From assembly GCA_964448355.1 (NCBI GenBank), contig CAYUWC010000003.1, forward strand, positions 16,983 through 80,982: a stretch of 64,000 nt of DNA. The letters run 5' to 3'. Both the position numbers and the translations under genes were made by a program. The stretch comes from an uncultured Oscillospiraceae bacterium. Lineage in GTDB: Bacteria; Bacillota; Clostridia; Oscillospirales; UBA644. Shown here in pieces: positions 1 through 64,000 of the stretch. Below the pieces are notes generated by a model. That model had not been told where the DNA came from. It ran no database searches and was given only the letters and a program-made list of their open reading frames with translations. Positions within the stretch are counted from its first letter, which is position 1; every line of letters starts with the position of its first letter.

Positions 1-1544
1 AGGGCAAACACATAACCGTAAGGCGTGCCGCAAACGGTGAAAAAATGAACACTCTCGACGGTCAGGAGCGTATTCTCGACGGCGAGATGCTCGTTATAGC
101 CGACAGCAAAAAACCCATTGCCGCAGCCGGTGTTATGGGCGGGGAAAACAGCGAGATCAAGCCCGACACGACAACGATCGTGTTTGAAAGCGCGAACTTC
201 TTTGCGCCGTCCGTAAGAAAGACGTCCAAAAAGCTCGGCTTGCGCACCGAATCTTCCGCACGTTTTGAAAAAGGTCTCGACCCGAATCTTACCGCAGAGG
301 CTCTCGACAGGGCTTGCGAACTGATATGTATGCTCGGTGCCGGCGAGATCGTTGACGGAACGATCGATATTAACAATGCTCCTACCGATGTAAAAACAAT
401 ACCCCTCTGCTGCGACTGGATAAACAAATATCTTAACATCAACGCTTCGGAAGAAGAAATGACGGACATTCTCGTTCGTCTCGGCATGACGGTAGCAAAC
501 GGCTGCGTTACCGTTCCGTCGTTCCGTTCGGATATCGAAAACAAATATGATCTTGCCGAAGAGATCGCGAAGTTTTACGGTTACGACCGTATCGAACCGT
601 TGTTCTTCAAAGCGGATATCAGGTCCGGCGGTTTTACGGAAGAGCAGAAATTCGAAAATCGTCTCGGCGAAGCTCTCAGAAGTGCGGGACTTGACGAGAT
701 AATGACGTACTCGTTTGTAAGCCCGAAATGTTTCGACAAGATACGCATTCCCGAAGATGCGCCCGAAAGGCGTGTCATGAAGATCAAAAATCCGCTCGGA
801 GAAGACACTTCCGTTATGAGAACACGTGCATTGCCCTCAATGCTTGAAGTTCTTGCGAGAAACTACAATTACAGAAATCCCTACGCATATCTTTACGAGA
901 TCGCAACGGTGTACATCAAAAATGCCGACGAAAAGAAACTTCCCGACGAGAAGAAAGTTGTATGTTTCGGTTTTTACGGCGACGGCGGCGATTTTTACAC
1001 GCTCAAAGGTATCGTCGAATCGATCCTCGGTGCGATGAACACGAAGGAATGCGAATTTGTTCCGTGTAAAAACGATCCTTCGTATCATCCCGGACGTACT
1101 GCGGAAATATACGCCGACGGCGAAAGGATCGGCATTTTCGGTCAGATACATCCGCTCGTTGCGGCAAATTACGGTTTAAACTGCGAGGTTTACGCTGCGG
1201 AGATCCCGTTTGACGCATTGTATAAAGCGACGGCACCCGAAAAGACGTTTAAGCCGCTGCCGAAATTCCCTGCGGTAACAAGAGATCTTGCGCTTATTTG
1301 TAAAGACAGCACAAGCTCCGGCGAGATCGAAAAAGAGATCAAAGCTCTTGCCGGTCCGTGGCTTGAAAAGATCGAGATATTCGACGTATACAAAGGTGCG
1401 CAGGTCGCTCTCGGACACAAGAGCATAGCGTATGCACTCGTTCTCCGTGCCGAAGACAGAACTCTCGGCGAAAGCGATATCGAATCAGTTATGACCGATA
1501 TAATAAGCGGTCTTGAAAAGAAAGGCATTTATCTGAGAAGATAA
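1..1544 (+). CDS. pheT: Phenylalanine--tRNA ligase beta subunit, C-terminal part (5' end outside window)
   Basis: The frame stays open to the window edge upstream of Met45. The C-terminal region (IFDVYKGAQVALGHKSIAYALVLRAEDRTL) is typical of the PheT FDX-ACB domain. Confidence 0.9.
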   Translation, partial: GKHITVRRAANGEKMNTLDGQERILDGEMLVIADSKKPIAAAGVMGGENSEIKPDTTTIVFESANFFAPSVRKTSKKLGLRTESSARFEKGLDPNLTAEALDRACELICMLGAGEIVDGTIDINNAPTDVKTIPLCCDWINKYLNINASEEEMTDILVRLGMTVANGCVTVPSFRSDIENKYDLAEEIAKFYGYDRIEPLFFKADIRSGGFTEEQKFENRLGEALRSAGLDEIMTYSFVSPKCFDKIRIPEDAPERRVMKIKNPLGEDTSVMRTRALPSMLEVLARNYNYRNPYAYLYEIATVYIKNADEKKLPDEKKVVCFGFYGDGGDFYTLKGIVESILGAMNTKECEFVPCKNDPSYHPGRTAEIYADGERIGIFGQIHPLVAANYGLNCEVYAAEIPFDALYKATAPEKTFKPLPKFPAVTRDLALICKDSTSSGEIEKEIKALAGPWLEKIEIFDVYKGAQVALGHKSIAYALVLRAEDRTLGESDIESVMTDIISGLEKKGIYLRR

Positions 1545-1609
1545 TGACATAATATCTGTCCGATTTTACAAGAAAGGAAGCTTTCGGTTTTGAAAGCGAC
1601 GGTATAAGT

Positions 1610-1861
1610 ATGGACGACAACAGCACAATAACCTTTTCTCTCAAAACGAACAAAGACGATGAGATCAAAAAAACGCTTATTGCGATATACGACGCTTTTG
1701 TTGAAAAGGGCTACGACAACCCTATAAATCAGATCGTCGGATATATCCTTTCCGAAGATCCGACGTATATCACAAAGCATAACAATGCAAGAAATCTCGT
1801 TCGCCAGCTTGACAGAGACGAGCTTCTCGCAACTCTCGTCAAACACTACATCAATTCATAA
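1610..1861 (+). CDS. ireB: IreB family regulatory phosphoprotein (UPF0297)
   Basis: 83 aa. The motif GYDNPINQIVGYILSEDPTYITKHNNARNLVRQLDRDELL matches the UPF0297/IreB family. Confidence 0.85.
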   Translation: MDDNSTITFSLKTNKDDEIKKTLIAIYDAFVEKGYDNPINQIVGYILSEDPTYITKHNNARNLVRQLDRDELLATLVKHYINS

Positions 1862-1870
1862 GGAGTAAAG

Positions 1871-2407
1871 ATGGCACAAATAAACGACGTTTTTTACGAA
1901 CAACTTTATGCACGCAAAAAGACCGTTAAGGAATATTCGATACAGGCACTGATCTTTGTTATAACGATCGGGCTTGCGATGGCAAGCTTTATGCTTTGTA
2001 TCGCATATATTCAAAATTTCGGTTTTGTAATGGGTTCACTTTGTATCTTCATTATTGTTTATTTCGGTTATAAAACGTTTATGACACTTGATATCGAATA
2101 CGAATACATATATCTCAACGGCGAGATAGACGTTGACAAGATCGTGTGCAAAAGCGAAAGAAGCCGTCTTGTTACAGCTAAAGCCGTTAATTTCGAGCAG
2201 TTCGGCGAATATAACGAAGAAACAAAAGCAAAAGTAGACGCTTATTCGGTAAACAAACGTATCGACGTTCGTTCAAACAAAACCGAAAAGCTCTATTATG
2301 CGGTGTTCAACCATAAAGAGTACAAAAAAACCCTCCTTATTTTTGAACCCGACGACAGGATCCTCGAAGATCTCAAATATCGTATACCGAGGTCCGTATG
2401 GCATTAA
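1871..2407 (+). CDS. Hypothetical membrane protein
   Basis: 178-aa ORF with two hydrophobic segments (ALIFVITIGLAMASFMLCIAYI, VMGSLCIFIIVYFGY). It is tightly packed between ireB and nnrD. Confidence 0.6.
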   Translation: MAQINDVFYEQLYARKKTVKEYSIQALIFVITIGLAMASFMLCIAYIQNFGFVMGSLCIFIIVYFGYKTFMTLDIEYEYIYLNGEIDVDKIVCKSERSRLVTAKAVNFEQFGEYNEETKAKVDAYSVNKRIDVRSNKTEKLYYAVFNHKEYKKTLLIFEPDDRILEDLKYRIPRSVWH

Positions 2408-3207
2408 AAGCTGACGCAGATCTAATTAAAAACATTGTAAAAAAGCGCCCTCAAGATTCTCACAAGGGCACCTTCGGGGCGCTTGAGTTGTTTTGCGGTT
2501 CAACACATATGACAGGCGCGCCTTTCCTTGCCGCAACGGGAGCGCTGCGCTGCGGCGTGGGGCTTGTTTATATATCAAGCGGCAGATATGTCAGAAAGAT
2601 ATTGCAACAAAAGCTTGCGGAGCCTGTTTTTTGCGGAAAGAAAATATCCGAAAGAGCGACCGCATTTGTTATAGGCTGCGGCTCGGCTTCAAACGCAAAG
2701 TATGTTAAAACGTTGTTAAAACAAAGCAAACCGACCGTTATCGATGCGGACGCGATAACATATATTGCAAAGCATCGTGAGCTGTTAAAAAACAAAAATT
2801 GCGAAACTATCTTAACGCCGCACACGGTCGAAATGTCGAGATTAACGGGGCTTTCGCCGGAATATATAGAAAAAAACAAAGAGCTTTGCGCTGTAAACGC
2901 AGCAAAAGAGTTCAACTCCGTAATAGTTCTCAAAGGCCATGAAACACTCGTCGCGGCGCCGAACGGCAATGTTTATATAAACACGACCGGTAATTCGGGG
3001 CTGTCAAAAGGCGGCAGCGGAGATGTTCTTGCCGGGATGACGGGTGCATTTTTGGCGCAGGGATACACAAGCGAGCAGGCGGCGGTGCTGAGCGTATGGT
3101 TGCACGGCAAAGCAGCCGACGAGCTTGCCGAAAAGATATCGATGCACGGGCTTTTGCCGTCCGAGATACCGAAAGCGGCAGCCGAAATATTAAAAAGATT
3201 CGAATAA
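2398..3207 (+). CDS. nnrD: ADP-dependent NAD(P)H-hydrate dehydratase (YjeF C-terminal type)
   Basis: Has the motif GGSGDVLAGMTGAFLAQG and a carbohydrate-kinase-like fold signature. Its start overlaps the upstream stop codon. Confidence 0.85.
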   Translation: MALKADADLIKNIVKKRPQDSHKGTFGALELFCGSTHMTGAPFLAATGALRCGVGLVYISSGRYVRKILQQKLAEPVFCGKKISERATAFVIGCGSASNAKYVKTLLKQSKPTVIDADAITYIAKHRELLKNKNCETILTPHTVEMSRLTGLSPEYIEKNKELCAVNAAKEFNSVIVLKGHETLVAAPNGNVYINTTGNSGLSKGGSGDVLAGMTGAFLAQGYTSEQAAVLSVWLHGKAADELAEKISMHGLLPSEIPKAAAEILKRFE

Positions 3208-3288
3208 CTCGACGCTTTGAAGAATATAATCGGAATAGTTACGTACAATTATTCCGATTTGAAACATTATTCTTTAAGGCGAGCGAGA

Positions 3289-3822
3289 ATGATAAAAAAG
3301 ACCGTCACGGCAGCTGCGGCTGTTGTTTTTACACTTATTGCGCTGTCGGGCTGTTTTTCTTCCGGCGGCGAATTTTCCGACTGTCGGTTGCCGACAGCCG
3401 ACAGATTTGTTATAGAAGCAACGATAGTCGGGCAGTATGCATTCGATGCCGTAATAACGGAAAGTTATTCGGAATTTACGGGCACGTATCTGACAGAACC
3501 GATCCGTTACTGTGAGGGAGAGCTGACGTGCGACGGGCTTACGGTAAACATAGCCGCAAAAACGGGGGCGCTGTTTTCGCTTTCGGAATTGTTTTCTTCT
3601 CTTTTCGGAGGCGAATATAAAGATATGGACAGTGTTGAAACGTCGGATTCGTACGTGTTTAACACGATTATCGACGGTCAAAACATATCCGTTAAAACAG
3701 ACAAAGAAACGGGACTTCCGACTGTGTTCACCGTCGGAGAATATACAATAACAGTAAAAAATATTGAACTTTACCGGGACACGATAAATGGATCACACAC
3801 GCAGGACATGGGCGACGGTTGA
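3289..3822 (+). CDS. Hypothetical lipoprotein
   Basis: An internal Met gives MIKKTVTAAAAVVFTLIALSGC, a signal peptide plus lipobox. The longer ORF from 3217 has no signal logic. Confidence 0.6.
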   Translation: MIKKTVTAAAAVVFTLIALSGCFSSGGEFSDCRLPTADRFVIEATIVGQYAFDAVITESYSEFTGTYLTEPIRYCEGELTCDGLTVNIAAKTGALFSLSELFSSLFGGEYKDMDSVETSDSYVFNTIIDGQNISVKTDKETGLPTVFTVGEYTITVKNIELYRDTINGSHTQDMGDG

Positions 3823-4900
3823 TATTTCCGCCGCACGAGACAACATAAAAACGATACGAAACATCATCGGCAAGGACTGTGCGCTGATGTCTGTTGTTAA
3901 AGCAGACGCATACGGCCACGGAGCTGTTGAGATATCCAAAGCGATAAACGAGGAATCCGATTTTTTTGCCGTATCGAACATTGACGAAGCTATACAGCTG
4001 CGAAACGGCGGAATAACAAAGCCGATACTCATACTCGGTTACACACCTCCGCACTCGATGGAGCTTATTGCGAAATATAACGTAACGCAAACCGTTTTTT
4101 CTTACGAATACGGCAAAATGCTATCGAGCGCCGCCGAAAAGATCAAGAAAAAGATACGTGTTCACATAAAGATCGACACGGGTATGAACAGGATAGGGTT
4201 CAGCGCTCAGGACGAAGACATTCTTTGTATGTCGCTGCAAAAAATAAAAAAGCTCGCGAACGAAAGATTTCTCGAATTTGAAGGCATATTTACGCATTTT
4301 GCGGTCGCAGACGAACCGGAAGATCCGTTCACGGAAACGCAGTTTAAGCGTTTTATGAATTGCATCGAACTGCTTGAAAAAGACGGCATCAAGTTTAAGT
4401 ACCGTCATGCGGCAAACAGTGCCGCTATCTTGAATTTTCCGAAAATGAAGCTCGACATGGTCCGTCCCGGACTGATACTTTACGGAATAACGACAAATCG
4501 GCCCGACAATATAGGTCTTAAGCCCGTAATGGAATTAAAAACGACCGTCTCGTTTGTTCACGATCTCAAAAAGGGAGACACTGTAAGCTACGGGAGAATA
4601 TTTGTCGCCGACAAAAACATGAAGATCGCAACATTGCCGATAGGCTATGCGGACGGACTTTTCAGAGCGCTCTCCGAAAATATGAGCGTTATTATAAACG
4701 GTCAAAAAGCGCCGATCATCGGGCGGATCTGCATGGACCAATGTATGGCGGACGTTACGGGTCTTGATGTTAAAACAGAAGACGAAGTCATCATTTTCGG
4801 CAACGGCAAGAGCGTTTACGAACTTTCGGACGCTATTGACACGATCCCGTACGAGATAATCTGCGACATAGGCAAAAGAGTACCGCGAGTATATAAATAA
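3788..4900 (+). CDS. alr: Alanine racemase
   Basis: PLP-Lys motif VVKADAYGHGA and the Tyr region DTVSYGR. Length is 370 aa. Confidence 0.92.
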   Translation: MDHTRRTWATVDISAARDNIKTIRNIIGKDCALMSVVKADAYGHGAVEISKAINEESDFFAVSNIDEAIQLRNGGITKPILILGYTPPHSMELIAKYNVTQTVFSYEYGKMLSSAAEKIKKKIRVHIKIDTGMNRIGFSAQDEDILCMSLQKIKKLANERFLEFEGIFTHFAVADEPEDPFTETQFKRFMNCIELLEKDGIKFKYRHAANSAAILNFPKMKLDMVRPGLILYGITTNRPDNIGLKPVMELKTTVSFVHDLKKGDTVSYGRIFVADKNMKIATLPIGYADGLFRALSENMSVIINGQKAPIIGRICMDQCMADVTGLDVKTEDEVIIFGNGKSVYELSDAIDTIPYEIICDIGKRVPRVYK

Positions 4901-4903
4901 CAT

Positions 4904-4927
4904 ACGGCAGACTGCTTTGCCGTTTTT
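4904..4927 (+). terminator. Intrinsic terminator of alr
   Basis: Stem acggca/tgccgt followed by a T-run. Confidence 0.55.
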
Positions 4928-4973
4928 GGAAGCAAAACAGTGTTTTTCGTAAACAAAAATGCGTCGCTGCATA

Positions 4974-5020
4974 TAAAAAAACGCACATCTTTTCGATAGA
5001 ACATATCGCAAGATGTGCGT
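4974..5020 (-). terminator. Intrinsic terminator of the carAB-dapF-like operon
   Basis: 11-bp stem acgcacatctt/aagatgtgcgt. An A-run on the plus side gives a U-run on the minus-strand transcript. Confidence 0.7.
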
Positions 5021-5035
5021 TTGATTATTTTAAGG

Positions 5036-8000
5036 TCAAATAATTATTTCGCCGTCGAATATTTTGTTTGCGTCGCCCGTCATAAAAATGTTTTCGTCGG
5101 TGTAAGTAACTTTAAGATCGCCGTTAAACAGTTTTACGGTGATCTCCTCGCCCTTACGGCAAAAACCGTTTTCGCAAGCCGCAACGACAGCTGCGCATGC
5201 ACCCGTGCCGAACGAGCCTGTTTGACCGCAGCCGCGCTCCCAAGTACGTATCTTTATCGTTTTTTCATCGATTATCTGAACGAACTCGGCATTGATACGC
5301 TCCGGGAATTTTTCGTAATTTTCAAAGCACGGACCGATCTTTTGAACATCGAGCTTATCGACGTTTTTAACAAAAACTATACAGTGCGGGCCTTCGATAC
5401 CGACGCAGGTAATATTGTAATTTTCGTCGCCGATATTAACAAGGCGATCAACGACCTCTCCGCCGCTGAAATTAACGGGGATCGATGCAGGCGTAAGCGT
5501 AGCCTTGCCCATCTCGACACGTGCCGAAGATACCTCTTTGTTATGAACAAACAACTTGATCTTCTTTATGCCGCACACTGTCTCGACGGTAAGATCTTTT
5601 TTGTCCGTCATATGATTATCGTAAAGATATTTTCCCACGCATCTGACGGCATTGCCGAACATCTTGCTTTCACTGCCGTCTTTTTTGAACATACGTATCT
5701 TAACGTCTGCTTTGTCGGACGGGCATATAAGGACGACACCGTCGCCGCCGACGCCCGTATGTCTGTCGGAATAACGGACGGCAAGGCCTTCGGGGTTGTT
5801 TATTTTTTGATCAAAACAATTGAAATATATATAATCGTTTCCGCAGCCTTCCATTTTCGTAAAGCGAAGCTTCGTTCTTTCGGTACGCATTCTGTTGATA
5901 TCGACAAGCTCTATCGACATTTCGGAGTACTTACTCTTCAAGCTTTGCGCAAGCGCTCTTGCGGTATCGATCGATGTAAGGCACGGAATTGAGCGTTCGA
6001 CGGTCTTTCTTCTTATTTTAACGCTGTCTCTGGACGGAATACGACCTTTGGAAGATGTTGAAATAACATAATTTATCTTTCCGCTTTCAAGGAGCGTGAT
6101 GGTGTTTTCGTCGCTTTCGTGTATTTTATCGACGACGGTCACGGGTGTGCCGCCCTTGCTGATAACGTTTGCCGTTCCGCGTGTGGCATAGATCGAAAAA
6201 CCGAGATCACTGTAGCTCTTTGCGAGATCGGCGACTTCGGATTTATCGCTGTCACGAACGGTGATCATTACGCCTCTCGATCTTTTCATATTGTAGCCTG
6301 CGGCGATAAGACCCTTGTAAAGGCTTTCCTCCATCGTTCCGGCAATACCGAGAACTTCGCCGGTACTCTTCATTTCGGGACCGAGATGGTTATCGACATC
6401 GGCAAGTTTTTCAAACGAGAATACGGGGACTTTGACCGCAACATACGGAGACGAGGGATAAAGCCCCGTGCCGAAGCCCATATCTTTCAGTTTTTCTCCG
6501 AGCATAGCTCTCGTTGCCAGATCTACCATCGGAACGCCCGTAACTTTTGTTATATACGGAACGGTTCTTGACGAACGGGGATTTACCTCGATAACGTAAA
6601 GATCGTTTTCGTAAATAAGATACTGGATATTTATAAGGCCTCTTGTGTTAAGATCCACGGCAAGCTGTTTTGACGCAGACACTATCTTTTCCGTCAGTTC
6701 GTCGGAAACATTCCAAGCCGGGTACACTGCGATAGAGTCGCCGGAATGCACGCCTGTTCGCTCGATATGTTCCATAATACCGGGGATAAGAATATCCTCG
6801 CCGTCGCACACAGCATCGACTTCAAGCTCGATACCCATAAGATATTTATCGATAAGAACGGGATTTTCGATATTGTGCGACAAAATTATACTCATATATT
6901 CGACGATATCGCTCTCGCTAAACGCAATTATCATATTTTGACCGCCCAAAACATACGACGGACGCATCAAAACCGGATAGCCTATTTTTTGTGCGACCGC
7001 AAGTGCTTCTTCGGTCGTCATAACAGTATCGCCGACGGGGCGTTTGATATGATATTTTTCGAGAAGTGCGTCAAAACGTTCTCTGTCCTCGGCGGCATCG
7101 ATACTGTCGGCAGATGTGCCTATGATCTTCACACCCGCCTTATCGAGGAAATTCGTAAGTTTGATCGCTGTTTGTCCGCCGAAAGCGACAACTGCGCCGA
7201 ACGGTTTTTCCGTTTCGATAACGTTCATAACGTCTTCCGGTGTGAGCGGTTCGAAATACAGACGATCGGCAGTGTCAAAGTCGGTAGAAACGGTTTCGGG
7301 ATTGTTGTTTACAATAACGACCTCATAGCCGAGCTTTTTCAGCGATCGGCAGCAGTGTACGGACGCATAGTCGAACTCTATACCCTGACCGATACGAATG
7401 GGACCTGCGCCGAAAACAAGGACCGTCTTTTTATCGGTGGAATGTTCGTTTTTAAAGCGGAGAGCTTCGTTGTCGTCATCGTATGTCGAATAAAAATACG
7501 GCGTTTCGGCGGCAAATTCCGCAGCACACGTATCGACCATTTTAAACACGGCGGAGCGGTGGATATTAAGCTTTGTGCCGGTCAGCTGTTCGATAACGTG
7601 ATCGGGATAGCCGAGTTTTTTTGCTTCGAGATATTTTTCGTCATCGATACCCGACGCAAGTTCGGTTTCAAATTTTACAAGTTTAAGGAATTTGTTAAGG
7701 AACCATTTGTCGATCTTCGTTGCGGCATATACATCGTCAACGGATACGCCTCGCTTAAGCGCCTGATAAACAACAAAGAGACGTTCGTCGTCGCAATTGT
7801 TGAGCCGCTCACGGATCTCGGCGTCGGAAAGTACGGCAAGCTTGGGAGAATTAAGGCTCGACAGCGAGATCTCCGCGCCTCTGACGGCTTTCATTATCGC
7901 CTGTTCAAAACAAGTACCGATAGCCATTACTTCGCCCGTTGCTTTCATTTGCGTGCCGAGAGTACGTTTTGCGTAAACAAATTTGTCGAACGGCCACTTC

Positions 8001-9073
8001 GGTAATTTAACAACGATATAGTCGACCGTCGGCTCAAAACAAGCCGATGTTTTTTTAGTGATGGCGTTGGGTATTTCGTCAAGATTATAACCTACGGCTA
8101 TTTTTGACGCGACCTTTGCTATCGGATAACCCGTTGCTTTCGAAGCAAGTGCGGAAGAACGCGAAACACGGGGGTTGACTTCGATTACGGCGTATTCAAA
8201 GCTGTTGGGATTAAGCGCGAACTGAACGTTACAGCCGCCGTTGACTTTAAGTTCGGAAACGATGCTGAGAGCTGCGGTCTTGAGCATCATAAACTCTTTT
8301 GTCGCCAACGTGACCGCAGGAGCAACAACTATACTGTCTCCGGTATGAACGCCTACGGGGTCTACGTTTTCCATACTGCACACGGTAATAACGTTGCCGG
8401 CACTGTCGCGTATAACCTCAAATTCGATCTCTTTCCAACCGGACACACATTTTTCGACGAGGATCTGGTTTATGGGAGAAAGACGGATACCGTTTGACGC
8501 GATCTCGCGAAGCTGTTCTTCATCCTGTGCGATGCCGCCGCCGGTACCTCCGAGAGTGAATGCGGGGCGGATTATCAAGGGATAGCCTATTTCGCTCGCA
8601 AACTCTATTGCCGATTCGAGATCTGTAACGACTTTCGAAGGGATACAAGGCTGCCCTATTTTGAGCATTGTGTCTTTAAACAGCTGTCTGTCTTCGGCTT
8701 TATCTATAGTTTCGGGGTCCGCACCGAGAAGACGAACGCCCATTTTATCGAGAAAGCCCTCTTTTGCAAGCTGCATAGACAGGGTAAGCCCCGTTTGTCC
8801 GCCCAATGTTGACAACAGCGAATCCGGACGTTCTTTTTCGATTATTCTTTTAATAACAGGTATTGTGAGCGGCTCGATGTATATTCTGTCCGCCATTTCT
8901 TTATCCGTCATTATCGTTGCGGGATTTGAGTTAACAAGAACGACTTCTATACCCTCTTCTCTGAGCGCTCTGCAAGCCTGTGTTCCGGCATAGTCGAATT
9001 CCGCCGCCTGACCTATTACGATAGGTCCCGAACCTATAACGAGCGTCTTTTTTATCGATCTGTCAAGAGGCAT
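5036..9073 (-). CDS. carB: Carbamoyl-phosphate synthase large subunit fused in frame to a C-terminal DapF-like (diaminopimelate epimerase fold) module
   Basis: 1345 aa, against about 1070 for CarB. There are two ATP-grasp halves (GPIVIGQAAEFDYAGTQA and GPIRIGQGIEFDYASVH) and an MGS-like allosteric tail. The ORF then continues without a stop into KLRFTKMEGCGNDY...ERGCGQTGSFGTGACAA. Confidence 0.9.
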   Translation of the reverse strand: MPLDRSIKKTLVIGSGPIVIGQAAEFDYAGTQACRALREEGIEVVLVNSNPATIMTDKEMADRIYIEPLTIPVIKRIIEKERPDSLLSTLGGQTGLTLSMQLAKEGFLDKMGVRLLGADPETIDKAEDRQLFKDTMLKIGQPCIPSKVVTDLESAIEFASEIGYPLIIRPAFTLGGTGGGIAQDEEQLREIASNGIRLSPINQILVEKCVSGWKEIEFEVIRDSAGNVITVCSMENVDPVGVHTGDSIVVAPAVTLATKEFMMLKTAALSIVSELKVNGGCNVQFALNPNSFEYAVIEVNPRVSRSSALASKATGYPIAKVASKIAVGYNLDEIPNAITKKTSACFEPTVDYIVVKLPKWPFDKFVYAKRTLGTQMKATGEVMAIGTCFEQAIMKAVRGAEISLSSLNSPKLAVLSDAEIRERLNNCDDERLFVVYQALKRGVSVDDVYAATKIDKWFLNKFLKLVKFETELASGIDDEKYLEAKKLGYPDHVIEQLTGTKLNIHRSAVFKMVDTCAAEFAAETPYFYSTYDDDNEALRFKNEHSTDKKTVLVFGAGPIRIGQGIEFDYASVHCCRSLKKLGYEVVIVNNNPETVSTDFDTADRLYFEPLTPEDVMNVIETEKPFGAVVAFGGQTAIKLTNFLDKAGVKIIGTSADSIDAAEDRERFDALLEKYHIKRPVGDTVMTTEEALAVAQKIGYPVLMRPSYVLGGQNMIIAFSESDIVEYMSIILSHNIENPVLIDKYLMGIELEVDAVCDGEDILIPGIMEHIERTGVHSGDSIAVYPAWNVSDELTEKIVSASKQLAVDLNTRGLINIQYLIYENDLYVIEVNPRSSRTVPYITKVTGVPMVDLATRAMLGEKLKDMGFGTGLYPSSPYVAVKVPVFSFEKLADVDNHLGPEMKSTGEVLGIAGTMEESLYKGLIAAGYNMKRSRGVMITVRDSDKSEVADLAKSYSDLGFSIYATRGTANVISKGGTPVTVVDKIHESDENTITLLESGKINYVISTSSKGRIPSRDSVKIRRKTVERSIPCLTSIDTARALAQSLKSKYSEMSIELVDINRMRTERTKLRFTKMEGCGNDYIYFNCFDQKINNPEGLAVRYSDRHTGVGGDGVVLICPSDKADVKIRMFKKDGSESKMFGNAVRCVGKYLYDNHMTDKKDLTVETVCGIKKIKLFVHNKEVSSARVEMGKATLTPASIPVNFSGGEVVDRLVNIGDENYNITCVGIEGPHCIVFVKNVDKLDVQKIGPCFENYEKFPERINAEFVQIIDEKTIKIRTWERGCGQTGSFGTGACAAVVAACENGFCRKGEEITVKLFNGDLKVTYTDENIFMTGDANKIFDGEIII
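5039..5872 (-). other. DapF-like module (278 aa) of the CarB fusion; both catalytic Cys positions are Phe
   Basis: Aligns end to end with E. coli DapF (GNDF-like GNDY, NADGSE-like KKDGSE, ERGAGET-like ERGCGQT, GxGACA). Codons 5657-5659 and 5210-5212 read TTC on the coding strand where DapF has Cys73 and Cys217. Confidence 0.8.
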
Positions 9074-10147
9074 TTATCTCACCTTCGCTTTCATCATATT
9101 TTCCGTAAATTGTTTCCAAACAAAGCCCGTGTCGTTCGGGCCCGATATCGTTTCGGCACGGAACTGAACGGAAAAGACCGGCTTGTCCGTAAAGTCGATG
9201 CCTTCGCAGGTATTATCGTTTAAATTTTTGTATGTCATCGTGATATTTTCCGGAAGCTCCGAAGCGTCAACGGCATATCCGTGATTTTGGACCGTGATAT
9301 GCGTTTTCCCGGTTTGAGTGCAAATGATCGGGTGATTTGCACCTCTGTGGCCGTATTTGAGTTTAACGGTTTTACAGCCTGCGGCAAGCGCGATGATCTG
9401 ATGACCGAGACCTATACCGAGCATGGGTTTGCCGCTTTCCAAAAGTTTTTCGATCTGAGCCGTGATCTCCGTATTTTCCGTCGGGTCGCCGGGACCTTCC
9501 GTTAACATAACACCGTCAGGCGCCATTGCAAGGACGTCTTCGGCACTTGTTAGTGCAGGTACGACCGTAACATTGCAGCCGAGTGCATTAAGCTCTTTTA
9601 CCGCATTGCCGACAGCGCCGAGATCGTACACAACGACGGAGCAATTCGCGTTTTCGACGTTAAAATGATAGATCTTTTGGGTCGTTGTCTGCCGAACGGC
9701 GTTTTCGATCTTATAATTTTTCAGTTCTTCAAGGTCGCATTGAGGGGTCTTTGAAATTTTCGCGTTCATTACGCCGTTTTCACGAATGATACGTGTAAGG
9801 GCGCGAGTATCAAGGTCGCATATGCCGATTATCCCCTTATTTAACAAAAAGGTGGAAAGATTACCTTCACATCTGAAATTTGAAGGATCTTCACACCATT
9901 CTCGAACAATATAAGCTTTTAATTTAGGAGAAGAATCTCCGATCTCCTCGGAAATCATTCCGTAATTTCCTATAAGGGGAAAAGTTTGCATTACGATCTG
10001 ACCGAAATTACAAGGGTCGCCGAGAGTTTCGGAATAGCCGACAACACCTGTTGTAAAAACAAGCTCGCCGACAGTTTCTCCGGATGCGCCGAAAGCTCTG
10101 CCCGCAAAGACAGTTCCGTTTTCAAGAATCAAATAAATCCTGTCCAT
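9074..10147 (-). CDS. carA: Carbamoyl-phosphate synthase small subunit homolog with degenerate glutaminase triad
   Basis: Start chosen at MDRIYLILENGTVFAGRAFG, which has GGAGAG as RBS. The CarA N-domain and GATase fold are conserved. The motif reads GIGLGHQ instead of GICLGHQ, and VQFRAE instead of FQGHPE. Confidence 0.88.
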   Translation of the reverse strand: MDRIYLILENGTVFAGRAFGASGETVGELVFTTGVVGYSETLGDPCNFGQIVMQTFPLIGNYGMISEEIGDSSPKLKAYIVREWCEDPSNFRCEGNLSTFLLNKGIIGICDLDTRALTRIIRENGVMNAKISKTPQCDLEELKNYKIENAVRQTTTQKIYHFNVENANCSVVVYDLGAVGNAVKELNALGCNVTVVPALTSAEDVLAMAPDGVMLTEGPGDPTENTEITAQIEKLLESGKPMLGIGLGHQIIALAAGCKTVKLKYGHRGANHPIICTQTGKTHITVQNHGYAVDASELPENITMTYKNLNDNTCEGIDFTDKPVFSVQFRAETISGPNDTGFVWKQFTENMMKAKVR

Positions 10148-10319
10148 ATATAGCTCTCCTAACATATAAAATAATCTTGAACCGCTTTTTCCGATGCAAC
10201 TGCACAATTGCCGCTATTATATAATTGATGCAATTCACATAATTGCGCAGAAAAAAAGGCGCTCACCGGGCGTATGACAGACAGCCACACAACCGACAAA
10301 CGCCCTTGTCTAAATTGAT

Positions 10320-10348
10320 ATTATACATTATTTTACAGTCCTTGTCAA
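10320..10348 (-). promoter_or_regulatory. Sigma-A type promoter of carA (TTGACA-17-TATAAT)
   Basis: On the minus strand: ttgaca aggactgtaaaataatg tataat. This is a perfect consensus, about 165 nt upstream of the carA start. Confidence 0.6.
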
Positions 10349-10375
10349 TATTCGCTTTTTTAATTTTTTTTGACA

Positions 10376-10404
10376 TTGATATTTAAACGCTTTTCGGGTA
10401 CAAT
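10376..10404 (+). promoter_or_regulatory. Candidate promoter of the DUF1540 gene (TTGATA-17-TACAAT)
   Basis: Hexamers and 17-nt spacing were read directly from the sequence. Confidence 0.45.
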
Positions 10405-10454
10405 ATCTTTACGGCGAAGTCCGAAACACGAAATACAGAAAGGGAAATGATTTT

Positions 10455-10760
10455 ATGACGGATATATATTGTTCTGTTAGTCAATGCGCGCACAACAAAG
10501 AAAACTGCTGTTGTCTCGAAAATATAAAGGTCGGAGGCGACAATGCGCATTCCACCGAGGGAACACGCTGTGACAGCTTTATACGCGAACATGCCACTAT
10601 GTCTCTCGGCGAAAGCATTTGTCACTGCACGCTCATCGATTGCGAAGCCGAAGATTGTAAGTACAATTGCGAAGGCGAGTGCTGCGCCGAATCGATCGAC
10701 ATCGGCGTAAAAGAGTGCTGCAGCTGCGATGATACGTGCTGTTGTACGTTCAAAAAATAA
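10455..10760 (+). CDS. DUF1540 domain protein (cysteine-rich, two repeats)
   Basis: 101 aa with 19 Cys. The pattern C-x4-C-x-N...CC...I.V...T.C.SF occurs twice, as in DUF1540 proteins of spore formers. Confidence 0.75.
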   Translation: MTDIYCSVSQCAHNKENCCCLENIKVGGDNAHSTEGTRCDSFIREHATMSLGESICHCTLIDCEAEDCKYNCEGECCAESIDIGVKECCSCDDTCCCTFKK

Positions 10761-10780
10761 CGAAACGTCCGTATCCCGAA

Positions 10781-10812
10781 AAAGGCTCACAAGTAAAATT
10801 GTGAGCCTTTTT
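10781..10812 (+). terminator. Intrinsic terminator of the DUF1540 gene
   Basis: 10-bp stem aaaggctcac/gtgagccttt followed by a T-run. Confidence 0.75.
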
Positions 10813-10834
10813 ATGCAAACGGAATGAAGACCTA

Positions 10835-10863
10835 TTGGCATCTCCGACATTCTATGTTAAAAT
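10835..10863 (+). promoter_or_regulatory. Candidate promoter (TTGGCA-17-TAAAAT) in front of a structured RNA
   Basis: Hexamers and 17-nt spacing were read from the sequence. The predicted transcription start falls at the base of the long hairpin. Confidence 0.45.
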
Positions 10864-10869
10864 AATTAT

Positions 10870-11008
10870 GCTACACATTATGAATACTGCCTAATTAGAG
10901 GGAATACCATAGATAAAAATGTATTCTCTCCCCTTTGATTAGGCAAAATGTGTAGCAACATTGAGAGATGCATTTTTTGTGCGTCTCTTGATGGGGCGCA
11001 CTTTTTTT
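10870..11008 (+). ncRNA. Candidate structured RNA or attenuator: ~88-nt imperfect hairpin plus competing hairpin and terminator
   Basis: gctacacatt (10870-79) pairs with aatgtgtagc (10947-56). Inner arms are tgcctaat/attaggca and gaatac/gtattc. Then agagatgca/tgcgtctct (10964-88) overlaps gtgcg/cgcac (10979-11001), which is followed by T7. Confidence 0.35.
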
Positions 11009-11164
11009 ATTTAAAGAGATAGAGGAGATAGTAAAGCAGATCCAGACCGAACTAAATTAAATCCTGTCCGTATTGATATGCACATCAGAAAGACGATAAC
11101 CTTTAGGCACGTTGTACATTCGCAGGCAGGTAACATCTATATTATTTTTAAGGAGGTTAACACC

Positions 11165-11500
11165 ATGTTTAATAACGTTGGCGATAAAATCAAGGGATTG
11201 GCAATGACAACATTCATTATCGGAACAATAGCCGCAGTGCTCCTTGGAATAGCTGTGATCGTTGTTAATGAGGAACTTGCACTCGTCGGAGTGCTTATAA
11301 TAGGCCTTGGTATTTTAATTGCTTGGCTGTCTAATTTATTGCTTTACGGTTTCGGAGAACTCGTGGAAAAAACCTGCGAAATTGCAAGAAACACATCCAA
11401 AGCGGTTTCTGACAATGATAGGCTCGACCAAGCTAAACAGCTTCGAAACCAAGGCCTGATCACCGACGATGAATATCGGCAAATTATTGCAAAAAAATAA
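11165..11500 (+). CDS. Membrane protein with C-terminal SHOCT domain
   Basis: AGGAGG lies 8 nt upstream of ATG 11165. There are two TM segments, and the C-terminus LRNQGLITDDEYRQIIAKK matches the SHOCT pattern. Confidence 0.7.
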   Translation: MFNNVGDKIKGLAMTTFIIGTIAAVLLGIAVIVVNEELALVGVLIIGLGILIAWLSNLLLYGFGELVEKTCEIARNTSKAVSDNDRLDQAKQLRNQGLITDDEYRQIIAKK

Positions 11501-11517
11501 GGGAAAGGATAGAAATT

Positions 11518-12321
11518 ATGGGGAATGGAATTAACAGAAAGTCACTCAAATGCGGTCCTGCTATACAGCTGTTGTCAATAACCGCACTGATATGCAGGGT
11601 ATTAGGTTCGGTTTCATATTTTTTCGGAATCAATTATAAAGTTTATGAGTTGGAATTTGAGTTTCCACCTTTTCCGTCTTTTATGGAGATGCTTTTCGGT
11701 CTTGTACCGTATGTCATATTTATTCTGTATATTTTTAAATATCGAAACAAGTTACGTGCGAATATATTAGTTCCTATCGTATTCGGATCAATGGCCTTTT
11801 CGTATTCATACTCAATGTTGTTGACCTACATTGAAAATAGGAATTATTATCAGCGACATGATTTGGAAGATGCTTTATTTGATTTTTTGGGCGAACACAT
11901 CATCAGCCTCTTATTGCTTATTTCGTCGGTATTAATGTTGATCGGTTCTCTTAAAGGCTTTAAAAACAAAGTCTTTACAATAATCTCGATGGTAAGCTTT
12001 CTTTATCCCGGAATTTGGTACATATTTTACACATATTACAATCTTTTGGACGGGTTTAATTGGGAGAGTATTTCGGAGGCGACAGTGGATCTAAGCAGAA
12101 ATATATTAAAGATCGCCTTTCTTGTTTTTTGGATAACCTTGTTTTTGTTTGCGCTGACAAACAGAATACCACCTGTCATTTCTGGTGCTAAACCACAAAA
12201 TTCTTTGGGTACAATGAGTCCGGAACAAGAATTGAGGATTTTAAAAAATAAATTCGACTGCGGTATTATAACCGAAGAAGAATATCGGGCTCAGAGAGCC
12301 GAGATCATCGTTAAACTTTAA
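11518..12321 (+). CDS. Polytopic membrane protein with C-terminal SHOCT domain
   Basis: About 6 hydrophobic segments. The C-terminus LRILKNKFDCGIITEEEYRAQRAEIIVKL matches SHOCT. Confidence 0.7.
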   Translation: MGNGINRKSLKCGPAIQLLSITALICRVLGSVSYFFGINYKVYELEFEFPPFPSFMEMLFGLVPYVIFILYIFKYRNKLRANILVPIVFGSMAFSYSYSMLLTYIENRNYYQRHDLEDALFDFLGEHIISLLLLISSVLMLIGSLKGFKNKVFTIISMVSFLYPGIWYIFYTYYNLLDGFNWESISEATVDLSRNILKIAFLVFWITLFLFALTNRIPPVISGAKPQNSLGTMSPEQELRILKNKFDCGIITEEEYRAQRAEIIVKL

Positions 12322-12346
12322 TAATAAAACATATCACTGAAATATG

Positions 12347-12377
12347 AGGACTCACAATCAATTTGTGAGTCCTTTTT
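12347..12377 (+). terminator. Intrinsic terminator after the SHOCT pair
   Basis: 11-bp stem aggactcacaa/ttgtgagtcct followed by a T-run. Confidence 0.75.
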
Positions 12378-12396
12378 CAGTACTTTTTCGTCGATT

Positions 12397-13119
12397 TCAT
12401 TTCCCTTTTGAAAAGACGTGTTTGCCGATCGTTGTATATACGGGAAGCGTTTTGATCCAGGCATTTGTCGCAGTTGACGGATTGTAGTAGTAAATGCAGC
12501 CGCCGGTGGGGTCCCAACCGTTCAGCGCGTCTCGTGCGGCGTTATAAGCGGAATCGGCGATGGGCTGATCGTACTGTCCGTCGTCAAGAGCGGAAAAAGC
12601 GCCCTTTTGGTATATAACGCCCGATATGGTGTTCGGGAAAGACGGGTGTTTGACCCTGTTTAACACCACGGCGCCTACGGCGACCTGACCTTTGTACGGT
12701 TCGCCTCGGGCTTCGGCTGAAATTATTCTTGCGAGCAGATAAACATCGTTTGAGTTGTTGGAAGATGACGATGATGACGAGGAAGATATACCCATAGCCG
12801 CAAGCGTTTTCGGGCCTGCGATACCGTCCGGGTCAAGCCCGTTTTTACGTTGGAAATAAATAACGGCGTTTTTTGTTTGTGTTCCGTAAATGCCGTCCAC
12901 GGCGCCGTCGTAATAGCCCCAATCGGAAAGCTTTTGTTGTATTTTTCTTACTTCGTCGCCCCTTGAGCCGTATTTTGACAGAACAGCCTCGGAATCTTCA
13001 ACACCGGCGTTGTCATTATCAACGGCGTTAAAATACGAAAAGACCGCAATGCCGCAAAACAATGCCGTGAAAAGCGTAACGGCGATAAAATATTTCAGAT
13101 ATTTATTCAAAAATCGCAC
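12397..13119 (-). CDS. sleB: Spore cortex-lytic enzyme (PG-binding domain plus Hydrolase_2/SleB domain)
   Basis: Signal/TM segment, then PG_binding_1 (GSRGDEVRKIQQKLSDWGYYDGAVDGIYG), a poly-Ser linker, and ARIISAEARGEPYKGQVAVGAVVLNRV. Confidence 0.8.
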   Translation of the reverse strand: MRFLNKYLKYFIAVTLFTALFCGIAVFSYFNAVDNDNAGVEDSEAVLSKYGSRGDEVRKIQQKLSDWGYYDGAVDGIYGTQTKNAVIYFQRKNGLDPDGIAGPKTLAAMGISSSSSSSSSNNSNDVYLLARIISAEARGEPYKGQVAVGAVVLNRVKHPSFPNTISGVIYQKGAFSALDDGQYDQPIADSAYNAARDALNGWDPTGGCIYYYNPSTATNAWIKTLPVYTTIGKHVFSKGK

Positions 13120-13183
13120 ACTCCGTTCAATCTTTATTACAGACCTATTATTTCCGACAACAAAAAAATTATTTATATTCGGC

Positions 13184-13212
13184 TTGATTTTTTTGCCGAA
13201 ATATAGTATAAT
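13184..13212 (+). promoter_or_regulatory. Candidate promoter of pcrA (TTGATT-17-TATAAT)
   Basis: Hexamers and spacing were read from the sequence. Confidence 0.5.
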
Positions 13213-13298
13213 AATTTTATACGAGATTTATTACATACATATATAAAAAAGATCGAGAAAAAAGAGAAACGCGTCTTTTCGGGAGGGGCAGACTGATC

Positions 13299-15647
13299 AT
13301 GAACACGTCAGAAAAATTATTATCTTTAAAAAAACAGATATTAAACGATGAATATTCGAATCTTAACAACGAACAGCGTGAGGCTGTTTTTTCAAACGAC
13401 GGTCCGCTTTTGATCCTTGCGGGTGCGGGCAGCGGAAAAACGACGTCCGTCATAAGCAAGATAGGTTATCTTATCCGATACGGCAACGCTTACAATGCGC
13501 TCGTGACAGATGCAAACGAGGAAGACGTAGCATATCTTTCGGAATGTTTAAGCAACAAAAATATGCGGACGGAAGCAAGATATTTTGACCTTATGGCGTC
13601 CGAACCGATCGACGCATATAATATTTTGGCTATAACGTTCACAAACAAGGCTGCGGGAGAAATGCGAGATCGTCTCGAAAGGCAGTACGGCATAAACGGC
13701 AACAAGCTTTGGGCATTAACTTTCCACTCGCTTTGCGTGCGGCTGCTCAGACGTTATGCGGACAGGCTCGGATATCAGTCGAATTTTACGATATATGACG
13801 ATACCGACAGTCACAAACTCATCGATTCGATAATAAAAAAGCTCAAATTAAATGATAATTACAACACAAAAGTCGTTTCGAGGATCATTTCGAACGCAAA
13901 ATGCAATTATATATCGGCGCAGGAATACACATACGACGGCAGAGATCTAAAACAAATGCCGTTGATCTACAAAGAATATCAAACGGGTCTGAAAGAAGCG
14001 AACGCTTTTGACTTTGACGATCTTATTTTTATGACCGTGCGCTTGTTGTCGACTCATGAGGATATACAAAAAGCCGTTAACGACAGGTTCCGCTATATTC
14101 TCGTTGACGAATATCAGGACACGAACCCGCTGCAATACAGGCTCGTAGCTCTCCTTGCGCCGACGGGTAAAATATGCGTTGTCGGCGACGATGATCAAAG
14201 CATTTATCGATTTATGGGCGCGTCCATAGAAAATATTTTAAGTTTCGAAAAACAGTTCCCGAACGCAAAAGTCGTAAGGCTCGAACAAAATTATCGTTCG
14301 ACGCAAACGATATTGGACGCTGCGAACGCCGTGATCTCAAACAACAAAGACAGAAAGGGCAAGCGGCTTTGGACGGAACAAGGTCCGGGCAAAAACATAA
14401 CCGTAAATCAGCTTTCAAACCAATCCGAGGAAGGCGATTATATTTGCCGCAGCATAATGAGCGGAAAAGGGACGAGCGGATTTAAAAACAACGATTTTTG
14501 TATTCTTTACAGAACGAATGCGCAATCGAACTCGATCGAGCATGCGCTCAGAATAAACGGCATTCCGTACCGTGTTTTCGGCGGACAACCGTTTTTCAAG
14601 CGCAAAGAGATTCAGGACGTTTTGGCGTATTTGAACGTTATATGCAATCCGTACGACAGAACACGTTTAATGCGTATAATAAACGAGCCGAAACGAGGCA
14701 TCGGGGATTCGACGATCGAAAAGGTCAACACGATATGTTCGGAAACGGGACAACATTTTTTTGATGTTATAAGCGAAGCTTCAAATTACCCGGAGCTGCA
14801 GCGTTCCGCCGAAAAACTCATGGATTTTGCGAGAACGATACGAATGCTTGCGCAAAAAACGGAAGAAGTATCTCCGTCGCATATTTTTACGGAGCTTTTG
14901 TCCGCTATCCGTTACGAGCAGCACCTGAGAAATCAATACGATCTTTCGGATGCGGTTTCTCGAATCGAGAACGTTCACGAGCTTCAAAACAACATTGTTG
15001 AATACGAAAAAAATGCCGAAGAACCGACGCTTTTGGGATATTTGGAACAGACGGCTCTTGTCAGCGCCGTTGACGATCTTGACGAAGACGAGCCTGCGGT
15101 AACGCTGATGACGATGCACTGTGCAAAAGGCTTGGAATTTGACGTTGTTTTCCTTGCAGGCTTTGAAGAAGGGCTTTTCCCGTCCGCAATGTCCGTCAAC
15201 GAACAAGGCGGTATCGAGGAGGAAAGACGGCTTTGTTACGTTGCAATAACACGTGCAAGAAAGCAGCTTTTCATCACGCATGTTCGGTCGAGAATGCTGT
15301 ACGGCACGCCGCGTCCGTCGATGCCCTCGCGTTTTCTCAAAGAGATACCGGAGGAGCTTATCACTCAAGTACAGTCCGTACAGTACGAAAAACCGCACAA
15401 TGTACGGCACACGAAGCCCATGAGCGAACGTGCGCTTTTAACAAATACCATAACCGTCATCCCCAAAGAAAAAGACGGCAAGATCTCTTACAGGATCGGT
15501 CAAAATGTTAAACACAAAGTATTCGGCGAAGGTGTTATAACCGGCGTGACGGAAATGTCGTCGGACAGCCTTCTCGAAGTGGAATTTGCTTCGGTAGGCA
15601 AGAAAAAGCTTATGGCAAACTTCGCAAAACTGAAGATCATAGAATAA
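13299..15647 (+). CDS. pcrA: ATP-dependent DNA helicase PcrA (UvrD family)
   Basis: Helicase motifs GAGSGKTT, VDEYQDTN, TMHCAKGLEFD and VAITRAR. Length is 782 aa. Confidence 0.92.
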   Translation: MNTSEKLLSLKKQILNDEYSNLNNEQREAVFSNDGPLLILAGAGSGKTTSVISKIGYLIRYGNAYNALVTDANEEDVAYLSECLSNKNMRTEARYFDLMASEPIDAYNILAITFTNKAAGEMRDRLERQYGINGNKLWALTFHSLCVRLLRRYADRLGYQSNFTIYDDTDSHKLIDSIIKKLKLNDNYNTKVVSRIISNAKCNYISAQEYTYDGRDLKQMPLIYKEYQTGLKEANAFDFDDLIFMTVRLLSTHEDIQKAVNDRFRYILVDEYQDTNPLQYRLVALLAPTGKICVVGDDDQSIYRFMGASIENILSFEKQFPNAKVVRLEQNYRSTQTILDAANAVISNNKDRKGKRLWTEQGPGKNITVNQLSNQSEEGDYICRSIMSGKGTSGFKNNDFCILYRTNAQSNSIEHALRINGIPYRVFGGQPFFKRKEIQDVLAYLNVICNPYDRTRLMRIINEPKRGIGDSTIEKVNTICSETGQHFFDVISEASNYPELQRSAEKLMDFARTIRMLAQKTEEVSPSHIFTELLSAIRYEQHLRNQYDLSDAVSRIENVHELQNNIVEYEKNAEEPTLLGYLEQTALVSAVDDLDEDEPAVTLMTMHCAKGLEFDVVFLAGFEEGLFPSAMSVNEQGGIEEERRLCYVAITRARKQLFITHVRSRMLYGTPRPSMPSRFLKEIPEELITQVQSVQYEKPHNVRHTKPMSERALLTNTITVIPKEKDGKISYRIGQNVKHKVFGEGVITGVTEMSSDSLLEVEFASVGKKKLMANFAKLKIIE

Positions 15648-15653
15648 GAAAAT

Positions 15654-15693
15654 GAGCTGTAAAACAAAGATTTTTACAGCTCTTTCTTTTTTT
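15654..15693. terminator. Terminator between the convergent genes pcrA and 15710-16396
   Basis: 11-bp stem gagctgtaaaa/ttttacagctc followed by a T-rich run. Confidence 0.7.
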
Positions 15694-15709
15694 GACAATC
15701 CGGAACGTA

Positions 15710-16396
15710 TCACATCGTTTTTACGGGTCCCGCAAATATCGCGCCCGAAACGTACCCGACAAACGGTTTTATATAAAGCGTCGCAACGCCCCGTGTTTTC
15801 AAAATATTGCCGACCGTTATACGATAAATGTTTGCACCGCCGCATTTCCCGATCTGTTCGACGAGTGCTCCCGCACCGTTGACATCCGCAAAATAAAGCA
15901 CGCCGAACACAGCCGCCTCAAGCATTTTTACAGACGGCGAGATCTCTGCGGAAGCGAAAATATCGTGTTTGAACGGTTCGGCTGCGTATTTTACGCATGA
16001 GGATCCGGGAGCGGATATTTTGTTTTTATCTACAAGCAGCAACGATGTCGTGACATCTTTCGGTTCGCCGTTAACATATTCGACCGAAAGGCGGTGTGTG
16101 CCTTTTTTAACATCGACTGCCGAAAAATCGCGAATGATATCCGCGTCGATCATTGTAACGAACGGCGATATGCCTTTAACAACAAGTTCTGTTCGTGTAT
16201 CGTTTTCGACGTAAAATTCTGCGGTATATACCGCTTTTTCGTTTGAACGGACAGTAAAAACGGCGTCACATTCGTTTTTAACGGTCAATCTTTGCAAAGA
16301 GCCGTCGGGGAGAACTTTGTTCCACAGTGTATATTCCAAAACGGAATGTTTTTCTCCGCAAATTTCAAGCTCGTAAATCTCGTTTGTATTACACAT
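15710..16396 (-). CDS. Hypothetical protein (no recognisable family)
   Basis: ORF with its start set at MCNTNEIYEL, which has GAAGAGGA as RBS. It lies 26 nt downstream of the CYTH gene on the same strand. Confidence 0.6.
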   Translation of the reverse strand: MCNTNEIYELEICGEKHSVLEYTLWNKVLPDGSLQRLTVKNECDAVFTVRSNEKAVYTAEFYVENDTRTELVVKGISPFVTMIDADIIRDFSAVDVKKGTHRLSVEYVNGEPKDVTTSLLLVDKNKISAPGSSCVKYAAEPFKHDIFASAEISPSVKMLEAAVFGVLYFADVNGAGALVEQIGKCGGANIYRITVGNILKTRGVATLYIKPFVGYVSGAIFAGPVKTM

Positions 16397-16421
16397 AGCA
16401 ATCCTCTTCTTTATTATATTT

Positions 16422-16898
16422 TTATTCGTTTTCAAGACGTGTGCGTTTCCAATAATTGTTCATTTTCCATGAATTGTCGTACGTTACTTCTTTGCCGAGG
16501 TACGGAGGCGGAACAAAAGCGAGAGCGTCTTCGACGGACCTAAACTCTACCTCGGCATACATAAACTCCGTTTTTGTACCGGCATCGACGAGCGAGCATT
16601 CGAGGATAAGTCCGTCAGGCAGGTCATAGCAGCGTTTGAGCTTATGTATCGGTTCTTTTTCGGCGATTTTGCAAAGGACTTCGAACTGTTTTTTTGTGAT
16701 AGATATTTCTATTTCTTCTCTGCAAAGCTCACCCATGCTTTTAACGGTCATGCGATACGTTTCTTTATCGCCGCAACGTTTGCTTCTTGCACGCACGGTG
16801 GGCATAACGGAGATGTATATTTGCCGCATCTCGCATTCGGATCTGAGCGTAAGCTCGGACGGAAAAGCGTCGAGTAAAAATTTACGTTCTATTTCCAT
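16422..16898 (-). CDS. CYTH domain protein (triphosphate tunnel metalloenzyme family)
   Basis: The N-terminal MEIERKFLL carries the ExExK signature of CYTH. Length is 158 aa. Confidence 0.8.
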   Translation of the reverse strand: MEIERKFLLDAFPSELTLRSECEMRQIYISVMPTVRARSKRCGDKETYRMTVKSMGELCREEIEISITKKQFEVLCKIAEKEPIHKLKRCYDLPDGLILECSLVDAGTKTEFMYAEVEFRSVEDALAFVPPPYLGKEVTYDNSWKMNNYWKRTRLENE

Positions 16899-16987
16899 AA
16901 AAAAATCCTTTCGTTCATATTTGCTTGACAGAGCGGTGTGTTTTTGATATAATTCAAATAAAAGAAAATACAGGACGGTATAAAACG

Positions 16988-17659
16988 ATGGTACATTTCG
17001 GCAACGACTGGGACGAGGTTCTTTCGGGAGAATTTGAAAAAGAGTATTATTTACGGCTCAGGGCTTTTTTAAAAAACGAATATCAAACGCACACAATATA
17101 TCCGGATATGTACGATATTTTCAATGCGTTTAAGCTAACACCGTACAAAGATGTGCGCGCGGTCATTCTCGGACAAGATCCGTATCATGGACCGGGGCAG
17201 GCGCACGGGCTTTGTTTTTCCGTAAAAAAAGGAATACAACCGCCGCCGTCGCTTGTTAACATATTCAAAGAACTAAACGATGATCTCCAAATCACGCCGC
17301 CGCCTCACGGAGAACTGACGTCGTGGGCAAAGAACGGAGTTTTATTGCTTAACACCGTGCTCACCGTACGTGCCGGAGCAGCAAACAGCCACAGAAATAT
17401 GGGCTGGGAGATATTGACGGACCGAGTAATCGAGCTGTTAAACGAAAGACAGGGGCCTATGGTGTTTTTGCTGTGGGGAACACCTGCAAAGCAAAAAGCA
17501 AAGCTGATAACAAACCCGAAACATCTCATTTTACAAACCGTACACCCCTCGCCTCTTTCGGCTTACGGAGGTTTTTTCGGCTGCCGCCATTTTTCAAAAT
17601 GCAACGATTTTCTTATGTCGCAGGGACTTGAACCGATAAACTGGGCAATAACGGATTAG
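16988..17659 (+). CDS. ung: Uracil-DNA glycosylase
   Basis: Motifs GQDPYHGPGQAHGLCFSV and HPSPLS. The start was set at MVHFGNDWDEVL. Confidence 0.92.
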   Translation: MVHFGNDWDEVLSGEFEKEYYLRLRAFLKNEYQTHTIYPDMYDIFNAFKLTPYKDVRAVILGQDPYHGPGQAHGLCFSVKKGIQPPPSLVNIFKELNDDLQITPPPHGELTSWAKNGVLLLNTVLTVRAGAANSHRNMGWEILTDRVIELLNERQGPMVFLLWGTPAKQKAKLITNPKHLILQTVHPSPLSAYGGFFGCRHFSKCNDFLMSQGLEPINWAITD

Positions 17660-17686
17660 GATGTTAAATTATTATCGATTAAATTA

Positions 17687-18424
17687 TCACCATTCGAAAT
17701 CTTCGATTTTATTTTTCGGAAGCTCGCATCGAGTATCGACAACCTTGTTACGTTCGATCTGACACAGAGTCTTGTAAAAAGGTTCTAGGATCTTGAATTT
17801 TTCGGATATTTCGGTCACGATATCCGGTGTAAAAAACGCCTCATGTGCAAGGATCGGCGACGAAATAAAGAATTTTTTCATTTCATACCACGAGTTTAAG
17901 CCCAATTCCTCCGCGCGAGCAGTAAATCCGCTCGGGAAATATTTATATTTTTCGCTGATAACGCAAAGCCCGTTTTCCGTTATGGGACGTATGCATTCCG
18001 CAAATTTATCGGGATCGTCAGTAATATATTTTCTCATTGCCGCCATTGTCTTGGGTGACGACTCGAAAGCTCCCATTCCGTAACGTGCGCCCTCACTCAT
18101 GATCTCGGCAAAGAACGTGATCCCGTCGCAGCTGTTGTCGAAAGGTCTGCGAAAGGCTATCCATGCGCTGTCGCGATAAAGATGCTTGTCTTTTGTAAAA
18201 CGTGTATCCCTGTAAATTCGAGAAAGACACTTTGACGGTTCCGTAACAAGATCGGGGTCGATCCGACGTATCACGGGAGTCAAGTCTTCCACAAGATCCG
18301 AAAACGGCTGACGGACGTATTTTTTATAATCTTCACGATGTTCTTCATACCACGCTTTTGAATTGTTTTCTTTAACATTATGAAGATATTCCGTCGTTTT
18401 CGGAGAAAAACCTTTAAATTGCAT
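17687..18424 (-). CDS. DUF2461 (TIGR02453) family protein
   Basis: The N-terminal FKGFSPKTTEYLHNVKENNSKAWYEEHREDYKKYVRQPF is typical of the family. Confidence 0.75.
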   Translation of the reverse strand: MQFKGFSPKTTEYLHNVKENNSKAWYEEHREDYKKYVRQPFSDLVEDLTPVIRRIDPDLVTEPSKCLSRIYRDTRFTKDKHLYRDSAWIAFRRPFDNSCDGITFFAEIMSEGARYGMGAFESSPKTMAAMRKYITDDPDKFAECIRPITENGLCVISEKYKYFPSGFTARAEELGLNSWYEMKKFFISSPILAHEAFFTPDIVTEISEKFKILEPFYKTLCQIERNKVVDTRCELPKNKIEDFEW

Positions 18425-18644
18425 ATATTTTCACCTTTTCAATAAGGGGTCTGCCCAAACTATATCAAATAAACCGTTTTTCGGTACTTTTCTGTAGATA
18501 TTATATACTTTTACTTCCGATTTGTCAAGCCGGTCGTGTTGTGCAAACCTTGACAAAGCGGGGATTTTATAATATAATAGTTTTAACAAACAGCATTCGG
18601 CAATCAGAGTTTAATTATCACAAAAAATCGATACGGAGGCAAAA

Positions 18645-19235
18645 ATGCCGTTTAATTACAATAAATCAGAATTTTTATGCAGTTATTTCGACGCGAAGCA
18701 GCTTTCGCTTGAGCGAAAACCGGAGGTCGTTTTTGTCGGTCGTTCAAACGCGGGAAAAAGCTCCATGATAAACAAGCTTGTAAACCGCAAAAAATTCGCC
18801 TACACAAGTTCCAAGCCCGGCAAAACAGCTGCCATCAACTATTTTTCCGTGGATAACAAAATATATATCGTCGATCTTCCGGGATACGGATTTGCGCAAA
18901 GATCAAAGACCGAGCGAAAAAGCTGGGGCAGCTTGATAGAAACGTATTTTGACCTCGGCAGGGATATGCGGCTTGTTGTACTGTTAATCGATATACGCCA
19001 CGGGCCGACGGCAGACGACGAAATGATGTACGATTATTTGATGTCAAAAACCGTACCTTTCTGCGTTGCCGCAACAAAATCGGACAAGGTCTCGAAAACT
19101 GCGGCGAGCGAAATGGTACAAAAGATAAGCGAGTGCTTCGGTGTTAACGCATTTTCGTTTTCCTCACAGACGGGAGAAGGCGTGGATACGTTAAAAGCCA
19201 TAATCGAAGACTTGACGGAGGAAAAAGATGATTGA
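18645..19235 (+). CDS. engB: Ribosome biogenesis GTP-binding protein YsxC/EngB
   Basis: G1 motif GRSNAGKSS and DLPGYG. Length is 196 aa. Confidence 0.9.
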   Translation: MPFNYNKSEFLCSYFDAKQLSLERKPEVVFVGRSNAGKSSMINKLVNRKKFAYTSSKPGKTAAINYFSVDNKIYIVDLPGYGFAQRSKTERKSWGSLIETYFDLGRDMRLVVLLIDIRHGPTADDEMMYDYLMSKTVPFCVAATKSDKVSKTAASEMVQKISECFGVNAFSFSSQTGEGVDTLKAIIEDLTEEKDD

Positions 19236-20508
19236 AAAACAAGACGGCGTACTTTGTATTGACGGCGTAAAAGTCACGGATATAGTAAACGAATACGGAA
19301 CGCCGTGTTATATAATGTCGGAAAAAACGATAAGGGAAAACTGCCGTAAATACAAAAATGCGATAGAAAATTATTACGGCGGCAACGGACTTCCCGTTTA
19401 CGCGTCAAAAGCGTTTTCCTGCAAAGAGATATACAGGATCGTTGCAAGCGAGGGGTTCGGCGCGGACGTTGTTTCGGGCGGAGAGCTTTACACGGCGCTA
19501 AAAGCAGGCTTTGACCCCCAAAAGCTGTATTTTCACGGTAATGCCAAAACGGTTTTCGAGCTTAAAACAGCGGTCGAAAGCGGCGTTGGGCGCATTGTTG
19601 TGGATAATCTCGAAGAGCTTTTAACATTAGACCGCATTGCTGCAGAGCAAAACAAGGTCGCCGATATCTCGTTCAGAATAAAACCGGGCGTTGAAGCACA
19701 CACGCACGATTTTGTCAAAACAGGACAGATAGACTCCAAATTCGGCGTTGCGCTCGAAAACGGCGAAGCGTTCGAGATCATAAAAACGGTGTCGAAAATG
19801 AAGAATGTTAACGTTGTGGGCGTACACTGCCATATCGGTTCGCAGATATTCGACGAAGATCCGTTTGTGCTTGCCGCAAAGGTAATGCTCAAATTTATTG
19901 CAGAAGTAAAAACAAAGCTTTCACTCGACATACGCGAGTTAAATCTCGGCGGCGGTTTCGGCATAAAATACACGGAAGACCAAGACCCGAAAGATTACGA
20001 CGAATATATGCGCCGTGTTTCGCAGACGGTAAAAAGCGAATGCGAGGCACTCGGCATCGATATTCCGTTTATGGTAGTCGAGCCGGGACGGAGCATTGTG
20101 GGAGCTGCGGGAATAACGGCGTACACCGTTACATCAGTAAAAACGATCGAGCAAATACGGAGCTATGTTGCAATCGACGGCGGTATGACCGACAATCCCA
20201 GATATGCGCTTTACAGATCGGAATACACCGCAGCCATAGCGAACAAGGCTGATCTGCCTCGGGATTTTGAAGCGACGATCGCAGGCAGATGCTGCGAAAG
20301 CGGCGATCTTATCGGGGAAAAGATGTTGATACAGCGTCCCGAAGCGGGAGATATACTTGTTGTGTTCGCAACAGGGGCTTACAACTACTCGATGGCGTCG
20401 AACTACAATCGCGTTCCTCGTCCGCCGGTCGTTATGATAACGGACGGAAAACCGAGACTTGTTGTAAAAAGAGAAACGTACGAAGACATTGTTAAAAACG
20501 ACATATAA
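19228..20508 (+). CDS. lysA: Diaminopimelate decarboxylase
   Basis: Fold-III PLP decarboxylase motifs YASKAF, EPGRSIVG and CESGD. It overlaps the end of engB. Confidence 0.9.
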   Translation: MIEKQDGVLCIDGVKVTDIVNEYGTPCYIMSEKTIRENCRKYKNAIENYYGGNGLPVYASKAFSCKEIYRIVASEGFGADVVSGGELYTALKAGFDPQKLYFHGNAKTVFELKTAVESGVGRIVVDNLEELLTLDRIAAEQNKVADISFRIKPGVEAHTHDFVKTGQIDSKFGVALENGEAFEIIKTVSKMKNVNVVGVHCHIGSQIFDEDPFVLAAKVMLKFIAEVKTKLSLDIRELNLGGGFGIKYTEDQDPKDYDEYMRRVSQTVKSECEALGIDIPFMVVEPGRSIVGAAGITAYTVTSVKTIEQIRSYVAIDGGMTDNPRYALYRSEYTAAIANKADLPRDFEATIAGRCCESGDLIGEKMLIQRPEAGDILVVFATGAYNYSMASNYNRVPRPPVVMITDGKPRLVVKRETYEDIVKNDI

Positions 20509-20523
20509 TAAAGGAGAGGCAAA

Positions 20524-21786
20524 ATGACCACAGAATACGTACAAAAAGTTATTACGGAAATGAAAGAAAAGCTCATTGCCGCCGGCAGACCCGCGCTTGC
20601 AGATTCTTTTGAAAAATGTTATCCCAACACTATTGAAACAACTACCGAGCTTAACGACGACGGTACCGCTTTTGTTTTTACGGGAGATATTCCGGCTATG
20701 TGGCTGCGAGATTCTTCCGCACAGGTACGTCATTATTTGCCGATAACAAAGCACGATGCGCAAATGCGCAAGATCGTAGAGGGGCTTATCGCAAAGCAAG
20801 CGGAGTGTATACTCAACGACGCATACGCAAACGCATTTAACAAAGAGGCGTCGGGCAAATGCTGGACCGAGGACGAAACGGAATTTAAAAATCCGCTCGC
20901 ATGGGAACGCAAGTATGAAATAGATTCTCTTTGCTATCCCGTTCAGCTTGCGTACCTTTATTGGAAAGCATCCGGTTCTTCCGCGCATTTTACGGAAAAC
21001 TTCAAATCGGCTTGCAAACGTATCCTCGAAGTGTTCAAAACAGAACAAAACCACAAAAACTCAAAGTACTTTTTTATCAGGGACAACTGTCCCCCGTCCG
21101 ACACTCTTCCCTGCAACGGTCAAGGTAATCCCGTGGGTTATACGGGTATGACATGGTCGGGATTCAGACCGTCCGACGATGCGTGCAAATACGGTTATCT
21201 TATTCCGTCAAATATGTTTGCCGTTGTTATCCTCGGCTATATGGAAGAAATTTTTGCCGACGATAAAGAAATATCACAAACTGCTCACGAGTTAAAAACG
21301 CAGATCGACAGCGGCATAAAAAAATACGGCATTTACGACCATCCCGTCTACGGCAAGATCTACGCATACGAAACAGACGGCCTCGGCAACTATAATCTTA
21401 TGGACGATGCAAATGTTCCGTCGCTACTCTCGATCCCGTATCTCGGTTACGTATCGGCAGACGACGAGATATACAAAAACACGAGGAAGTTCATTTTAAG
21501 CAAAGCAAACCCGTATTATTACGAAGGCAAAGTCGCCAAAGGTATCGGCAGTCCGCATACGCCCGAAAATTATATCTGGCACATAAGCCTTTCCATGCAG
21601 GGTTTAACATCTGTTGATGATACGGAAAAGCAGTATCTGCTCGATCTTTTTGAGTCAACAACAGCGGGCACGGGCTATATGCACGAGGGCTTTGATGTTG
21701 ACGATTCCGATAAATTTACACGTTCGTGGTTTGCATGGGCAAATTCGATCTTCTCGGAATTTGTTCTCAGCGTGTTCGAAAAATAA
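20524..21786 (+). CDS. Glycoside hydrolase family 125 (metal-independent exo-alpha-1,6-mannosidase type), no signal peptide
   Basis: TGDIPAMWLRDSSAQV and overall GH125/DUF1237 architecture. Length is 420 aa. Confidence 0.8.
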   Translation: MTTEYVQKVITEMKEKLIAAGRPALADSFEKCYPNTIETTTELNDDGTAFVFTGDIPAMWLRDSSAQVRHYLPITKHDAQMRKIVEGLIAKQAECILNDAYANAFNKEASGKCWTEDETEFKNPLAWERKYEIDSLCYPVQLAYLYWKASGSSAHFTENFKSACKRILEVFKTEQNHKNSKYFFIRDNCPPSDTLPCNGQGNPVGYTGMTWSGFRPSDDACKYGYLIPSNMFAVVILGYMEEIFADDKEISQTAHELKTQIDSGIKKYGIYDHPVYGKIYAYETDGLGNYNLMDDANVPSLLSIPYLGYVSADDEIYKNTRKFILSKANPYYYEGKVAKGIGSPHTPENYIWHISLSMQGLTSVDDTEKQYLLDLFESTTAGTGYMHEGFDVDDSDKFTRSWFAWANSIFSEFVLSVFEK

Positions 21787-21793
21787 TAAAAAA

Positions 21794-21834
21794 GAACTTC
21801 TTCCATGTTCAAACGACACGGAAGAAGTTTTTTA
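21794..21834 (+). terminator. Intrinsic terminator of the GH125 gene
   Basis: Stem gaacttcttcc/ggaagaagtt followed by a T-run. Confidence 0.7.
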
Positions 21835-21957
21835 ATGCGAAACACTGTTTGCCGCATTTGGCAGAGGTGACGAAGATCTGTGTTAAAACATAAATCATAT
21901 AAAACCGTAAATTTGCGATTTCATGAAATAATTGCGCAAACCGATAAAGTATAAAAA

Positions 21958-21994
21958 GACTTCTTCCGGCTCAAAAAACGGAAGAAGTTTTTTT
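21958..21994. terminator. Terminator downstream of the MBL-fold gene (second repeat copy)
   Basis: Stem gacttcttccg/cggaagaagtt flanked by an A-run and a T-run. Confidence 0.6.
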
Positions 21995-22054
21995 AACACC
22001 AAAACACGATACGCGGTTTTTACAGGCGATGAAGATCGACGTTAAAAACATAAA

Positions 22055-22849
22055 TTATGTAAAGCTGTAGATATGCGACACTTCCGCAGGCGGAGCCGCG
22101 AACACATTTATATCCGAGCCGATCTTTATTCCGTGAACGGATAAAAAAGATGCGGCGGTGTTAAGCGCAACTTCGGGCGAATTGTTTTCTTTACTTAAAT
22201 GCGCAAGGAGAACATTTTCCGTTCCGCTATGCGCCAACAAAGTTAAAAGTTCTGCGGACTGTTCATTGGAAAGATGACCGAACGGACCTGCGATACGTTG
22301 TTTTAACGGATATGGGTACGGGCCTGTAAAGAGCATATTTTTATCGTGGTTCGATTCGAGGATAACTGTTTTACAACCGGTAAGCGACGTTTTTATCTCC
22401 GCCGTTACCTCACCCGCATCCGTAACGATGCCGATATTTCCGTAATCCGTAACGATCTTGTAGCCGACGCATTCCGCGCTGTCGTGCGGAGCACGAAAAG
22501 ATGTTACTTGAAAGCAATCTCGTTTTGCGCAAGCGCCGGACGGCATGATACAAAACATGGATTCGTCAAGTCCCGCAACGTCACGTTTTACGGCAGCCAA
22601 AGTAGCTTCGTTTGAAATAATCGGTATTCGAAAGTGTTTACATATTGTTGAAAGGCCGCCTATATGGTCGGAATGCTCGTGCGTGATAAAGACGGCTTCG
22701 ACAGCCGAAAGAGACAGTCCGACGGATTCGAGTGCTTTTTGCGTTTTTCTCACGCCACCTCCGGCGTCAACGAGGATAACTCTTCCGTCGATATCTATAA
22801 CATTGCAATTCGCACTGCTGCCGCTGAAAAGCGTAAATACCCGTAACAT
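22055..22849 (-). CDS. MBL-fold metallo-hydrolase (YycJ-like)
   Basis: Motif FITHEHSDHIGG. Length is 264 aa. The start overlaps the murA stop (TGATG). Confidence 0.8.
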   Translation of the reverse strand: MLRVFTLFSGSSANCNVIDIDGRVILVDAGGGVRKTQKALESVGLSLSAVEAVFITHEHSDHIGGLSTICKHFRIPIISNEATLAAVKRDVAGLDESMFCIMPSGACAKRDCFQVTSFRAPHDSAECVGYKIVTDYGNIGIVTDAGEVTAEIKTSLTGCKTVILESNHDKNMLFTGPYPYPLKQRIAGPFGHLSNEQSAELLTLLAHSGTENVLLAHLSKENNSPEVALNTAASFLSVHGIKIGSDINVFAAPPAEVSHIYSFT

Positions 22850-24159
22850 CAGCTTATCTTCGTTGCGGAGCTTACGGCTTCTGCTTCGTCATCGACGACT
22901 TTTATGTTCGCGCCGAGATCTCTGAATTTATCGACGATGTTTTCGTAACCGCGTTCGATATAACGTACTTCCGAAATCTCCGTAATACCCTCGGCGATAA
23001 GTGCTGCGATGATGAGTGTAACACCCGTTCTGAGATCGCAAGCGCGCACTGCGGCGCCCGTAAGCTTTTCAACGCCCTCGATAACGCAGATATTTCCGTC
23101 AACAGTCATCTCGGCGCCCATACGGCGCAGCTCGTCCACATATTTGAATCTGTGCGAATATATCGTTTCGGTAATAATGGATGTGCCGTCTGCACGGCAA
23201 AGAAGTGCTGCCATTTGCGACTGCATATCTGTCGGAAAGCCCGGATACGGAAGTGTTTTTATGTTAACTTTATTTATAGGCGTTTGTGCATCGCGCGATA
23301 CGATAATGTAATCGTCAAATTCCTCGACGGTAGCACCCGAAGCTTCTATTTTTGCGGAGATCGATTCAAGATGCTTTGGAATAACATTTTTTATCGTAAC
23401 ACGTCCGCCTGCGGCAGCCGCAGCAGCCATAAATGTGCCGGCTTCGATCTGGTCGGGGATTATCTCGTAACGTCCGCCGTGAAGCTCCGACACGCCCTTG
23501 ATCTTAATAACGTCGGTACCCGCGCCTTTTATTTGCGCACCCATAGCGTTGAGAAAGTTTGCGATATCAACGATATGCGGCTCTTTGCCTGCGTTTTCTA
23601 TAACGGTAAGGCCGTCTGCGAGAACAGCCGCAAGCATAATGTTTACGGTCGCACCGACAGACGGGAAGTCCAGATTCATCGATGTGCCTTCAAGCTTTTC
23701 AGCATCCGCAACAACAATACCGTGTTCGATATTTACCGTTGCACCGAGCGCCTCGAAACCTTTTATATGATAGTCTATCGGGCGTTCAACAAAATCACAA
23801 CCTCCGGGCAGACCGACGCGAGCGTGGCCGAATCTGCCGAGGAGAGCGCCTATAAGGTAGTAAGAAGCTCTGAGTTTTCTTACGGCATCGTAATCTGCGA
23901 CGTAAGAAACGACGTTTGAACAGTCGATTTTGAGCGTTCTTTCGTCGAGATATTCGACATCTGCGCCCATTTTTCTCATTATGTCAACGAGCTCGGAGAC
24001 GTCGTTTATCTTAGGCACATTTTCGATAATGCACGTGCCTTTTACAAGCACGGTTGCCGGGATTATGCCGACCACCGCATTTTTTCCTCCGCTCAGAGAG
24101 ACTTCACCGTAAAGCGGTTTACCTCCGCTGATAACGTATTTTTTCAAAATGGATAACAC
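22849..24159 (-). CDS. murA: UDP-N-acetylglucosamine 1-carboxyvinyltransferase
   Basis: Full-length MurA pattern, including LPGGC with the active-site Cys retained. Length is 436 aa. Confidence 0.92.
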   Translation of the reverse strand: MLSILKKYVISGGKPLYGEVSLSGGKNAVVGIIPATVLVKGTCIIENVPKINDVSELVDIMRKMGADVEYLDERTLKIDCSNVVSYVADYDAVRKLRASYYLIGALLGRFGHARVGLPGGCDFVERPIDYHIKGFEALGATVNIEHGIVVADAEKLEGTSMNLDFPSVGATVNIMLAAVLADGLTVIENAGKEPHIVDIANFLNAMGAQIKGAGTDVIKIKGVSELHGGRYEIIPDQIEAGTFMAAAAAAGGRVTIKNVIPKHLESISAKIEASGATVEEFDDYIIVSRDAQTPINKVNIKTLPYPGFPTDMQSQMAALLCRADGTSIITETIYSHRFKYVDELRRMGAEMTVDGNICVIEGVEKLTGAAVRACDLRTGVTLIIAALIAEGITEISEVRYIERGYENIVDKFRDLGANIKVVDDEAEAVSSATKIS

Positions 24160-24192
24160 CTCTTATTTCCGGGTTACTGTATTTGTTATGTG

Positions 24193-25878
24193 TTAAGATA
24201 TATACGGAAGTGCGTCGAAATACGACTTTGATTCCGTATTGTATAATGCAAAATGAAGATGATTGCCGGTACTGTTGCCTGTGCTGCCGACATACGCTAT
24301 GACCTGCCCCTGATAAACTTTCGTACCTTTTGACACGGACGATTCAAGCTTACTGCAATGACCGTAATACGAAATGATACCGTTACCGTGATCGATGGCT
24401 ATATAATTGCCCAGACCGTTTTTCTGATATCCGTACTCGACTATTACGCCTGCGTCCGCAGCGAGGATCTTGGTTCCGTATGCGGCGGCGATATCCGTAC
24501 CGCGATGGAAGTTTGCCGTACCGTTGAGCGTTCTGTTGCCAAAACCGGACGAAACATATCCTGCGCCGTTGGCAAGGGGCCATATAAACTTCCCTGAGGG
24601 AGCGATCTTTTTCGTTCCGACAAGAATTTGGCGCGCGACCGCGTCTTTTACCTTTTTTTGAGAGATCTCGGTTCGGTATGTTTCAACACCGTTGACTTCT
24701 CTGATCTCTGCCGTAACTTCATATATTCCGTTAACACCCTTTTGCTTTGTCTCGGTCGTACCCTCGTAAAGAGAATCGGTATATATGTATTTTGTTTCGT
24801 AAGGAATGATCTCGGAATATGTTACCTGATATGAAGTCTGTATTCTCAGCTCACAATAAGGCTGACCGACGATCAAAGTATCTCCGGCAGAAAGATCGTA
24901 AATATCTCCGTTGTTTAACATCGAAAGGACCGGAACACTTATTCCGTAATGCTCCGCTATGGATTCGGCGGTGTCGTTTTTTGTAACTTTATACACAGAC
25001 GGTTCCTGTGCGGTTTGGAAGAGAGAAACAAGCTCGTCATAAGAACGTTCGTATGTTTTCGGATACGTATCTCTTATGATCTCAACGCTGTTGATTATAC
25101 TGTATTTTTCGCCTTTTTCGCCGGAAAGATACCAAGACGCGATATGTTCCAAAAGGCGTGTCAGATCGCCTTCGTTTTTGGACGTGCCGATGAGCTGCCC
25201 GTCAACAAACAAGCCGTACGACTGCCCGATATATTCCTGATAGCTGTTATAAAGCGTTTCCGCGATATCGGACGGATCGGTAAGCTGACTTTTTTCGACG
25301 ACCGTAAAGCTCAATGTCGGTATCGACTCCATAACATATTCGGTCTCACCGGACGAATATATCCTTGTTTCAACGGAAGCTCTGATATCGTCGAAAGATT
25401 GTTGATTGCTCACATATGCTATATGTTCGTCGCCGAGACGGACGTCAAGCGCAACGGAATACACGTTTGCTGCCCAAAACGAAAAGATAAGAATGCCGAA
25501 ACCGGCGACGGGAATTATTATCGGCATTACGGTTTTTAAAATACCAAGAAGAATTAAACACAGAACCTTTAACGTATGACGCGCAAGATAGCTTGTTCTG
25601 TAAAAAAAACTGGTATGCCTAAGATGCGAAAGCTTTGGTTGAACGGAAAAAGACGAGCCTTCCGGAAACGCTTTTTGTACAAAAAACGAGATAAGAGGAA
25701 CTAAATTCTTCCATAGCTTATCGAGTTTCAATTTTTTTGAGATACGTGCGGTAAATTTTGCGACAGCGGAACGTTTTTTCTTTTTTCGCGAGTATTTGCG
25801 CACTATCGAGTAATCCGATCCCGTGCTGTGTGACCACGATGTTCTACCCCCGACCGGACTGTAAATACTTCGGGGCAT
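24193..25878 (-). CDS. Membrane-anchored M23 peptidoglycan metalloendopeptidase with LysM and G5-like regions
   Basis: TM segment, LysM (YKVTKNDTAESIAEHYGISVPVLSMLN) and M23 motifs HRGTD and GNHLHF. The exact start is uncertain. Confidence 0.8.
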   Translation of the reverse strand: MPRSIYSPVGGRTSWSHSTGSDYSIVRKYSRKKKKRSAVAKFTARISKKLKLDKLWKNLVPLISFFVQKAFPEGSSFSVQPKLSHLRHTSFFYRTSYLARHTLKVLCLILLGILKTVMPIIIPVAGFGILIFSFWAANVYSVALDVRLGDEHIAYVSNQQSFDDIRASVETRIYSSGETEYVMESIPTLSFTVVEKSQLTDPSDIAETLYNSYQEYIGQSYGLFVDGQLIGTSKNEGDLTRLLEHIASWYLSGEKGEKYSIINSVEIIRDTYPKTYERSYDELVSLFQTAQEPSVYKVTKNDTAESIAEHYGISVPVLSMLNNGDIYDLSAGDTLIVGQPYCELRIQTSYQVTYSEIIPYETKYIYTDSLYEGTTETKQKGVNGIYEVTAEIREVNGVETYRTEISQKKVKDAVARQILVGTKKIAPSGKFIWPLANGAGYVSSGFGNRTLNGTANFHRGTDIAAAYGTKILAADAGVIVEYGYQKNGLGNYIAIDHGNGIISYYGHCSKLESSVSKGTKVYQGQVIAYVGSTGNSTGNHLHFALYNTESKSYFDALPYIS

Positions 25879-25904
25879 TGCGACCTCCCTTAATTAGGAA
25901 AAAT

Positions 25905-26309
25905 TTAATCGAAAACAGGGATATATTCTGTCTTTTTCTTTTTCCGACGCGGTTTTGGCGGATGTTTTTTTCTGTACATTTTATGAAGTACATAGCACAG
26001 CAAATATATTCCGGTCGCGATCACCATATTGACAAGAAGCGACAGAACGAACATATCCGGCAAAAACAACGTTTCAAAACTCTCGTGGAAATACTGGGGC
26101 GGGAAATATCGCGGGAAATAATCGCTGTTGAACACTATATCCGTTGTTTGTTCCGCAAATGCGAACGGGAACCCGAATTTCATATCGTATATACTCTCGT
26201 ATGTTTCAAGCCATATCGGGCAAAATGCGCCCATAGCCGTTATGACAGAGCCGATGAGAAGTATAATTACGACCGAGATTATAACAAAAACTACTTTTTT
26301 CTTCATCAC
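25905..26309 (-). CDS. Hypothetical small membrane protein
   Basis: 134 aa with N- and C-terminal TM segments and a basic tail. Confidence 0.55.
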   Translation of the reverse strand: MMKKKVVFVIISVVIILLIGSVITAMGAFCPIWLETYESIYDMKFGFPFAFAEQTTDIVFNSDYFPRYFPPQYFHESFETLFLPDMFVLSLLVNMVIATGIYLLCYVLHKMYRKKHPPKPRRKKKKTEYIPVFD

Positions 26310-26351
26310 AGTACCGTGTTTTACAAAAACCTTTCTGAAATCAGCGGATAT

Positions 26352-27419
26352 TTATTCGCCCGCTTTGAGTTTTTCGGCTTGATCGGTCGTTATAAGCGCA
26401 TCGATCAATTCGTCCAAATCGCCGTCCATGATCTGAAGGATCTTATAGAGCGTAAGACCTATTCGGTGGTCGGTCACACGTCCCTGAGGAAAATTATATG
26501 TTCTTATACGTTCGCTCCTATCGCCGGAACCGACTTGAATGCGGCGGTCGGATGCGATCTTTTCGGTTTGTTCGGCAAGCATACTTTCGTAGATACGGGA
26601 GCGGAGGATCTTCATTGCGCGTTCTTTGTTTTTATACTGGCTGCGCTCGTCCTGACAATCGACGATAGTGTTTGTCGGAACGTGGATTATCCTGATCGCG
26701 CTTTCCGTTTTGTTAACATGCTGGCCGCCAGCGCCGCCGGAACGGTGCGTTTCGATAATAAGATCTGCGGGATTGATATCGACTTCAACCTCGTCCGCTT
26801 CGGGCAGAACGGCAACGGTGACCGTGGACGTATGTATTCTTCCTTGCGACTCCGTTTCGGGAACACGCTGAACTCTGTGAACGCCGCTTTCGAATTTCAA
26901 ACGGCTGTATGCGCCTTCGCCCTCGATAGAAAAGCTGATCTCTTTTATGCCGCCGAGCTCTGTTTCGTTAACGGACAAAACTTCGGTCTTGTACCCTTTT
27001 TTCTCGGAATACATAGAATACATTCTGTAAAGAGAATTGGCAAAAAGTGCAGCCTCTTCACCGCCTGCGCCGCCCCTGATCTCGACGATAACGTTTTTGT
27101 CGTCATTCGGGTCACGAGGCAAAAGAAGTATCTTTATCTCTTCCTCCAATTTTTCGAGACGTTCTTTGCCGGATTTGTATTCTTCTTCGACGATCTGACG
27201 AAAATCCGGTTCGAGAGTCTCGTTCATAAGCTCGCGCGCTTCCTCGGTATCTTTTTTTACTTTAAGAAGCTCGTTGTACTTTTCAACTATCGGCGAAAGG
27301 CTTTTATGCTCTTTCATATATTTTTTATATTGCTCCTGATCGGTTATAACATCCGGATCCGTGAGCTTTTCGTTGACCGCATCAAGTCGGTCGCTTATAC
27401 TTTTAAGTTTATCTAACAT
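26352..27419 (-). CDS. prfA: Peptide chain release factor 1
   Basis: GGQ motif ([15 protein letters not shown]) and the RF1-type tripeptide region [14 protein letters not shown]. It is a single uninterrupted frame. Confidence 0.92.
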
Positions 27420-27542
27420 ACAATATAATACCCCATAATATCCTACAATATAGTATAACAGATTTTCGGCGTTTTGTAAAGTGCCGTTTGTGAACTTATC
27501 TATAAATTTAAACGGAAATTCGCATTTTTTGTCCGTTGATCG

Positions 27543-27571
27543 TTGACAACAGCCGAAACATATGCTATAAT
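27543..27571 (+). promoter_or_regulatory. Sigma-A promoter of the FMN riboswitch (TTGACA-17-TATAAT)
   Basis: Perfect consensus hexamers with a 17-nt spacer. Confidence 0.65.
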
Positions 27572-27577
27572 AAAAGA

Positions 27578-27757
27578 AAACTTCGGGGTAGGGTGAAATT
27601 CCCTGACCGGTGGTTACAGCCCACGAACCTGTTTTTACAGGCCGAAACGGTGAGATTCCGTTGCCGACGGTACAGTCCGGATGGCAGAAGATATTGCGGC
27701 GCAGCTGCGTCTTATTATGCGAAAAAGTTCCCGAATAACGGGAACTTTATTTTTTTT
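27578..27757 (+). promoter_or_regulatory. FMN riboswitch (RFN element) with intrinsic terminator
   Basis: cttcggggtagggtgaaattccctgaccggtgg...ggtgagattccgttgccgacggtacagtccggatggcagaagat matches the RFN core. The terminator is aaagttcccg/cgggaacttt plus T8, at 27724-27757. Confidence 0.9.
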
Positions 27758-27800
27758 CGGAGAACACCTGCGTGAAAATTCGATGATCCCATAATCGCAA

Positions 27801-28062
27801 GAATATCTGTTTTACGCATAGATCCACCGTAAAACGGTTCCCGACAAGTTTTTGCCACCAAGCGTTTGCCGCAACACGACTGGGTGAATTTTATTAACTT
27901 TATATTCCGTCGCCATGACTGCGGAATAGCGATTACGAAAAAACAGTACGAAATTTAATGATTCGCAAATGGAAAGATTATCTGCCTCACGCATAAATCC
28001 ACCGTAAAACGGTACCCGACAAGTTTATGTTCGCCGCAGAAGAATTTAATTAACTTTTTATA
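27801..28062 (+). repeat. ~175-bp tandem duplication between the riboswitch terminator and ribU
   Basis: The unit atctg..acgcata(g/a)atccaccgtaaaacggt(t/a)cccgacaagttt...gaattt(t)a(a)ttaactt(t)t(t)atat occurs at 27801-27905 and 27977-28062. Confidence 0.75.
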
Positions 28063-28073
28063 TGGAGGTTGTT

Positions 28074-28736
28074 ATGAATATTAAAATAACACATTTGATC
28101 ATTGCGCTCACGGCGTTATTCATTGCCGTGCTGATCGTTGTGACGACATTGGCAATAAAAAAACGGAAAAAGACAGCGATAACAAGCAAACGTTCCGTCA
28201 AACAACTGGCAACTTTAGGTGTTATGTCTGCATTAAGCATAGTTTTGATGATCTTAATACGTGTACCGTTCCCGACGGCGCCGTTTCTCGAATACGACCC
28301 CGCAGACGTCCCGATACTGATCTCGACGTTTTTGTTCGGACCGTGGTGGGGTTTGTTAATGACGGCGGTCGTAAGCGTTATTCAAGGAATAACGGTAAGC
28401 ACGTCGAGCGGTATTATAGGCATTATAATGCACATCACGGCGACAGGCGGTTTTGTTTTGTCGGCAGGGGCGATATACAAACGAGGCAAAAGCATGAAAA
28501 GAGCGATCGCGGCTCTCGTGTGCGGCTCCGTTGTTCAGACGATACTTATGGCGGGAATGAATCTTGTGTTAACACCTGTTTTCATGAACACTCCGCTTCA
28601 AACCGTGCTCGGCATGATGATCCCGACTATAATCCCGTTTAATCTTATAAAAGCGGGGTTGAACGCAGTGATAACGTTTTTTGTTTACAAATTCGTATCC
28701 AAAACCGTTTCAAAAATCTTCGATCAAACGGCTTGA
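28074..28736 (+). CDS. ribU: Riboflavin transporter, ECF S-component RibU
   Basis: GGAGG lies 5 nt upstream of ATG 28074. It is a polytopic protein (LEYDPADVPILISTFLFGPWWG) downstream of the FMN riboswitch. Confidence 0.8.
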   Translation: MNIKITHLIIALTALFIAVLIVVTTLAIKKRKKTAITSKRSVKQLATLGVMSALSIVLMILIRVPFPTAPFLEYDPADVPILISTFLFGPWWGLLMTAVVSVIQGITVSTSSGIIGIIMHITATGGFVLSAGAIYKRGKSMKRAIAALVCGSVVQTILMAGMNLVLTPVFMNTPLQTVLGMMIPTIIPFNLIKAGLNAVITFFVYKFVSKTVSKIFDQTA

Positions 28737-28747
28737 TAATACACATA

Positions 28748-29623
28748 TCAATCTTTTAACACGGGAACGAATATCTCGTCTGCGGAAGAAAGGTCTTGGC
28801 AAAAGCCGTCAAAACCGAGTGTTTTGTATTCGTTTAACACCGTTCGGTATTCTTTGATCGTTATTTTTCGGTTTATTTCGGGGAAATTTTCTTCGGAAAC
28901 ATCGCCGGACGGAATGTACTGTCCCATAAGGCTGACAAAAATATCGTCGGGAAGATGTTCTTTTATAAAACGCAACGCTTTTATCGACTGCAGGGGCATT
29001 GACGGCAAAACGAGATGGCGCACGATAACGCCTTTTTTCATCATATTATTTTCGTCAAGGACAGGCGCGCCTGTTTGTCTGAACATCTCGCAGATCGCGG
29101 CAACGGCATTTTCGGCATAGTCGGGAACGCCCGAGTATCTCATTGCTTTTTCGTTTGATCGGTATTTAAGATCGGGCAGATAAATATCCACAAGCCCGTC
29201 CATTTCACGAAGCGTTTCAACACGTTCGTAGCCGCCGGAATTCCACACGACGGGGATATCGAGTTTTGCCGAACGAAGCGCATTTTTTATGTTGGGCGCA
29301 AAATGCACGGGGTTTACGAGATTGATATTTTCGGCGCCGTCTGCCTGAAGCGAAAGAAAAATATCGCAAAGTTCACTGTCGGAAAGTTCTTTTCCGACAT
29401 TTTCTCTGCTTATTTCGTGATTTTGGCAGAACACACAGCGCATCGTACAACCCGAAAAGAACACCGTACCCGAACCGTTTTTGCCGCTTATTACCGGCTC
29501 TTCCCAGAAATGCTTTGCGGCGCGTGTAACACTCGCTTTTGTTCCGCCTCGGCAAAAGCCGCGAGTTATATTTCTGTTAACTCCGCACTTACGCGGACAC
29601 AGCTCACATTTTTCGTATGTCAT
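28748..29623 (-). CDS. Radical SAM protein (PflX/COG1313-like activase family)
   Basis: CxxxCxxC cluster motif in FFSGCTMRCVFCQN, and an N-terminal CELCPRKCGVNR. Confidence 0.8.
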   Translation of the reverse strand: MTYEKCELCPRKCGVNRNITRGFCRGGTKASVTRAAKHFWEEPVISGKNGSGTVFFSGCTMRCVFCQNHEISRENVGKELSDSELCDIFLSLQADGAENINLVNPVHFAPNIKNALRSAKLDIPVVWNSGGYERVETLREMDGLVDIYLPDLKYRSNEKAMRYSGVPDYAENAVAAICEMFRQTGAPVLDENNMMKKGVIVRHLVLPSMPLQSIKALRFIKEHLPDDIFVSLMGQYIPSGDVSEENFPEINRKITIKEYRTVLNEYKTLGFDGFCQDLSSADEIFVPVLKD

Positions 29624-29685
29624 AAAATTTCACTCATAGAATACAGCGTCATCATTTTTGATGACGCTGTTGTCTTTTAATTATA

Positions 29686-30693
29686 TCAGGTTGCTCTTTG
29701 CGGACGTTTTTCGATCTTCATCGAGTTGTTTTTAATAAAGTCGATAAGCTCGTCGACCTGCATAAACGCAAGGCCCGTAACGGTGTCGGCAGCGCCGTAA
29801 TACATAGCTATACGGCCTGTTGCGGCATCGGAGAGCGTAGCGCACGGGAAAACGACGTTGGGGACATCGCCGACGCATTCGTAGATCTCCTGCGGAGAAA
29901 TGATATACGGGTCGGTCCTGTAGAGGACTTTCCAAGGTTGTTCGAGGTCAAGAAGAGCTGCGCCTGCGTGATAAACAAAGCCGTTGCAGCTTTGAAGAAC
30001 GCCATGATAAATAAGGAGCCAGCCTTCGGTCGTTTCGATCGGAGCGGGACCGGGACCGATCTTTCTGGACTGCCATGAACCTGCGGGTTCCATAACATGG
30101 CGATGTTTGCCCCAATATGTGAGGTCTTTACTGCGGCTTACGAAAATATCGCCGAAAGCCGTATGACCGGTATCGCTCGGACGAGACAGCATATAATATT
30201 CGCCGTTTATTTTTCTGGGGAACAAAACGCCGTTGCGGTTATACGGAAGGAAGACGTTTTCGAGCTGATAGAATTTTTCAAAATCGAACGTATACGCAAG
30301 GCCGATGGTCGGTCCGTGGTAGCCGTTGCACCAAATAATATAATATCTGTCTTCGATCCAAACAACGCGGGGGTCGTACGCATAAACGAACTCGCCGACA
30401 TCGGGATCGTCGCAGATCATTTTGATAGGTTCGGGATTTATGTTCCAGTTTATACCGTCTTTTGAAAAGCCCGCATGGATACGCATATAACGGCCTGTAT
30501 TGTCGCAACGGAACACTCCTGCAAAGCCGTCCTTAAAAGGCACTACGGCAGAGTTGAAAATACTGTTGGAATTGGGAAGAAGATCTCTGGGTATAACCGG
30601 ATTTTTGGAATAACGCCAAAGCACTTTGTTACAGCCGGCAGGCTTGTCCTCCCAAGGGATGTTGGGGAGATTGGGACCTATGATCGTAGGCAT
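29686..30693 (-). CDS. Glycoside hydrolase family 130 (beta-mannoside phosphorylase type), cytoplasmic
   Basis: N-terminal PNIPWEDKP...[30 protein letters not shown] and 335-aa length are typical of GH130. Confidence 0.8.
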
Positions 30694-30827
30694 ATAATCA
30701 GAACTCCTTTATATTAAATTTCTCTTTTGATTTTACAAACGGGTTTTAAAAGCTCCCCGTTTTATTATATACATTATACAACAAAAACCGGGGAGCTGTC
30801 AATAGCTTTAAATTATTTTATTTTATA

Positions 30828-32273
30828 TCAGTCGCCGTAGGTGCCCCAAACAGCTTCGATACCGCGTACAGAGGGCATAATATCGTCTGTGAAAATTCCT
30901 TCAACAACGTCGGAAACGGATTCGATATACTGGGTGATGGTTTGGTTTGTATCCATAAAGCCGATATAGTTTTCTCTCATTGCATAGTGGAAATAGTTAT
31001 ATTCCTGATTGAGGTACATCTTGAAAAAGTTATCGCAGTCTCTCGAATCGAAGAAGTAGTTACGTTCCATATATGCTTTGATATCTTCGTCTGTTTCGTA
31101 GCCGGGAAGCGGTTCGTAAAGAGCGTTGATGATTATAGCGGAGCTTTCGGTGTTTTTGGAAAGAGTGGAGAATGCGATACAGTAGTTGTTGTTTTCCATA
31201 ATACCGTAAACACGATCGGGATCAGCATTGGGACCGAGAGGCCAAGTAAGGATACCGAAGTTATCAACCTTAAGAGATATACGAGCGTCCTGACCGTAGA
31301 GATAACCTGTGGGCGCAACGCACATAACGGAAACGCCGTTTACGAAATCGTCGATGGTGGAAGCAACGGAATCGTTCATTTCACTTGCGATAGTGTAGCT
31401 GAGGTCGGTCTTCCAAATAGCTTTTGCCTCTTCCATAGCGGCAATAGCGGAATCAGTATAAAAACCGTAAGAATAGTTGCCGTTTTCATCTTTGTAAACA
31501 AGAGAGTCGCCGTTGGAACGAATGAACATCTCTGTATAATACGGCCAGTGTGCGGAAAGACCGTAATATTTTGTGGTAGAACCTTCAATAACGGTATAAG
31601 CATCAAGACATTCTCTGAACTTAGCCCAAGTCCATTCGCCGTTTTCAACATATTCACGCGGGTCGGGCTGAGCGAGAAGAGAAACTATATCTTCGTTGAC
31701 AGCAAGAGGGTATCCGAAAGAAGAATGGTTAAGTTCGGGCCAACCCATGGGGATAAGACCGTACAGGTCATCTTCGTAATAAACAACTTCGAGAATGGAT
31801 CTGCTGCCCCATTTGGACTCGTCCATATAATCGATATAATCCGAAAGACCGGACATACCTACGAGCATACCTGCTCTTGCGGCGTCTGCCCACATATCGG
31901 ATATACCGGAAATAACGTCACACATAAATACGCCTGCATACGAAAGGGAGATAAAGGTGTGGCATCTTTGTGTGTCGTTGTAATTAACGGTTATTTTACA
32001 ATTGTAGTTTTGCTCTATTTCGTTAAGACGTGCAGCGGCAAGATCCGCAAATACAGAGTCGGGAACGAAACCGAGAATGTTTTCGTCGACAGCACCGTCG
32101 CTCGTGTTGGAACCGAATTCGTAGATCATTTCAAATCCGCCGAGATTAACAACGCCCGCTTCGCCGGAATTGTAATCAAGATCGAAAGTTTCCGGTTCGG
32201 TTCCGCCTGCGCAAGCAGTGGCAAAAACGGAAATGATCATAATCAATGCGAGAAGTTTACATACTTTTCTCAT
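30828..32273 (-). CDS. Solute-binding-protein-like lipoprotein, paralog 1
   Basis: Lipobox (IISVFATACAGG) and an SBP-like W/Y-rich sequence (GEWTWAKFRECLDAY). It is clearly paralogous to 54267-55664 and more distantly to 42724-44130. Confidence 0.7.
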   Translation of the reverse strand: MRKVCKLLALIMIISVFATACAGGTEPETFDLDYNSGEAGVVNLGGFEMIYEFGSNTSDGAVDENILGFVPDSVFADLAAARLNEIEQNYNCKITVNYNDTQRCHTFISLSYAGVFMCDVISGISDMWADAARAGMLVGMSGLSDYIDYMDESKWGSRSILEVVYYEDDLYGLIPMGWPELNHSSFGYPLAVNEDIVSLLAQPDPREYVENGEWTWAKFRECLDAYTVIEGSTTKYYGLSAHWPYYTEMFIRSNGDSLVYKDENGNYSYGFYTDSAIAAMEEAKAIWKTDLSYTIASEMNDSVASTIDDFVNGVSVMCVAPTGYLYGQDARISLKVDNFGILTWPLGPNADPDRVYGIMENNNYCIAFSTLSKNTESSAIIINALYEPLPGYETDEDIKAYMERNYFFDSRDCDNFFKMYLNQEYNYFHYAMRENYIGFMDTNQTITQYIESVSDVVEGIFTDDIMPSVRGIEAVWGTYGD

Positions 32274-32364
32274 AATTGAACAGTACCTTTCTTAAAATAA
32301 CTTATCATACTGTTTATACAACAGCTTTAACCGCAGCCTCGACTGCGGAAATATCCTACATTAG

Positions 32365-32393
32365 ATTATACCGTATATTTATAAATATGTCAA
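32365..32393 (-). promoter_or_regulatory. Sigma-A promoter of SBP paralog 1 (TTGACA-17-TATAAT)
   Basis: Perfect consensus on the minus strand. The leader contains the hairpin ccgcag/ctgcgg. Confidence 0.6.
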
Positions 32394-32557
32394 GCGCTTC
32401 TTCTCTTTTTCAGACACTTTCACGAGTGAAAATCTCACATTTCACTCTTTTGACACATTTACTTTTCCTGAGCGTCATGATTTTTCCGTTTCAACAAGAG
32501 GCTTGACCTATGCCGCCCAAGGATCTTCGGTATGCATATGCGAAAAAACGTTATGAC

Positions 32558-32586
32558 TTGACAAAGAGCGTGAAAAAATGTATAAT
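32558..32586 (+). promoter_or_regulatory. Sigma-A promoter of the dCMP deaminase operon (TTGACA-17-TATAAT)
   Basis: Perfect consensus hexamers with a 17-nt spacer. Confidence 0.6.
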
Positions 32587-32617
32587 GTCGGTAAGATAAC
32601 AACGAACGGAGAAGCGT

Positions 32618-33109
32618 ATGAGCAGGATAGACAAACAAAATTATTATTTGGATATAGCACAGACCGTTGCGGAGAGAGGGACGTGTGTCCGTCGTCTTTT
32701 CGGCGCAGTGATAGTAAAAAACGATTCGATAATCAGTACCGGATATGTCGGAGCGCCGAGAGGCAGGACAAATTGTTGCGACACGGGAGAATGTCTGCGT
32801 GAGAAGCTTAAAATACCGGCAGGCGAACGATACGAGCTTTGCAGGTCCGTTCATGCGGAAGCGAATGCAATAATCTCCGCATCGAGGGAAGAAATGATCG
32901 GTGCTACGCTGTATCTTGCGTGTGTTAACGCCAGAACGGGCGAGATCAGCGGCGGAACGAACAGTTGTTCGATGTGTAAACGCCTTATAATAAACGCGGG
33001 GATCAAAACCGTTGTGGTAAGAGACACAAAAACCGAATACCGCACGATCGACGTAATGCACGACTGGGTCGAAAACGACGACTCGCTGTCGTTAAAAAGC
33101 GGTTATTGA
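32618..33109 (+). CDS. comEB: Deoxycytidylate (dCMP) deaminase
   Basis: Zinc motifs HAEANAI and CSMC. Length is 163 aa. Confidence 0.85.
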   Translation: MSRIDKQNYYLDIAQTVAERGTCVRRLFGAVIVKNDSIISTGYVGAPRGRTNCCDTGECLREKLKIPAGERYELCRSVHAEANAIISASREEMIGATLYLACVNARTGEISGGTNSCSMCKRLIINAGIKTVVVRDTKTEYRTIDVMHDWVENDDSLSLKSGY

Positions 33110-34017
33110 TCATGAAAAAGCGTTTTTTTCTTAAAGGCTCGGCATTGTGCGGCGCATTGACCGTTATTTTAACATTTTGTGTTTTAACATCGGCGGCGAC
33201 CTCCGACTACCGGGCACTGATAAAAATACCGACCGATTCGGTTTCGGGCTGGCAAACGCAAGACGGCACGAGTGCGACCGCAGCGGAGACGACGGACGAC
33301 AATGGAATGTGCGTGATTTTTTCGTCAAACAGAACATTGCTCTCCGGCGAATACGCATTTTCAGCATTGTGGGACGAGTTTGATGCGGAATTTTCAGACA
33401 TCGTGTTAAAAATGAGTATTCATATAAACGATATTTCGGCGTTAAACACAAAGGACAGTCGGTTTGCGCTTGCGGGAGAAAAATGTTTGTTTGAATGGAA
33501 GTTAAGCGACATCACACTCAAAGAGGGTGTTAACACCGTAACGTTAAGCTTACGTACCGCCGATTTTTCCGAGATACGACAGGAAGCGGAAGATGTTAAA
33601 ACAAACGAAGAAGACGAAAGCACGGACGAAACGGAGGAGCCGACGGAAGAAGAAGACAGCACCGAAGAATTATCCGAAGAAGAAATGCTTGCGGACATCA
33701 GCCGGTTTTTCTTTGAGCTTAAGCAGTCCGGCTCAAAAGCCGTTTCGATAACATTGTCCGACCTTTCGATATCCGTACCATCCAACGAAAGTGCGGAAGA
33801 ACCGCCCGAGCCGATAACGGATAAAATAGAAAAACCGCTGCTTATAATCGCCATAGCGACCGCTGTGGTGTTGATCTCGGCGATATTTGTCCACAGCGCA
33901 ATGTACACAAAAAAAGAAATAAAGAAAAGAAAACGCGAATTACGTCAGCGAAAAAGAGAGCGTGAACGCAAATCAGCAGAGGTTAACGAACCCGACGTTC
34001 CGGACGATAACGCATAA
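33106..34017 (+). CDS. Hypothetical secreted, C-terminally membrane-anchored protein with an acidic tract
   Basis: Signal peptide, an acidic run (EEDESTDETEEPTEEEDSTEELSEEE), a C-terminal TM segment and a basic tail. The ATGA overlap with the comEB stop suggests translational coupling. Confidence 0.6.
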   Translation: MIMKKRFFLKGSALCGALTVILTFCVLTSAATSDYRALIKIPTDSVSGWQTQDGTSATAAETTDDNGMCVIFSSNRTLLSGEYAFSALWDEFDAEFSDIVLKMSIHINDISALNTKDSRFALAGEKCLFEWKLSDITLKEGVNTVTLSLRTADFSEIRQEAEDVKTNEEDESTDETEEPTEEEDSTEELSEEEMLADISRFFFELKQSGSKAVSITLSDLSISVPSNESAEEPPEPITDKIEKPLLIIAIATAVVLISAIFVHSAMYTKKEIKKRKRELRQRKRERERKSAEVNEPDVPDDNA

Positions 34018-34025
34018 AAATACAA

Positions 34026-34070
34026 TTGCCCAAGCAGGTTACAGCTACAACTGTTTTCGTGCTTGGGCAA
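34026..34070. terminator. Hairpin terminator between the convergent genes 33106-34017 and ilvE
   Basis: 11-bp stem ttgcccaagca/tgcttgggcaa. Confidence 0.6.
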
Positions 34071-34098
34071 ATTATTTCTGTTTTAACAAGACGGATTT

Positions 34099-35166
34099 TT
34101 ATTTAACGATATGTCTCCAGCCGAACGGGTCGTCTTTCAAGCCCCATTGAATAGCCGTAAGGTCATCGTAAAGCATTTGAGAAACAGGGCCGATATCGTT
34201 ATTGTTAATAACACATGCGCAGCCTTCGCGGTTAAGCTCCCCTATCGGGCTTATTACGGCAGCCGTACCGGTACCCCACGCTTCTTCGAGCGCACCGCTT
34301 TGTGCGGCAGACATAAGCTCGTCGATATGCAGCATACGTTCTTCGACCGTAAAGCCTTTGCTCTTAAGCAGCTCGATAACGGATCTTCTCGTAATACCCG
34401 GAAGGATGCTGCCGTCAAGAGAAGGCGTGACGATCGTGCCGTTGATCTTAAAGAAAACGTTCATTGCGCCGACTTCTTCGACATATTTATGTTCTTGACC
34501 GTCAAGCCAAAGGACCTGCGAATAATTGAGTTTTTCCGCTTTTTGCTGACCGATCAGAGAAGCCGCGTAATTTCCGCCGCATTTTGCCATGCCCGTACCG
34601 CCGCGCGCTGCTCTTGTGTATTCCGTTTCAACGTATATTTTAACAGGCTTAAGACCTTCTTTAAAATAAGAGCCTACGGGCGAAAGAATGATTATAAACA
34701 GATATTCGTTAGACGGGTGAACACCGACGTGTCTGTCCGTTGCGATAATAAACGGACGAATGTACAAAGACGTGCCCGGCTCGGTGGGTATCCAGTCGGA
34801 ATCAAGTTTTATAAGCTGTTCGAGCGCATTTAAAACTTCGTTTTCGTCAAAACGAGGGATACACATTCTGTCGCAGGACTGATTCATTCTTTCAAAGTTC
34901 TTTTCGGGACGGAAAAGATAGATATCGCCGTCTTTTTTTGTACGGTAAGCTTTGAGACCCTCAAATATTTCCTGTGCGTAATGGAACACCATCGATGACG
35001 GTTCGAGACTGATGGGACCGTAGGGTACGATCTGAGCATCGTGCCAACCTTTCTCGGAAGAGTGTTTCATAATAAACATATGATCCGTAAAAGTCGTTCC
35101 GAAACGAAGGTCGTTTGCGGGAACTTTTTGCTTCGGCTCGGTGTTTTTTGTTATTTTCAATTCCAT
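34099..35166 (-). CDS. ilvE: Branched-chain amino acid aminotransferase
   Basis: Class IV aminotransferase pattern with the PLP-Lys region GGTGMAKCGGNYAAS. Length is 355 aa. Confidence 0.9.
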   Translation of the reverse strand: MELKITKNTEPKQKVPANDLRFGTTFTDHMFIMKHSSEKGWHDAQIVPYGPISLEPSSMVFHYAQEIFEGLKAYRTKKDGDIYLFRPEKNFERMNQSCDRMCIPRFDENEVLNALEQLIKLDSDWIPTEPGTSLYIRPFIIATDRHVGVHPSNEYLFIIILSPVGSYFKEGLKPVKIYVETEYTRAARGGTGMAKCGGNYAASLIGQQKAEKLNYSQVLWLDGQEHKYVEEVGAMNVFFKINGTIVTPSLDGSILPGITRRSVIELLKSKGFTVEERMLHIDELMSAAQSGALEEAWGTGTAAVISPIGELNREGCACVINNNDIGPVSQMLYDDLTAIQWGLKDDPFGWRHIVK

Positions 35167-35201
35167 AGTTTTTCTCCGAATATTATTTATATGTTTTTCG
35201 C

Positions 35202-36446
35202 TTATTTAACAAGCTTCTCGAATCTCTCGTCAAGCTCGTCGGGATGAACACGAACGGAAACGACATACGCTTCTTCGCCCTCGGTAAAGTGACCGTATGT
35301 TGTTGTAACGATCGTTCCGTCGGGTAAGATCTCAACGCCGGGATAAGCACAGTCTCCGTTTTTGTAATTTTTCATTATGCGGACACGGTAGCTTCCCTCT
35401 CTGCCGTTTTTGATATCATCGTATGTGCCGACCCATGCAAACCAATCTCCCCAATACGGAGACTCAAGGCACGTGTCACGAAAACTTATAAAAAGTCTGC
35501 CGTCTTTAAGATAACGTGCGCAGTGTCTGTCACCGGTAAGAGCACCCTGAAGCTCGACGGGTTCGGACCATGTTTTGCCGTTATCGGAAGAGAAAATGGC
35601 GTGAGAGTTCATTTTTTTCGCATTTTCGCGCAATACGGCGCACAATTCTTTTCCGTCGGGAGAACGTATGATCGCAGGCTCGCAAAGATCGCAAACATCG
35701 TGAGTGCAAATCGCGTGAGGTTCGGACCATGTAAGACCGCCGTCGTGCGATTCGACTTGATAAACAATTATCCTGCCCTCGACTTTGCCGGAACAAACAT
35801 TGTATATTTCCGTCCATTCGTCGCCCTCTTTTTCGAGCGTACGTACCCAACTGTCGTGTTTTTCCGACCACGTCTTACCGCCGTCCTGAGAATAGCTGTG
35901 CATAAGCTTTGTTCTTGTATTCGGACCTTCTCCGGTGCGATAGACGGTTCTTTTCTCGTTCGTACCGCCGTGGATAAATCTGCCGTCATCGTGGAAAATC
36001 GCGATATATTCGCCTTTGCCGACTTGACATATATCGCCCATTGCAACGATACCGCCGTAATCGCCGATCGGCTCAAGCTCGGACCATGTATCCCCGTCGT
36101 CCTCGGAAACGGACATTCTTATCGGGTACAGTCCGGAAAACAAGATCAATCTGCGTTTACCGTTTTTATCGTAAACCTTATAGATCGTGGGTGTTTCGAG
36201 AGATGTTGAAAAACTGTCGGGCACAGGCAGTCTTTCGGTCCATGTTAAACCGCCGTCATAACTCTTTTTCAAAACGATCTGACCGTAACCGTGATTTTTG
36301 GGATAAACCGTAACGATCGTCTTTTCGTCGTCAAGAAGAACGGTGGTGGGATGACCCAGGTAAAGACCCTTTTCGTAATCAACGACTGTCTGTCTTTCTT
36401 TTTCGTCGGAAATATCGACGACAGGTATTGTGAAATCTCTGCGCAT
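35202..36446 (-). CDS. BNR/Asp-box repeat protein (sialidase-like beta-propeller), no signal peptide
   Basis: Five Asp-boxes: SYDGGLTW, SEDDGDTW, SQDGGKTW, SHDGGLTW and SSDNGKTW. Confidence 0.75.
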   Translation of the reverse strand: MRRDFTIPVVDISDEKERQTVVDYEKGLYLGHPTTVLLDDEKTIVTVYPKNHGYGQIVLKKSYDGGLTWTERLPVPDSFSTSLETPTIYKVYDKNGKRRLILFSGLYPIRMSVSEDDGDTWSELEPIGDYGGIVAMGDICQVGKGEYIAIFHDDGRFIHGGTNEKRTVYRTGEGPNTRTKLMHSYSQDGGKTWSEKHDSWVRTLEKEGDEWTEIYNVCSGKVEGRIIVYQVESHDGGLTWSEPHAICTHDVCDLCEPAIIRSPDGKELCAVLRENAKKMNSHAIFSSDNGKTWSEPVELQGALTGDRHCARYLKDGRLFISFRDTCLESPYWGDWFAWVGTYDDIKNGREGSYRVRIMKNYKNGDCAYPGVEILPDGTIVTTTYGHFTEGEEAYVVSVRVHPDELDERFEKLVK

Positions 36447-36527
36447 TTTACTTCCCCTCTTTTGTTATGTTGATTTTATAATTTAACACAGATGTTCTCA
36501 ACATTATCTGCGTGAAAATTTGATTTT

Positions 36528-37922
36528 TTATGTTGTTTTAACAGGTAAAAATATCTCGAAGACCGCGCCTGACTGTCCGTCGGTGCGATTATATGCGTCA
36601 ACCGTTCCTCTATGACCGGTAACGACTGCTTTAACAATGGCAAGACCAAGCCCGTGGTTGCCTTTTTTGCCTTTATAAAATCTGTCGAACAAATGCGGCA
36701 GATCCTCTTCGCTAAAGCCGGGACCGTCGTCCGTTACGGTAAAAATAACGCCGTTTTCCACGGGGACAGCCTCGACAAAGATCTGTTTTTTCGCAAAACG
36801 CAGCGAATTGGAAAAAAGGTTTGTAAACACGGTCGCAAGCCGTTCTCCGTCACCGTAAATATTCGTGATTACGATATCGCCTTTAACGATAGCAATATCG
36901 TTTGCCGCAGCGATACCCTCGACCCTTTCGATAGCCTCGTCGATTATTTCGAGAGAGCTTACGGACGACATATGCATGATATCTTTCGTCGTTTCTATCT
37001 TGGAAAGATACATAACGTCTTCGACAAGCTTTTCGAGCCGAGATGTTTGATTGAGGATAGATTCGTAGACCTCGTCCGCATTATCGGTAAACACGCCGTC
37101 ACGCAAGCCTTCGACGTAACCGCGAATAGACATCAGCGGTGTTCGCAGCTCATGCGAGGCATTTTGCAAAAATACTTTTTGGCTGTGATCGTACTCTTCG
37201 ATGCTTTTTGCCATTTCGTCGATGGATTTCGCAAGTTCGCCGACTTCGTCGTTTGAGTTTATAACTATCGTCGTGTCGAACTGACGTTTTGCCAACATAT
37301 CGGCACGTATACGAAGTTTTTGAAGATTTCGTGTGAGCTGACCCGAAAAAAGGAGCGCACTTATAACGGCGACAAACGACGCCGCAAGGACGGAGACAAA
37401 AAACAGGAGCGTTAAAAGCCCGTCAAGATTATATCTGTCTACCTGCAAAAGCACGACGATGTTTGCATACGTCGCTCCGGAAGAATGTTTTATCTGCCGT
37501 GAGTATGCAACATACGTTTCCTTATCTTCTTTTATGACAAAAACTCCGCTTTGTCCGTTTCGGCTTTTAACATACTTTGCGAGCGTTTCTTTTTGAAGGT
37601 TGATCACCTCAAAATTCGACACGGCGTATATTTCGTTATCCTCGTCAAAAACGGCAACGGAATAATTTTTATCGGCGATCTCTTTTGATATGCTGTTCCA
37701 TGCAAACTCAAAAAACATAGGGATCGACGACTGTTTTGACGCGAGAACAATAGCTATCCTGTCCGCATACTGGCGAAGCCTTGTCCGTGCTTCTTTAAGG
37801 ATATACGATTCCGAAAACAGAGAGACGAACGACATCGATATACCCGCCATAAGAAAGATTATCACGGCGTAGGAAAGGATAAGCTTTGTTTTAATACTGC
37901 ATTTCATAACATCAGTCTGCAA
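36528..37922 (-). CDS. Sensor histidine kinase (TM-HAMP-HisKA-HATPase)
   Basis: H-box SHELRTPL, G1 DDGPGF and G2 GLGLAI, with two TM segments. Confidence 0.88.
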   Translation of the reverse strand: MQTDVMKCSIKTKLILSYAVIIFLMAGISMSFVSLFSESYILKEARTRLRQYADRIAIVLASKQSSIPMFFEFAWNSISKEIADKNYSVAVFDEDNEIYAVSNFEVINLQKETLAKYVKSRNGQSGVFVIKEDKETYVAYSRQIKHSSGATYANIVVLLQVDRYNLDGLLTLLFFVSVLAASFVAVISALLFSGQLTRNLQKLRIRADMLAKRQFDTTIVINSNDEVGELAKSIDEMAKSIEEYDHSQKVFLQNASHELRTPLMSIRGYVEGLRDGVFTDNADEVYESILNQTSRLEKLVEDVMYLSKIETTKDIMHMSSVSSLEIIDEAIERVEGIAAANDIAIVKGDIVITNIYGDGERLATVFTNLFSNSLRFAKKQIFVEAVPVENGVIFTVTDDGPGFSEEDLPHLFDRFYKGKKGNHGLGLAIVKAVVTGHRGTVDAYNRTDGQSGAVFEIFLPVKTT

Positions 37923-38625
37923 GACCGTCCGTTACCTTATAACCGTAACCCCAAACCGTTTCGATCGCAAACTCGGTATTGTGATTGTCGAGCTTTTTAC
38001 GGATACGTTTTACAAGATCGTCAACGGCACGTGTGTCGCCGATATACTGATATTCCCATATATTGGTAAGGAGCTGATCGCGGGTGAACACTCTGTTTTT
38101 GTTTGTTACCATAAAATAAATAAAGTTATATTCCATTGCGGTCAAGCTCAGATCTTCCTCATATTTGTCGGAAACTTTAACAACTCTGCGTTCGTCGGGA
38201 TAGATCTTAAGATCACGGCAGCGCGGGAACGAGCCTTCGGTGGCTTCAGTTTGAATACCGTCTATTCTGCGGAACACGGCTCTGACCCTTGCGACCATCT
38301 CTCTGGGAGAGAAAGGCTTGGGGATATAATCGTCCGCGCCCATTTCGATACCGAGGATCCTGTCAAGCTCTTCGTCTCTTGCGGACACGATTATTATGGG
38401 TGTGTTGGCTTTTTTGCGTATTTCGTTACACAACTCGAAGCCCGACATTCCGGGCATCATTATATCGATGATAAACATATCCGGCATACCGAGGTTGGCA
38501 GCGGAAAGAGCTTCTTCGCCGTTTTCGAATTCATCGACCAAAAAACCTTCTTTTTCAAGATAAGAGCGAACGATCTCTCGTATGTCTTTTTCATCGTCAA
38601 CAACATATATTTTTTTCATTGTCAA
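37912..38625 (-). CDS. OmpR-family response regulator
   Basis: Receiver domain (VVDDEKDI, IIDIMMPGMSG) plus a winged-helix C-terminus (VWGYGYK). It overlaps the kinase start. Confidence 0.9.
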   Translation of the reverse strand: MTMKKIYVVDDEKDIREIVRSYLEKEGFLVDEFENGEEALSAANLGMPDMFIIDIMMPGMSGFELCNEIRKKANTPIIIVSARDEELDRILGIEMGADDYIPKPFSPREMVARVRAVFRRIDGIQTEATEGSFPRCRDLKIYPDERRVVKVSDKYEEDLSLTAMEYNFIYFMVTNKNRVFTRDQLLTNIWEYQYIGDTRAVDDLVKRIRKKLDNHNTEFAIETVWGYGYKVTDGLAD

Positions 38626-38992
38626 AGGGCCTCCTTAGATTATTTTTATAATATCGTTTTTTTTATTACGGATCCGACACGGGATATCCGTACGTTAGAT
38701 AGAAACGACCGTTTCGAGGTGTTAAAACACGGCAAACACGGTCCTTGCTGGGATATCATTATGTCTACTACTGTATTATATCACAAAAAGCGGAGATATG
38801 GAAGAGCAATTTTCAGTTTTTATGAAAAATATTTTTTAACAGCTTACGTCAATTGTTCCGTACGGGGGATCTGCCGCAGATGTGCCACAGATGTATCATT
38901 CTTTTTCGTTATTTAAAGATTATACTTTAACCATAATCAAAAGCATATTCCGTATTTTGAATATATTTTCGATTATTTTCTCCCCCTCTTTT

Positions 38993-39037
38993 TCCGACCC
39001 CGTTTTTCCGAACGGTAACGGGGCTCGGAGCTTTTTT
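38993..39037 (+). terminator. Strong plus-strand intrinsic terminator with no annotated plus-strand gene upstream
   Basis: Stem tccga-ccccgtt / aacgggg-c-tcgga (12 bp with one bulge), followed by gcTTTTTT. Confidence 0.55.
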
Positions 39038-39108
39038 CGGAAAAAGAGCCTAATTAAGCGTATACCTACTGGTTTTTCATATCTACTTTCTCTTAATTTT
39101 TATGCGAG

Positions 39109-39141
39109 AAAGCTCCCTTATCGTTGCAAGGGAGCTTTTTT
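39109..39141 (+). terminator. Second plus-strand intrinsic terminator in the same non-coding region
   Basis: 11-bp stem aaagctccctt/aagggagcttt followed by a T-run. Confidence 0.6.
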
Positions 39142-39186
39142 CGTTTTATAAAAATCTTTTGCCCCGTTTTTTAACGCGGCATGTCC

Positions 39187-39333
39187 GTTGCTTTCCGAAA
39201 GTCTGCAAGACATCTTGCTTAAGTTTAAATCTTAGCAACACCTGAAAACGGTTGTGGCCTATGTAAAAGGTCTCTCAACACCGCACTTCACTTGTTTTCC
39301 AAAAAACGGCGAGACATCTTGCTTAAGTTTAAA
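39187..39333 (+). repeat. Two copies of a ~44-nt unit ending in the exact 22-mer agacatcttgcttaagtttaaa
   Basis: The exact 22-mer is at 39208-39229 and 39312-39333. The upstream flanks are similar (ttgctttccgaaa versus ttgttttccaaaa). Confidence 0.8.
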
Positions 39334-39390
39334 GCAAAACAACAATCCTGATTTAAAACAACGATCTTGTTTTTTTGCAAAGAGCAAAGA

Positions 39391-39422
39391 GTGCAAACGA
39401 TTTAAGTGTGCAAACGATTTAA
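39391..39422 (+). repeat. Perfect 15-nt direct repeat gtgcaaacgatttaa, two copies
   Basis: Copies at 39391-39405 and 39408-39422. Confidence 0.85.
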
Positions 39423-39542
39423 AATCTACGCAGAGAGCGTTAAGTCCCGAAAGAAGAACCTGTCTCTTATGGGACAACATATGCGTCAGGTCATAAAACG
39501 GGTTTAACATTCAAAAACCGGAGCTTATATCAATTTTCTGCG

Positions 39543-42493
<2,951 letters not shown>

Positions 42494-42632
42494 AGCAAAG
42501 TATCTTCCTTATACATTAATCCTCTTTATGTTTATTTTAACACATAACGCCAGAAAAATCAAGACCCGATTTTACGTATATGTAAAGATAAAACGATTAC
42601 GCGAAAAAATGAATTTAATGTACGTTTTCCTA

Positions 42633-42661
42633 TTGAAATTTTCATAAAAATGATGTATAAT
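42633..42661 (+). promoter_or_regulatory. Candidate promoter of SBP paralog 2 (TTGAAA-17-TATAAT)
   Basis: Hexamers and spacing were read from the sequence. Confidence 0.55.
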
Positions 42662-42676
42662 ACGGTAAAAAGAAGC

Positions 42677-42702
42677 TATGCATACTGGTATGTGTATGCA
42701 TA
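42677..42702 (+). promoter_or_regulatory. Two copies of the palindrome TATGCATA, 18 nt apart, between promoter and RBS
   Basis: Copies at 42677-42684 and 42695-42702. This could be an operator or an 8-bp RNA stem. Confidence 0.35.
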
Positions 42703-42723
42703 AATCGATATAATCTGGAGGCA

Positions 42724-44130
42724 ATGAAAATGAAAAAAAGATTCTTCAAGTTTTTTTCGCTGTTTTTCGTATTTTTCTTGATTTTCACAGCCTGCTCGGA
42801 TCAGTCGGGTGTTGAGATAGTTCCCGAATACGATACGAGTATCGACAATGAAGACATCAATCTCGAAGGATACGAATACGTGATTGCCGCGGCAACGCAC
42901 GGCGGCGGTAAATTCACGCTTTCGCCCGTATCAGGAGAAGATATACGCGGAGACAGATTGTTACAACGCTACAAAGACACCGAAGAAAAGTACAACGTTA
43001 AGATCTCGACCTTGAACGGCTGCGATCTCAATATGTTTAAGTTGGACTTTGTGGCGGGCAGAAAATATGCAGACCTGATGTTATCGTTGGTCGGAACTAT
43101 GTTCACGGGAAAATACATACAAAACGGATATTTTCTCGCGTTCTCGGATATGGACATAGATCTCGAATCCGGTATTTTCGGAACACAGGGTGCTCTTGAA
43201 GCAGGATGTTTTAACAACAAATATTACGGCGTTTTATCGTATTATTGGGGATTTCCCACTCCGTACACAATGCCTGCGATGTGGTTCAACCCCAAAGTTA
43301 TTTCGGCATATCAGCAAACATCCCCTCACGAGCTTGACGAGCAGGGACTGTGGACATGGGACACATTCGAAGCCATGTGCGAAGCTATAAGAGACACATC
43401 GGATCCCGACCCCGACAAGCACGTTTACGCCATCGCATACACGAGCGAACCGTATCTTGAGTATGCCGCACTGTTTTCAAACGGAGCGCGTTTTGTCGAA
43501 AAAAACGAAGACGGAACACTTTCCTACGCTCTTGACAGCGAAGCCGCACTCGAAGCTTTGACATGGGTAAGAGATCTTGCCGCACGTGACCTTATCTGTG
43601 ACGGCGGCGACAGACAGAATATCACTCCTTTTGTCGAAAACAGACGCGCGTTCTTCCTTGAATACACGCATCTCGGCCTGAGTACGGACGGTACGAACAA
43701 TCTCGGCTACCAGATGGAAGACGCATATGAATGGATACTGTTCCCGAAGGGTCCTCAGGGGCTGAACGTAACAGCTCAGACAGTGCATTCTTACAATTCG
43801 TATTTATACTACGCACCCGTCAATTCCGATGCGGAGATACATTCGATACTCCTGCCGTATTTGTTCCAACCGCTTCCCGACGAATCGGCAGATAACTGGC
43901 AGAGCGAATTGGAAAGAAACAATTTCTATACCTCGAAATCCTTTGAATATTTCCAGAAAACGAGAGACGATGCGTTCTTCGACTATACTCCGTTCATTCC
44001 GTTCTCGAAAATGAACAGTGTGTTAAAAGAAATAACGAGAGGCACCGCATCCGCTTCGGAAAGTCTCGAAAGTATAAAAGACCAGTTCCAGACATCTCTC
44101 GATGATATGTACAACAGTTATTTGAATTAA
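42724..44130 (+). CDS. Solute-binding-protein-like lipoprotein, paralog 2 (divergent)
   Basis: Lipobox (FLIFTACSDQ) and an SBP-like motif (GLWTWDTFEAMCEAIRD). Length is 468 aa. Confidence 0.65.
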   Translation: MKMKKRFFKFFSLFFVFFLIFTACSDQSGVEIVPEYDTSIDNEDINLEGYEYVIAAATHGGGKFTLSPVSGEDIRGDRLLQRYKDTEEKYNVKISTLNGCDLNMFKLDFVAGRKYADLMLSLVGTMFTGKYIQNGYFLAFSDMDIDLESGIFGTQGALEAGCFNNKYYGVLSYYWGFPTPYTMPAMWFNPKVISAYQQTSPHELDEQGLWTWDTFEAMCEAIRDTSDPDPDKHVYAIAYTSEPYLEYAALFSNGARFVEKNEDGTLSYALDSEAALEALTWVRDLAARDLICDGGDRQNITPFVENRRAFFLEYTHLGLSTDGTNNLGYQMEDAYEWILFPKGPQGLNVTAQTVHSYNSYLYYAPVNSDAEIHSILLPYLFQPLPDESADNWQSELERNNFYTSKSFEYFQKTRDDAFFDYTPFIPFSKMNSVLKEITRGTASASESLESIKDQFQTSLDDMYNSYLN

Positions 44131-44177
44131 ACACTTTGATCATGCGATTTTTGTCGAACGATCATAATTTAACACAT

Positions 44178-44213
44178 ACGTCCGCCGCCTCCGCCGGCGG
44201 CGGACGTCTATTT
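44178..44213 (+). terminator. GC-rich hairpin terminator
   Basis: 12-bp stem acgtccgccgcc/ggcggcggacgt with a weak T tract. Confidence 0.55.
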
Positions 44214-44270
44214 CGGAGCGTTATTCCGACCGAAACAATTATAGACCAAAACAATTATTAAGGAAAAGAT

Positions 44271-45539
44271 ATGGAAATTCTTATAACCGTATTGTGTATT
44301 TTAACAACGTTGACAGCGGTCGCGACCGCCGTGATATGCATAACATCTCTTTCCGCGGTAAAAAAAGAGACTGCGGAGGCAAAAAAAGAGATCTCGGCGA
44401 TCAAAGCGGAAGCGTTAACAGCCGTAAATGACGGAATAAAAACGAACTCGGAAGTGATACAGTCGTCTCTTCGGCTTTACGGCGAACAGGTCACCGCGTT
44501 ATCGTCGGGGCTTGACACACGAATGGAAAGTTTGCGCAAAAATCAAGATGAACGCCTTGAGGCAGTTCGTGTTACGTTAGACAGAAACATACGTCAAATG
44601 CAGCAGGATAATATGAAACAGCTCGACCAGATAAGAACGACCGTCGATGAAAAGCTGCAAAAAACGCTCAACGACAGGGTAACGGAATCTTTCAAGCTTG
44701 TCGGAACACAGCTTGAGCAGGTACATAAAAGTCTCGGTGAGATGCAAACGCTTGCATCGGGCGTGGGAGATCTGAAAAAGATACTGTCGAACGTTAAAAC
44801 ACGCGGAGTATTCGGCGAAGTACAGCTGTCGAGAATACTGGAGCAGATACTTACGTCAGACCAATACGTAACAAATTTCGCAACAAAGAAAAACAGCAGA
44901 GACGTTGTTGAATTTGCGGTAAAACTTCCGGGTAAGGGCGAATACGACGACCCTGTTTATCTTCCGCTCGACGCAAAATTTCCGCTTGATGTTTACAACG
45001 CATTACTTGACGCCTACGATTCGGGAGATGCGGCACAGACAGAAGCGGCAGGCAAGGCTCTCGAAGCTGCGATCAAAAAGAACGCAAAAGATATTCGGGA
45101 CAAATACATCGATCCTCCGAACACAACGGATTTTGCGGTCATGTTCCTGCCCACCGAGGGGCTTTATGCGGAAGTAGTTAGACGAACGGGGCTTATAGAA
45201 GTGTTGGCGGCGGAATATTCCGTCAACGTATGCGGTCCGTCTACGATATCCGCATTTTTAAACAGTCTGCAAATGGGTTTTCGAACTCTTGCGATCGAAA
45301 AACGGTCGCATGAGGTTTGGAAGATACTCGGCGCCGTCAAAACGGAATTCGGACATTTTGACAAGGTTTTGGCTTCCGTTAAAAAGAAATTCGTATCCGC
45401 AGACAATGAGCTTAACGACCTTATAGGTGTTCGCACGAGAATGATGATGCGCAAGTTAAAGGATGTCGAAACAATGCCCGACGAAGCCGCAAAAGCAATT
45501 ATCGACGGCGAAACGGAAGAAACAGAGGATCCTGTATGA
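44271..45539 (+). CDS. rmuC: DNA recombination protein RmuC
   Basis: N-terminal TM segment, a coiled-coil region, and a RmuC core (GVFGEVQLSRILEQIL). Confidence 0.85.
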   Translation: MEILITVLCILTTLTAVATAVICITSLSAVKKETAEAKKEISAIKAEALTAVNDGIKTNSEVIQSSLRLYGEQVTALSSGLDTRMESLRKNQDERLEAVRVTLDRNIRQMQQDNMKQLDQIRTTVDEKLQKTLNDRVTESFKLVGTQLEQVHKSLGEMQTLASGVGDLKKILSNVKTRGVFGEVQLSRILEQILTSDQYVTNFATKKNSRDVVEFAVKLPGKGEYDDPVYLPLDAKFPLDVYNALLDAYDSGDAAQTEAAGKALEAAIKKNAKDIRDKYIDPPNTTDFAVMFLPTEGLYAEVVRRTGLIEVLAAEYSVNVCGPSTISAFLNSLQMGFRTLAIEKRSHEVWKILGAVKTEFGHFDKVLASVKKKFVSADNELNDLIGVRTRMMMRKLKDVETMPDEAAKAIIDGETEETEDPV

Positions 45540-46642
45540 TATATCTTGACAGTGCCGCGACCACACGTGTTTTGCCGTGTGCGGCGAAAGCTGCGTGCGA
45601 GGCGATGACCGAAACGTTTGCGAACCCGTCCTCGCTGCATTCTTTCGGGTATGAAGCGGAAAAGATATTGACAGACGCGCGCAAAACGGTGGCAGCGGCG
45701 GCAGGCGTACTTCCAGAAGAAATAATATTCACATCGGGCGGCACGGGAGCGGACAATCTTGCCGTTTTCGGATATTTAAACAACAAGCGCGGCGGCCGCA
45801 TAATAACATCGGCATACGAACACCCCGCCGTCTCGGAATGCTTCAAAGCTCTGTCGTCGAAATTCGAAGTTGTTTATCTGTACCCGGAAAACGGGATCAT
45901 AACACCGGACATATTAAAAAAAGAGCTGACGCCGGACACGGTGTTTGTAAGCGTTATGCACGTTAACAACGAGACAGGCGCGATAAACCCGATACGGGAG
46001 CTGTCCAAAACCGCTAAAAACTATTCGGATGCGGTGTTTCATACGGACGCGGTGCAGGGATTTTTAAAAGAACGCGAGAATTATTCCTGTTGCGATATGG
46101 CGTCGTTCTCGGCGCATAAAACAGGAGCGCCGAAGGGGATCGGAGCTTTGTATGTTAAAAAAAATATACGTTTAAAACCGGTAATATACGGCGGCGGTCA
46201 GGAAAAAGGTCTTTTTTGCGGAACGGAAAACGTGCCGGCGGCGGCAGGTTGGAGTGCGGCGGTAAAGCAGTTGTCGGCAAATATCGATAAAAGGAACAGC
46301 GACCTTGCAGAGCTTAAGCGTTTTGCTTCGAATTCGTTATCGGCTCTCGGTGCGCAAATAATATCGCCGAAACATTCATCGGCGCATATTTTAACGGTGG
46401 CTTTTCCCGAATATATATCCGAAAACATCGTACATTTTCTGGAAAAGCGCAACATATACGTTTCCACGGGTTCGGCCTGTTCTTCAAAAAAAGCGAGCTC
46501 GACATATACCGCGCTCGGTCTTGAAAAATACGCGCGATCCGTTTTACGCATATCTTTTTGCGACGATACGTCTCTGACGGATATCGAAGCGCTGATATCG
46601 GCAATAAAGGACGCGCTTGCCGCACTCGTAAAAAAGAAATAA
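45536..46642 (+). CDS. Cysteine desulfurase (class V aminotransferase, NifS/IscS-like)
   Basis: PLP-Lys motif SFSAHKTGAPKG and the catalytic Cys loop STGSACSS. It lies adjacent to thiI. Confidence 0.85.
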   Translation: MIYLDSAATTRVLPCAAKAACEAMTETFANPSSLHSFGYEAEKILTDARKTVAAAAGVLPEEIIFTSGGTGADNLAVFGYLNNKRGGRIITSAYEHPAVSECFKALSSKFEVVYLYPENGIITPDILKKELTPDTVFVSVMHVNNETGAINPIRELSKTAKNYSDAVFHTDAVQGFLKERENYSCCDMASFSAHKTGAPKGIGALYVKKNIRLKPVIYGGGQEKGLFCGTENVPAAAGWSAAVKQLSANIDKRNSDLAELKRFASNSLSALGAQIISPKHSSAHILTVAFPEYISENIVHFLEKRNIYVSTGSACSSKKASSTYTALGLEKYARSVLRISFCDDTSLTDIEALISAIKDALAALVKKK

Positions 46643-46657
46643 AGAAAAAGGTGCAAT

Positions 46658-47860
46658 ATGAACGAAATTATTTTACTCAAGCTCGGAGAAGTTGTTTTAA
46701 AAGGTCTTAACAGACATAAGTTCGAAAGTACGCTTGTTAAAAACGTGAAACGAGCCGTATGGCCTTACGGAAAGCCCGAAGTCGAAGACAAACAATCGAC
46801 GATATTTGTTCGTGTAACGGGCGAATATGCGGATTTTGACGGGGCGTATGAAGCGTGCAAAAAAATATTCGGTATCGTTTCCGTCTGCAGAGCAATACAG
46901 TGCTCGCTCGATTTTGAAGAGGTAAAAAAGACAGCCGGCGATTATCTGGAGGCAAAGCTTTTGCGGGCAAAAACGTTCAAAGTTCAGGCAAAGCGTGCAG
47001 ACAAAGGTTATCCGTTAAATTCGCCGCAGATAATGGAACGTTTGGGTGAATATATTTTAGACAGATTTCCGCATCTTTCCGTTAAATTAAAAGAACCCGA
47101 CGTCACGGTTTACGCAGAAGTACGAGAGGGCAGCGTGTTTATACACGGAGATCCCGAACGCGGCGCAGGCGGACTGCCGGCAGGCACGGGCGGTCACGGA
47201 CTTTTGATGCTTTCGGGAGGCATAGACAGCCCCGTTGCGGGTTATGTTATGGCAAAAAGAGGATTAAAAATATCCGCAATACATTTCGAATCACCGCCGT
47301 ACACGAGTGACAGGGCAAAAGAAAAAGTTCTCACTCTAGCAAAAAAACTGAGTGTTTACGCAGGTAACGTCGATCTTTACGTCGTTCCGTTCACGCAGAT
47401 ACAGGAGCAGATACGGGACAAATGCGCCGAAGACTGTTTTACTGTTATAATGCGTAGGTTTATGTTAAGAATAGCGTGCAAACTCGCAAAGCAAATCGAC
47501 GCAGGCGCGATAATAACAGGCGAGAGCCTCGGTCAGGTCGCATCGCAAACGCTCGGTGCGATCAGATGCACGGATGCGGTATCGTCATACCCTGTGTTCA
47601 GACCGTTTATCGGTACGGACAAACAGGACATAATCGATCTTGCGCGTCAAATCGACACGTTCGAAACGTCCTCTCTGCCTTATGAAGACTGCTGCACGGT
47701 GTTCACCCCGAAACATCCCAAGACAAATCCGTCCGTAGAAGTTATCGAAAAAGCGGAATCGGCTCTCAATATCGAAGAACTTCTCGACGGTATCATCGAA
47801 AAAACGGAAAGGATCACGCTTTATGCTCCCGGAAGAAAAGATCGTAAAGTTGTTGACTGA
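46658..47860 (+). CDS. thiI: tRNA 4-thiouridine(8) synthase ThiI
   Basis: THUMP N-terminal region and the PP-loop LLSGGIDSPVAGY. Confidence 0.9.
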   Translation: MNEIILLKLGEVVLKGLNRHKFESTLVKNVKRAVWPYGKPEVEDKQSTIFVRVTGEYADFDGAYEACKKIFGIVSVCRAIQCSLDFEEVKKTAGDYLEAKLLRAKTFKVQAKRADKGYPLNSPQIMERLGEYILDRFPHLSVKLKEPDVTVYAEVREGSVFIHGDPERGAGGLPAGTGGHGLLMLSGGIDSPVAGYVMAKRGLKISAIHFESPPYTSDRAKEKVLTLAKKLSVYAGNVDLYVVPFTQIQEQIRDKCAEDCFTVIMRRFMLRIACKLAKQIDAGAIITGESLGQVASQTLGAIRCTDAVSSYPVFRPFIGTDKQDIIDLARQIDTFETSSLPYEDCCTVFTPKHPKTNPSVEVIEKAESALNIEELLDGIIEKTERITLYAPGRKDRKVVD

Positions 47861-48296
47861 CAAAAAATTAAAGCTCGCCACGGCAGAATCGTGCACGGGC
47901 GGTCTGATAGCAAAGCGTATTACGGATATTCCCGGTTCCTCCGCTGTTTTCGATATGGGGATAGTATCGTACTCGAACGAAATAAAGCACCGTTTTCTCA
48001 ATGTTCCCGACAATGTTTTAAACACTGTCGGCGCAGTCTCACAAGAGACGGCGGAAGCGATGGCGAAGGGTGTTTGCAACGCTGCAAATGCGGACATTGC
48101 GGTCGCAACAACCGGCATCGCAGGCCCCGGCGGCGGAACCGAAGAAAAGCCGGTTGGTCTGGTGTATATATCCGTCTACTTTAACGATACAAATCGGTAT
48201 ATCACCAAAAAATTAAACCTTTCGGGTTCGCGTGACGAAATACGCAACCAAACCGCAGATATCGTTTTTAACACGCTGTTAAACGAGATACAGTGA
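47823..48296 (+). CDS. pncC: CinA C-terminal domain protein (nicotinamide-nucleotide amidohydrolase PncC)
   Basis: KLATAESCTGGLIA and GIAGPGGGTEEKPVGLVYI. Confidence 0.8.
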   Translation: MLPEEKIVKLLTDKKLKLATAESCTGGLIAKRITDIPGSSAVFDMGIVSYSNEIKHRFLNVPDNVLNTVGAVSQETAEAMAKGVCNAANADIAVATTGIAGPGGGTEEKPVGLVYISVYFNDTNRYITKKLNLSGSRDEIRNQTADIVFNTLLNEIQ

Positions 48297-48309
48297 TAAA
48301 TTTCACATC

Positions 48310-48343
48310 AAAAAAAACGCTCCTGCTTTATGACGCAGGAGTG
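48310..48343 (-). terminator. Minus-strand intrinsic terminator with no annotated minus-strand gene immediately upstream
   Basis: Stem cgctcctgc/gcaggagtg. A8 on the plus side gives U8 on a minus-strand transcript. The plus-side tail is weak. Confidence 0.55.
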
Positions 48344-48522
48344 TTGTGTTCATCAATACTTCGCGGGAGATTATAACGCCCACCGAAGCCTCGAAAGGTG
48401 GGTACCGGACGTGGCACCTTATACAGAGACGTAAAAAAACATTCAAATTTCGCAATCGGCAGTATTTAAACAAACTGCACTTAGAAAGCAAGAGCCATCT
48501 TGCTTAATTATATTTTTACCAA
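48344..48522 (-). ncRNA. Candidate small RNA (or long 3'UTR) between two terminators; identity unknown
   Basis: A ~180-nt non-coding stretch bounded by a minus-oriented and a plus-oriented terminator. Internal hairpins are aagcaag/cttgctt and cccacc/ggtggg. The strand assignment is tentative. Confidence 0.3.
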
Positions 48523-48561
48523 AACAAGCCAACAGAGATATTTCCGTTGGCTTGTTTTTTT
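48523..48561 (+). terminator. Plus-strand intrinsic terminator
   Basis: 10-bp stem acaagccaac/gttggcttgt followed by T7. Confidence 0.65.
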
Positions 48562-48722
48562 GTCGGCTATTTTACGAAACGAGGGTCATTCAAAAAAAGA
48601 GATCGTCCGACAATGACTTTCATCCGCCGAAACGATCTTAAATAGGAGTTATTCCATACATGAAAAAAAAATTAACAATGTTTTTGTTAGCACTTTGATA
48701 ATACCATAGATATCTCGATTTG

Positions 48723-50255
48723 TCAAGGGGTTTTGATAATTTTTTTTATTTTATCAAAACACAAGATCGAAACATAGATCAAAACGCACACCGAAATCAT
48801 TAAAAACACCGAGACATCCGCATTTATAATCTCGAAGAAAGTGAATGGGATCAAGACAGATGTTAAAGCGGAAAGAAGCGGAAAAAGAAAAATATCAGCG
48901 ACCGGAACGTCGATTTCGGAAAGCTTAAGAAAGCGGTTGATCGAAAGCGTGCCGTTAAGAACGGTGCTGACGTAAGTAACGATAAGAAAGCCGTCGAAGC
49001 CTGTTTTCGGAAGCAAAAACACCACCATAAGCACGCGAATGACCGAATCGAGGATGTTGATCTTCATAGTCGAGACCTGTCCGTTAAGGCCTTTGATCAG
49101 CGAATCCACGACGTTGTCAAGATACATAAGCGGAACGAGCGGTGCGAGCAAGCGGATATATCCGGAGGCTTCCGTTGAAGAGAAGAGTTCTTTGCCGAGA
49201 GGTTCGGCAAAAAACAGGAAAACGCACATAACGAACACGGAAAATATCAGTGTTATTTTAACAGACCTGACGGCAACGTCCTCGATCTTTTTTTTGTCGG
49301 ACGTCTCGTATGCTTCTGCAATTTCGGGAACTATGAGCCGTGAAAACGAAGAAATGAGCGTTGCAGGAAAAAAAATAACGGGAGTTACCATGCCCTTAAA
49401 CATACCGAGAACGGAGAGTGCCTGTGAGTCGCTCATACCGAATTTACGAAATCCGACGGGGACCATAAGGCTTTCGAACATCGTAAGACCGGAGCGTATA
49501 TATGCGCTGAATGCGGACGGAAGTGAGATCGAAAGGAATTTTTTCGTAACACCCCTGTTTGTTTTCGGGTTTGAGCCGAGCGCTAATTTCCGTTTTTCGA
49601 TGTTATACAAAACAAGAGCGACTATGCATGACAGAGTTTCACCCGCAGCGGAGCCGGAAACGAGGGCCACGACGCCGTTGACAATACTGTTGTTTAACCG
49701 ATCGCCGAAAAAGAACGTAACAAGAAAAAACATTACCGCTATTTTAGTGACGTCCTCGGTAATTTGAACGACGACCGACCGTGAGATCTTGCGCATAGCC
49801 GTAAACGCGCCGTGAAGTCCCGACGCTATCGACAGGCACGGCAGACCGAAGCAAATTATACGCAGCGGCAGTACGGCGGCGCTGTCTTTTATCCAATAAA
49901 CGCTTATCGGCTCGGCAAAGAACCACAGCAGAGCGCAGGCGAATGTGCCGAAAGCCGCAGAGTACAAAAAGCAACGGCGCATTATACCGCGAACGGCGCC
50001 TGCGTTGTTTTTTGCGAGAGCTTCCGTTACAAGACGTGCTGATGCGAGATTAACAGACGACACCGCCAATGTACACGCCGGAAGATATACAGAATAAACG
50101 AGAGAATAAAGCCCCATTCCCTCAGAGCCGATCTTGTTTGATATCCAGACGCGAAAAGATGTTGAAATAATGCTTAAAACAACGGACGAGAGGGAGTAAA
50201 GCAATAAGTCTTTTGCAAATTTTGAACGAAAAATATTTCCGATATATATCACCAC
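48723..50255 (-). CDS. MOP-superfamily flippase (SpoVB/MurJ-like polysaccharide biosynthesis protein)
   Basis: 510 aa with about 14 TM segments and a SpoVB-like N-terminal region. Confidence 0.75.
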   Translation of the reverse strand: MVIYIGNIFRSKFAKDLLLYSLSSVVLSIISTSFRVWISNKIGSEGMGLYSLVYSVYLPACTLAVSSVNLASARLVTEALAKNNAGAVRGIMRRCFLYSAAFGTFACALLWFFAEPISVYWIKDSAAVLPLRIICFGLPCLSIASGLHGAFTAMRKISRSVVVQITEDVTKIAVMFFLVTFFFGDRLNNSIVNGVVALVSGSAAGETLSCIVALVLYNIEKRKLALGSNPKTNRGVTKKFLSISLPSAFSAYIRSGLTMFESLMVPVGFRKFGMSDSQALSVLGMFKGMVTPVIFFPATLISSFSRLIVPEIAEAYETSDKKKIEDVAVRSVKITLIFSVFVMCVFLFFAEPLGKELFSSTEASGYIRLLAPLVPLMYLDNVVDSLIKGLNGQVSTMKINILDSVIRVLMVVFLLPKTGFDGFLIVTYVSTVLNGTLSINRFLKLSEIDVPVADIFLFPLLSALTSVLIPFTFFEIINADVSVFLMISVCVLIYVSILCFDKIKKIIKTP

Positions 50256-50332
50256 ATATTGAGATCATCTTTGTTCAAATATATGCGCAGACCATTTTTA
50301 ATATACAGTTTGATCGAAACTGCCGAGATATG

Positions 50333-51853
50333 TTATTCAAATGCTTTAAAGATAACATTGTCCGGCAGTTTTTTTGTAAAAGCGCTGACTGTCGGAACAA
50401 CTACAAACGACACTGCCATTGCGGCAACGCCGCAAAGAGCGGTATCGAGAGCGACTGCCGGTGCGAGCAACGAAACAACAAAGTTTACGGCGAACACGAA
50501 TATGCCCGAAATTAAGCCGCACCATGCGCCTGTTCGAGTTGTTTTTTTTGAATAAAGCGCCCAGAAATACGGACCGATAAAACAGCCTGATACAACGCCC
50601 CATGAAAACGACATGATCGAGACGATTATCGAAAAATCGAACAGTGCGAATATAAGAGAAAGTATGATAAACGCAAAGCAAAGTGTTCGCGTTACAAGCA
50701 TTTGGTTTTTCCGGTCGGGTTGTGTTTTCTTTTTAACAACATTCAAAAGATCCACGCTGACCGCGGTAGCGGATGTTAAAACAATGGAAGACAATGTCGA
50801 GATCGAAGCAGAGAGAACGCAAAGCAGAATGACACTCAAAAAGATATTTCCGATTATCGACGAAGAAAAGGCGGTGTTAAGCATTGTCGGAACAATATTA
50901 TCGTAGCCGCCTGCAAGGTCGGGTGCCCCCGAAGCATCGGTATCAACAAAAAATCTGCCGAGAGAGCCTGCAAAGTATGCGCCGCAGCCGATGATAAGGC
51001 AAAACAGCGTTGAGATCACTGCGCCTTTTTTGACTTCGTGCTCGTCTTTGATCGCATAATATTTATGTATCATTTGCGGAAGTCCCCACGTACCGAAGCT
51101 TGTCAGAAGAATATTGGAAAGCAAAAAGGACGCATTGTCTCCTCCGAACAGGCTTGTAAGCGCGGGATCGGTTTGTTTGAGCGAAGATACCGCATTTGAA
51201 AAGCCGCCGACATTCGGGTCGTTAACAAGCGCCACGCACATGATTATTACGCCGCCGATCATAATAATGCCTTGAACAAGATTGCTTATCGCGGACGCAA
51301 TATAACCTCCCAAAACGAGATATACGGCAGCAAGGAGCGCTACGATGATCATACAAAAAACCGTCGGGGAAATGCCGAGTATGTCAGTTGTAAAAACAGA
51401 ACCGAACAAAGAGCCTAAGCCTTTGTAAACGGTTGCGGCGTATGGCACGAGAAACACAAAAATTATCAGTGCGGCATAGATTTTCATACCGTTGCTTGAG
51501 TAACGCGAACCGAAAAATTCGGGCATGGTACGAGAATCGAGATTGCGTGTCATTTTTCTTGTTTTGTTTGCCAACAGTACCCATGCCAAAAGCGAGCCGA
51601 GAATCGCGTTGCCGACGCCTATCCACATCGAAGCAAAGCCCACGTCCCAACCGTGTTTACCGGCATAGCCGATAAAAATAACGGCCGAAAAATAGGTTGT
51701 TCCGTAAGAAAACGCGGATAACCACGCACCTATATTCCGTCCGCCCAACAAAAATCCGTCCAAAGAATGTGTTTTCTTGGACGAGAAGATACCGATAAGT
51801 ACCATAGCAGCCGCAAAAATAACGAGAGCGACACCTGCAATACATTGAGTCAT
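50333..51853 (-). CDS. Sodium:solute symporter family transporter (substrate unknown)
   Basis: 506 aa and polytopic, with an SSS-family pattern (GGRNIGAWLSAFSYGTTYFSAV). Confidence 0.8.
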   Translation of the reverse strand: MTQCIAGVALVIFAAAMVLIGIFSSKKTHSLDGFLLGGRNIGAWLSAFSYGTTYFSAVIFIGYAGKHGWDVGFASMWIGVGNAILGSLLAWVLLANKTRKMTRNLDSRTMPEFFGSRYSSNGMKIYAALIIFVFLVPYAATVYKGLGSLFGSVFTTDILGISPTVFCMIIVALLAAVYLVLGGYIASAISNLVQGIIMIGGVIIMCVALVNDPNVGGFSNAVSSLKQTDPALTSLFGGDNASFLLSNILLTSFGTWGLPQMIHKYYAIKDEHEVKKGAVISTLFCLIIGCGAYFAGSLGRFFVDTDASGAPDLAGGYDNIVPTMLNTAFSSSIIGNIFLSVILLCVLSASISTLSSIVLTSATAVSVDLLNVVKKKTQPDRKNQMLVTRTLCFAFIILSLIFALFDFSIIVSIMSFSWGVVSGCFIGPYFWALYSKKTTRTGAWCGLISGIFVFAVNFVVSLLAPAVALDTALCGVAAMAVSFVVVPTVSAFTKKLPDNVIFKAFE

Positions 51854-52160
51854 TTTAATTTTCCTGCCTTTCCTGCTGTTTGCTACAAAAAAAATTTATT
51901 ATTAATATGCTCCGCCCGACGTTGATCTCCCAAAGACCCCGATTCAGGACCAAGAACATTTTATCCGATTAATATTTTACCATGAAGTAAAAATGCTTGT
52001 TTACATTTCTTGCGCTCAAGTACTCTAAGTGCACTTCGTGCACTTGAACGCAAGGGCATTTTTGCGAGACCGTCATATGCATCCGCAAGCGGATGCTTCA
52101 TAGGGTGTGCGTAGCACACAGAGGGGCGTAGCCCCAAAGCTCGCGCAGCGAGATTTTCTA
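51854..52160 (-). promoter_or_regulatory. ~300-nt structured 5' leader of the symporter gene (unclassified)
   Basis: Consecutive perfect hairpins at 52140-52152, 52123-52135, 52105-52119 and 52079-52096, plus a nested inverted repeat at 52009-52054. Confidence 0.4.
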
Positions 52161-52165
52161 TGTGT

Positions 52166-52194
52166 ATTATACCACATAACCGATGATTTGTAAA
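52166..52194 (-). promoter_or_regulatory. Promoter with extended -10 (TTTACA-17-TGgTATAAT)
   Basis: On the minus strand: tttaca aatcatcggttatgtgg tataat. Confidence 0.6.
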
Positions 52195-52299
52195 CACCTA
52201 TAATTAACAAATATTCGTTGTTTTTTAAACGAGAATATAATACAAAACAGCGAATATATTATTTACAGGAAGAAAAACAAGAAAGAGAGGAAAAACAAA

Positions 52300-53118
52300 T
52301 TGGAAAGGATAAAGCGTTTTATAAAAAAGAATCGTGTGTTTCTTGCGATATTTTGTCTTGCTGCAACGGTATTGGTCTGCGGCATAATACTCTCGCGGGA
52401 TAATGCGCAAGCGGCGTTTGCGGTAAAGGACTGGGGGCTTGCTTTCGGAGAGAAGAACACGACGCCGAGAGGCAATGTTTCGGCGGAAGAGCTAAAAAAG
52501 CACAACGCATATTTTATCGGAGACACAAGCCAAAAGACTATATATTTGACATTCGACGCCGGATACGAAAACGGACAGACGGAGCAGATCCTCGATGTGT
52601 TAAAACAACATAATATAAAAGCGGCCTTTTTTATCGTTTCGCATTATATCAAAACGGAGCCTGCGCTTGTTAAAAGAATGGTCGAGGAGGGGCATATCGT
52701 TGCAAATCACACATATTCGCACCCGGATATGAGCAATATTTCGGATTTCGAGAGTTTTTCCTCCGAGCTTGAACGTTTGGAAGAAATGTATAAAGATGTG
52801 GTCGGGCAGGATATGCCGAAATTTTACCGACCGCCGCAGGGCAAGTTCAGTCAAACCAATCTCGAATATGCAAAGCAGCTCGGATATACGACTGTTTTTT
52901 GGTCGCTTGCGTATTCGGATTGGGACACAACAAAGCAGCCGACCGAGGAGTATGCGCTCGAAAAGCTCAATTCGAGGATACACAACGGTGCGATCGTTTT
53001 GTTGCATTCAACATCTCAAACAAATGCAGATATCCTTGACGAGCTTTTGACCGGGTGGGAGGAACAGGGCTATGTTTTCGGGACGCTTTACGATTTTGTA
53101 AACTCGACAGCACAGTAA
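52300..53118 (+). CDS. pdaA: Delta-lactam-biosynthetic de-N-acetylase-like polysaccharide deacetylase
   Basis: TFDAGYENGQT, HTYSHPDM, FYRPPQGKFS, VFWSLAYSDW and GAIVLLH parallel B. subtilis PdaA. It uses a TTG start with a GAGAGG RBS. Confidence 0.75.
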   Translation: MERIKRFIKKNRVFLAIFCLAATVLVCGIILSRDNAQAAFAVKDWGLAFGEKNTTPRGNVSAEELKKHNAYFIGDTSQKTIYLTFDAGYENGQTEQILDVLKQHNIKAAFFIVSHYIKTEPALVKRMVEEGHIVANHTYSHPDMSNISDFESFSSELERLEEMYKDVVGQDMPKFYRPPQGKFSQTNLEYAKQLGYTTVFWSLAYSDWDTTKQPTEEYALEKLNSRIHNGAIVLLHSTSQTNADILDELLTGWEEQGYVFGTLYDFVNSTAQ

Positions 53119-53360
53119 CAATAAAAAAGCTGCAGATATAAAAACGACATATCGTCTTTGTTGTCAATACCGTGTTTAACAAATTCCTCATACACATCGG
53201 AACCGTCAAAAAGCACTGTATTTCTCAACCACAGACCCATCGATAAATGATATTTGAACACGCACTTAAAACCGTTGGACAAAAACTCGTTCACTTTCTT
53301 TTTTCCGAGCGATTCCGCCACTTGGCGAAAACTTTTTTCCGTTGCCGAAAATAATATCAT
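53088..53360 (-). CDS. Hypothetical small protein
   Basis: A ~90-aa ORF convergent with, and overlapping, the 3' end of pdaA. No family was recognised. Confidence 0.4.
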   Translation of the reverse strand: MILFSATEKSFRQVAESLGKKKVNEFLSNGFKCVFKYHLSMGLWLRNTVLFDGSDVYEEFVKHGIDNKDDMSFLYLQLFYCYCAVEFTKS

Positions 53361-53542
53361 ACTTATAACCAAGCTTTCCGAAGAATTGGGGCTGATTTTT
53401 GCAGGTCAACATCTTGAAATGTTCACAAAACCGAGTCCGAAATTCATTTCCGGACTTTGCACCCTATAATATTATAACGGATATTCCGTTAAAAGTCAAC
53501 AACGGATATACCGTTATGGCAAAATATCAGAAGGTGATGAAA

Positions 53543-53779
53543 ATGTTTGAAAGAATCAGGAATTTAAGGGAAGACAAAGACATAACGCAGAAAGAAATGG
53601 CGAAGATACTTTCCGTTGCGCAAACGACATACAGTGACTATGAGCTTGGCAAGCTGAATATACCGTTGCAAACGCTTATTTCGCTTGCGCTTTTTCACAA
53701 CACGAGTATTGACTATCTTTTGGACTTAACAGACGAAAAAAGTCCCTACAAGCGCAAAGAAAAGCCGAACGTTTATTGA
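53543..53779 (+). CDS. XRE-family helix-turn-helix transcriptional regulator
   Basis: MFERIRNLREDKDITQKEMAKILSVAQTTYSDYELGK. The RBS AGAAGGTG lies upstream of ATG 53543. Confidence 0.8.
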   Translation: MFERIRNLREDKDITQKEMAKILSVAQTTYSDYELGKLNIPLQTLISLALFHNTSIDYLLDLTDEKSPYKRKEKPNVY

Positions 53780-54192
53780 TCCAGACAAATATCGCAAAAC
53801 GCCGCTGCGGTTTCGGAAAACATTTTTCCGGTTCTCGACAGATCGCCGAGAGAAACGACGCCGACCACCTTATTTTTTTCGGTGACGGGTAATCTTCGCA
53901 CTTTTGCGCGAGACATAAGCCGAGAGGCTTCGATAGGCGAATGGTCCGGGGAAAGGGTGACGATATTTGTTGTCATAATATCCGAAGCGTGAAGATCTTG
54001 GATATCGTCCGGGCGTGTAACAGCTCGCAGCACGATATCTCTGTCGGTTATTATGCCTGTAAGATTGCCGTCGGCATCGGTAACGGGAATAAAGCCGGTA
54101 TTATTTGTTTGCATATAAGAAGCGACTGCCTTAAGCGAATCGTTTTCGGAAGCACAGCACACGTTTGCGGTCATAATTTCTCTTATTTTCAT
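53773..54192 (-). CDS. CBS domain pair protein
   Basis: Two CBS motifs (IPVTDADGNLTGIITDRDI and LPVTEKNKVVGVVSLGDL). Length is 139 aa. Confidence 0.85.
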   Translation of the reverse strand: MKIREIMTANVCCASENDSLKAVASYMQTNNTGFIPVTDADGNLTGIITDRDIVLRAVTRPDDIQDLHASDIMTTNIVTLSPDHSPIEASRLMSRAKVRRLPVTEKNKVVGVVSLGDLSRTGKMFSETAAAFCDICLDQ

Positions 54193-54266
54193 AAAAAACT
54201 CCTCCGTTTCAGGTGTTAATCTGTCCTAAAACGGAGGAATTATTCTTTTTAGCTCAATTTAATGTT

Positions 54267-55664
54267 TTATTTACCCCAAAGAGCTTCCATACCGAGTTGA
54301 GTGGGGATAATAACTTCTTCAAACAACGATTCGTAAATATCCTCGTTGGCTTCAAGGCCACGTGCCAGAGAATCGCCGTCGGAAAGAGCTTCGGATACAA
54401 TACGTGCGCCTTCTTCATAGAATGCGTATTGCGTATTTTGGAACATATTGAGGAACACTTTTGCGTCACGCGGATCGAAGAAATCGTACTTGGAAAGGTA
54501 TGCCACGATATCCTCTTCCGTTTCGTAGCCGGGAAGCGGTTCGTAAAGCTCGTTAAGAACAATAGCGGAAGCTTCGACATCGGAAGAAGAGTACGGTATT
54601 GCGATTACGTAAGACAAGCCTTCGTGTACGCTCGGATACACATCGGGATCGGCATTGGGTCCCCACGGGAACGGAACAAGACCGAGGTTGTCCATTTGAT
54701 AAGACAGAGCCTCGTTACCTACGACATAAAACGACCATGTCGGGTAAAGAACCGCTTGACCGTTAATAAATGCTTGAGACGTTGTTGCGTTGTCCCACGC
54801 AGGATAGAAGCAGTTCTTGTGCGTAACATACATTATATCGACGCCGCGGGAATAAGCGGCTTTGGCACTTTCGGTGTACCAACCGCAGATATATTCGCCG
54901 TTATCGTCAACTTCAACGAGCCTATTGCCGTTTGAACGCATAAACATTTCTCCGTAATACGGAGGATGGACGGACATACCGTAAACTTTAACGCCGTTAA
55001 GCTCGGTCGTGTAAAGATCAAGGACTTCTTCAAGTCTGTCCCATGTCCATGATTTATCTTCGACATATTCTCTCGGATCCGTAGCGCCCATGGTAGCGAT
55101 CAGATTTTCGTTTACAAGGACGGGATAACCGGAGTTGCCGTACAACAATTCGGGCCAAGAAGCGGGGAGCACTGCGTAGAGGTCATCCTGCCAGAAAAGG
55201 GCCTCAAGCATATTTTTTGTGCCCCATTTAAACGTATCCGTATAATCGATATAATCGGAAAGTGTTGAAATACCGACAAGAATACCGGAACGCATGAGCG
55301 AAACTATACCGTTACTGCCCTCCATGATCGCGTCGCAATAAAAAGAGCCTGCCATGGTAGACGCGAAGAGGGTAGCGGTATGTGAATCGTGATTGATTTT
55401 TATTGTACAATTTAACTTCTTTTCGATTTCGTCCAGACGTACTTTTACAGCATCGGCAAAAAGGGAATCGGGCAGATAACCGAGAACGGTATCGTCCGTT
55501 ACGATAACGCCGTACGTAAATGTGAACCCGTCAAGGTTATACACATTGCCGTCGGAGGTAAAATCGATATCGAATGTTTCATCTATGGATTGTGCGCAGG
55601 AAGTGATTGCGAAAACGAGGGAAAGAAGTAAAAGCACGGAGATCAAATGCTTTAAATGTTTCAT
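54267..55664 (-). CDS. Solute-binding-protein-like lipoprotein, paralog 3
   Basis: Lipobox (LSLVFAITSCAQ). It is collinear in similarity with 30828-32273 (LPDSLFADA, LSDYIDYTD, DPREYVEDKSWTW, ELYEPLPGYETEEDI). Confidence 0.7.
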   Translation of the reverse strand: MKHLKHLISVLLLLSLVFAITSCAQSIDETFDIDFTSDGNVYNLDGFTFTYGVIVTDDTVLGYLPDSLFADAVKVRLDEIEKKLNCTIKINHDSHTATLFASTMAGSFYCDAIMEGSNGIVSLMRSGILVGISTLSDYIDYTDTFKWGTKNMLEALFWQDDLYAVLPASWPELLYGNSGYPVLVNENLIATMGATDPREYVEDKSWTWDRLEEVLDLYTTELNGVKVYGMSVHPPYYGEMFMRSNGNRLVEVDDNGEYICGWYTESAKAAYSRGVDIMYVTHKNCFYPAWDNATTSQAFINGQAVLYPTWSFYVVGNEALSYQMDNLGLVPFPWGPNADPDVYPSVHEGLSYVIAIPYSSSDVEASAIVLNELYEPLPGYETEEDIVAYLSKYDFFDPRDAKVFLNMFQNTQYAFYEEGARIVSEALSDGDSLARGLEANEDIYESLFEEVIIPTQLGMEALWGK

Positions 55665-55678
55665 TACAGCCGCCTTTC

Positions 55679-56116
55679 TCAATAATCACTGACTGTTACA
55701 ATGACCGTGCATTCTCCAAGAGTGCCTTTTGTTAAATCGGAATAAATATTATAATTGATCATATAACCGCCCGATGACGACGGAACATACAGAAGATTGT
55801 ATGCGATACCGAAATCTTTTGTTATTGCGTTGGGGAAACGGTCGGAATAGAAATCAAGGATCGATTGATAGTCTGCCTTGGAGTTAAAAACGATCTCGTA
55901 CGAGAAGTAGTTGCTTGTACCTTTATCGGTTACAGAAACGATCTCCTCTACGAAATATAACGGACAGTCTTCTGTCGAAAATCCTTCCGGGAGCTTTGCG
56001 AGTTCCGTACTGCTTATCTCGGTTCCGTCCGCAGAGGAATCGGAACAGGAGGGCAAAAGAACGGCGAAAACAAAGCAAAGGGAAAGAACTAATATTTTTA
56101 CATTTATTTTTTTCAT
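55679..56116 (-). CDS. Hypothetical small lipoprotein
   Basis: MKKINVKILVLSLCFVFAVLLPSCSD gives a lipobox. Its stop lies 14 nt before the start of SBP paralog 3. Confidence 0.6.
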   Translation of the reverse strand: MKKINVKILVLSLCFVFAVLLPSCSDSSADGTEISSTELAKLPEGFSTEDCPLYFVEEIVSVTDKGTSNYFSYEIVFNSKADYQSILDFYSDRFPNAITKDFGIAYNLLYVPSSSGGYMINYNIYSDLTKGTLGECTVIVTVSDY

Positions 56117-56280
56117 CGAAACATCCTTATCCTTCAATCAAATTTTTAAAATTCGGAGCATGACCTTATCGATTGCAGATATCTCCGTCTTTAGGCTGTG
56201 TTAAGTTCCGGGTCAATATACATTTGACTGTTTTACACTAAGAAATGTTCCGTAATTAAATCGAGAAACAAAAAAACAGA

Positions 56281-56318
56281 GAAAAACAGGGAGAATATTT
56301 AAACAAACATCCTCCCTG
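56281..56318 (-). terminator. Intrinsic terminator of the 452-aa lipoprotein gene
   Basis: On the minus strand: cagggag...ctccctg followed by a T-run. Confidence 0.65.
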
Positions 56319-56354
56319 ATCATCAACTTAAATAAGTTGTCAAACGATTTTAAA

Positions 56355-57713
56355 TTATTCTACTTCGGGAACAGATGCAAGGATAAGATCGGAGGGAATA
56401 GAAATAGCTTCAAGGTAAGCATCCCAATATTCGATATTGGTTTCTATTCTCTTGGAAGTATTACCTGCACTGACAGCATTCTTAGCTTCTTCACAAAGTT
56501 CGTCAACAGTCTTGTTTGCGTCAAGAGCAACGGAAACGTAGAGATCGGAATCAACTTCGATTCTGCCGCAGCTTACTGTCCAATACAAAGTATCGTCGGT
56601 AGGCTCGGAAGTGCCGTTCTGGCGCTTAAGCATATCAGCTTCGCTGTTATAGAAAGTAACGTACTGTTTTCTCTTGGGAGAAACAACGTAATTGAAGCCG
56701 TCGCCTTCAACGATCATAAGGTTTTGTTTTTCATCATAAGTAAGTTTGCCGTATACTTTACCTGCAAGGTAGAAAGTTCCGTCTTTTGTGAAGGTGATCT
56801 TTCTTGCTACGGTGCTGTAGTTTGCAAAGTAGTCCATAACTTCGGCGCCGGTACCGTTGGGGTAAGTAAGGGTAGAAACTATACCGTAGGGATACCAAGT
56901 GGTAGAAGCGTTCGTTTCAGCATATTTGAAGCCTCTTTCGATGGTAACGATCTTATAGTCTTGGAATACGAGGGGAGAGTTTGCACCGATAACCGTAAGA
57001 GTAACGTTAAGGGTCATGTTTGTAACATCGTCATCTTCCTGAATCTGCTGAGCGAGGATCTCGGTAAGATTGAATGCAAAGTGACCTGTTTCATCGGTAT
57101 CGTTTTGAGCAAGGAGAGAATAAGCGGGTTTCTGCGAAGCACCGGACATTTTCCATTTAACGCCGCTGCTGGAGATAACGTCGATAACAGCGATAAGATC
57201 AACTGTAAGATCAACGGGGAGCTTTGTTCTCATTGTGATGTTTTGCGTGGAGGTTTCGTCGCCTTCACCGATAGTTGCGGTAACTTTTGTGCCGTCAATA
57301 TCGCAAAGGAGTTTTTTTGCTGTGTAACGAGTGTTAACATCTTCAGCTTCCTGATCGTATACGGGAACGAATGTGTCAACGCCGCCGACACCGTTAGCTG
57401 CATTGCTTTCAACGATAAAGATAAGATCGTTGAGAGTTGTTGTAACTTTTGCATTGTCGTCGAGAAGACCGAGGTTAAGGGGCAATCTGTTGTAGTTGCC
57501 TGCATCGCCGCCGGAATACTCGTCGGGGTTTACAACAAGTCTGCAAGTGTGGGAGGAGCTGTCGGGAAGCCTGAGCCAACGCTGCTGGGTCTCGGAAGAG
57601 TCTTTAAGATCGGAGCTCTTTATGCCATTGTTCTTGATGCCTCCGGAGCCGCATCCTGCAAGAAGACTCATTGCAAGAACTAAGACCAGCGTAATCGAAA
57701 CGAATTTTTTCAT
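56355..57713 (-). CDS. Hypothetical large lipoprotein (no recognisable family)
   Basis: MKKFVSITLVLVLAMSLLAGCGSGG gives a lipobox. Length is 452 aa, T/N/D-rich. Confidence 0.65.
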   Translation of the reverse strand: MKKFVSITLVLVLAMSLLAGCGSGGIKNNGIKSSDLKDSSETQQRWLRLPDSSSHTCRLVVNPDEYSGGDAGNYNRLPLNLGLLDDNAKVTTTLNDLIFIVESNAANGVGGVDTFVPVYDQEAEDVNTRYTAKKLLCDIDGTKVTATIGEGDETSTQNITMRTKLPVDLTVDLIAVIDVISSSGVKWKMSGASQKPAYSLLAQNDTDETGHFAFNLTEILAQQIQEDDDVTNMTLNVTLTVIGANSPLVFQDYKIVTIERGFKYAETNASTTWYPYGIVSTLTYPNGTGAEVMDYFANYSTVARKITFTKDGTFYLAGKVYGKLTYDEKQNLMIVEGDGFNYVVSPKRKQYVTFYNSEADMLKRQNGTSEPTDDTLYWTVSCGRIEVDSDLYVSVALDANKTVDELCEEAKNAVSAGNTSKRIETNIEYWDAYLEAISIPSDLILASVPEVE

Positions 57714-57804
57714 ACCATATTCATCCTTTCTGATTTTAATATGTCAAATCTTCTCGTACAAGAAGGATTACATATTCTGATGTCTGTTTTTGTGGTATAT
57801 ATAC

Positions 57805-57833
57805 ATTCTACTATACAGACACAAATTTGTCAA
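57805..57833 (-). promoter_or_regulatory. Promoter of the 452-aa lipoprotein gene (TTGACA-17-TAGAAT)
   Basis: Hexamers and spacing were read on the minus strand. It overlaps the inverted repeat tgtctgt...acagaca. Confidence 0.55.
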
Positions 57834-57920
57834 GAGTTTTTTGTTGGTCATCTTAACCAAATTTCGGGTCAAAAAAAACCTTTTTTTTGGAACCCCTCTA
57901 TTTCTGACATTTTTGTGACA

Positions 57921-58226
57921 TTAGGCGGTCGCCTTATCGTCCGCCAAAGCTCTTTCGAGCCAGATATCGGCCAATACCATAGCCTGATACAATCCTGTTT
58001 TTTCCGAACGTTTGACAATACGGTCGACGGCTTTGACGTCGGGGTCCGTAAGTTGAAGCTGTACGGAGATTTTACGTGACAGATTGAAACCGTCAAAGTC
58101 CTCCGTGGACAAAATCTGAAGCATAACGACGTATTTTTCGCCGGGGTTGCCGTAATATATCATATTACCCATACGAACCAAAGCTCTCCCCTTGAAGGTG
58201 AGAAATTCCGTTTTCTTGTCTGCCAC
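57921..58226 (-). CDS. Hypothetical conserved-looking small protein
   Basis: GTG start preceded by AAAGGGGGA. Length is 101 aa, with no TM segment. Confidence 0.5.
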   Translation of the reverse strand: MADKKTEFLTFKGRALVRMGNMIYYGNPGEKYVVMLQILSTEDFDGFNLSRKISVQLQLTDPDVKAVDRIVKRSEKTGLYQAMVLADIWLERALADDKATA

Positions 58227-58266
58227 AAACAGTCCCCCTTTCTGAATATATCTTTTGAATACATAT

Positions 58267-58295
58267 AGTATACCACAATAAAAAAATATTGTCAA
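58267..58295 (-). promoter_or_regulatory. Promoter with extended -10 (TTGACA-17-TGgTATACT)
   Basis: Read directly on the minus strand upstream of 57921-58226. Confidence 0.55.
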
Positions 58296-58315
58296 GGTTT
58301 ATTGCAAATATTCCC

Positions 58316-58344
58316 TTGACTTTTCCACTATATTTTGCTAAAAT
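58316..58344 (+). promoter_or_regulatory. Divergent plus-strand promoter (TTGACT-17-TAAAAT)
   Basis: Hexamers and spacing were read from the sequence. A terminator hairpin follows about 17 nt later. Confidence 0.45.
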
Positions 58345-58360
58345 GTATACGGATATGTAA

Positions 58361-58394
58361 GCAGATCCTTTCTCGGGCGGGATCTGCAGTTTTT
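58361..58394 (+). terminator. Hairpin plus T-run directly downstream of the 58316 promoter
   Basis: Stem gcagatcc/ggatctgc followed by agTTTTT. Confidence 0.5.
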
Positions 58395-58403
58395 AAAGTG
58401 CCG

Positions 58404-58571
58404 TCAAAGATTTTTCGTGACGGTACACCAACCGTTTTTCATAAGTTTTTTTACGCACTTCATCCTGTCTTTATCGCAGGCGACCATAGCAGCGGCGCTC
58501 ATCGCCGAACCTGCGAGGATACCGAGAGCCATGCCTTTTATGAAAGACGATTTATTTTTACGGAAAAACAT
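58404..58571 (-). CDS. Possible small single-TM protein (55 aa from the ATG with an AAGGAG RBS)
   Basis: MFFRKNKSSFIKGMALGILAGSAMSAAAMVAC... The RBS-to-start spacing is rather long, at 11 nt. Confidence 0.35.
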   Translation of the reverse strand: MFFRKNKSSFIKGMALGILAGSAMSAAAMVACDKDRMKCVKKLMKNGWCTVTKNL

Positions 58572-58772
58572 ACCGAGATCAACTCCTTTGCAAAATATAT
58601 TATTATCCGAAAATTTCTTTTCATTCACGATTTTTATTGTTGTTTAACATTGCGCAAAACGGCGCACGTCTGTATTTGTTAAACAAATAATTTTAACTTA
58701 CGCAAAGAGTGTCGCGTTAAAAGCGCGGGACGTCTGTGTTAGTTTATAATGAATATACGTTAGGACAAAGAA

Positions 58773-59990
58773 ATGAACAAGATCCAAATGAAAACTCCTC
58801 TCGTCGAGATGGACGGCGACGAGATGACGAGAATAATATGGCAAAAAACGAAAGACGAGCTTATCTGTCCGTACATTGATCTTAAAACGGAATATTACGA
58901 TCTCGGTCTTGAAAACAGAGACAAGACAGACGATCAAGTAACCGTAGATTCCGCAAACGCAACAAGAAAATACGGTGTTGCCGTAAAATGTGCGACAATA
59001 ACGCCGAACGCGGCACGTGTTGAAGAATACAATCTCAAAAAAATGTGGAAAAGCCCGAACGGAACGATCAGAGCGATCTTGGACGGAACGGTTTTCCGCG
59101 CTCCGATACTTGTCAAAGGCATAAATCCGTACATTACAACGTGGAAAAAGCCGATAACCATCGCAAGGCACGCTTACGGAGACATATACTCGGCGGTTGA
59201 AACACGCACCGAAGCGGGAGAAAAAGCAGAGATCACCGTAACGAGCAAAAACGGCGAAAAACGTTCGATCACCATAAAAGATTTCGATGGCGACGGTGTC
59301 GTTATGGGGATGCATAATACAGACCGCAGCATTGCGTCGTTTGCACGCGCGTGCTTTAATTATGCGCTTTCGACGAAGCAGCCGATATGGTTTGCCGCAA
59401 AAGACACGATATCCAAAACGTACGATCATCGATTTAAAGACATTTTCCAAGAAATTTACGACACGGAATACAGATCCGCTTTTGAAGCCGCAGGTCTTGA
59501 CGATTATTTTTACACCTTGATCGACGATGCCGTTGCGAGAGTTATACGTTCGGAGGGCGGTTTTATCTGGGCGTGCAAAAATTACGACGGAGACGTTATG
59601 TCGGACATGCTTGCCACGGCGTTCGGTGATCTTGCAATGATGACGTCCGTACTCGTATCTCCGGACGGAAAATACGAATACGAGGCAGCTCACGGAACGG
59701 TTCAAAGGCATTATTATGCGCATTTACGCGGGGAAAAGACATCGACGAACCCCATTGCGACCATTTTCGCATGGACAGGCGGTCTGCGTAAAAGAGGAGA
59801 GCTGGACGGTATACCGGAGCTTTGCGATTTTGCCGACAGTCTTGAACGCGCGTGTATACAAACCGTTGAAAGCGGCGTAATGACAAAATCATTGGCAGCA
59901 CTGTCATCAACAGAAAACAAAAAGATAGTGTGCCTTGACGAATTGTTAAACGAGATAAAGAAAAATCTCGAAACGAACTTAAGCAAATAA
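58773..59990 (+). CDS. icd: NADP-dependent isocitrate dehydrogenase (~405-aa subfamily II type)
   Basis: The N-terminus [13 protein letters not shown] and the length are typical of type II IDH. Confidence 0.9.
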
Positions 59991-60014
59991 ATCCCAACAA
60001 GGAGATAAAACAAT

Positions 60015-61583
60015 ATGAGTAAAAAAACCGTTTTGATCGTAATGGACGGCGTAGGAACAAATCCGAGCGAATACGGCAATGCCGTATTGAGCGCATATAC
60101 GCCTGTTCTTGACAAGCTTAAACAGACTTGTCCTTACACAAACATAAAAGCACACGGCACGGCTGTCGGTCTGCCTTCGGACGACGATATGGGCAACAGC
60201 GAAGTCGGCCATAACGCACTCGGCTGCGGCCAAGTATACTCGCAGGGCGCAAAACTCGTTAACGAAAGCATCGAAAGCGGAAAGATATTCGAGTCCGAAA
60301 CATGGAAAGAGCTTGTTTGTTTTTGTAAAAACGGCACAATGCACTTTTTGGGTCTGCTTTCCGACGGCAATGTGCATTCCAACATAAAGCATCTTTTTGC
60401 GCTCGTTCGAAGAGCAAAAGACGACGGTGTTAAAAAAGTACGTATCCATATCCTTCTTGACGGACGTGACGTACCTGCGACATCGGCACTTATATATGTT
60501 GAACAGCTTGAAAATCTTCTTTCCGAGCTTAACGACAGCACATTTGACGCGAAGATCGCATCCGGCGGCGGACGTATGCAGATAACAATGGACCGTTACG
60601 AAGCAAACTGGGCTATGGTCGAAAAGGGTTGGCACACTCACATTCTCGGCGACGGCAGACAATTTACCTGTGCAACCGAAGCAATCAACACGCTGCGTTC
60701 GGAAACGGGAGCTATCGACCAGGATCTGCCCCCGTTCGTTATCGCCGAAAACGGTGTTCCGGTCGGCACGGTAGAAGACGGCGACAGCTTTGTACTGTTT
60801 AACTTCAGAGGCGACAGAGCAATAGAGATAAGCACTGTTTTCGACAGCAAAAATTTCGACAAGTTCGACAAAGTCCGTACTCCAAACGTTATGTATGCAG
60901 GTATGCTCGAATACGACGGTGACCTTAAGCTGCCCAAAAACTATCTTGTTGCGCCGCCGAGCATTAAGCATACGCTTTCCGAGCTGCTCGTAAAGAACGG
61001 AAAGAAACAGTTTGCGATATCCGAAACGCAGAAGTACGGTCACGTAACCTATTTCTGGAACGGCAACCGCAGCGAGAAGTTCAGCGACACGCTCGAAGTG
61101 TTCGAAGAAATACCGTCCGATGTCGTTCCGTTTGAACAGCGTCCTTGGATGAAAGCCGCAGAAGTTACCGACAGACTTATACAGGTCATAGAAAGCGGCG
61201 AATACGATTTTGTACGCTGCAACTTCCCTAACGGCGATATGGTAGGACATACGGGCAATTACGCCGCCGCTCAAATAGCCGTTGAGACTGTTGATCTTTG
61301 CCTTGCAAGAATAATGGAGGCTACCGAAAAAGCCGGATATACTCTTATTATAACAGCCGACCACGGCAATGCCGACGAAATGTACGAAAAGAAAAAAGAG
61401 GGTCAGGCACCGAAGCCCAAGACGGCGCACACGCTCAATCCGGTTCCGTTTATAGTTGTTGACAAAAACGATAAATACGAGATCGCGGACGGAGAGTTCG
61501 GGCTTGCGAATGTTGCGGCTACCGTTGCAAAGATAATGGGGTTTGAAAAACCCGAAATGTGGCTCGACAGTATCATAAAATAA
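60015..61583 (+). CDS. gpmI: 2,3-bisphosphoglycerate-independent phosphoglycerate mutase
   Basis: Has LIVMDGVG, the nucleophile region DMGNSEVGHNALG, and ADHGNADEM. Length is 522 aa. Confidence 0.9.
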   Translation: MSKKTVLIVMDGVGTNPSEYGNAVLSAYTPVLDKLKQTCPYTNIKAHGTAVGLPSDDDMGNSEVGHNALGCGQVYSQGAKLVNESIESGKIFESETWKELVCFCKNGTMHFLGLLSDGNVHSNIKHLFALVRRAKDDGVKKVRIHILLDGRDVPATSALIYVEQLENLLSELNDSTFDAKIASGGGRMQITMDRYEANWAMVEKGWHTHILGDGRQFTCATEAINTLRSETGAIDQDLPPFVIAENGVPVGTVEDGDSFVLFNFRGDRAIEISTVFDSKNFDKFDKVRTPNVMYAGMLEYDGDLKLPKNYLVAPPSIKHTLSELLVKNGKKQFAISETQKYGHVTYFWNGNRSEKFSDTLEVFEEIPSDVVPFEQRPWMKAAEVTDRLIQVIESGEYDFVRCNFPNGDMVGHTGNYAAAQIAVETVDLCLARIMEATEKAGYTLIITADHGNADEMYEKKKEGQAPKPKTAHTLNPVPFIVVDKNDKYEIADGEFGLANVAATVAKIMGFEKPEMWLDSIIK

Positions 61584-61701
61584 AGCTCCGAACGGATGTT
61601 CCCGTTTTGAAAGCGTTTTAAGGTGTTAAAATAAAATCATGATAGGTTTTGCCGCGTTCCGAAACAGGACGCGGCAAAGCAACAATATAAGGAGGATACA
61701 A

Positions 61702-62931
61702 ATGAAAAAGCCCGAAATACTCGCGCCCGCAGGCGATTACTCAAAGCTTGTTCACGCAGTTCTTTACGGTGCCGACGCGGTTTACATCGGCGGCGAACAT
61801 TTTTCGTTAAGAACGGCTTCGGCGAACTTTCCGCCGGATCAAATGGCGGCAGGCATAGAGTTTGCGCACAGAAAAGGTGCTCGCGTTTACGTTGCCTGTA
61901 ACGCCGTACCGCATGACGACGAGGCGGAGTTGTTCCCGGAATACATAAAAGATGTTGAACGAATGGGCGCGGACGCGGTGATAGTCACCGATCCGGGGCT
62001 TCTTTCTCTTGTAAAAAAGAATGCGCCGAGCATGGAGATACATCTTTCGACGCAGGCATCGACGGTCAACTCCGAATCCTGCAAATTCTGGTACGATGTC
62101 GGTGTTAAAAGAATAGTCCTTGCACGAGAACTTTCGCTTGACGAGATAGCGCGCATAAGAGAGAACATACCCGACGATCTCGAACTTGAAGCGTTCGTAC
62201 ACGGTGCGATGTGCGTTTCGTATTCGGGAAGATGTCTTCTTTCCGATTTTATGACCGGCAGAAGCGCAAACAGAGGCGAATGTGCGCAACCGTGCAGATG
62301 GAAATATTCGCTCATGGAAGAAAAACGCCCCGGAGAATATTTCCCGATAGAACAAACCGACACGGGCACGTTCATAATGAACTCGAGAGATATCTGTATG
62401 ATAAAGCATATCCCGGAGCTTATCGAGGCAGGCATAAACAGCTTCAAGATAGAGGGCCGTGTTAAAACGGAATTTTACGTAGCATCGATCACTGCGGCAT
62501 ACAGAAAGGCCGTGGACGATTGTTTTACGGACATCATGAAATATTCCGAAAATCTCGATTCATACTACGAAGAAGTTTGCAAAGTCAGCCACCGAGAGTA
62601 TTACGAGGGTTTTTATTTCGGCAAGCCCGTCAACGGTCAAAATTACAAAGAATCGTCCTACATAAGGGATTACGATCTTATAGCCGTTGTTGACAGATAC
62701 GATTCCGTAAAAAAACGCCTTCGTGTTTTTCAGAGAAACAAATTTTCTGTAGGGGAAACGTGCGAGATACTGTCGCCCGGAAAGCCGTTTGAAACATTTA
62801 CTATCGGCAGAATGTACAACGAAAACGGCGATTTTATCCTCTCCGCTCCGCATGCGGAAATGCCCGTTGAAATAGAGTTTGACGGATACGTACCGCCCTA
62901 CTCTTTTATCAGAAGAAAAAAGATAGATTAA
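61702..62931 (+). CDS. Peptidase U32 family protein
   Basis: GGAGGA RBS. The N-terminus is MKKPEILAPAGDYSKLVHAVLYGADAVYIGG. The conserved Cys cluster is CVSYSGRCLLS...CAQPCRW. Confidence 0.85.
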   Translation: MKKPEILAPAGDYSKLVHAVLYGADAVYIGGEHFSLRTASANFPPDQMAAGIEFAHRKGARVYVACNAVPHDDEAELFPEYIKDVERMGADAVIVTDPGLLSLVKKNAPSMEIHLSTQASTVNSESCKFWYDVGVKRIVLARELSLDEIARIRENIPDDLELEAFVHGAMCVSYSGRCLLSDFMTGRSANRGECAQPCRWKYSLMEEKRPGEYFPIEQTDTGTFIMNSRDICMIKHIPELIEAGINSFKIEGRVKTEFYVASITAAYRKAVDDCFTDIMKYSENLDSYYEEVCKVSHREYYEGFYFGKPVNGQNYKESSYIRDYDLIAVVDRYDSVKKRLRVFQRNKFSVGETCEILSPGKPFETFTIGRMYNENGDFILSAPHAEMPVEIEFDGYVPPYSFIRRKKID

Positions 62932-63108
62932 CGATTCAGATAAAACGATATATCGTAAAATGCGAATCGCACAAAACACTCGCCTCGTCATGACTTGACG
63001 AATAAACGATAAATACGGACCGTATTTGTGCGTCGGACAAAAGACATGATTCGACGCGAATATCTTAAAATACTTCACCTGAACCTTAAACGGTAGGCAG
63101 TAAAAGTG

Positions 63109-63155
63109 ATATGCACCCCCAAAAGTCGAACACTTTCGTGGGTGCATATTTTTTC
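63109..63155 (+). terminator. Strong plus-strand terminator ~180 nt after the U32 stop
   Basis: 10-bp stem atatgcaccc/gggtgcatat followed by a T-run. Confidence 0.6.
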
Positions 63156-63236
63156 TAAGAAAGGAACAAATCAGATACGATACTCGACAGAATCCCTATT
63201 AGGTGTTATAGTGGATATGCGAGAACAAATACCGTA

Positions 63237-63285
63237 AAACAAACGACATTCGACCGAAATCGAATGTCGTTTGTTTTTGTTTTGC
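63237..63285. terminator. Long bidirectional hairpin terminator
   Basis: 18-bp stem aaaacaaacgacattcga/tcgaatgtcgtttgtttt. Confidence 0.7.
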
Positions 63286-63344
63286 CATGCTCGACTGACG
63301 CTAACGCATCGGTCAAGTTTGAGATCTTATTTTTATCCGAGCTG

Positions 63345-64000
63345 TTACGGAAGGACAGTGATCGTGATGGGCGAGTATTGAACGTTGTCGATAGTTACCC
63401 AAACAGAGATCGTGCCGGAGGACGTAACACTGGGCGTTACAAGGTTTACAGAAGCGGTTGTTGAACCCCAAGGAACGCTGGACGTTGTGGAAGACAAGGA
63501 TACTCCGGATGTAATGCTGGTAGAGTAGCTCCAGTTGACCGTTGAGCCTTGAGAAACGTTCGTTACGGTAAGAAGGACGGAATTGCCGCCGTAAACGCTT
63601 GTTGTGCTTGCGGTGATAGTCGGATACGACGAGGTCGAGCCTGTGCCGCCGACGGTAAGTTCAACGTAAGCGCGGGAATTATCGCTGTAAGTGATGGAGA
63701 GTTTTGCTGTGCAGCTTTCGGAAGCTGTTATAATAATATTATTGTTAAGCTTGGAAATGGAAACCTTGGTAGTATTGCTTGTTACGCTCGATACGGTCTT
63801 GTTGCCGACACTGATAAGATCGGTGATGTACAACGACTGACCGACGTTCATTCTTGCGCTCGTTGTCTGGTAATCGACGGTAAATTTAACTTCGAGATAT
63901 GTTGTTCCGCTCGATTGATCTTTGATCGTGATGGTAGCATAACCGTAGCCGACAGCCGACCATACACCGGATGTGGGATTAACGGTCACTGCGGTGGGGT
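63345..64000 (-). CDS. S/T-rich repetitive beta-rich surface-type protein, C-terminal part (5' end outside window)
   Basis: The ORF is open to the window edge. It contains repeated ~70-aa T/S/V-rich segments (...ATITIKDQSSGTTYLEVKFTV..., ...TAKLSITYSDNSRAYVELTV...). Confidence 0.6.
   Translation of the reverse strand, partial: PTAVTVNPTSGVWSAVGYGYATITIKDQSSGTTYLEVKFTVDYQTTSARMNVGQSLYITDLISVGNKTVSSVTSNTTKVSISKLNNNIIITASESCTAKLSITYSDNSRAYVELTVGGTGSTSSYPTITASTTSVYGGNSVLLTVTNVSQGSTVNWSYSTSITSGVSLSSTTSSVPWGSTTASVNLVTPSVTSSGTISVWVTIDNVQYSPITITVLP

Follow-up and report, generated by a model that had tools for sequence, protein, structure and literature searches.

A diaminopimelate epimerase module lacking both catalytic cysteines in a CarB fusion protein of Oscillospirales

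The carB gene in the window, by which we mean the whole 64-kb stretch of DNA under study, which comes from an uncultured Clostridia bacterium of gut or rumen, runs on into a module homologous to diaminopimelate (DAP) epimerase, DapF, and both catalytic cysteines of that module appear as Phe. The locus raises the question of whether this reading is real and, if it is, why carbamoyl-phosphate synthetase (CPS) should carry an epimerase module without its catalytic residues. The parts of the locus are as follows:

9074..10207, minus strand: carA, the small (glutaminase) subunit of CPS, from its translation and from CPSase_sm_chain and GATase matches in the L001 and L004 orthologues
5882..9073, minus strand: CarB proper, residues 1 to ~1064, from NF003671, TIGR01369 and Pfam profile matches
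5873..5881, minus strand: junction, residues 1065-1067 (ERT), from the alignment limits of E. coli CarB and of the DapF structures
5039..5872, minus strand: DapF-derived module, residues 1068-1345, from TIGR00652, two PF01678 matches, the match to 2otn, AF2 and Foldseek
4972..5022, minus strand: intrinsic terminator, hairpin and U-run, from RNA folding

The fusion occupies a single frame of 1345 amino acids (ORF 5036..9073, minus strand, stop codon at 5036-5038) that is free of stops from the CarB tail, ...SIELVDINRMRTERT, into KLRFTKMEGCGNDY... The first-pass annotation had described carB as reading through into dapF, and this is correct: there is no stop at the junction, and the product is a 1345-aa protein composed of CarB and a DapF-fold module. 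The CarB part matches NF003671 at 1482 bits (cutoff 599) over residues 1-1049 and TIGR01369 at 1436 bits (cutoff 1027). It includes two ATP-grasp halves, the oligomerisation domain and the MGS-like allosteric domain (Pfam CPSase_L_D1/D2/D3 and MGS), with all expected domains full-length and carA adjacent. Residue 1056 of the fused protein aligns with residue 1065 of the 1073 in E. coli CarB, which places the canonical CarB end near residue 1064; the DapF module starts there with its first beta-strand, with essentially no linker in between. The carA stop abuts the carB start. As listed, the carA ORF has 377 aa from a TTG; its start is likely the ATG at 10147, giving 357 aa and matching the gene calls in relatives L001 and L004. 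Right after the carB::dapF stop, transcription of carAB ends at a strong, long-loop terminator hairpin (dG -24.7 kcal/mol, z = -7.1, with none of 200 shuffled sequences equally stable), which faces the alr gene convergent with it. Neither internal Met codon (1062, 1074) is preceded by a Shine-Dalgarno-like sequence, and there is thus no indication that the DapF module is translated on its own.

The fusion with Phe at both catalytic positions (F/F) was seen in three independent assemblies representing two strains. L004 (Logan SRR10277276) differs from the window gene at 170 of 4038 nt and at 10 aa, a strain ~4% diverged, and has the 1345-aa read-through, both TTC codons and the IEGPH motif described below; L085 (SRR10277277) is identical to the window protein over residues 590-1345. 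Because the same read-through and TTC/TTC pair recur in three assemblies, including that of a diverged strain, and because the carB/dapF junction is open in all relatives and conserved across >60 species, there is next to no probability that a sequencing or assembly error erased a stop, changed TGC to TTC or made a chimeric carB-dapF join; no support for such an artefact was found, although assembly-caused splits do exist in some relatives (L001, L002, L003). The seemingly separate carB and dapF genes of the closest relative, L001, are a continuous frame split by a 15-N scaffold gap. A shorter MGS+DapF protein, suggested by fused matches of 400-520 aa, was rejected, as these matches come from frameshift-ridden long-read contigs (L002, L003) or contig ends. 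The 279-aa "standalone" match P0011, of the class at 61-65% identity, is also fused, with one HSP running from CarB residue ~957-992 through the module (L086-L088); it alone of the 279-aa matches in this class was inspected, and the others are assumed to be fused likewise.

The last 278 residues match the TIGR00652 DapF profile at 252.7 bits (cutoff 114.65), with residues 3-277 of 278 covered, and PF01678 matches the module twice, in agreement with a full-length DapF homologue. The top PDB match by sequence (phmmer) is 2otn, at 1.9e-71. Prediction by AF2 from the module sequence alone, without an alignment, reached a pLDDT of 44, and a 53-sequence alignment was used instead, giving a pLDDT of 92.2. 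The predicted module has the DapF two-domain fold, with a Foldseek TM of 0.91 to 2otn_A. According to this model, the CarB-fused module keeps the DapF fold.

The positions at which the module departs from working DapF proteins are:

5684..5686, minus strand: Lys1130 codon AAA, replacing pocket Asn64 (MFNxDGSE to MFKKDGSE), from alignment
5657..5659, minus strand: Phe1139 codon TTC, at the site of catalytic Cys73 (E. coli and H. influenzae numbering), from alignments
5384..5398, minus strand: IEGPH, residues 1226-1230, in place of MGNPH, from alignment
5222..5224, minus strand: Gln1284 codon CAA, replacing the conserved Glu of ERGxGET (GET to GQT), from alignment
5210..5212, minus strand: Phe1288 codon TTC, at the site of catalytic Cys217, from alignments

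In phmmer alignments with solved DapF structures, Phe1139 stands opposite the first catalytic Cys (GSEGKSCGNG in 2otn, GSESKMFGNA here) and Phe1288 opposite the second (GVTQACGTGACA vs GQTGSFGTGACA). MAFFT and hmmalign with >200 homologues place both residues identically. The double replacement reported at first pass is therefore borne out by all three methods, both TTC codons are confirmed on the coding strand, and the reported change of MGNPH to IEGPH is confirmed too, with pocket Asn157 becoming Gly and a new Glu appearing beside it. N64K (K1130) and the Glu-to-Gln change (Q1284) come in addition to those earlier observations. Altogether the module is altered at 15 of 78 family-conserved columns (≥95% conserved among 51 modules with both Cys, C/C), both Cys included, and the altered conserved columns cluster in three active-site motifs. 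The DapF pocket consists of N11, N64, G74, N75, N157, N190, E208, R209, G218 and S/T219, with roles that we take to be those in the H. influenzae DapF-aziDAP structures. N64 and N157 are replaced by Lys and Gly; N11, G74, N75, H159, N190, E208, R209, G218 and T219 are retained, and Lys1130, Glu1227 and Cys1282 are new residues near the pocket. A module without both catalytic Cys and two pocket Asn is no conventional two-base DAP epimerase, as the first-pass annotation had argued. From these replacements, we infer that it no longer epimerises DAP, and it probably no longer binds DAP in the canonical way.

The fusion had at first been regarded as exceptional, a view that did not survive comparison with relatives. 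A full-length carB::dapF fusion of 1335-1512 aa is present in ~64 of the 80 best-matching GTDB species representatives (Oscillospirales), which share the ORF and the junction motif. Carriers include cultured isolates, among them Ruminococcus sp. FC2018 (L006), Yeguia hominis NSJ-40 (L040) and Neglectibacter caecimuris, as well as many MAGs, and the fusion lies on many metagenome contigs too, usually as C/C. The species of the window itself was not among the results of the species-representative scan, and because the scan patterns needed an intact GET or CAAVVAA motif, modules of the S/S type are under-represented in it. Every fused clade conserves the junction motif (S/N)TELVDINxMRxEKxxLxFTKM; the window protein, a single ~1345-aa ORF with a C-terminal DapF module, carries it as SIELVDINRMRTERTKLRFTKM. 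Fused genes are annotated plainly as carB ("carbamoyl-phosphate synthase large subunit"), and a literature search found no published description of a CarB-DapF fusion. The best explanation is that carB::dapF is an old, single-origin fusion, widespread in Oscillospirales (Ruminococcaceae, Oscillospiraceae and Acutalibacteraceae-type genomes). The C/C fusions (L006, L040 and L021, Ruminococcaceae bacterium AM07-15) resemble the window protein in ORF length (~1345-1360 aa), junction and carA-carB context, and their modules are 54-61% identical to its module. Unlike the window protein, the most degenerate member seen, they keep the whole pocket, and with the Cys pair also kept they are probably bifunctional; judged by sequence, the C-terminal module looks like a working DAP epimerase in most members of the fusion family.

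Loss of a catalytic Cys recurs within this family. The catalytic pairs of the fused copies are 37 C/C, 21 A/C, 5 G/C, 2 S/C, 2 F/C and 2 F/F, where the F/C and F/F counts each represent two assemblies of one lineage, and those of the standalone DapF copies are C/C in 16 of 16 (Fisher p = 3.5e-4 for fused vs standalone, uncorrected for kinship). On the tree, the first Cys was lost at least seven times independently (to A, G, S and F), this event count being the only correction for kinship, and within the species-representative scan first-Cys loss occurs only in fused copies. Other double losses among fused copies are P0037 and P0066 (both S/S), P0082 (G/S) and P0267 (A/Y). The window protein forms a clade with L013 (G/C) and L005 (F/C). 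L004 and the F/C sister L005 likewise have TTC as the first-Cys codon, and the G/C relative L013 has GGC; the second site is TGC in L005, and is also Cys in L090, L091 and L092. The fusion is thus common among relatives, whereas the F/F state, with the second Cys also changed to Phe, is confined to assemblies of this one species, its sister species being F/C. Since the pocket is intact in the F/C lineages L090, L091, L092 and L105, the order appears stepwise, with the first Cys lost before the second Cys and the pocket. What is special in this genome, on the sequence comparison, is that a recurrent course of decay, C/C to F/C to F/F, has run to its end. In the large A/C clade, as in the F/C sisters, the pocket is complete but for the first Cys. 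Such conservation of the pocket would be more natural if ligand binding, and not just scaffolding, were selected in those lineages.

Substitution patterns in the module are those of a constrained protein. Between the window and L004, both F/F, it shows 12 synonymous and 2 nonsynonymous substitutions (pN/pS 0.045; Fisher p = 3.5e-7 against neutrality, from 14 substitutions in all), and the CarB part has a pN/pS of 0.021. Against the F/C sister L001, pN is 0.12 and pS 0.74 for the module, and no indels or stops were found over the 278 module codons in >60 species. The low pN/pS together with the retained fold indicates that the module is no pseudogene tail. Its earlier designation as a pseudoenzyme is right: it is homologous to an active family, its essential catalytic residues are lost, and strong purifying selection is seen after the double loss.

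The window also contains lysA (19228-20508), and no canonical dapF or other source of meso-DAP was found elsewhere in the 64 kb. A Ddh probe (an approximate C. glutamicum sequence) had no match, either in the window or at the relative loci examined. An alr-family gene lies directly downstream of the fusion (3788-4900), and relatives have the same alr neighbour. DapF2, a PLP-dependent DAP epimerase of the alanine-racemase family (PMC9026213; 10.1101/2024.10.14.618325), is a known non-orthologous substitute able to make classical DapF dispensable. The window neighbour instead matches the canonical Alr profile (TIGR00492) at 412 bits (cutoff 168), with alanine racemase 1 (Alr1, 4y2w) as its top PDB match, which gives a DapF2 identity no support; nor does the gene lie in a cluster of dap or lys genes. 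A fused copy and a canonical standalone dapF occur together in L044 (cultured Neglectibacter caecimuris), L053, L065 and L080, and in L065 the fused copy is more decayed, with a frameshift. Gut genomes commonly have the Ddh pathway variant (PMC9026213), and E. coli without dapF grows normally (10.1101/2024.10.14.618325), so DapF catalysis is dispensable in principle. In this genome, meso-DAP for LysA, and probably for the cell wall also, would come from another enzyme encoded outside the window; the candidates are a standalone dapF, as beside the fused copies in Neglectibacter and Acutalibacter, or Ddh.

On balance, we think it probable that the module is a retired DapF in an old fusion, kept by selection as a non-catalytic, most likely structural or assembly, domain of CPS. 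The lineage of this genome would have lost the first catalytic Cys (to Phe), a change shared with at least three sister species. This species alone would then have lost the second Cys (to Phe) and acquired N64K, MGN to IEG and Glu to Gln, and the dead module would have been kept as a non-catalytic domain. Its most likely role, suggested by selection and tight tethering, would be that of a structural or assembly element needed for the folding, stability or quaternary structure of CarB. It might provide a DapF-type dimer contact or pack on the CarB allosteric domain, and may influence CPS allostery as well.

The first-pass annotation had offered two roles, a sensing or regulatory pseudoenzyme and a repurposed catalyst; selection and fold uphold the pseudoenzyme part, and the two Phe speak against the catalyst. 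As a ligand-sensing allosteric domain, the Cys-less module would bind a small molecule without turnover (LL- or meso-DAP, lysine, ornithine, citrulline or another diamino or ureido acid) and relay its presence to the neighbouring allosteric domain, so that CPS output would follow the status of precursors for the cell wall, lysine or arginine. In favour of this idea, which we consider possible though not likely, ornithine is among the classical effectors of CPS. The idea also fits the linker-free joint to the MGS-like domain, the strong purifying selection, the existence of a DapF homologue for a ureido amino acid (DcsC, 7vdy), and the A/C clade and F/C sisters, which keep the rest of the pocket over long divergence, as a binder without turnover would. 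However, the pocket here is remodelled (N64K, N157G, Glu to Gln, and bulky Phe in both catalytic positions), so canonical DAP binding is unlikely and any ligand would have to differ; with four pocket residues changed, the data lean against DAP binding in the window module.

A joint proposal, which strikes us as quite unlikely, is that the Oscillospirales modules constitute an undescribed regulatory or assembly domain of CPS, that the fusion was fixed since the DapF fold controls CPS, by dimerisation or diamino acid binding, and that F/F is a locked state. Such control would explain why Cys is lost repeatedly in fused copies, yet selection preserves the fold and, in most cases, the pocket. As a part of this proposal, and as questionable, the F/F module would be a permanently "closed", self-liganded form, in which the two Phe pack together and K1130 pairs with E1227 to fill the substrate site, and which holds CPS in one regulatory state.

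A functionless module, undeleted so far and surviving only as its truncation would harm carB expression, is very unlikely. Such a relic would be in keeping with the progressive decay of the active site from C/C through F/C to F/F, with the pocket changes, and with the heavily decayed, frameshifted fused copy beside a standalone dapF in L065. But an 834-bp functionless tail would gather nonsynonymous changes and indels, and the module shows a pN/pS of 0.045 between F/F strains, a pN of 0.12 vs a pS of 0.74 against the sister, 278 codons free of indels and stops in >60 species, and a confident predicted fold. Highly improbable is a repurposed catalyst that runs another reaction (e.g., isomerisation or elimination) with other residues: the superfamily has such enzymes (PhzF, 3-hydroxyproline dehydratase, methylitaconate isomerase), found as structural neighbours in Foldseek, the new Lys1130, Glu1227 and Cys1282 lie near the pocket, and the module is under purifying selection, but chemically inert Phe occupies both acid/base positions, Cys-less lineages share no conserved replacement residue, and changes found in one species with F/C or G/C sisters fit stepwise loss better than a conserved new active site.

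As the HMM score lies far above its cutoff, automated pipelines would be expected to credit DapF to this genome. If the reading of the module as a retired DapF is right, the same mis-credit would apply to ~30 other species with A/C, G/C, S/C or F/C modules, and reconstructions of lysine and peptidoglycan synthesis for gut and rumen Oscillospirales may err where the sole "DapF" is a Cys-less CarB appendage. The family would also offer a natural series under purifying selection, from bifunctional fusion to half-dead to fully dead, in which one could follow the turning of a fused enzyme into a pseudoenzyme domain and ask of what use the DapF fold is to CPS. An extra domain tightly tethered to the CarB allosteric domain in a large and abundant gut clade could alter CPS regulation or assembly.

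Compared with known systems, the module shares its two-domain fold and length with canonical DapF (EC 5.1.1.7; 2otn, 1bwz, 4ijz), and is 42% identical to B. anthracis DapF (TM 0.91). Canonical DapF has the Cys pair, N64, N157 and the Glu, whereas the window module is F/F, N64K, N157G and Glu to Gln, and is fused to CarB. Superfamily members with altered catalytic pairs, namely 3-hydroxyproline dehydratase (6r76, 4k7g), PhzF (1u1w) and the O-ureidoserine racemase DcsC (7vdy), share the fold at 13-27% sequence identity; their replacements are chemically competent (Thr, Glu, Asp, Cys), in contrast to the inert Phe/Phe pair. A precedent for a non-catalytic, regulatory role of the DapF fold is the binding of E. 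coli DapF to RppH, which it activates (PMC4227774, PMC6061791; PDB 6d13, 6vck), and 6d13 is among the Foldseek matches of the module. That DapF is active and free-standing and its partner is an RNA pyrophosphohydrolase, whereas the window module, without its catalytic Cys, forms one chain with CarB. Inactive dihydroorotase relatives are known from the pseudo-DHOase domain of yeast Ura2 and from PyrC', which is required for assembly of Pseudomonas ATCase. In both, a dead enzyme is kept as a structural part of a carbamoyl-phosphate-related complex, as proposed here, and the logic is alike, with fusion or association first, catalysis lost later and the scaffold kept. The fold, partner domain and origin differ, the dihydroorotase relatives stemming from pyrimidine synthesis and the CarB-DapF module, known here from sequence, from the lysine and cell-wall pathway.

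The carB gene of the window runs without a stop into a full-length DapF-like module, as the first-pass annotation had claimed; the ORF and the hairpin behind it are:

5036..9073, minus strand: carB::dapF ORF, one 1345-codon frame
directly after the carB::dapF stop codon, minus strand: terminator hairpin (-24.7 kcal/mol, z -7.1)

Residues 1-1049 match CarB (NF003671 equivalog, 1482 bits; TIGR01369, 1436 bits); every Pfam CarB domain is found, the C-terminal MGS-like allosteric domain among them. The TIGR00652 DapF equivalog covers the final 278 residues from end to end, scoring 252.7 bits against a cutoff of 114.65, and each half of this module matches PF01678. In alignment with E. coli CarB, the canonical enzyme ends about 3 residues before the first DapF strand, so the two proteins are joined directly, without a true linker. 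The top solved-structure sequence match of the module is B. anthracis DapF (2otn, E = 1.9e-71). An AlphaFold2 model built from a 53-sequence alignment (pLDDT 92.2, pTM 0.89) retrieved DapF structures first in Foldseek (TM 0.91 to 2otn_A), with DcsC, PhzF and proline-racemase-like proteins ranking next; the module thus has both the fold and the profile of DapF.

An artefactual origin of the fusion and of its TTC codons is excluded. The exact fused protein is present in a public NCBI assembly (97-kb contig), and two other assemblies reproduce the feature, standing in for read mapping. The orthologue from a second strain (L004, Logan assembly, SRR10277276) is also 1345 aa long; 170 of its 4038 nt and 10 of its residues differ, and it shares the read-through, TTC/TTC and IEGPH; a third assembly (L085, SRR10277277) is identical over residues 590-1345.

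In pairwise alignments to solved structures, Phe1139 falls at the position of the first catalytic Cys and Phe1288 at that of the second; multiple alignments with >200 homologues agree. Both codons are TTC, exactly where the first-pass annotation had put them, and its reading of MGNPH as IEGPH also stands. Further pocket changes are Asn64 to Lys and the Glu of ERGxGET to Gln. Among 78 columns conserved at >=95% in 51 modules of the same clade with both cysteines, 15 are altered in the window module, clustering in three active-site motifs. Lacking both Cys and two pocket Asn, the module falls outside functional DapF and is predicted, as previously proposed, not to be a conventional DAP epimerase.

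The fusion recurs in relatives. When one genome per GTDB species was scanned, ~64 of the best 80 loci proved to be single carB::dapF ORFs of 1335-1512 aa. Among the carriers are four cultured organisms (Ruminococcus sp. FC2018, Yeguia hominis NSJ-40, Ruminococcaceae bacterium AM07-15, Neglectibacter caecimuris) along with a complete Christensenellaceae MAG chromosome. The closest relative (rumen MAG RUG12846; L001/L005) is likewise fused, with 78% identity in the module and 89% in CarB; separate carB and dapF genes in L001 were rejected, the apparent split being a 15-N scaffold gap. The junction motif (S/N)TELVDINxMRxEKxxLxFTKM is kept in every fused clade. In databases, many fragment entries from this family carry the name carbamoyl-phosphate synthase large subunit, and full-text literature searches found no paper on a Cys-less DapF pseudoenzyme or, in agreement with the first-pass annotation, on a carB::dapF fusion. 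By these matches the window protein is placed in an undescribed but database-visible fusion family, and the fusion by itself is ordinary for the clade. One full-length fused gene (L043, WQUW01000014.1; Gly/Cys at the catalytic positions) sits on a contig assigned by binning to Treponema sp., while all other matches are Clostridia, indicating either mis-binning or horizontal transfer. Other DapF fusions, all Cys/Cys, occur among 50%-identity representatives (P0176, P0216 and P0255, ~690 aa; P0212, 776 aa; P0268, 742 aa), some with DapF C-terminal to an unrelated ~400-aa part and one with DapF N-terminal.

The Phe/Phe pair, unlike the fusion, is not shared: the sisters are F/C and most fused modules C/C. 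Fused modules at the fetched loci comprise 37 C/C, 21 A/C, 5 G/C, 2 S/C, 2 F/C (L001 and L005, one lineage in two assemblies) and 2 F/F (the window and L004), and all 16 standalone DapFs are C/C, a statement for the genome scan only (Fisher p = 3.5e-4, ignoring kinship among copies). Non-canonical pairs turn up, rarely, in standalone DapF-like proteins (276-296 aa): C/S in P0258 and P0260, Y/S in P0271. In a rough NJ tree the A/C modules form one large monophyletic clade, G/C and S/C arise several times independently, and L013 (G/C), L005 (F/C) and the window fall in a small clade. Further F/C lineages from a metagenome scan (L090, L091, L092, L105; 78-82% identity) all retain Asn64, (M/L)GNPH and GETWAC, so Cys73 became Phe in the ancestor, and Cys217>Phe and pocket remodelling followed only in the window species. 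Independent double losses occur in other fused lineages (S/S, P0037 and P0066; G/S, P0082; A/Y, P0267). An unbiased set of 150 representatives (50% identity) contains 132 C/C members, and most of the remainder carry a CarB tail. The A/C clade (21 species; L028, L030, L031, L038, L046, L055, L059-L061, L068, L071-L075, L077, L078, L081, L082, L084) conserves Cys217 and the other pocket residues, about half also having Asn11>Asp (GTGDDYIF); this resembles a stable functional variant more than decay.

Against the F/C sister, the module has pS 0.74 (synonymous sites saturated) and pN 0.12, and CarB has pS 0.66 and pN 0.07. The two F/F strains give a cleaner test: 12 synonymous and 2 nonsynonymous differences in the module (pN/pS 0.045, Fisher p = 3.5e-7 against neutrality), and 146 and 10 in CarB (ratio 0.021). 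No indels or stops were found within the module in any species examined. Together these argue for a maintained pseudoenzyme domain rather than a decaying tail, the category that the first-pass annotation had suggested and to which the residues of the window module assign it. That fused copies lose the catalytic Cys repeatedly while purifying selection persists is a genuine pattern, and one that seems not to have been reported. Synonymous divergence between window 5036-9073 and L004:10001-14038 is uneven (per 100 codons, 11-28 differences over codons 1-500, 13-28 over codons 1-400, and 2-13 beyond codon 500), which suggests a recombination mosaic within carB.

Synteny with the sister is otherwise kept (carA-carB::dapF-alr-carbohydrate kinase-DUF6106-IreB); the interval from the fused gene to alr holds bioY in the sister (L001:10911-11459) and an unannotated ORF in the window. 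A second small ORF, which overlaps an antisense ORF (10383-10850), lies upstream of carA:

3217-3822, plus strand: unannotated 201-aa ORF, partly overlapping the alr start
10455-10760, plus strand: extremely cysteine-rich 101-aa ORF (MTDIYCSVSQCAHNKENCCC...CCSCDDTCCCTFKK)

In one relative (L089:3363-10470), a true standalone dapF lies in a glutamine-amidotransferase cluster (carA-like and guaA-like genes, pyrG) with a class I/II aminotransferase after it, so unfused dapF too associates with carbamoyl-phosphate and nucleotide genes there.

LysA is confirmed in the window (TIGR01048, 484 bits), so meso-DAP is needed. No second dapF was found within the 64 kb, no ddh or dapL among the ~30 largest ORFs annotated, and nothing with a Ddh probe of the window; the neighbouring alr was rejected as DapF2, being a canonical alanine racemase. 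The DapF-independent Ddh route is common in gut genomes (PMC9026213), and E. coli grows normally without dapF (10.1101/2024.10.14.618325). A separate epimerase beside a CarB-fused module has precedents: in L044 (Neglectibacter caecimuris) and in L053, L065 and L080, all three Acutalibacter-type MAGs, a DapF-like module and a canonical standalone dapF lie a few kb apart:

L044: 3335-4183 and 5968-6840
L053: 6079-6939 and 6967-7791
L065: 5308-6156 and 6858-7688
L080: 64-918 and 6094-6924

In each, the DapF-like copy has HGxGND changed to (S/T)(A/T)C(R/S/C)ND; it is seen fused to CarB in all except L080, whose fetched stretch has no CarB. Neither Cys remains in the fused copy of L065, a possible pseudogene given the frameshift near 4411-4420 in its carB.

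We lean towards a ratchet in which an ancestral fusion would have given a bifunctional protein, the tightly attached DapF fold would have become required for CarB folding, stability or quaternary structure, and another meso-DAP source would then have made the epimerase redundant, its catalytic residues decaying while the domain itself had to be kept. In the window species the pocket is also remodelled, with two Phe at its centre and a new Lys and Glu at the expected sites of the distal carboxylate and amine of DAP. The remodelling speaks against the module still binding DAP and favours one that, we infer, may be purely structural and possibly permanently closed. The main rival, a ligand-sensing allosteric role, is possible but doubtful; it has more appeal in the A/C and F/C lineages, where the rest of the pocket is conserved. 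That the module is a neutral relic is improbable, as this conflicts with the selection data, and a new catalytic activity is more improbable still given the Phe/Phe pair. Cys loss in fused copies bears on pathway annotation, and the Cys-less modules pose a testable question on the architecture of carbamoyl-phosphate synthetase. Pyrimidine enzyme complexes keep inactive dihydroorotase-like domains and subunits, retained much as the ratchet proposes for the window module. Its proposed role also recalls the non-catalytic activation of RppH by DapF (PMC4227774, PMC6061791).

What the first reader, a model, noticed from the sequence alone, without database searches (positions are those of the whole stretch)
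5036..10348. Operon-level pattern: an intact CarB sandwiched between two apparently inactivated enzyme modules
The single transcription unit runs from a perfect TTGACA-17-TATAAT promoter at 10320-10348, through a ~165-nt leader, to the terminator at 4974-5020. It encodes a triad-less CarA, a canonical-looking CarB with both ATP-grasp halves intact, and a fused Cys-less DapF fold. Two independent losses of catalytic nucleophiles in one complex suggest a remodelled carbamoyl-phosphate synthase. One possibility is ammonia use together with a new allosteric input related to DAP, lysine or cell-wall precursors. That is more likely than random decay, because both degenerate modules keep long intact reading frames and conserved fold motifs. 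This is inference only.
Basis: inference. Interest (0 to 1): 0.75.

Follow-up and report, generated by a model that had tools for sequence, protein, structure and literature searches.

The report
Ammonia-type carbamoyl-phosphate synthase with dead domains
A gut or rumen Clostridia bacterium keeps an intact carbamoyl-phosphate synthase core flanked by a glutaminase subunit and a fused diaminopimelate epimerase domain that have both lost their catalytic residues yet stay under purifying selection, and this pattern recurs in related lineages.

Summary
One promoter-to-terminator unit (10348 to 4972, minus strand) encodes two proteins.

- **CarA:** Cys269 is Gly and His353 is Arg (E. coli numbering). 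Glu355 is kept.
- **CarB::DapF fusion (1345 aa):** CarB is canonical. In the DapF domain both catalytic Cys are Phe.

An independent assembly of a conspecific strain (L163) shows the same states, so this is not a sequencing error.

- The CarB-DapF fusion is not special to this locus. It is ancestral and widespread in Oscillospirales, and most copies keep every catalytic residue.
- Catalytic loss is recurrent: at least six lineages lost the CarA Cys and at least six lost DapF Cys73. Four lost both, so the overlap is enriched but not obligate.
- Dead modules are still selected. DapF omega is 0.01-0.03 in relatives and 0.043 between the two strains.
- Only this species also lost DAP-pocket residues, which argues against a DAP sensor here.

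Best reading: an ammonia-dependent CPS with a pseudo-glutaminase subunit, analogous to vertebrate CPS I, and a structurally retained pseudo-DapF domain. This probably reflects ammonium-based nitrogen metabolism, with meso-DAP made elsewhere (lysA is in the window). It is a new variant of a known kind, of moderate interest.

The parts
10320..10348 (-). Sigma-70-type promoter TTGACA-17-TATAAT (-35 at 10348-10343, -10 at 10325-10320)
   Evidence: 12/12 match, the only perfect site in 4500-11000. The promoter is conserved in clade relatives.
10248..10307 (-). Leader hairpin (10307-10255) followed by a U7 run (10254-10248), starting about 7 nt after the presumed transcription start. It looks like a terminator and is a possible attenuator.
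   Evidence: Minimum-free-energy fold. Sequence and 20 base pairs are conserved in seven clade leaders, mostly through one-sided G-U/G-C changes. No Rfam family matches.
9074..10147 (-). carA', a 357-aa CPS small subunit homologue with a dead glutaminase site: Gly246 (9410-9412) replaces Cys269, Arg330 (9158-9160) replaces His353, and Glu332 (9152-9154) is kept
   Evidence: NF009475 386 bits. Alignment to E. coli CarA structures. Codons. Deviates at 22 of 136 positions conserved in canonical CarA, 17 of them in the GATase half. P0121 is identical.
5906..9073 (-). CarB part of the fusion (residues 1 to about 1056): both ATP-grasp halves, the oligomerisation domain and the MGS-like allosteric domain
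   Evidence: NF003671 1482 bits. End-to-end alignment to E. coli CarB with catalytic motifs intact. Omega 0.018 against strain L163. No excess of changes at conserved positions compared with a distant canonical relative.
5039..5866 (-). DapF' pseudo-epimerase domain (residues 1070-1345), joined almost directly to the natural CarB C-terminus. Phe1139 (5657-5659) replaces Cys73 and Phe1288 (5210-5212) replaces Cys217. Also Lys1130, Glu1227, Gly1228, Gln1284, Gly1286 and Ser1287 at pocket positions.
   Evidence: TIGR00652 247.5 bits. Alignment to DapF structures. Pocket table over 115 sequences. 12 of 91 conserved positions changed, against 0-2 in clade relatives. Omega 0.043 against L163, with 12 synonymous and 2 non-synonymous changes, p = 4.6e-7 against neutrality.
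5036..5038 (-). Stop codon TGA of the fusion ORF
4972..5022 (-). Intrinsic terminator: a 13-bp outer and 5-bp inner stem (5022-4979) followed by a U7 run
   Evidence: dG -24.7 kcal/mol, z = -5.6, 0 of 200 shuffles as stable. Sequence read.

Best explanation
The locus encodes the carbamoyl-phosphate synthase (CPS) of an uncultured Oscillospirales bacterium. Only the synthetase core, CarB, still catalyses.

Shown:
- CarA has lost the Cys-His pair needed to hydrolyse glutamine.
- The C-terminal DapF domain has lost both general-base cysteines and several DAP-pocket residues.
- CarB is intact.
- The DapF domain (between the two strains) and all three modules (across the clade) evolve under purifying selection.
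- The ancestral state in the order was an active carA + carB::dapF operon.

Inferred:
- The enzyme makes carbamoyl phosphate from free NH3, as vertebrate CPS I and isolated CarB do.
- CarA' stays as a structural partner of the carboxyphosphate domain.
- DapF' stays because the fold is now part of the CPS architecture. It may support the allosteric domain or provide a dimer contact. The aromatic residue aligned with E. coli DapF Tyr268 is kept as Phe1339.
- DapF' acts neither as an epimerase nor, in this species, as a DAP sensor.
- meso-DAP for LysA (encoded at 19228-20508) and for the cell wall must come from another enzyme. The most plausible is an NH4+-dependent meso-DAP dehydrogenase (Ddh).
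- The recurrent, partly coupled loss of glutaminase and epimerase activity then reflects a shift to ammonium-based nitrogen assimilation. This mirrors the split described in Bacteroides thetaiotaomicron between CarAB+DapLF (low NH4+) and CarB2+Ddh (high NH4+).
For: Catalytic states come from alignments to solved structures and codons, and are reproduced in an independent strain assembly. CarB is intact.

Selection, window against L163: CarB omega 0.018. DapF' omega 0.043, p = 4.6e-7 against neutrality.

Selection within the Phe/Cys clade: DapF omega 0.01-0.03, CarA GATase half 0.06-0.2, CarB 0.02-0.06. The Gly codon at CarA position 269 varies synonymously across the clade (GGT, GGC, GGG, GGA), so the state is old and maintained.

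Recurrence: at least six independent losses of DapF Cys73 and at least six of the CarA Cys. Four lineages have both.

Window-specific DapF changes concentrate in the pocket: 7 of 19 pocket positions against 24 of 208 others, Fisher p = 0.007. That pattern fits a fold kept for structure after the ligand site became dispensable.

Literature:
- Cys269 and His353 are essential for glutamine hydrolysis, and CarB alone makes carbamoyl phosphate from ammonia (PMC6245113).
- CPS I lost the same Cys and takes external ammonia (PMC4655335).
- In B. thetaiotaomicron, carAB and dapLF sit in one low-ammonium locus, and Ddh plus orphan CarB2 replace them at high ammonium (PMC8121099).
- The DapF C73A/C217A double mutant has no detectable epimerase activity. 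DapF also has a protein-partner role: the epimerase-inactive monomeric Y268A mutant still stimulates RppH (PMC6061791).

Context in the window: lysA (TIGR01048, 484 bits) and an NADP-specific glutamate dehydrogenase (NF006929, 778 bits).
Against: - No ddh, second dapF or second carA/carB was seen. Only 64 kb of this genome and about 10 kb either side of the match in relatives could be read, so the supply of meso-DAP and the absence of a redundant canonical CPS are untested.
- E. coli CPS uses ammonia only at very high, probably non-physiological concentrations (PMC6245113). An ammonia-only enzyme would need better NH3 affinity or a very ammonium-rich cytoplasm. No adaptive change in CarB was demonstrated. 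The only hint is convergent replacement of Gln262.
- Canonical and degenerate lineages come from the same kinds of habitat (rumen and gut MAGs), so habitat alone does not explain the losses.
- Dead DapF with a live CarA, and the reverse, both exist.
- CarA between the two strains has 3 synonymous and 4 non-synonymous changes (omega 0.38, not significant). Present-day constraint on CarA' is therefore shown only at clade depth.
- The structural role of DapF' is inferred from selection alone.
Confidence: 0.55

Rival explanations
1. First reader's version. The Cys-less DapF fold is a new allosteric sensor that couples CPS activity to DAP, lysine or cell-wall precursors, on an ammonia-using enzyme.
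For: The domain is fused directly to the CarB allosteric domain and is under purifying selection. In every lineage that lost only Cys73, and in most that lost both Cys, all DAP-contacting residues stay invariant. Cys73 is always the first cysteine lost and Cys217 is never lost alone. That looks directional, not random.
Against: In this window the pocket itself is dismantled: Asn64 to Lys, Gly156/Asn157 to Glu/Gly, and GETWAC to GQTGSF. This combination is unique among 115 sequences. Two bulky Phe residues replace the Cys pair that flanks the substrate C-alpha. The window branch shows roughly 2.5-fold faster amino-acid change in DapF relative to CarB (derived). The sensor idea therefore fits the relatives better than this locus.
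Confidence: 0.12
2. Redundant paralogue. The genome has another canonical CPS and DapF, and this operon is a specialised or slowly decaying extra copy whose side activities became dispensable.
For: The rest of the genome could not be searched. Bacteria with two CPS enzymes are known (cited in PMC8121099). CarA and DapF evolve faster than CarB. CarA omega between strains is not distinguishable from neutral.
Against: There are no stops, frameshifts or indels in two strains and about 12 clade relatives, although synonymous sites are saturated. The one exception is a possible assembly frameshift in L081. DapF omega is 0.01-0.04 and CarB omega 0.018. A perfect promoter and a conserved leader are kept. 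No genome contributed two loci among the 80 genome loci. Even if a paralogue exists, this enzyme would still be glutamine-blind.
Confidence: 0.15
3. Neo-functionalisation. One or both dead sites gained a new chemistry or ligand. Examples are a relocated nucleophile in CarA (Ser47 to Cys), or a hydrophobic-ligand pocket or new one-base reaction in DapF.
For: CarA Ser47 (E. coli numbering; by recollection it lies next to the thioester site, which was not checked here) is Cys in the whole clade and independently in L116. Window-specific DapF substitutions are enriched in the pocket. By recollection, in the proline-racemase superfamily loss of one Cys converts racemases into dehydratases.
Against: In this window His353 is also gone, so no Cys-His pair remains. 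Other dead lineages carry Asn, Lys or Ser at position 47. Pocket changes in the window remove polar ligand contacts rather than converging on a recognisable new motif. No independent lineage shares them.
Confidence: 0.08
4. Artefact. The substitutions are sequencing or assembly errors, or the locus is a chimera.
For: None beyond the prior that MAG-derived sequence can contain errors.
Against: The same states appear in an independent assembly from another run with 170 nucleotide differences in the fusion gene. carA is identical in a third assembly (L162). Synteny is conserved and GC is even. The Phe at the Cys73 position and the Gly at the Cys269 position are shared by 12 relatives.
Confidence: 0.01

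Closest known systems
Vertebrate CPS I (mitochondrial, ammonia-dependent carbamoyl-phosphate synthetase)
   Same: A complete CPS keeps an ancestral class-I glutaminase fold whose catalytic Cys is replaced (Ser294 in human), so it must take ammonia from the medium. The dead domain is retained as part of the architecture (PMC4655335).
   Different: CPS I is a single polypeptide and needs N-acetylglutamate. Here the enzyme has two bacterial subunits, the His is lost as well, the Cys is replaced by Gly, and an unrelated pseudo-enzyme domain hangs on the allosteric domain. Activator dependence is unknown.
E. coli CarAB (CPS II) and its Cys269 mutants
   Same: Same subunit organisation, same fold and same motifs. 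From memory (Rubino, Nyunoya and Lusty 1986), laboratory Cys269 to Gly or Ser enzymes lose glutamine-dependent but keep NH3-dependent synthesis. The natural variant here has the same Cys to Gly change.
   Different: Wild-type CarAB is glutamine-dependent, and its ammonia reaction needs very high concentrations (PMC6245113). E. coli CarB has no DapF domain.
Bacteroides thetaiotaomicron CarB2 + Ddh versus CarAB + DapLF (Liu et al. 2021, PMC8121099)
   Same: It links the same two functions: glutamine-dependent CPS and the DapF route are low-ammonium tools that are co-located and co-regulated. An ammonia-dependent CPS and Ddh replace them at high ammonium. This gives a rationale for a carB-dapF fusion and for their partly coupled inactivation.
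   Different: In Bacteroides the switch is between separate genes and CarB2 has no small subunit. Here the same operon has been converted in place and keeps both dead parts. Ddh was not found in the sequence available.
Canonical CarB::DapF fusion operons of Ruminococcus, Acutalibacteraceae and other Oscillospirales
   Same: Same gene order and same fusion point, with 70-77% identity over the fusion. Public databases annotate these only as 'carbamoyl-phosphate synthase large subunit' or 'diaminopimelate epimerase, partial'.
   Different: These keep Cys73, Cys217 and the CarA triad. In the large Ruminococcus-type group pyrG follows with a 4-nt overlap. The window clade has a terminator and convergent alr instead.
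DapF as a non-catalytic protein partner (E. coli DapF-RppH)
   Same: The DapF fold acts through protein contacts. The epimerase-inactive monomeric Y268A mutant still stimulates RppH (PMC6061791).
   Different: The partner is different and there is no fusion. In E. coli DapF remains an active epimerase.

Membership tests
CPS large subunit CarB (NF003671 / TIGR01369) | Full-length match to the equivalog model above the curated cut-off | tested here: met
   1482 bits against cut-off 599 over residues 1-1049; TIGR01369 1436 bits against 1027
CPS large subunit CarB (NF003671 / TIGR01369) | Two ATP-grasp halves with conserved nucleotide and Mg motifs, plus the oligomerisation and MGS-like allosteric domains | tested here: met
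   Pfam D1/D2 twice, D3 and MGS. Motifs GVHTGDS, NVQFA and IEVNPRVSRSS in the first half and GVHSGDS, NIQY and IEVNPRSSRT in the second align with E. coli.
CPS large subunit CarB (NF003671 / TIGR01369) | Carbamoyl-phosphate synthesis activity | not testable with these tools
   Only indirect support: omega 0.018
Glutamine-hydrolysing CPS small subunit CarA (class I amidotransferase) | Sequence family membership (N-terminal CPSase_sm_chain domain plus GATase domain) | tested here: met
   NF009475 386 bits against 221; Pfam PF00988 and PF00117
Glutamine-hydrolysing CPS small subunit CarA (class I amidotransferase) | Nucleophile Cys269 in the G-x-C-x-G elbow | tested here: not met
   Gly246 in GIGLGHQ
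Glutamine-hydrolysing CPS small subunit CarA (class I amidotransferase) | His353 and Glu355 of the triad | tested here: not met
   His is replaced by Arg330; Glu332 is kept. Ser47 to Cys and Asn240 to Glu are further changes at positions conserved in canonical CarA.
Diaminopimelate epimerase DapF (TIGR00652) | Full-length match above the curated cut-off; two-domain DapF fold | tested here: met
   247.5 bits against 114.65; two PF01678 repeats; E = 8e-72 to B. anthracis DapF 2otn over the full length
Diaminopimelate epimerase DapF (TIGR00652) | Catalytic thiol pair Cys73 and Cys217 | tested here: not met
   Both are Phe. The C73A/C217A mutant has no detectable epimerase activity (PMC6061791).
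Diaminopimelate epimerase DapF (TIGR00652) | Conserved DAP-contacting residues (Asn11, Asn64, Gly74/Asn75, Asn157, Asn190, Glu208/Arg209, Gly218/Thr219). The residue roles are recalled from the H. influenzae structures. | tested here: not met
   Asn64 to Lys and Asn157 to Gly are lost and the flanking GETWA motif is changed. The other residues are kept.
CPS I-type ammonia-dependent CPS (works-like comparison) | Inactive glutaminase module retained next to an intact synthetase | tested here: met
CPS I-type ammonia-dependent CPS (works-like comparison) | Use of free ammonia with physiological affinity; N-acetylglutamate dependence; single polypeptide | not testable with these tools
   Kinetics are unknown. 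The protein has two subunits, so it is not a member by architecture.

The most novel reading that the evidence does not exclude
Gut and rumen Oscillospirales carry a previously undescribed bifunctional CPS-DapF enzyme. Its glutaminase and epimerase activities form one 'low-ammonium' module that evolution has switched off repeatedly and partly in concert. This would yield the first bacterial two-subunit, CPS I-like ammonia-dependent CPS. In the intermediate forms, Cys73 is lost but the pocket and Cys217 are strictly conserved. In those forms the DapF domain may have become a DAP-binding regulatory domain of CPS. The window species would be the end state, in which even ligand binding is gone and the fold serves only as scaffold.
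Probability: 0.3. Interest if true: 0.75.

Novelty: new variant of a known kind. Interest (0 to 1): 0.55.

Why it matters
Reviews state that glutamine is the physiological nitrogen donor of all bacterial CPSs (PMC6245113). The only proposed bacterial exception is the orphan CarB2 of Bacteroides (PMC8121099).

These loci would add a second, independent route to an ammonia-dependent bacterial CPS: in-place inactivation of CarA, as in the evolution of vertebrate CPS I. The route has been taken at least six times.

The CarB::DapF fusion, and the enriched joint loss of the two activities, give comparative-genomic support for the idea that gut anaerobes treat glutamine-dependent carbamoyl-phosphate synthesis and the DapL/DapF branch of DAP synthesis as one ammonium-responsive unit.

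The strict order of loss (Cys73 first, never Cys217 alone) and the very strong constraint on single-Cys domains offer a natural series for studying how an enzyme domain becomes a pseudo-enzyme.

On the practical side, automatic annotation calls these proteins 'glutamine-hydrolyzing' CarA and 'diaminopimelate epimerase'. For these lineages that is probably wrong, and it would mislead metabolic reconstructions of rumen MAGs.

Tried and rejected
- **Second copy in the window.** A tblastn of the window's own CarA and fusion proteins found only the self hits.
- **ddh search.** It found nothing.
- **Known RNA element in the leader.** Rfam at gathering threshold and at E <= 1 found nothing relevant.
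- **Strict co-occurrence of CarA and DapF inactivation.** This looked perfect in the first 80 genome loci. Metagenome loci L102, L104, L105 and L108 broke it.
- **Fusion coupled to triad loss.** Rejected: the fusion is ancestral and mostly catalytically intact.
- **Nucleophile relocation to Cys47 in CarA.** Considered and set aside for this species because His353 is also lost.
- **Assembly chimera or sequencing error.** Rejected.
- **dapL next to canonical operons.** Not found. The downstream gene in canonical loci is pyrG.
- **Literature.** Searches for a described CarB-DapF fusion, a triad-less bacterial CarA, or Ddh in Ruminococcus found nothing relevant.
- **Structure prediction.** Not run. 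The tools return no coordinates, so pocket geometry or domain packing could not have been read. Retention of the fold is already clear from the HMM and PDB alignments.

Full report
**1. What is in the sequence**

Two adjacent minus-strand ORFs occupy 5036-10207.

The upstream ORF is a CarA homologue. It matches NF009475 at 386 bits and carries Pfam CPSase_sm_chain plus GATase. Its listed TTG start at 10207 is an in-frame upstream extension. Homology, an AGGAGAG ribosome-binding site and the identical 357-aa database protein P0121 all place the start at ATG 10147.

The carA stop codon TAA is followed immediately by the ATG of a 1345-aa ORF, with AAGGTGAG just upstream. This suggests translational coupling.

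Residues 1-1049 of that ORF match the CarB equivalog model at 1482 bits (cut-off 599). Residues 1070-1343 match the DapF equivalog TIGR00652 at 247.5 bits (cut-off 114.65). The E. coli CarB alignment runs to residue 1065 of 1073, so DapF is joined almost directly to the natural CarB C-terminus.

**2. Catalytic residues**

Against E. coli CarA structures, the nucleophile elbow GICLGHQ reads GIGLGHQ, and QGHPE reads QFRAE. So Cys269 is Gly246, His353 is Arg330, and Glu355 is retained.

Against DapF structures, S/MCGNG reads KMFGNA and ACGTG reads SFGTG. So Cys73 is Phe1139 and Cys217 is Phe1288. The Phe1139, Phe1288 and Arg330 codons are each one nucleotide from the Cys or His codon that relatives carry at that position. 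Gly246 (GGT) is one step from TGT.

CarB keeps the motifs of both ATP-grasp sites.

**3. Signals**

- The promoter at 10348-10320 is a 12/12 match.
- The terminator hairpin at 5022-4979 plus a U7 run is strong: dG -24.7 kcal/mol, z = -5.6.
- The leader of about 166 nt begins with a 52-nt hairpin followed by U7 (10307-10248). The hairpin is conserved in the clade and matches no Rfam family.

**4. Not an artefact**

P0121 equals the window's CarA and is recorded from NCBI and Logan.

Locus L163 comes from another sequencing run and is 96-97.6% identical to the window. It carries the full operon with the same Gly/Arg/Glu and Phe/Phe states and the same pocket changes.

Gene order around the operon matches relatives. 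GC content shows no break.

**5. Relatives**

A genome scan gave 80 loci and a metagenome scan gave more. All full-length genome loci have carA followed by a carB::dapF fusion.

The carriers are rumen and gut MAGs labelled Ruminococcus, Acutalibacteraceae, Oscillospiraceae and Monoglobales. Protein-database hits are annotated only as 'carbamoyl-phosphate synthase large subunit' or 'diaminopimelate epimerase, partial'.

Of 66 genome loci with both genes, 50 keep all five catalytic residues. The ancestral state is therefore an active bifunctional operon. The fusion itself is neither unique to this window nor linked to inactivation.

In the large Ruminococcus-type group, pyrG follows the fusion with a 4-nt overlap.

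**6. Recurrent inactivation**

The window belongs to a clade (L001-L008, L081, L110) in which DapF Cys73 is Phe and CarA Cys269 is Gly. Cys217 and all other DapF pocket residues are kept in those relatives.

Other lineages, placed on CarB neighbour-joining trees:

| Lineage | DapF state | CarA state |
|---|---|---|
| L010/L011 | Cys73 to Gly | Cys to Ser, His to Ile |
| L021 | Cys73 to Gly | Cys to Gly, His to Ser |
| L074/L079/L097 | Cys73 to Gly | Cys to Gly, His to Ile or Met |
| L115 | Cys73 to Gly | Cys to Gly, His to Ile |
| L062/L075 | intact | dead |
| L073 | intact | His only lost |
| L116 | unknown | dead |
| L102, L104, L105, L108 | dead | intact triad |

This gives at least six independent losses of each activity, with four lineages losing both. 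A crude lineage count assumes about 40 lineages, 7 CarA losses and 6 DapF losses. Under independence it predicts about one overlap, and a hypergeometric test gives P of about 0.005. That is my calculation, not a tree-aware test. The association is enriched but not obligate, and either loss can come first.

One regularity stands out. Cys73 is always the first DapF cysteine to go. About 13 protein clusters and at least six locus lineages have lost Cys73 alone, about eight have lost both, and none has lost Cys217 alone.

**7. Selection**

Within the Phe/Cys clade, synonymous sites are near saturation. The DapF domain nevertheless has omega 0.01-0.03, as low as CarB (0.02-0.06). The CarA GATase half has omega 0.06-0.2.

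Window against L163 is unsaturated:

| Module | Synonymous changes | Non-synonymous changes | Omega | Test against neutrality |
|---|---|---|---|---|
| CarB | 146 | 10 | 0.018 | P = 1.4e-79 |
| Linker + DapF' | 12 | 2 | 0.043 | P = 4.6e-7 |
| CarA' | 3 | 4 | 0.38 | not significant |

Even the doubly Cys-less DapF domain is therefore under purifying selection today.

**8. What is special about this species**

Among 115 aligned DapF domains, only the window combines Phe/Phe with Asn64 to Lys, Gly156/Asn157 to Glu/Gly, and GETWAC to GQTGSF.

It deviates at 12 of 91 positions that are at least 95% conserved, against 0-2 for its clade relatives. The other double-Cys losers, L102 and L108, deviate at 15-20.

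Window-specific changes are enriched in the pocket: 7 of 19 positions against 24 of 208, Fisher p = 0.007. A three-taxon decomposition of the dN values gives the window branch about 2.5 times more DapF change relative to CarB than the sister branches.

The domain has thus passed from 'catalytically crippled but pocket intact' to 'pocket dismantled, fold retained'.

CarA in every dead lineage deviates at 16-44 of 136 conserved positions, mostly in the GATase half. Canonical CarA sequences deviate at 0-4. CarB shows no excess over a distant canonical relative.

**9. Mechanism**

Cys269 and His353 are essential for glutamine hydrolysis, and CarB alone synthesises carbamoyl phosphate from ammonia (PMC6245113). 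CPS I lost the same Cys and takes external ammonia by a path that bypasses the old glutaminase site (PMC4655335). The gate residues Cys232, Ala251 and Ala314 are conserved here. I therefore infer an ammonia-dependent CPS with a structural pseudo-glutaminase subunit.

The DapF C73A/C217A mutant has no detectable epimerase activity (PMC6061791), so DapF' cannot epimerise DAP. With its pocket gone, it most likely survives as a structural part of CPS. The aromatic residue aligned with the dimer-interface Tyr268 is kept as Phe1339 (role of Tyr268 from PMC6061791).

The window also encodes LysA, so meso-DAP is still needed and must be made elsewhere.

The B. thetaiotaomicron fitness study supplies the link. 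There, carAB and dapLF lie in one low-ammonium locus, while orphan CarB2 and Ddh take over at high ammonium (PMC8121099). A lineage committed to ammonium would need neither the glutaminase nor DapF. An NADP-specific glutamate dehydrogenase lies in the window, which fits but does not prove this.

Weak points:
- ddh was not found in the little sequence available.
- E. coli CPS has poor affinity for ammonia.
- Canonical relatives share the same habitats.

One hint of adaptation in CarB: Gln262 is at least 90% conserved in lineages with a live CarA. It is replaced by Met, Ala, Gly or Gly in four independent dead-CarA lineages. By my recollection this residue lies next to tunnel-lining Tyr261, which I could not verify here.

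**10. Verdict**

It is wrong that the fusion tracks the triad loss, and probably wrong, for this species, about a DAP or lysine sensor.

I found no paper describing the CarB::DapF fusion or a triad-less bacterial CarA. The finding is a new variant of a known kind, with moderate interest. Its main value lies in the lineage-wide pattern rather than in this single locus.

Noticed in passing
window 10248-10307 (-): A 52-nt hairpin plus a U7 run starts about 7 nt after the presumed transcription start of carA. The 5' arm GGGCGUUUGUCGG and 20 base pairs are conserved in the clade. The element is absent from L010/L011, and no Rfam family matches. It may be a transcription attenuator with an unknown signal.
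   Followed up: partly
DapF domain, residues aligned with Cys73 and Cys217, in loci L001-L115 and proteins P0001-P0120: The order of loss is asymmetric. Cys73 is replaced (by Phe, Gly, Ser or Ala) in many independent lineages while Cys217 and the whole DAP pocket stay invariant. Cys217 is never lost alone. Single-Cys domains are as constrained as CarB (omega 0.01-0.03).
   Followed up: partly
window 8288-8290 (CarB residue 262) and the same column in L074/L079/L097, L115 and L116: CarB Gln262 (E. coli numbering) is at least 90% conserved where CarA is live. It is replaced by Met, Ala, Gly or Gly in four independent dead-CarA lineages. The window also changes residues 258, 261, 265 and 266. This may mark a remodelled ammonia path or CarA interface.
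   Followed up: partly
window 9947-9949 (CarA residue 46 of 357, aligned with E. coli Ser47); also L116: Ser47 of the glutamine site is Cys in the whole window clade and, independently, in L116. Asn240 is Glu or Asp in several dead lineages.
   Followed up: partly
window 19228-20508 (+) and 39543-41045 (-): lysA (diaminopimelate decarboxylase, TIGR01048 484 bits) and an NADP-specific glutamate dehydrogenase (NF006929 778 bits). The profile match in the GDH ORF starts at residue 57, so its true start is probably downstream. The organism still consumes meso-DAP although its fused DapF is dead.
   Followed up: partly
L018 11062-12660 and 67 other canonical loci: In Ruminococcus-type canonical operons pyrG (CTP synthase, another glutamine amidotransferase) follows carB::dapF with a 4-nt overlap. 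None of the lineages with a dead CarA or DapF has pyrG in the locus. This includes L062, which is nested among pyrG-linked relatives. The pattern is confounded by phylogeny.
   Followed up: partly
window 5036-10147 compared with L163 10001-15112: Divergence between the two conspecific strains is mosaic. dS is 0.23 in carB, 0.067 in the dapF part and 0.013 in carA. This suggests recombination inside the operon.
   Followed up: no
L081 6851-10852: In this clade member carB (1008 aa) and dapF (283 aa, P0002) are called as separate ORFs in different frames that overlap near residues 975-993. It is either an assembly frameshift or a real split of the fusion.
   Followed up: no
window 27575-27696 (+): An FMN riboswitch (RF00050, 102 bits) lies upstream of an ECF riboflavin transporter S component (28062-28736).
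   Followed up: no
window 10455-10760 (+): A 101-aa Cys-rich ORF (motifs such as CCC and CxxxC) lies upstream of carA on the opposite strand. A 10/12 promoter-like site at 10376-10404 precedes it. NCBIfam gives no hit; Pfam was not searched.
   Followed up: no

Follow-up and report, generated by a model that had tools for sequence, protein, structure and literature searches.

The window (the whole 64-kb stretch of DNA that was analysed) carries two abutting minus-strand genes for the subunits of a carbamoyl phosphate synthetase (CPS): a carA homolog whose product has a degenerate glutaminase site, and a carB gene fused to a DapF-like domain (Table 1). The TAA stop of carA runs directly into the ATG of carB, as it does in all loci of the clade referred to below as clade A.

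Table 1. Features of the carA–carB locus (window coordinates; CarA and CarB reference positions in E. coli numbering).
Feature	Position	Strand	Basis
carB fused to DapF-like domain, 1345 aa	5036..9073	−	ATG directly after carA stop (TAAATG)
DapF-like C-terminal domain of CarB	5036..5872	−	alignment to solved DapF 2otn_A; 76 fusion proteins compared
F1288 at second DapF catalytic Cys position	5210..5212	−	2otn_A alignment
F1139 at first DapF catalytic Cys position	5657..5659	−	2otn_A alignment
CarB Thr258 codon at Asp258 position	8300..8302	−	alignment
carA homolog, CPS small subunit, degenerate glutaminase site, 357 aa	9074..10147	−	Pfam, NCBIfam, E. coli CarA alignment, AF2
Arg330 codon CGT at catalytic base His353 position	9158..9160	−	alignment; codon read directly
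Gly246 codon GGT at catalytic nucleophile Cys269 position	9410..9412	−	alignment; codon read directly
Glu217 codon at Asn240 position, adjoining oxyanion-hole Gly241	9497..9499	−	alignment
Cys46 codon at substrate-contacting Ser47 position; next Asn47 replaces Tyr48	10010..10012	−	alignment
Promoter-like TTGACA-17-TATAAT, then leader hairpin with U-run, upstream of carA	10250..10348	−	−36.7 kcal/mol, z −4.3

Gene products and genomic context

The CarA homolog has the two-domain architecture of the small subunit, an N-terminal CPSase_sm_chain domain (Pfam, 153 bits) and a class-I GATase domain (135 bits), and scores above the curated cut-offs of both NCBIfam PRK12838 (386.6 bits, cut-off 221) and TIGR01368 (382 bits, cut-off 307). 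The start codon was assigned to the ATG at 10145-10147, which is preceded by AGGAG and is used in all homologs, rather than to an upstream TTG. The promoter-like and leader element is conserved in clade-A loci only, and the leader gave no match in Rfam. An AF2 model of CarA (pLDDT 88.3) retains the GATase alpha/beta fold, as the earlier note had proposed. Its best Foldseek match was E. coli CarA (1a9x_B, TM 0.87), followed by CPS1 and then by GuaA and TrpG-type GATases.

CarB is a full-length duplicated ATP-grasp synthetase of the TIGR01369/PRK05294 type (1482 bits versus PRK05294), and its core is under very strong constraint (dN/dS about 0.02). The carboxyphosphate-domain residues Arg129, Arg169, Glu215, His243, Gln285, Glu299, Asn301 and Arg303, which we take from the E. 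coli literature to be catalytic, are all conserved in the CarB alignment. A CarB segment of the window scored 189.1 bits against CPS1 and 187.1 bits against E. coli CPS. Its C-terminal domain matches TIGR00652 (247.5 bits), and Phe occupies both positions of the DapF catalytic pair (Cys73 and Cys217 in H. influenzae/E. coli numbering). The first of these is Phe in all clade-A relatives, and DapF catalytic Cys is lost in four of the five lineages that combine a CarA lacking Cys269 (a “dead” CarA) with the fusion. The fusion itself was considered as a correlate of dead CarA and rejected, because it occurs in all 77 related loci, canonical ones included. A search of the window and loci with a Ddh query sequence gave no match, a tentative negative.

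A tblastn search of the 64-kb window with E. coli CarA returned this carA as the sole match and no second carA. The pair is the counterpart of the one carA-carB(DapF) locus seen throughout the 77 related loci, and is best explained as the housekeeping operon of an uncultured Oscillospirales bacterium from gut or rumen.

The CarA active site and its conservation

CarA positions are given in E. coli numbering, from a phmmer alignment to E. coli CarA (1t36_B, 1c30_B). The catalytic triad Cys269-His353-Glu355 is represented here by Gly, Arg and Glu, so that only Glu355 is kept, and the nucleophile elbow reads G-I-G-L-G rather than G-x-C-x-G. The alignment thus agrees with the earlier note, which had reported the loss of the triad Cys and His. 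The note had also stated that a QGHPE motif differs at three of five residues. All 180 canonical relatives have Q-F-H-P-E, with Phe already standard in place of Gly; His-to-Arg and Pro-to-Ala therefore stand as changes specific to this CarA, and Gly-to-Phe does not. No alternative Cys/His pair was found at the triad positions in a structure-aware match of the AF2 model to E. coli CarA (TM 0.87). With nucleophile and base both absent, the proposal that this protein probably cannot hydrolyze glutamine is supported at the level of sequence.

Changes extend beyond the triad. Ser-Tyr at positions 47-48 is invariant in the 180 canonical relatives, and Cys-Asn is fixed in the 15 clade-A sequences used (15/15; the outlier P0014 retains Ser-Tyr). 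Ser47 of E. coli CarA reportedly contacts the bound glutamine or thioester (Thoden/Holden and Huang/Raushel work). A literature search on the role of Ser47 and of CarB Asp258 in E. coli yielded nothing usable. Position 240, Glu here, is Asn in 47 of 51 canonical representatives and Asp or Glu in 43 of the 93 representatives without Cys269. Val replaces both Lys202 and Thr37, and Thr replaces Ala356, again at sites invariant among canonical relatives. Former pocket residues Gly241, Gln273, Asn311, His312 and Tyr314 are unchanged. Because these old residues are invariant and Cys47, Asn48 and Glu240 are newly fixed, the site appears still to do something beyond a purely structural role. Note that the changes at Ser47, Tyr48, Asn240, Lys202, Thr37 and Ala356, like the widespread recurrence of the loss, had been overlooked in the earlier note.

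Loss of the triad is common to clade A, a clade of uncultured Oscillospirales (61-100% identity) that was mapped in species-representative genomes. The losses recur among 15 cluster representatives and at six genomic loci from different samples. The Gly substitution proved to be conserved (14 of 15 representatives, with Ser in the remaining one), whereas the Arg was not: the His353 position is R, K, H, N or V, and so looks relaxed. One subclade keeps His353. All six clade-A carA genes for which DNA was available are gapless with 357 intact codons, and dN/dS is about 0.1 (0.05-0.18). The window CarA also occurs as an identical protein on an independent Logan contig. The recurrence of the losses in gapless genes under this constraint excludes chance or sequencing error, the latter having been judged unlikely from the start.

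Selection on CarA differs between its domains. For the least saturated pair (dS 0.33-0.49), dN/dS was 0.107 in the GATase domain and 0.029 in the N domain. At a CarB identity of 0.88-0.92, GATase domain identity is 0.60-0.71 in clade A, compared with 0.77 on average and never less than 0.70 in canonical pairs (n=152). At equal CarB divergence the CarB-docking N domain evolves as it does in canonical relatives, in line with its reported conservation; only the GATase domain is faster. Purifying selection with relaxation limited to the GATase domain fits a CarA retained as a structural or allosteric subunit, as had been suggested.

Recurrence of the loss and the CarB partner

Cys269 is absent from 93 of the best 150 cluster representatives (50%-identity clusters). 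Independence of the losses was judged on a CarB tree, a neighbor-joining tree of the cluster representatives having been rejected because long branches distort it. Cys269 was lost independently in at least four or five lineages, among which L061, L077 and L095 have L052, L049 and L089, respectively, as canonical nearest neighbor or sister. Two dead carA genes lie within biosynthetic operons, that of L097 in argH-argC-argJ-argB-argD-argF-carA-carB and that of L096 in pyrC-pyrF-carA-carB-pyrK-pyrD; given this context, the related dead carA genes are taken to serve biosynthesis. Gly241, Gly243, Leu270, Gln273, Asn311, His312, Gly313 and Tyr314 are conserved in the sampled dead lineages, and retained in most, not all, of the 93 representatives (Gln273 is kept in 58 and lost in 35). 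Position 47 is A, S, N, T, G or R in most dead lineages, and more distant representatives bearing Cys47 have also lost Glu355. Every named member that was looked up is publicly annotated as carbamoyl-phosphate synthase small subunit, mostly as “glutamine-hydrolyzing”, and the literature that was searched described no dead CarA from a bacterium. Canonical relatives inhabit the same rumen and gut habitats as clade-A bacteria, so habitat alone does not explain loss of the glutaminase.

CarB position 258 is Asp in E. coli and in all 67 canonical relatives, but six of the seven lineages with a dead CarA have another residue there (T, T, A, S, S or P); P0095 and P0118 were left out of this comparison because their contigs stop before residue 258. 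A salt bridge between CarA Lys202 and CarB Asp258 was rejected as the cause of this co-variation, since L061 and L077 keep Lys202 without Asp258. In its GATase relaxation and its loss of Asp258, clade A resembles lineages that offer no candidate thiol.

Interpretation and comparison with known systems

On the evidence of the genes, we think it probable that the locus encodes a bacterial CPS that, like CPS I, depends on ammonia, and in which CarA is retained as a subunit with no catalytic role. Because the Cys and His are lost, CarA is still under selection and the loss is found in many related lineages, carbamoyl phosphate is probably made from free ammonia. Lacking the Cys269 thiol and the His353 base, CarA would form no gamma-glutamyl thioester and so would be unable to release ammonia from glutamine. 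It would still be made together with CarB, because the genes abut, and its N-terminal domain, whose rate of evolution is normal, would still provide the docking contact with CarB. The intact CarB would then make carbamoyl phosphate from bicarbonate, two ATP and the free ammonia of an ammonia-rich habitat. CarA may play a stabilizing or allosteric role, and ammonia may enter by the vacated pocket and the old tunnel, of which the gate residues Cys232, Ala251 and Ala314 are kept. Such an enzyme would be, in effect, a two-subunit bacterial counterpart of vertebrate CPS I. The ammonia dependence that the earlier note had put forward with a “may” gains support, by inference, from the intact and constrained CarB, the loss of Asp258 and the dead carA genes in arg and pyr operons. 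Note that the Km of E. coli CPS for ammonia is poor and that no adaptation raising ammonia affinity was identified here, which we count against this reading. The shared habitats of the canonical relatives and the old and new invariant residues of the pocket count against it as well. In its favor, glutamine hydrolysis requires both Cys269 and His353 (review PMC6245113), ammonia supports the activity of E. coli CarB by itself, and CPS I owes its ammonia dependence to a dead glutaminase domain (PMC8121099; PMC4655335).

It is unlikely that another CarA of canonical type, or a whole additional CPS, encoded elsewhere in the genome sustains glutamine-dependent synthesis while the dead CarA acts as a specialized or regulatory, paralog-like partner. 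The genome was seen over 64 kb only, in some Oscillospirales (L096) the pyr operon encodes a CPS of its own, with a CarB that lacks the DapF domain, and bacteria with two CPSs, Bacillus for example, are well known (PMC8121099). Nevertheless, the window holds no second carA, its abutting genes match the single locus of the 77 related ones, and CarB itself carries the change at Asp258 specific to dead lineages. Moreover, the pyr-operon carA of L096 is dead too, and the dead carA of L097 is the arg-operon copy. Somewhat less probable still is a ligand-binding pseudoenzyme, in which the CarA pocket still takes up glutamine, or a different nitrogen metabolite, and so serves as an allosteric sensor tuning an ammonia-using CarB. 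Conservation of the eight pocket residues in the sampled dead lineages and a GATase-domain dN/dS of only about 0.1 would suit such a sensor, as would the E. coli Cys269Gly and Cys269Ser enzymes, which reportedly still bind glutamine (a result attributed to Rubino and colleagues in 1986). However, pocket-flanking Ser47 and Asn240 are replaced, Gln273 is gone in more than a third of the dead representatives, and the conserved motifs may reflect only the fold and the tunnel.

We regard as very improbable a relocated nucleophile, whereby Cys47 (Cys46 here) extends from the N-terminal domain into the pocket and takes over from Cys269, a rebuilt catalytic set thus preserving glutaminase activity. 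The fixation of Cys-Asn in clade A at sites invariant in canonical relatives, the reported substrate contact of Ser47 and the His353 of one subclade speak for it. Against it, the base position is variable in the clade, the distant Cys47 representatives are also without Glu355, most dead lineages have other residues at 47, and clade A shares its GATase relaxation and Asp258 loss with thiol-less lineages. As for a pseudogene in decay, or an artefact of assembly or sequencing, the missing catalytic residues are all that would suggest one. The intact frame, the identical protein on an independent contig and the conservation of the clade over many samples at a dN/dS well below 1 have already refuted it, and its probability is negligible.

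A broader version of the ammonia-dependent reading is possible but tentative: gut and rumen Oscillospirales may repeatedly have turned a glutamine-dependent CPS into a CPS-I-like one within a coordinated biosynthetic switch to ammonia, with the pocket rebuilt rather than decayed and with CarB Asp258 as a residue coupling CarB to a working glutaminase. The rebuilt pocket is suggested by the fixation of Cys47, Asn48 and Glu240 in clade A and by the recurrence of Asp or Glu at 240 across lineages; it may recruit ammonium or sense a ligand. The coordinated switch is suggested by the paired losses in CarA and the DapF-like domain, which mirror the pairing of carAB/dapLF versus CarB2/Ddh in Bacteroides.

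Textbook accounts deny that bacterial CPS enzymes make carbamoyl phosphate from free ammonia. According to a functional-genomics paper of 2021, all eubacterial CPSs studied up to then were glutamine-dependent, and prokaryotic ammonia-dependent CPSs were restricted to Archaea (PMC8121099). The window and at least 93 divergent protein clusters point to a large, unrecognized set of bacterial CPSs with a pseudo-glutaminase subunit. If this is true, models of how abundant rumen and gut Clostridia metabolize nitrogen would have to change, the losses would amount to an evolutionary experiment that nature has repeated, in parallel with the emergence of vertebrate CPS I, and CarB Asp258 would be a specific, testable candidate for the long-studied coupling of glutaminase and synthetase sites.

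Compared with E. coli CarAB (EC 6.3.5.5), the window CarA-CarB has the same architecture and fold, and its CarA naturally carries the substitution of the laboratory Cys269Gly mutant. The Cys269Gly, Cys269Ser and His353Asn mutants are said to lose glutamine-dependent synthesis and keep ammonia-dependent synthesis (in work credited to Rubino et al. in 1986 and Miran et al. in 1991). Unlike these mutants, the natural variants are further remodelled in CarA (35-37, 47-48, 202, 240 and 356) and in CarB (258, 262, 265, 278 and 340), and have been maintained by selection over long divergence.

Vertebrate CPS1 (EC 6.3.4.16) also has a CarA-derived glutaminase-like part that is present but dead, with Ser at the nucleophile position where the window CarA has Gly, and uses free ammonia (PMC4655335). 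Like the window CarB, CPS1 has no acidic residue at the Asp258 position (Asn in the human enzyme, with Val at the Glu278 position). In contrast, CPS1 is one fused polypeptide that needs N-acetylglutamate, whereas the window CPS, known from its genes alone, consists of two subunits with a stop codon between the genes and has a DapF-like domain fused to CarB. Pseudo-amidotransferases, which are dead class-I GATase homologs, resemble the window CarA in keeping the GATase fold and losing the nucleophile-elbow Cys; the examples found are viral or eukaryotic (PMC7605207).

In the gut anaerobe Bacteroides thetaiotaomicron, the orphan CarB2 (BT3866) is proposed to make carbamoyl phosphate directly from ammonium, carAB operating with dapLF when ammonium is low and CarB2 with Ddh when it is high (PMC8121099). 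As a parallel to this pairing, the window has CarA and the DapF-like domain both inactivated, as judged by their catalytic residues, in one operon. CarB2 lacks a small subunit altogether, whereas the window CPS retains its own as an apparent pseudoenzyme.

The carA homolog, its catalytic triad and its conservation

By homology and domain architecture the window protein is a member of the CarA family. Its two Pfam domains, CPSase_sm_chain (153 bits) and GATase (135 bits), are both CPS small-subunit domains, and it scored 386.6 bits against PRK12838 (curated cut-off 221) and 382 bits against TIGR01368 (curated cut-off 307). Translation was taken to begin at the ATG shown in the table, with AGGAG just before it; a TTG at 10207, given by a mechanical ORF list, was rejected because all homologs begin at the ATG.

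Features of the window, with positions and the basis of each assignment
Feature	Position	Strand	Basis or detail
carA homolog, 357 residues	9074-10147	-	Pfam CPSase_sm_chain and GATase, NCBIfam
carA start codon ATG	10145-10147	-	start of all homologs
Gly codon GGT at Cys269 position	9410-9412	-	codon read and alignment
Arg codon CGT at His353 position	9158-9160	-	codon read and alignment
carB, 1345 residues	5036-9073	-	
Thr codon at CarB residue 258	8300-8302	-	
DapF-like domain of CarB	5036-5872	-	TIGR00652; alignment to DapF 2otn_A
Phe codons at both DapF catalytic Cys positions	5657-5659, 5210-5212	-	alignment to solved DapF 2otn_A
carA promoter and leader hairpin	10250-10348	-	
Glutamate dehydrogenase gene	39543-41045	-	ELFV_dehydrog
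FMN riboswitch	27575-27696	+	102 bits
ECF-type riboflavin transporter S component	28062-28736	+	

When aligned to the solved E. coli CarA with phmmer, the nucleophile elbow reads P-M-L-G-I-G-L-G-H-Q (E. coli, P-V-F-G-I-C-L-G-H-Q) and the C-terminal motif F-S-V-Q-F-R-A-E (E. coli, F-S-F-Q-G-H-P-E), with Glu355 kept. Codon reading placed the Gly and Arg exactly where the earlier note had them. That note also counted three changes in the QGHPE motif, and here His to Arg and Pro to Ala proved specific, whereas Gly to Phe is the normal state of the family (Q-F-H-P-E). No other Cys/His pair occupies the triad positions, either in this alignment or after superposition of an AlphaFold2 model (40 sequences in the input alignment; mean pLDDT 88.3) that matches E. 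coli CarA at TM 0.87 and, next, the N-terminal part of human CPS1. Because this confident model superposes on E. coli CarA, the alignment is not masking such a pair. Judged by its sequence, the protein lacks the catalytic hallmark that defines both glutamine-hydrolysing CarA and the class-I amidotransferases.

A search of a 5.8-billion-protein collection recovered clade A, the window's CarA and its close uncultured relatives, as 15 cluster representatives (61-100% identity). All 15 lack Cys269, with Gly in 14 and Ser in one. The Arg at residue 353 is not fixed to the same degree: the subclade of the window has Arg or Lys, another subclade has His, and two outliers have Asn or Val. Canonical Ser47/Cys269/His353/Glu355 is found in the 105 matches that follow (~58% identity, mostly labelled Ruminococcus), save proteins P0095 and P0118. 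Sequencing error had been thought unlikely, and this view was upheld by the clade-wide loss of Cys269, by an identical protein on an independent Logan contig, and by the clade carA genes with DNA, which are gapless and 357 codons long in six of six cases. Triad loss is a conserved state rather than an accident.

Values for dN/dS were calculated by the Nei-Gojobori method. Those for whole carA were 0.05-0.18 over all pairs; in the least saturated pair (loci L011/L012, dS 0.33-0.49) they were 0.029 for the N-terminal domain and 0.107 for the GATase domain, and the CarB core gave ~0.02. CarA identity was also compared with CarB identity across locus pairs. For CarB identities of 0.88-0.92, GATase-domain identity was 0.60-0.71 in eight clade-A pairs versus a mean of 0.773 (minimum 0.697) in 152 canonical pairs, while the N-terminal CarB-docking domain was normal (0.79-0.84 versus a canonical mean of 0.825). 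Constraint has therefore been relaxed only on the catalytic domain, which is still far from neutral.

Clade A was compared with 180 canonical relatives at sites where these reach 90% conservation or more, and the pocket proved to have been remodelled. Replacements fixed in clade A are Gly at residue 35 (canonical Ala, E. coli Ser), Val at Met36, Ile or Val at Thr37, Cys at Ser47, Asn at Tyr48, Glu at Asn240, Gly at Cys269 and Thr at Ala356. Positions 202, 268, 353, 354 and 358 vary within clade A, and the hallmark motifs G-L-G-H-Q, Q-N-H-G-Y and Q-F-x-x-E are intact. From structural work on E. coli CarA, we take Ser35, Met36 and Ala309 to line the ammonia tunnel and Ser47 to contact bound glutamine or the thioester.

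Recurrence of Cys269 loss and genomic context

Three further lineages with dead CarA (that is, without Cys269) were found among 80 loci from species-representative genomes, including L061 (Ser/Gly/Asp/Asp at residues 47/269/353/355) and L075/L077 (Thr/Gly/Tyr/Glu). P0095 and P0118 were added by protein search; the nearest neighbours of all of these are canonical, at ~70% CarA identity. In a neighbour-joining tree of CarB, a protein that evolves slowly, dead-CarA loci have canonical sisters in three cases (L077-L049, L061-L052 and L095-L089), and clade A, L093, L097 and L096 form separate deeper branches. Therefore, Cys269 has been lost independently at least four or five times.

HMMER was run in full against 1.84 billion representatives of clusters at 50% identity. 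Among the 150 best, 93 lack Cys269 (Gly 78, Asp 6, Asn 3, Ser 3, Ala 2, Phe 1), a lower bound on divergent clusters and not a frequency, because relatives of a dead query rank higher. Residue 353 has no consensus in these 93, and Ala, Ser, Cys, Asn, Thr, Gly or Arg stands at residue 47; 269, 353 and 355 are invariant in the 51 canonical representatives. Named Cys269-less members are MAG proteins of Ruminococcus sp., Oscillospiraceae or Clostridia bacteria. Note that public annotation calls all of them (P0002, P0009, P0010, P0286, P0287, P0295 and P0306) carbamoyl-phosphate synthase small subunit, mostly “glutamine-hydrolyzing”, a homology-based label that the residues read here contradict.

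In the window the carB ATG directly follows the carA stop codon. The dead carA of L097 closes argH-argC-argJ-argB-argD-argF, directly before carB, and that of L096 lies within pyrC-pyrF-carA-carB-pyrK-pyrD. By their operon positions these CPSs belong to the arginine and pyrimidine pathways and are no relics. The dead carA of L095 has a type III glutamine synthetase gene (5592-7682) as its divergent neighbour. Glutamate dehydrogenase, encoded in the window, is a low-affinity route of ammonia assimilation; its gene is compatible with an ammonia-rich lifestyle, yet too common to count as evidence.

Upstream of carA, a near-perfect putative promoter (TTGACA-17-TATAAT) precedes a leader hairpin and U-run that look like a terminator or attenuator. 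The leader, whose 5' hairpin arm GGGCGTTTGTCGG is invariant, occurs in all clade-A loci, is absent from the other loci compared (L013-L092), and gave no Rfam match. A response-regulator gene whose product has an ANTAR domain, which binds RNA, lies directly upstream of carA in L007 (9374-9940) and L092 (461-1036), relatives with canonical carA (L007/L008) or the Cys269Ser variant P0118 (L092); clade A has the hairpin leader there instead. The FMN riboswitch of the window lies upstream of the riboflavin transporter gene.

The CarB partner

CarB residues Asp258, Gln262, Arg265, Glu278 and Gly340, invariant in 67 canonical relatives and E. coli, are respectively Thr, Met, Lys, Asn and Lys in clade A. 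Residue 258 is also Thr in L061, Ala in L075/L077, Ser in L093 and L095, and Pro in L097; the pyr-operon CPS of L096 keeps Asp. Asp258 is thus replaced in 6/7 dead-CarA lineages versus 0/67 canonical loci (Fisher p = 4e-8, which counts lineages against loci and overstates independence; three events have canonical sisters). Ammonia-dependent human CPS1 has Asn at the equivalent of 258 and Val at that of Glu278. Conserved residues are Cys232, Ala251 and Ala314, which we take from E. coli to be the tunnel gate, and Arg129, Arg169, Glu215, His243, Gln285, Glu299, Asn301 and Arg303 of the carboxyphosphate domain, presumably catalytic as in E. coli. We infer that Asp258, a candidate coupling residue, matters only with a working glutaminase attached, for coupling or ammonia hand-over; in that case, losing it would independently indicate that CarA-derived ammonia is no longer used. 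No discussion of Asp258 in this role was found in the literature within reach. The CarB of L075 has a frame break near residue 224 (around 2461), probably an assembly error; 99%-identical L077 is intact.

Window CarB ends in a DapF-like domain (247.5 bits). The fusion (1343-1369 aa) occurs in 77/77 related Oscillospirales loci examined (L002-L097), including Ruminococcus albus, Pseudoruminococcus and Sporobacter termitidis; a link to dead CarA was ruled out because canonical loci carry it too. The pyr-operon CarB of L096 (1064 aa) is without it, and a literature search found no paper describing the fusion. Other clade-A genomes have Phe at the first DapF catalytic Cys only, versus both in the window. 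Four of the five fusion-bearing dead-CarA lineages lack the first Cys, versus 7/67 canonical loci (p = 0.0015, overstating independence, as lineages are counted against loci). Despite the missing Cys, a dN/dS of 0.01-0.06 indicates very strong purifying selection on what is, by its residues, an apparent second pseudoenzyme in the operon.

Probable ammonia use and comparison with known systems

E. coli CarB reportedly makes carbamoyl phosphate from ammonia in vivo, to go by the title of Rubino et al. 1987. Glutamine hydrolysis via the thioester requires Cys269 and His353 (PMC6245113), CarB of E. coli functions by itself as an ammonia-dependent CPS (PMC8121099), and in CPS1 ammonia dependence results from replacement of the catalytic Cys, with external ammonia probably taking a different way in from the ancestral tunnel (PMC4655335). 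Because of these findings, the best-supported reading is a two-subunit, CPS-I-like, ammonia-dependent bacterial CPS, which we consider probable, with CarA kept as a surviving non-catalytic partner of a CarB that would use ammonia.

The main rival, in which the genome encodes another canonical carA or another CPS at a different locus, seems unlikely; the 64-kb window holds no second carA. A ligand-sensing role for the conserved CarA pocket is somewhat less likely still, and largely overlaps with ammonia dependence. Relocation of the nucleophile to the Cys47 of clade A is very improbable: base position 353 is not conserved, more distant Cys47-bearing representatives lack Glu355 too, position 47 is not Cys in most dead lineages, and clade A shares its relaxation pattern and CarB signature with lineages without a candidate thiol.

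Within our literature search, with most subscription journals outside its scope, no description of dead CarA subunits in bacteria was found, and every eubacterial CPS yet studied is reported to depend on glutamine (PMC8121099). A dead bacterial CarA would contradict this textbook generalisation, is widespread in an important habitat, and yields sharp experiments. Returning to the ammonia-dependent reading, the closest functional parallel of window CarA would be the N-terminal part of CPS I. It falls outside the CPS I family, since it is a separate subunit and has Gly where CPS I has Ser at the nucleophile position. Among bacteria, the closest precedent is an orphan subunit, CarB2 of Bacteroides thetaiotaomicron, proposed to be ammonium-dependent; in Bacteroides, carAB is paired with dapLF when ammonium is low, and CarB2 with Ddh when it is high (PMC8121099). 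Loss of catalytic Cys from both CarA and the DapF-like domain echoes this pairing and raises the hypothesis of a coordinated shift to ammonia-based biosynthesis.
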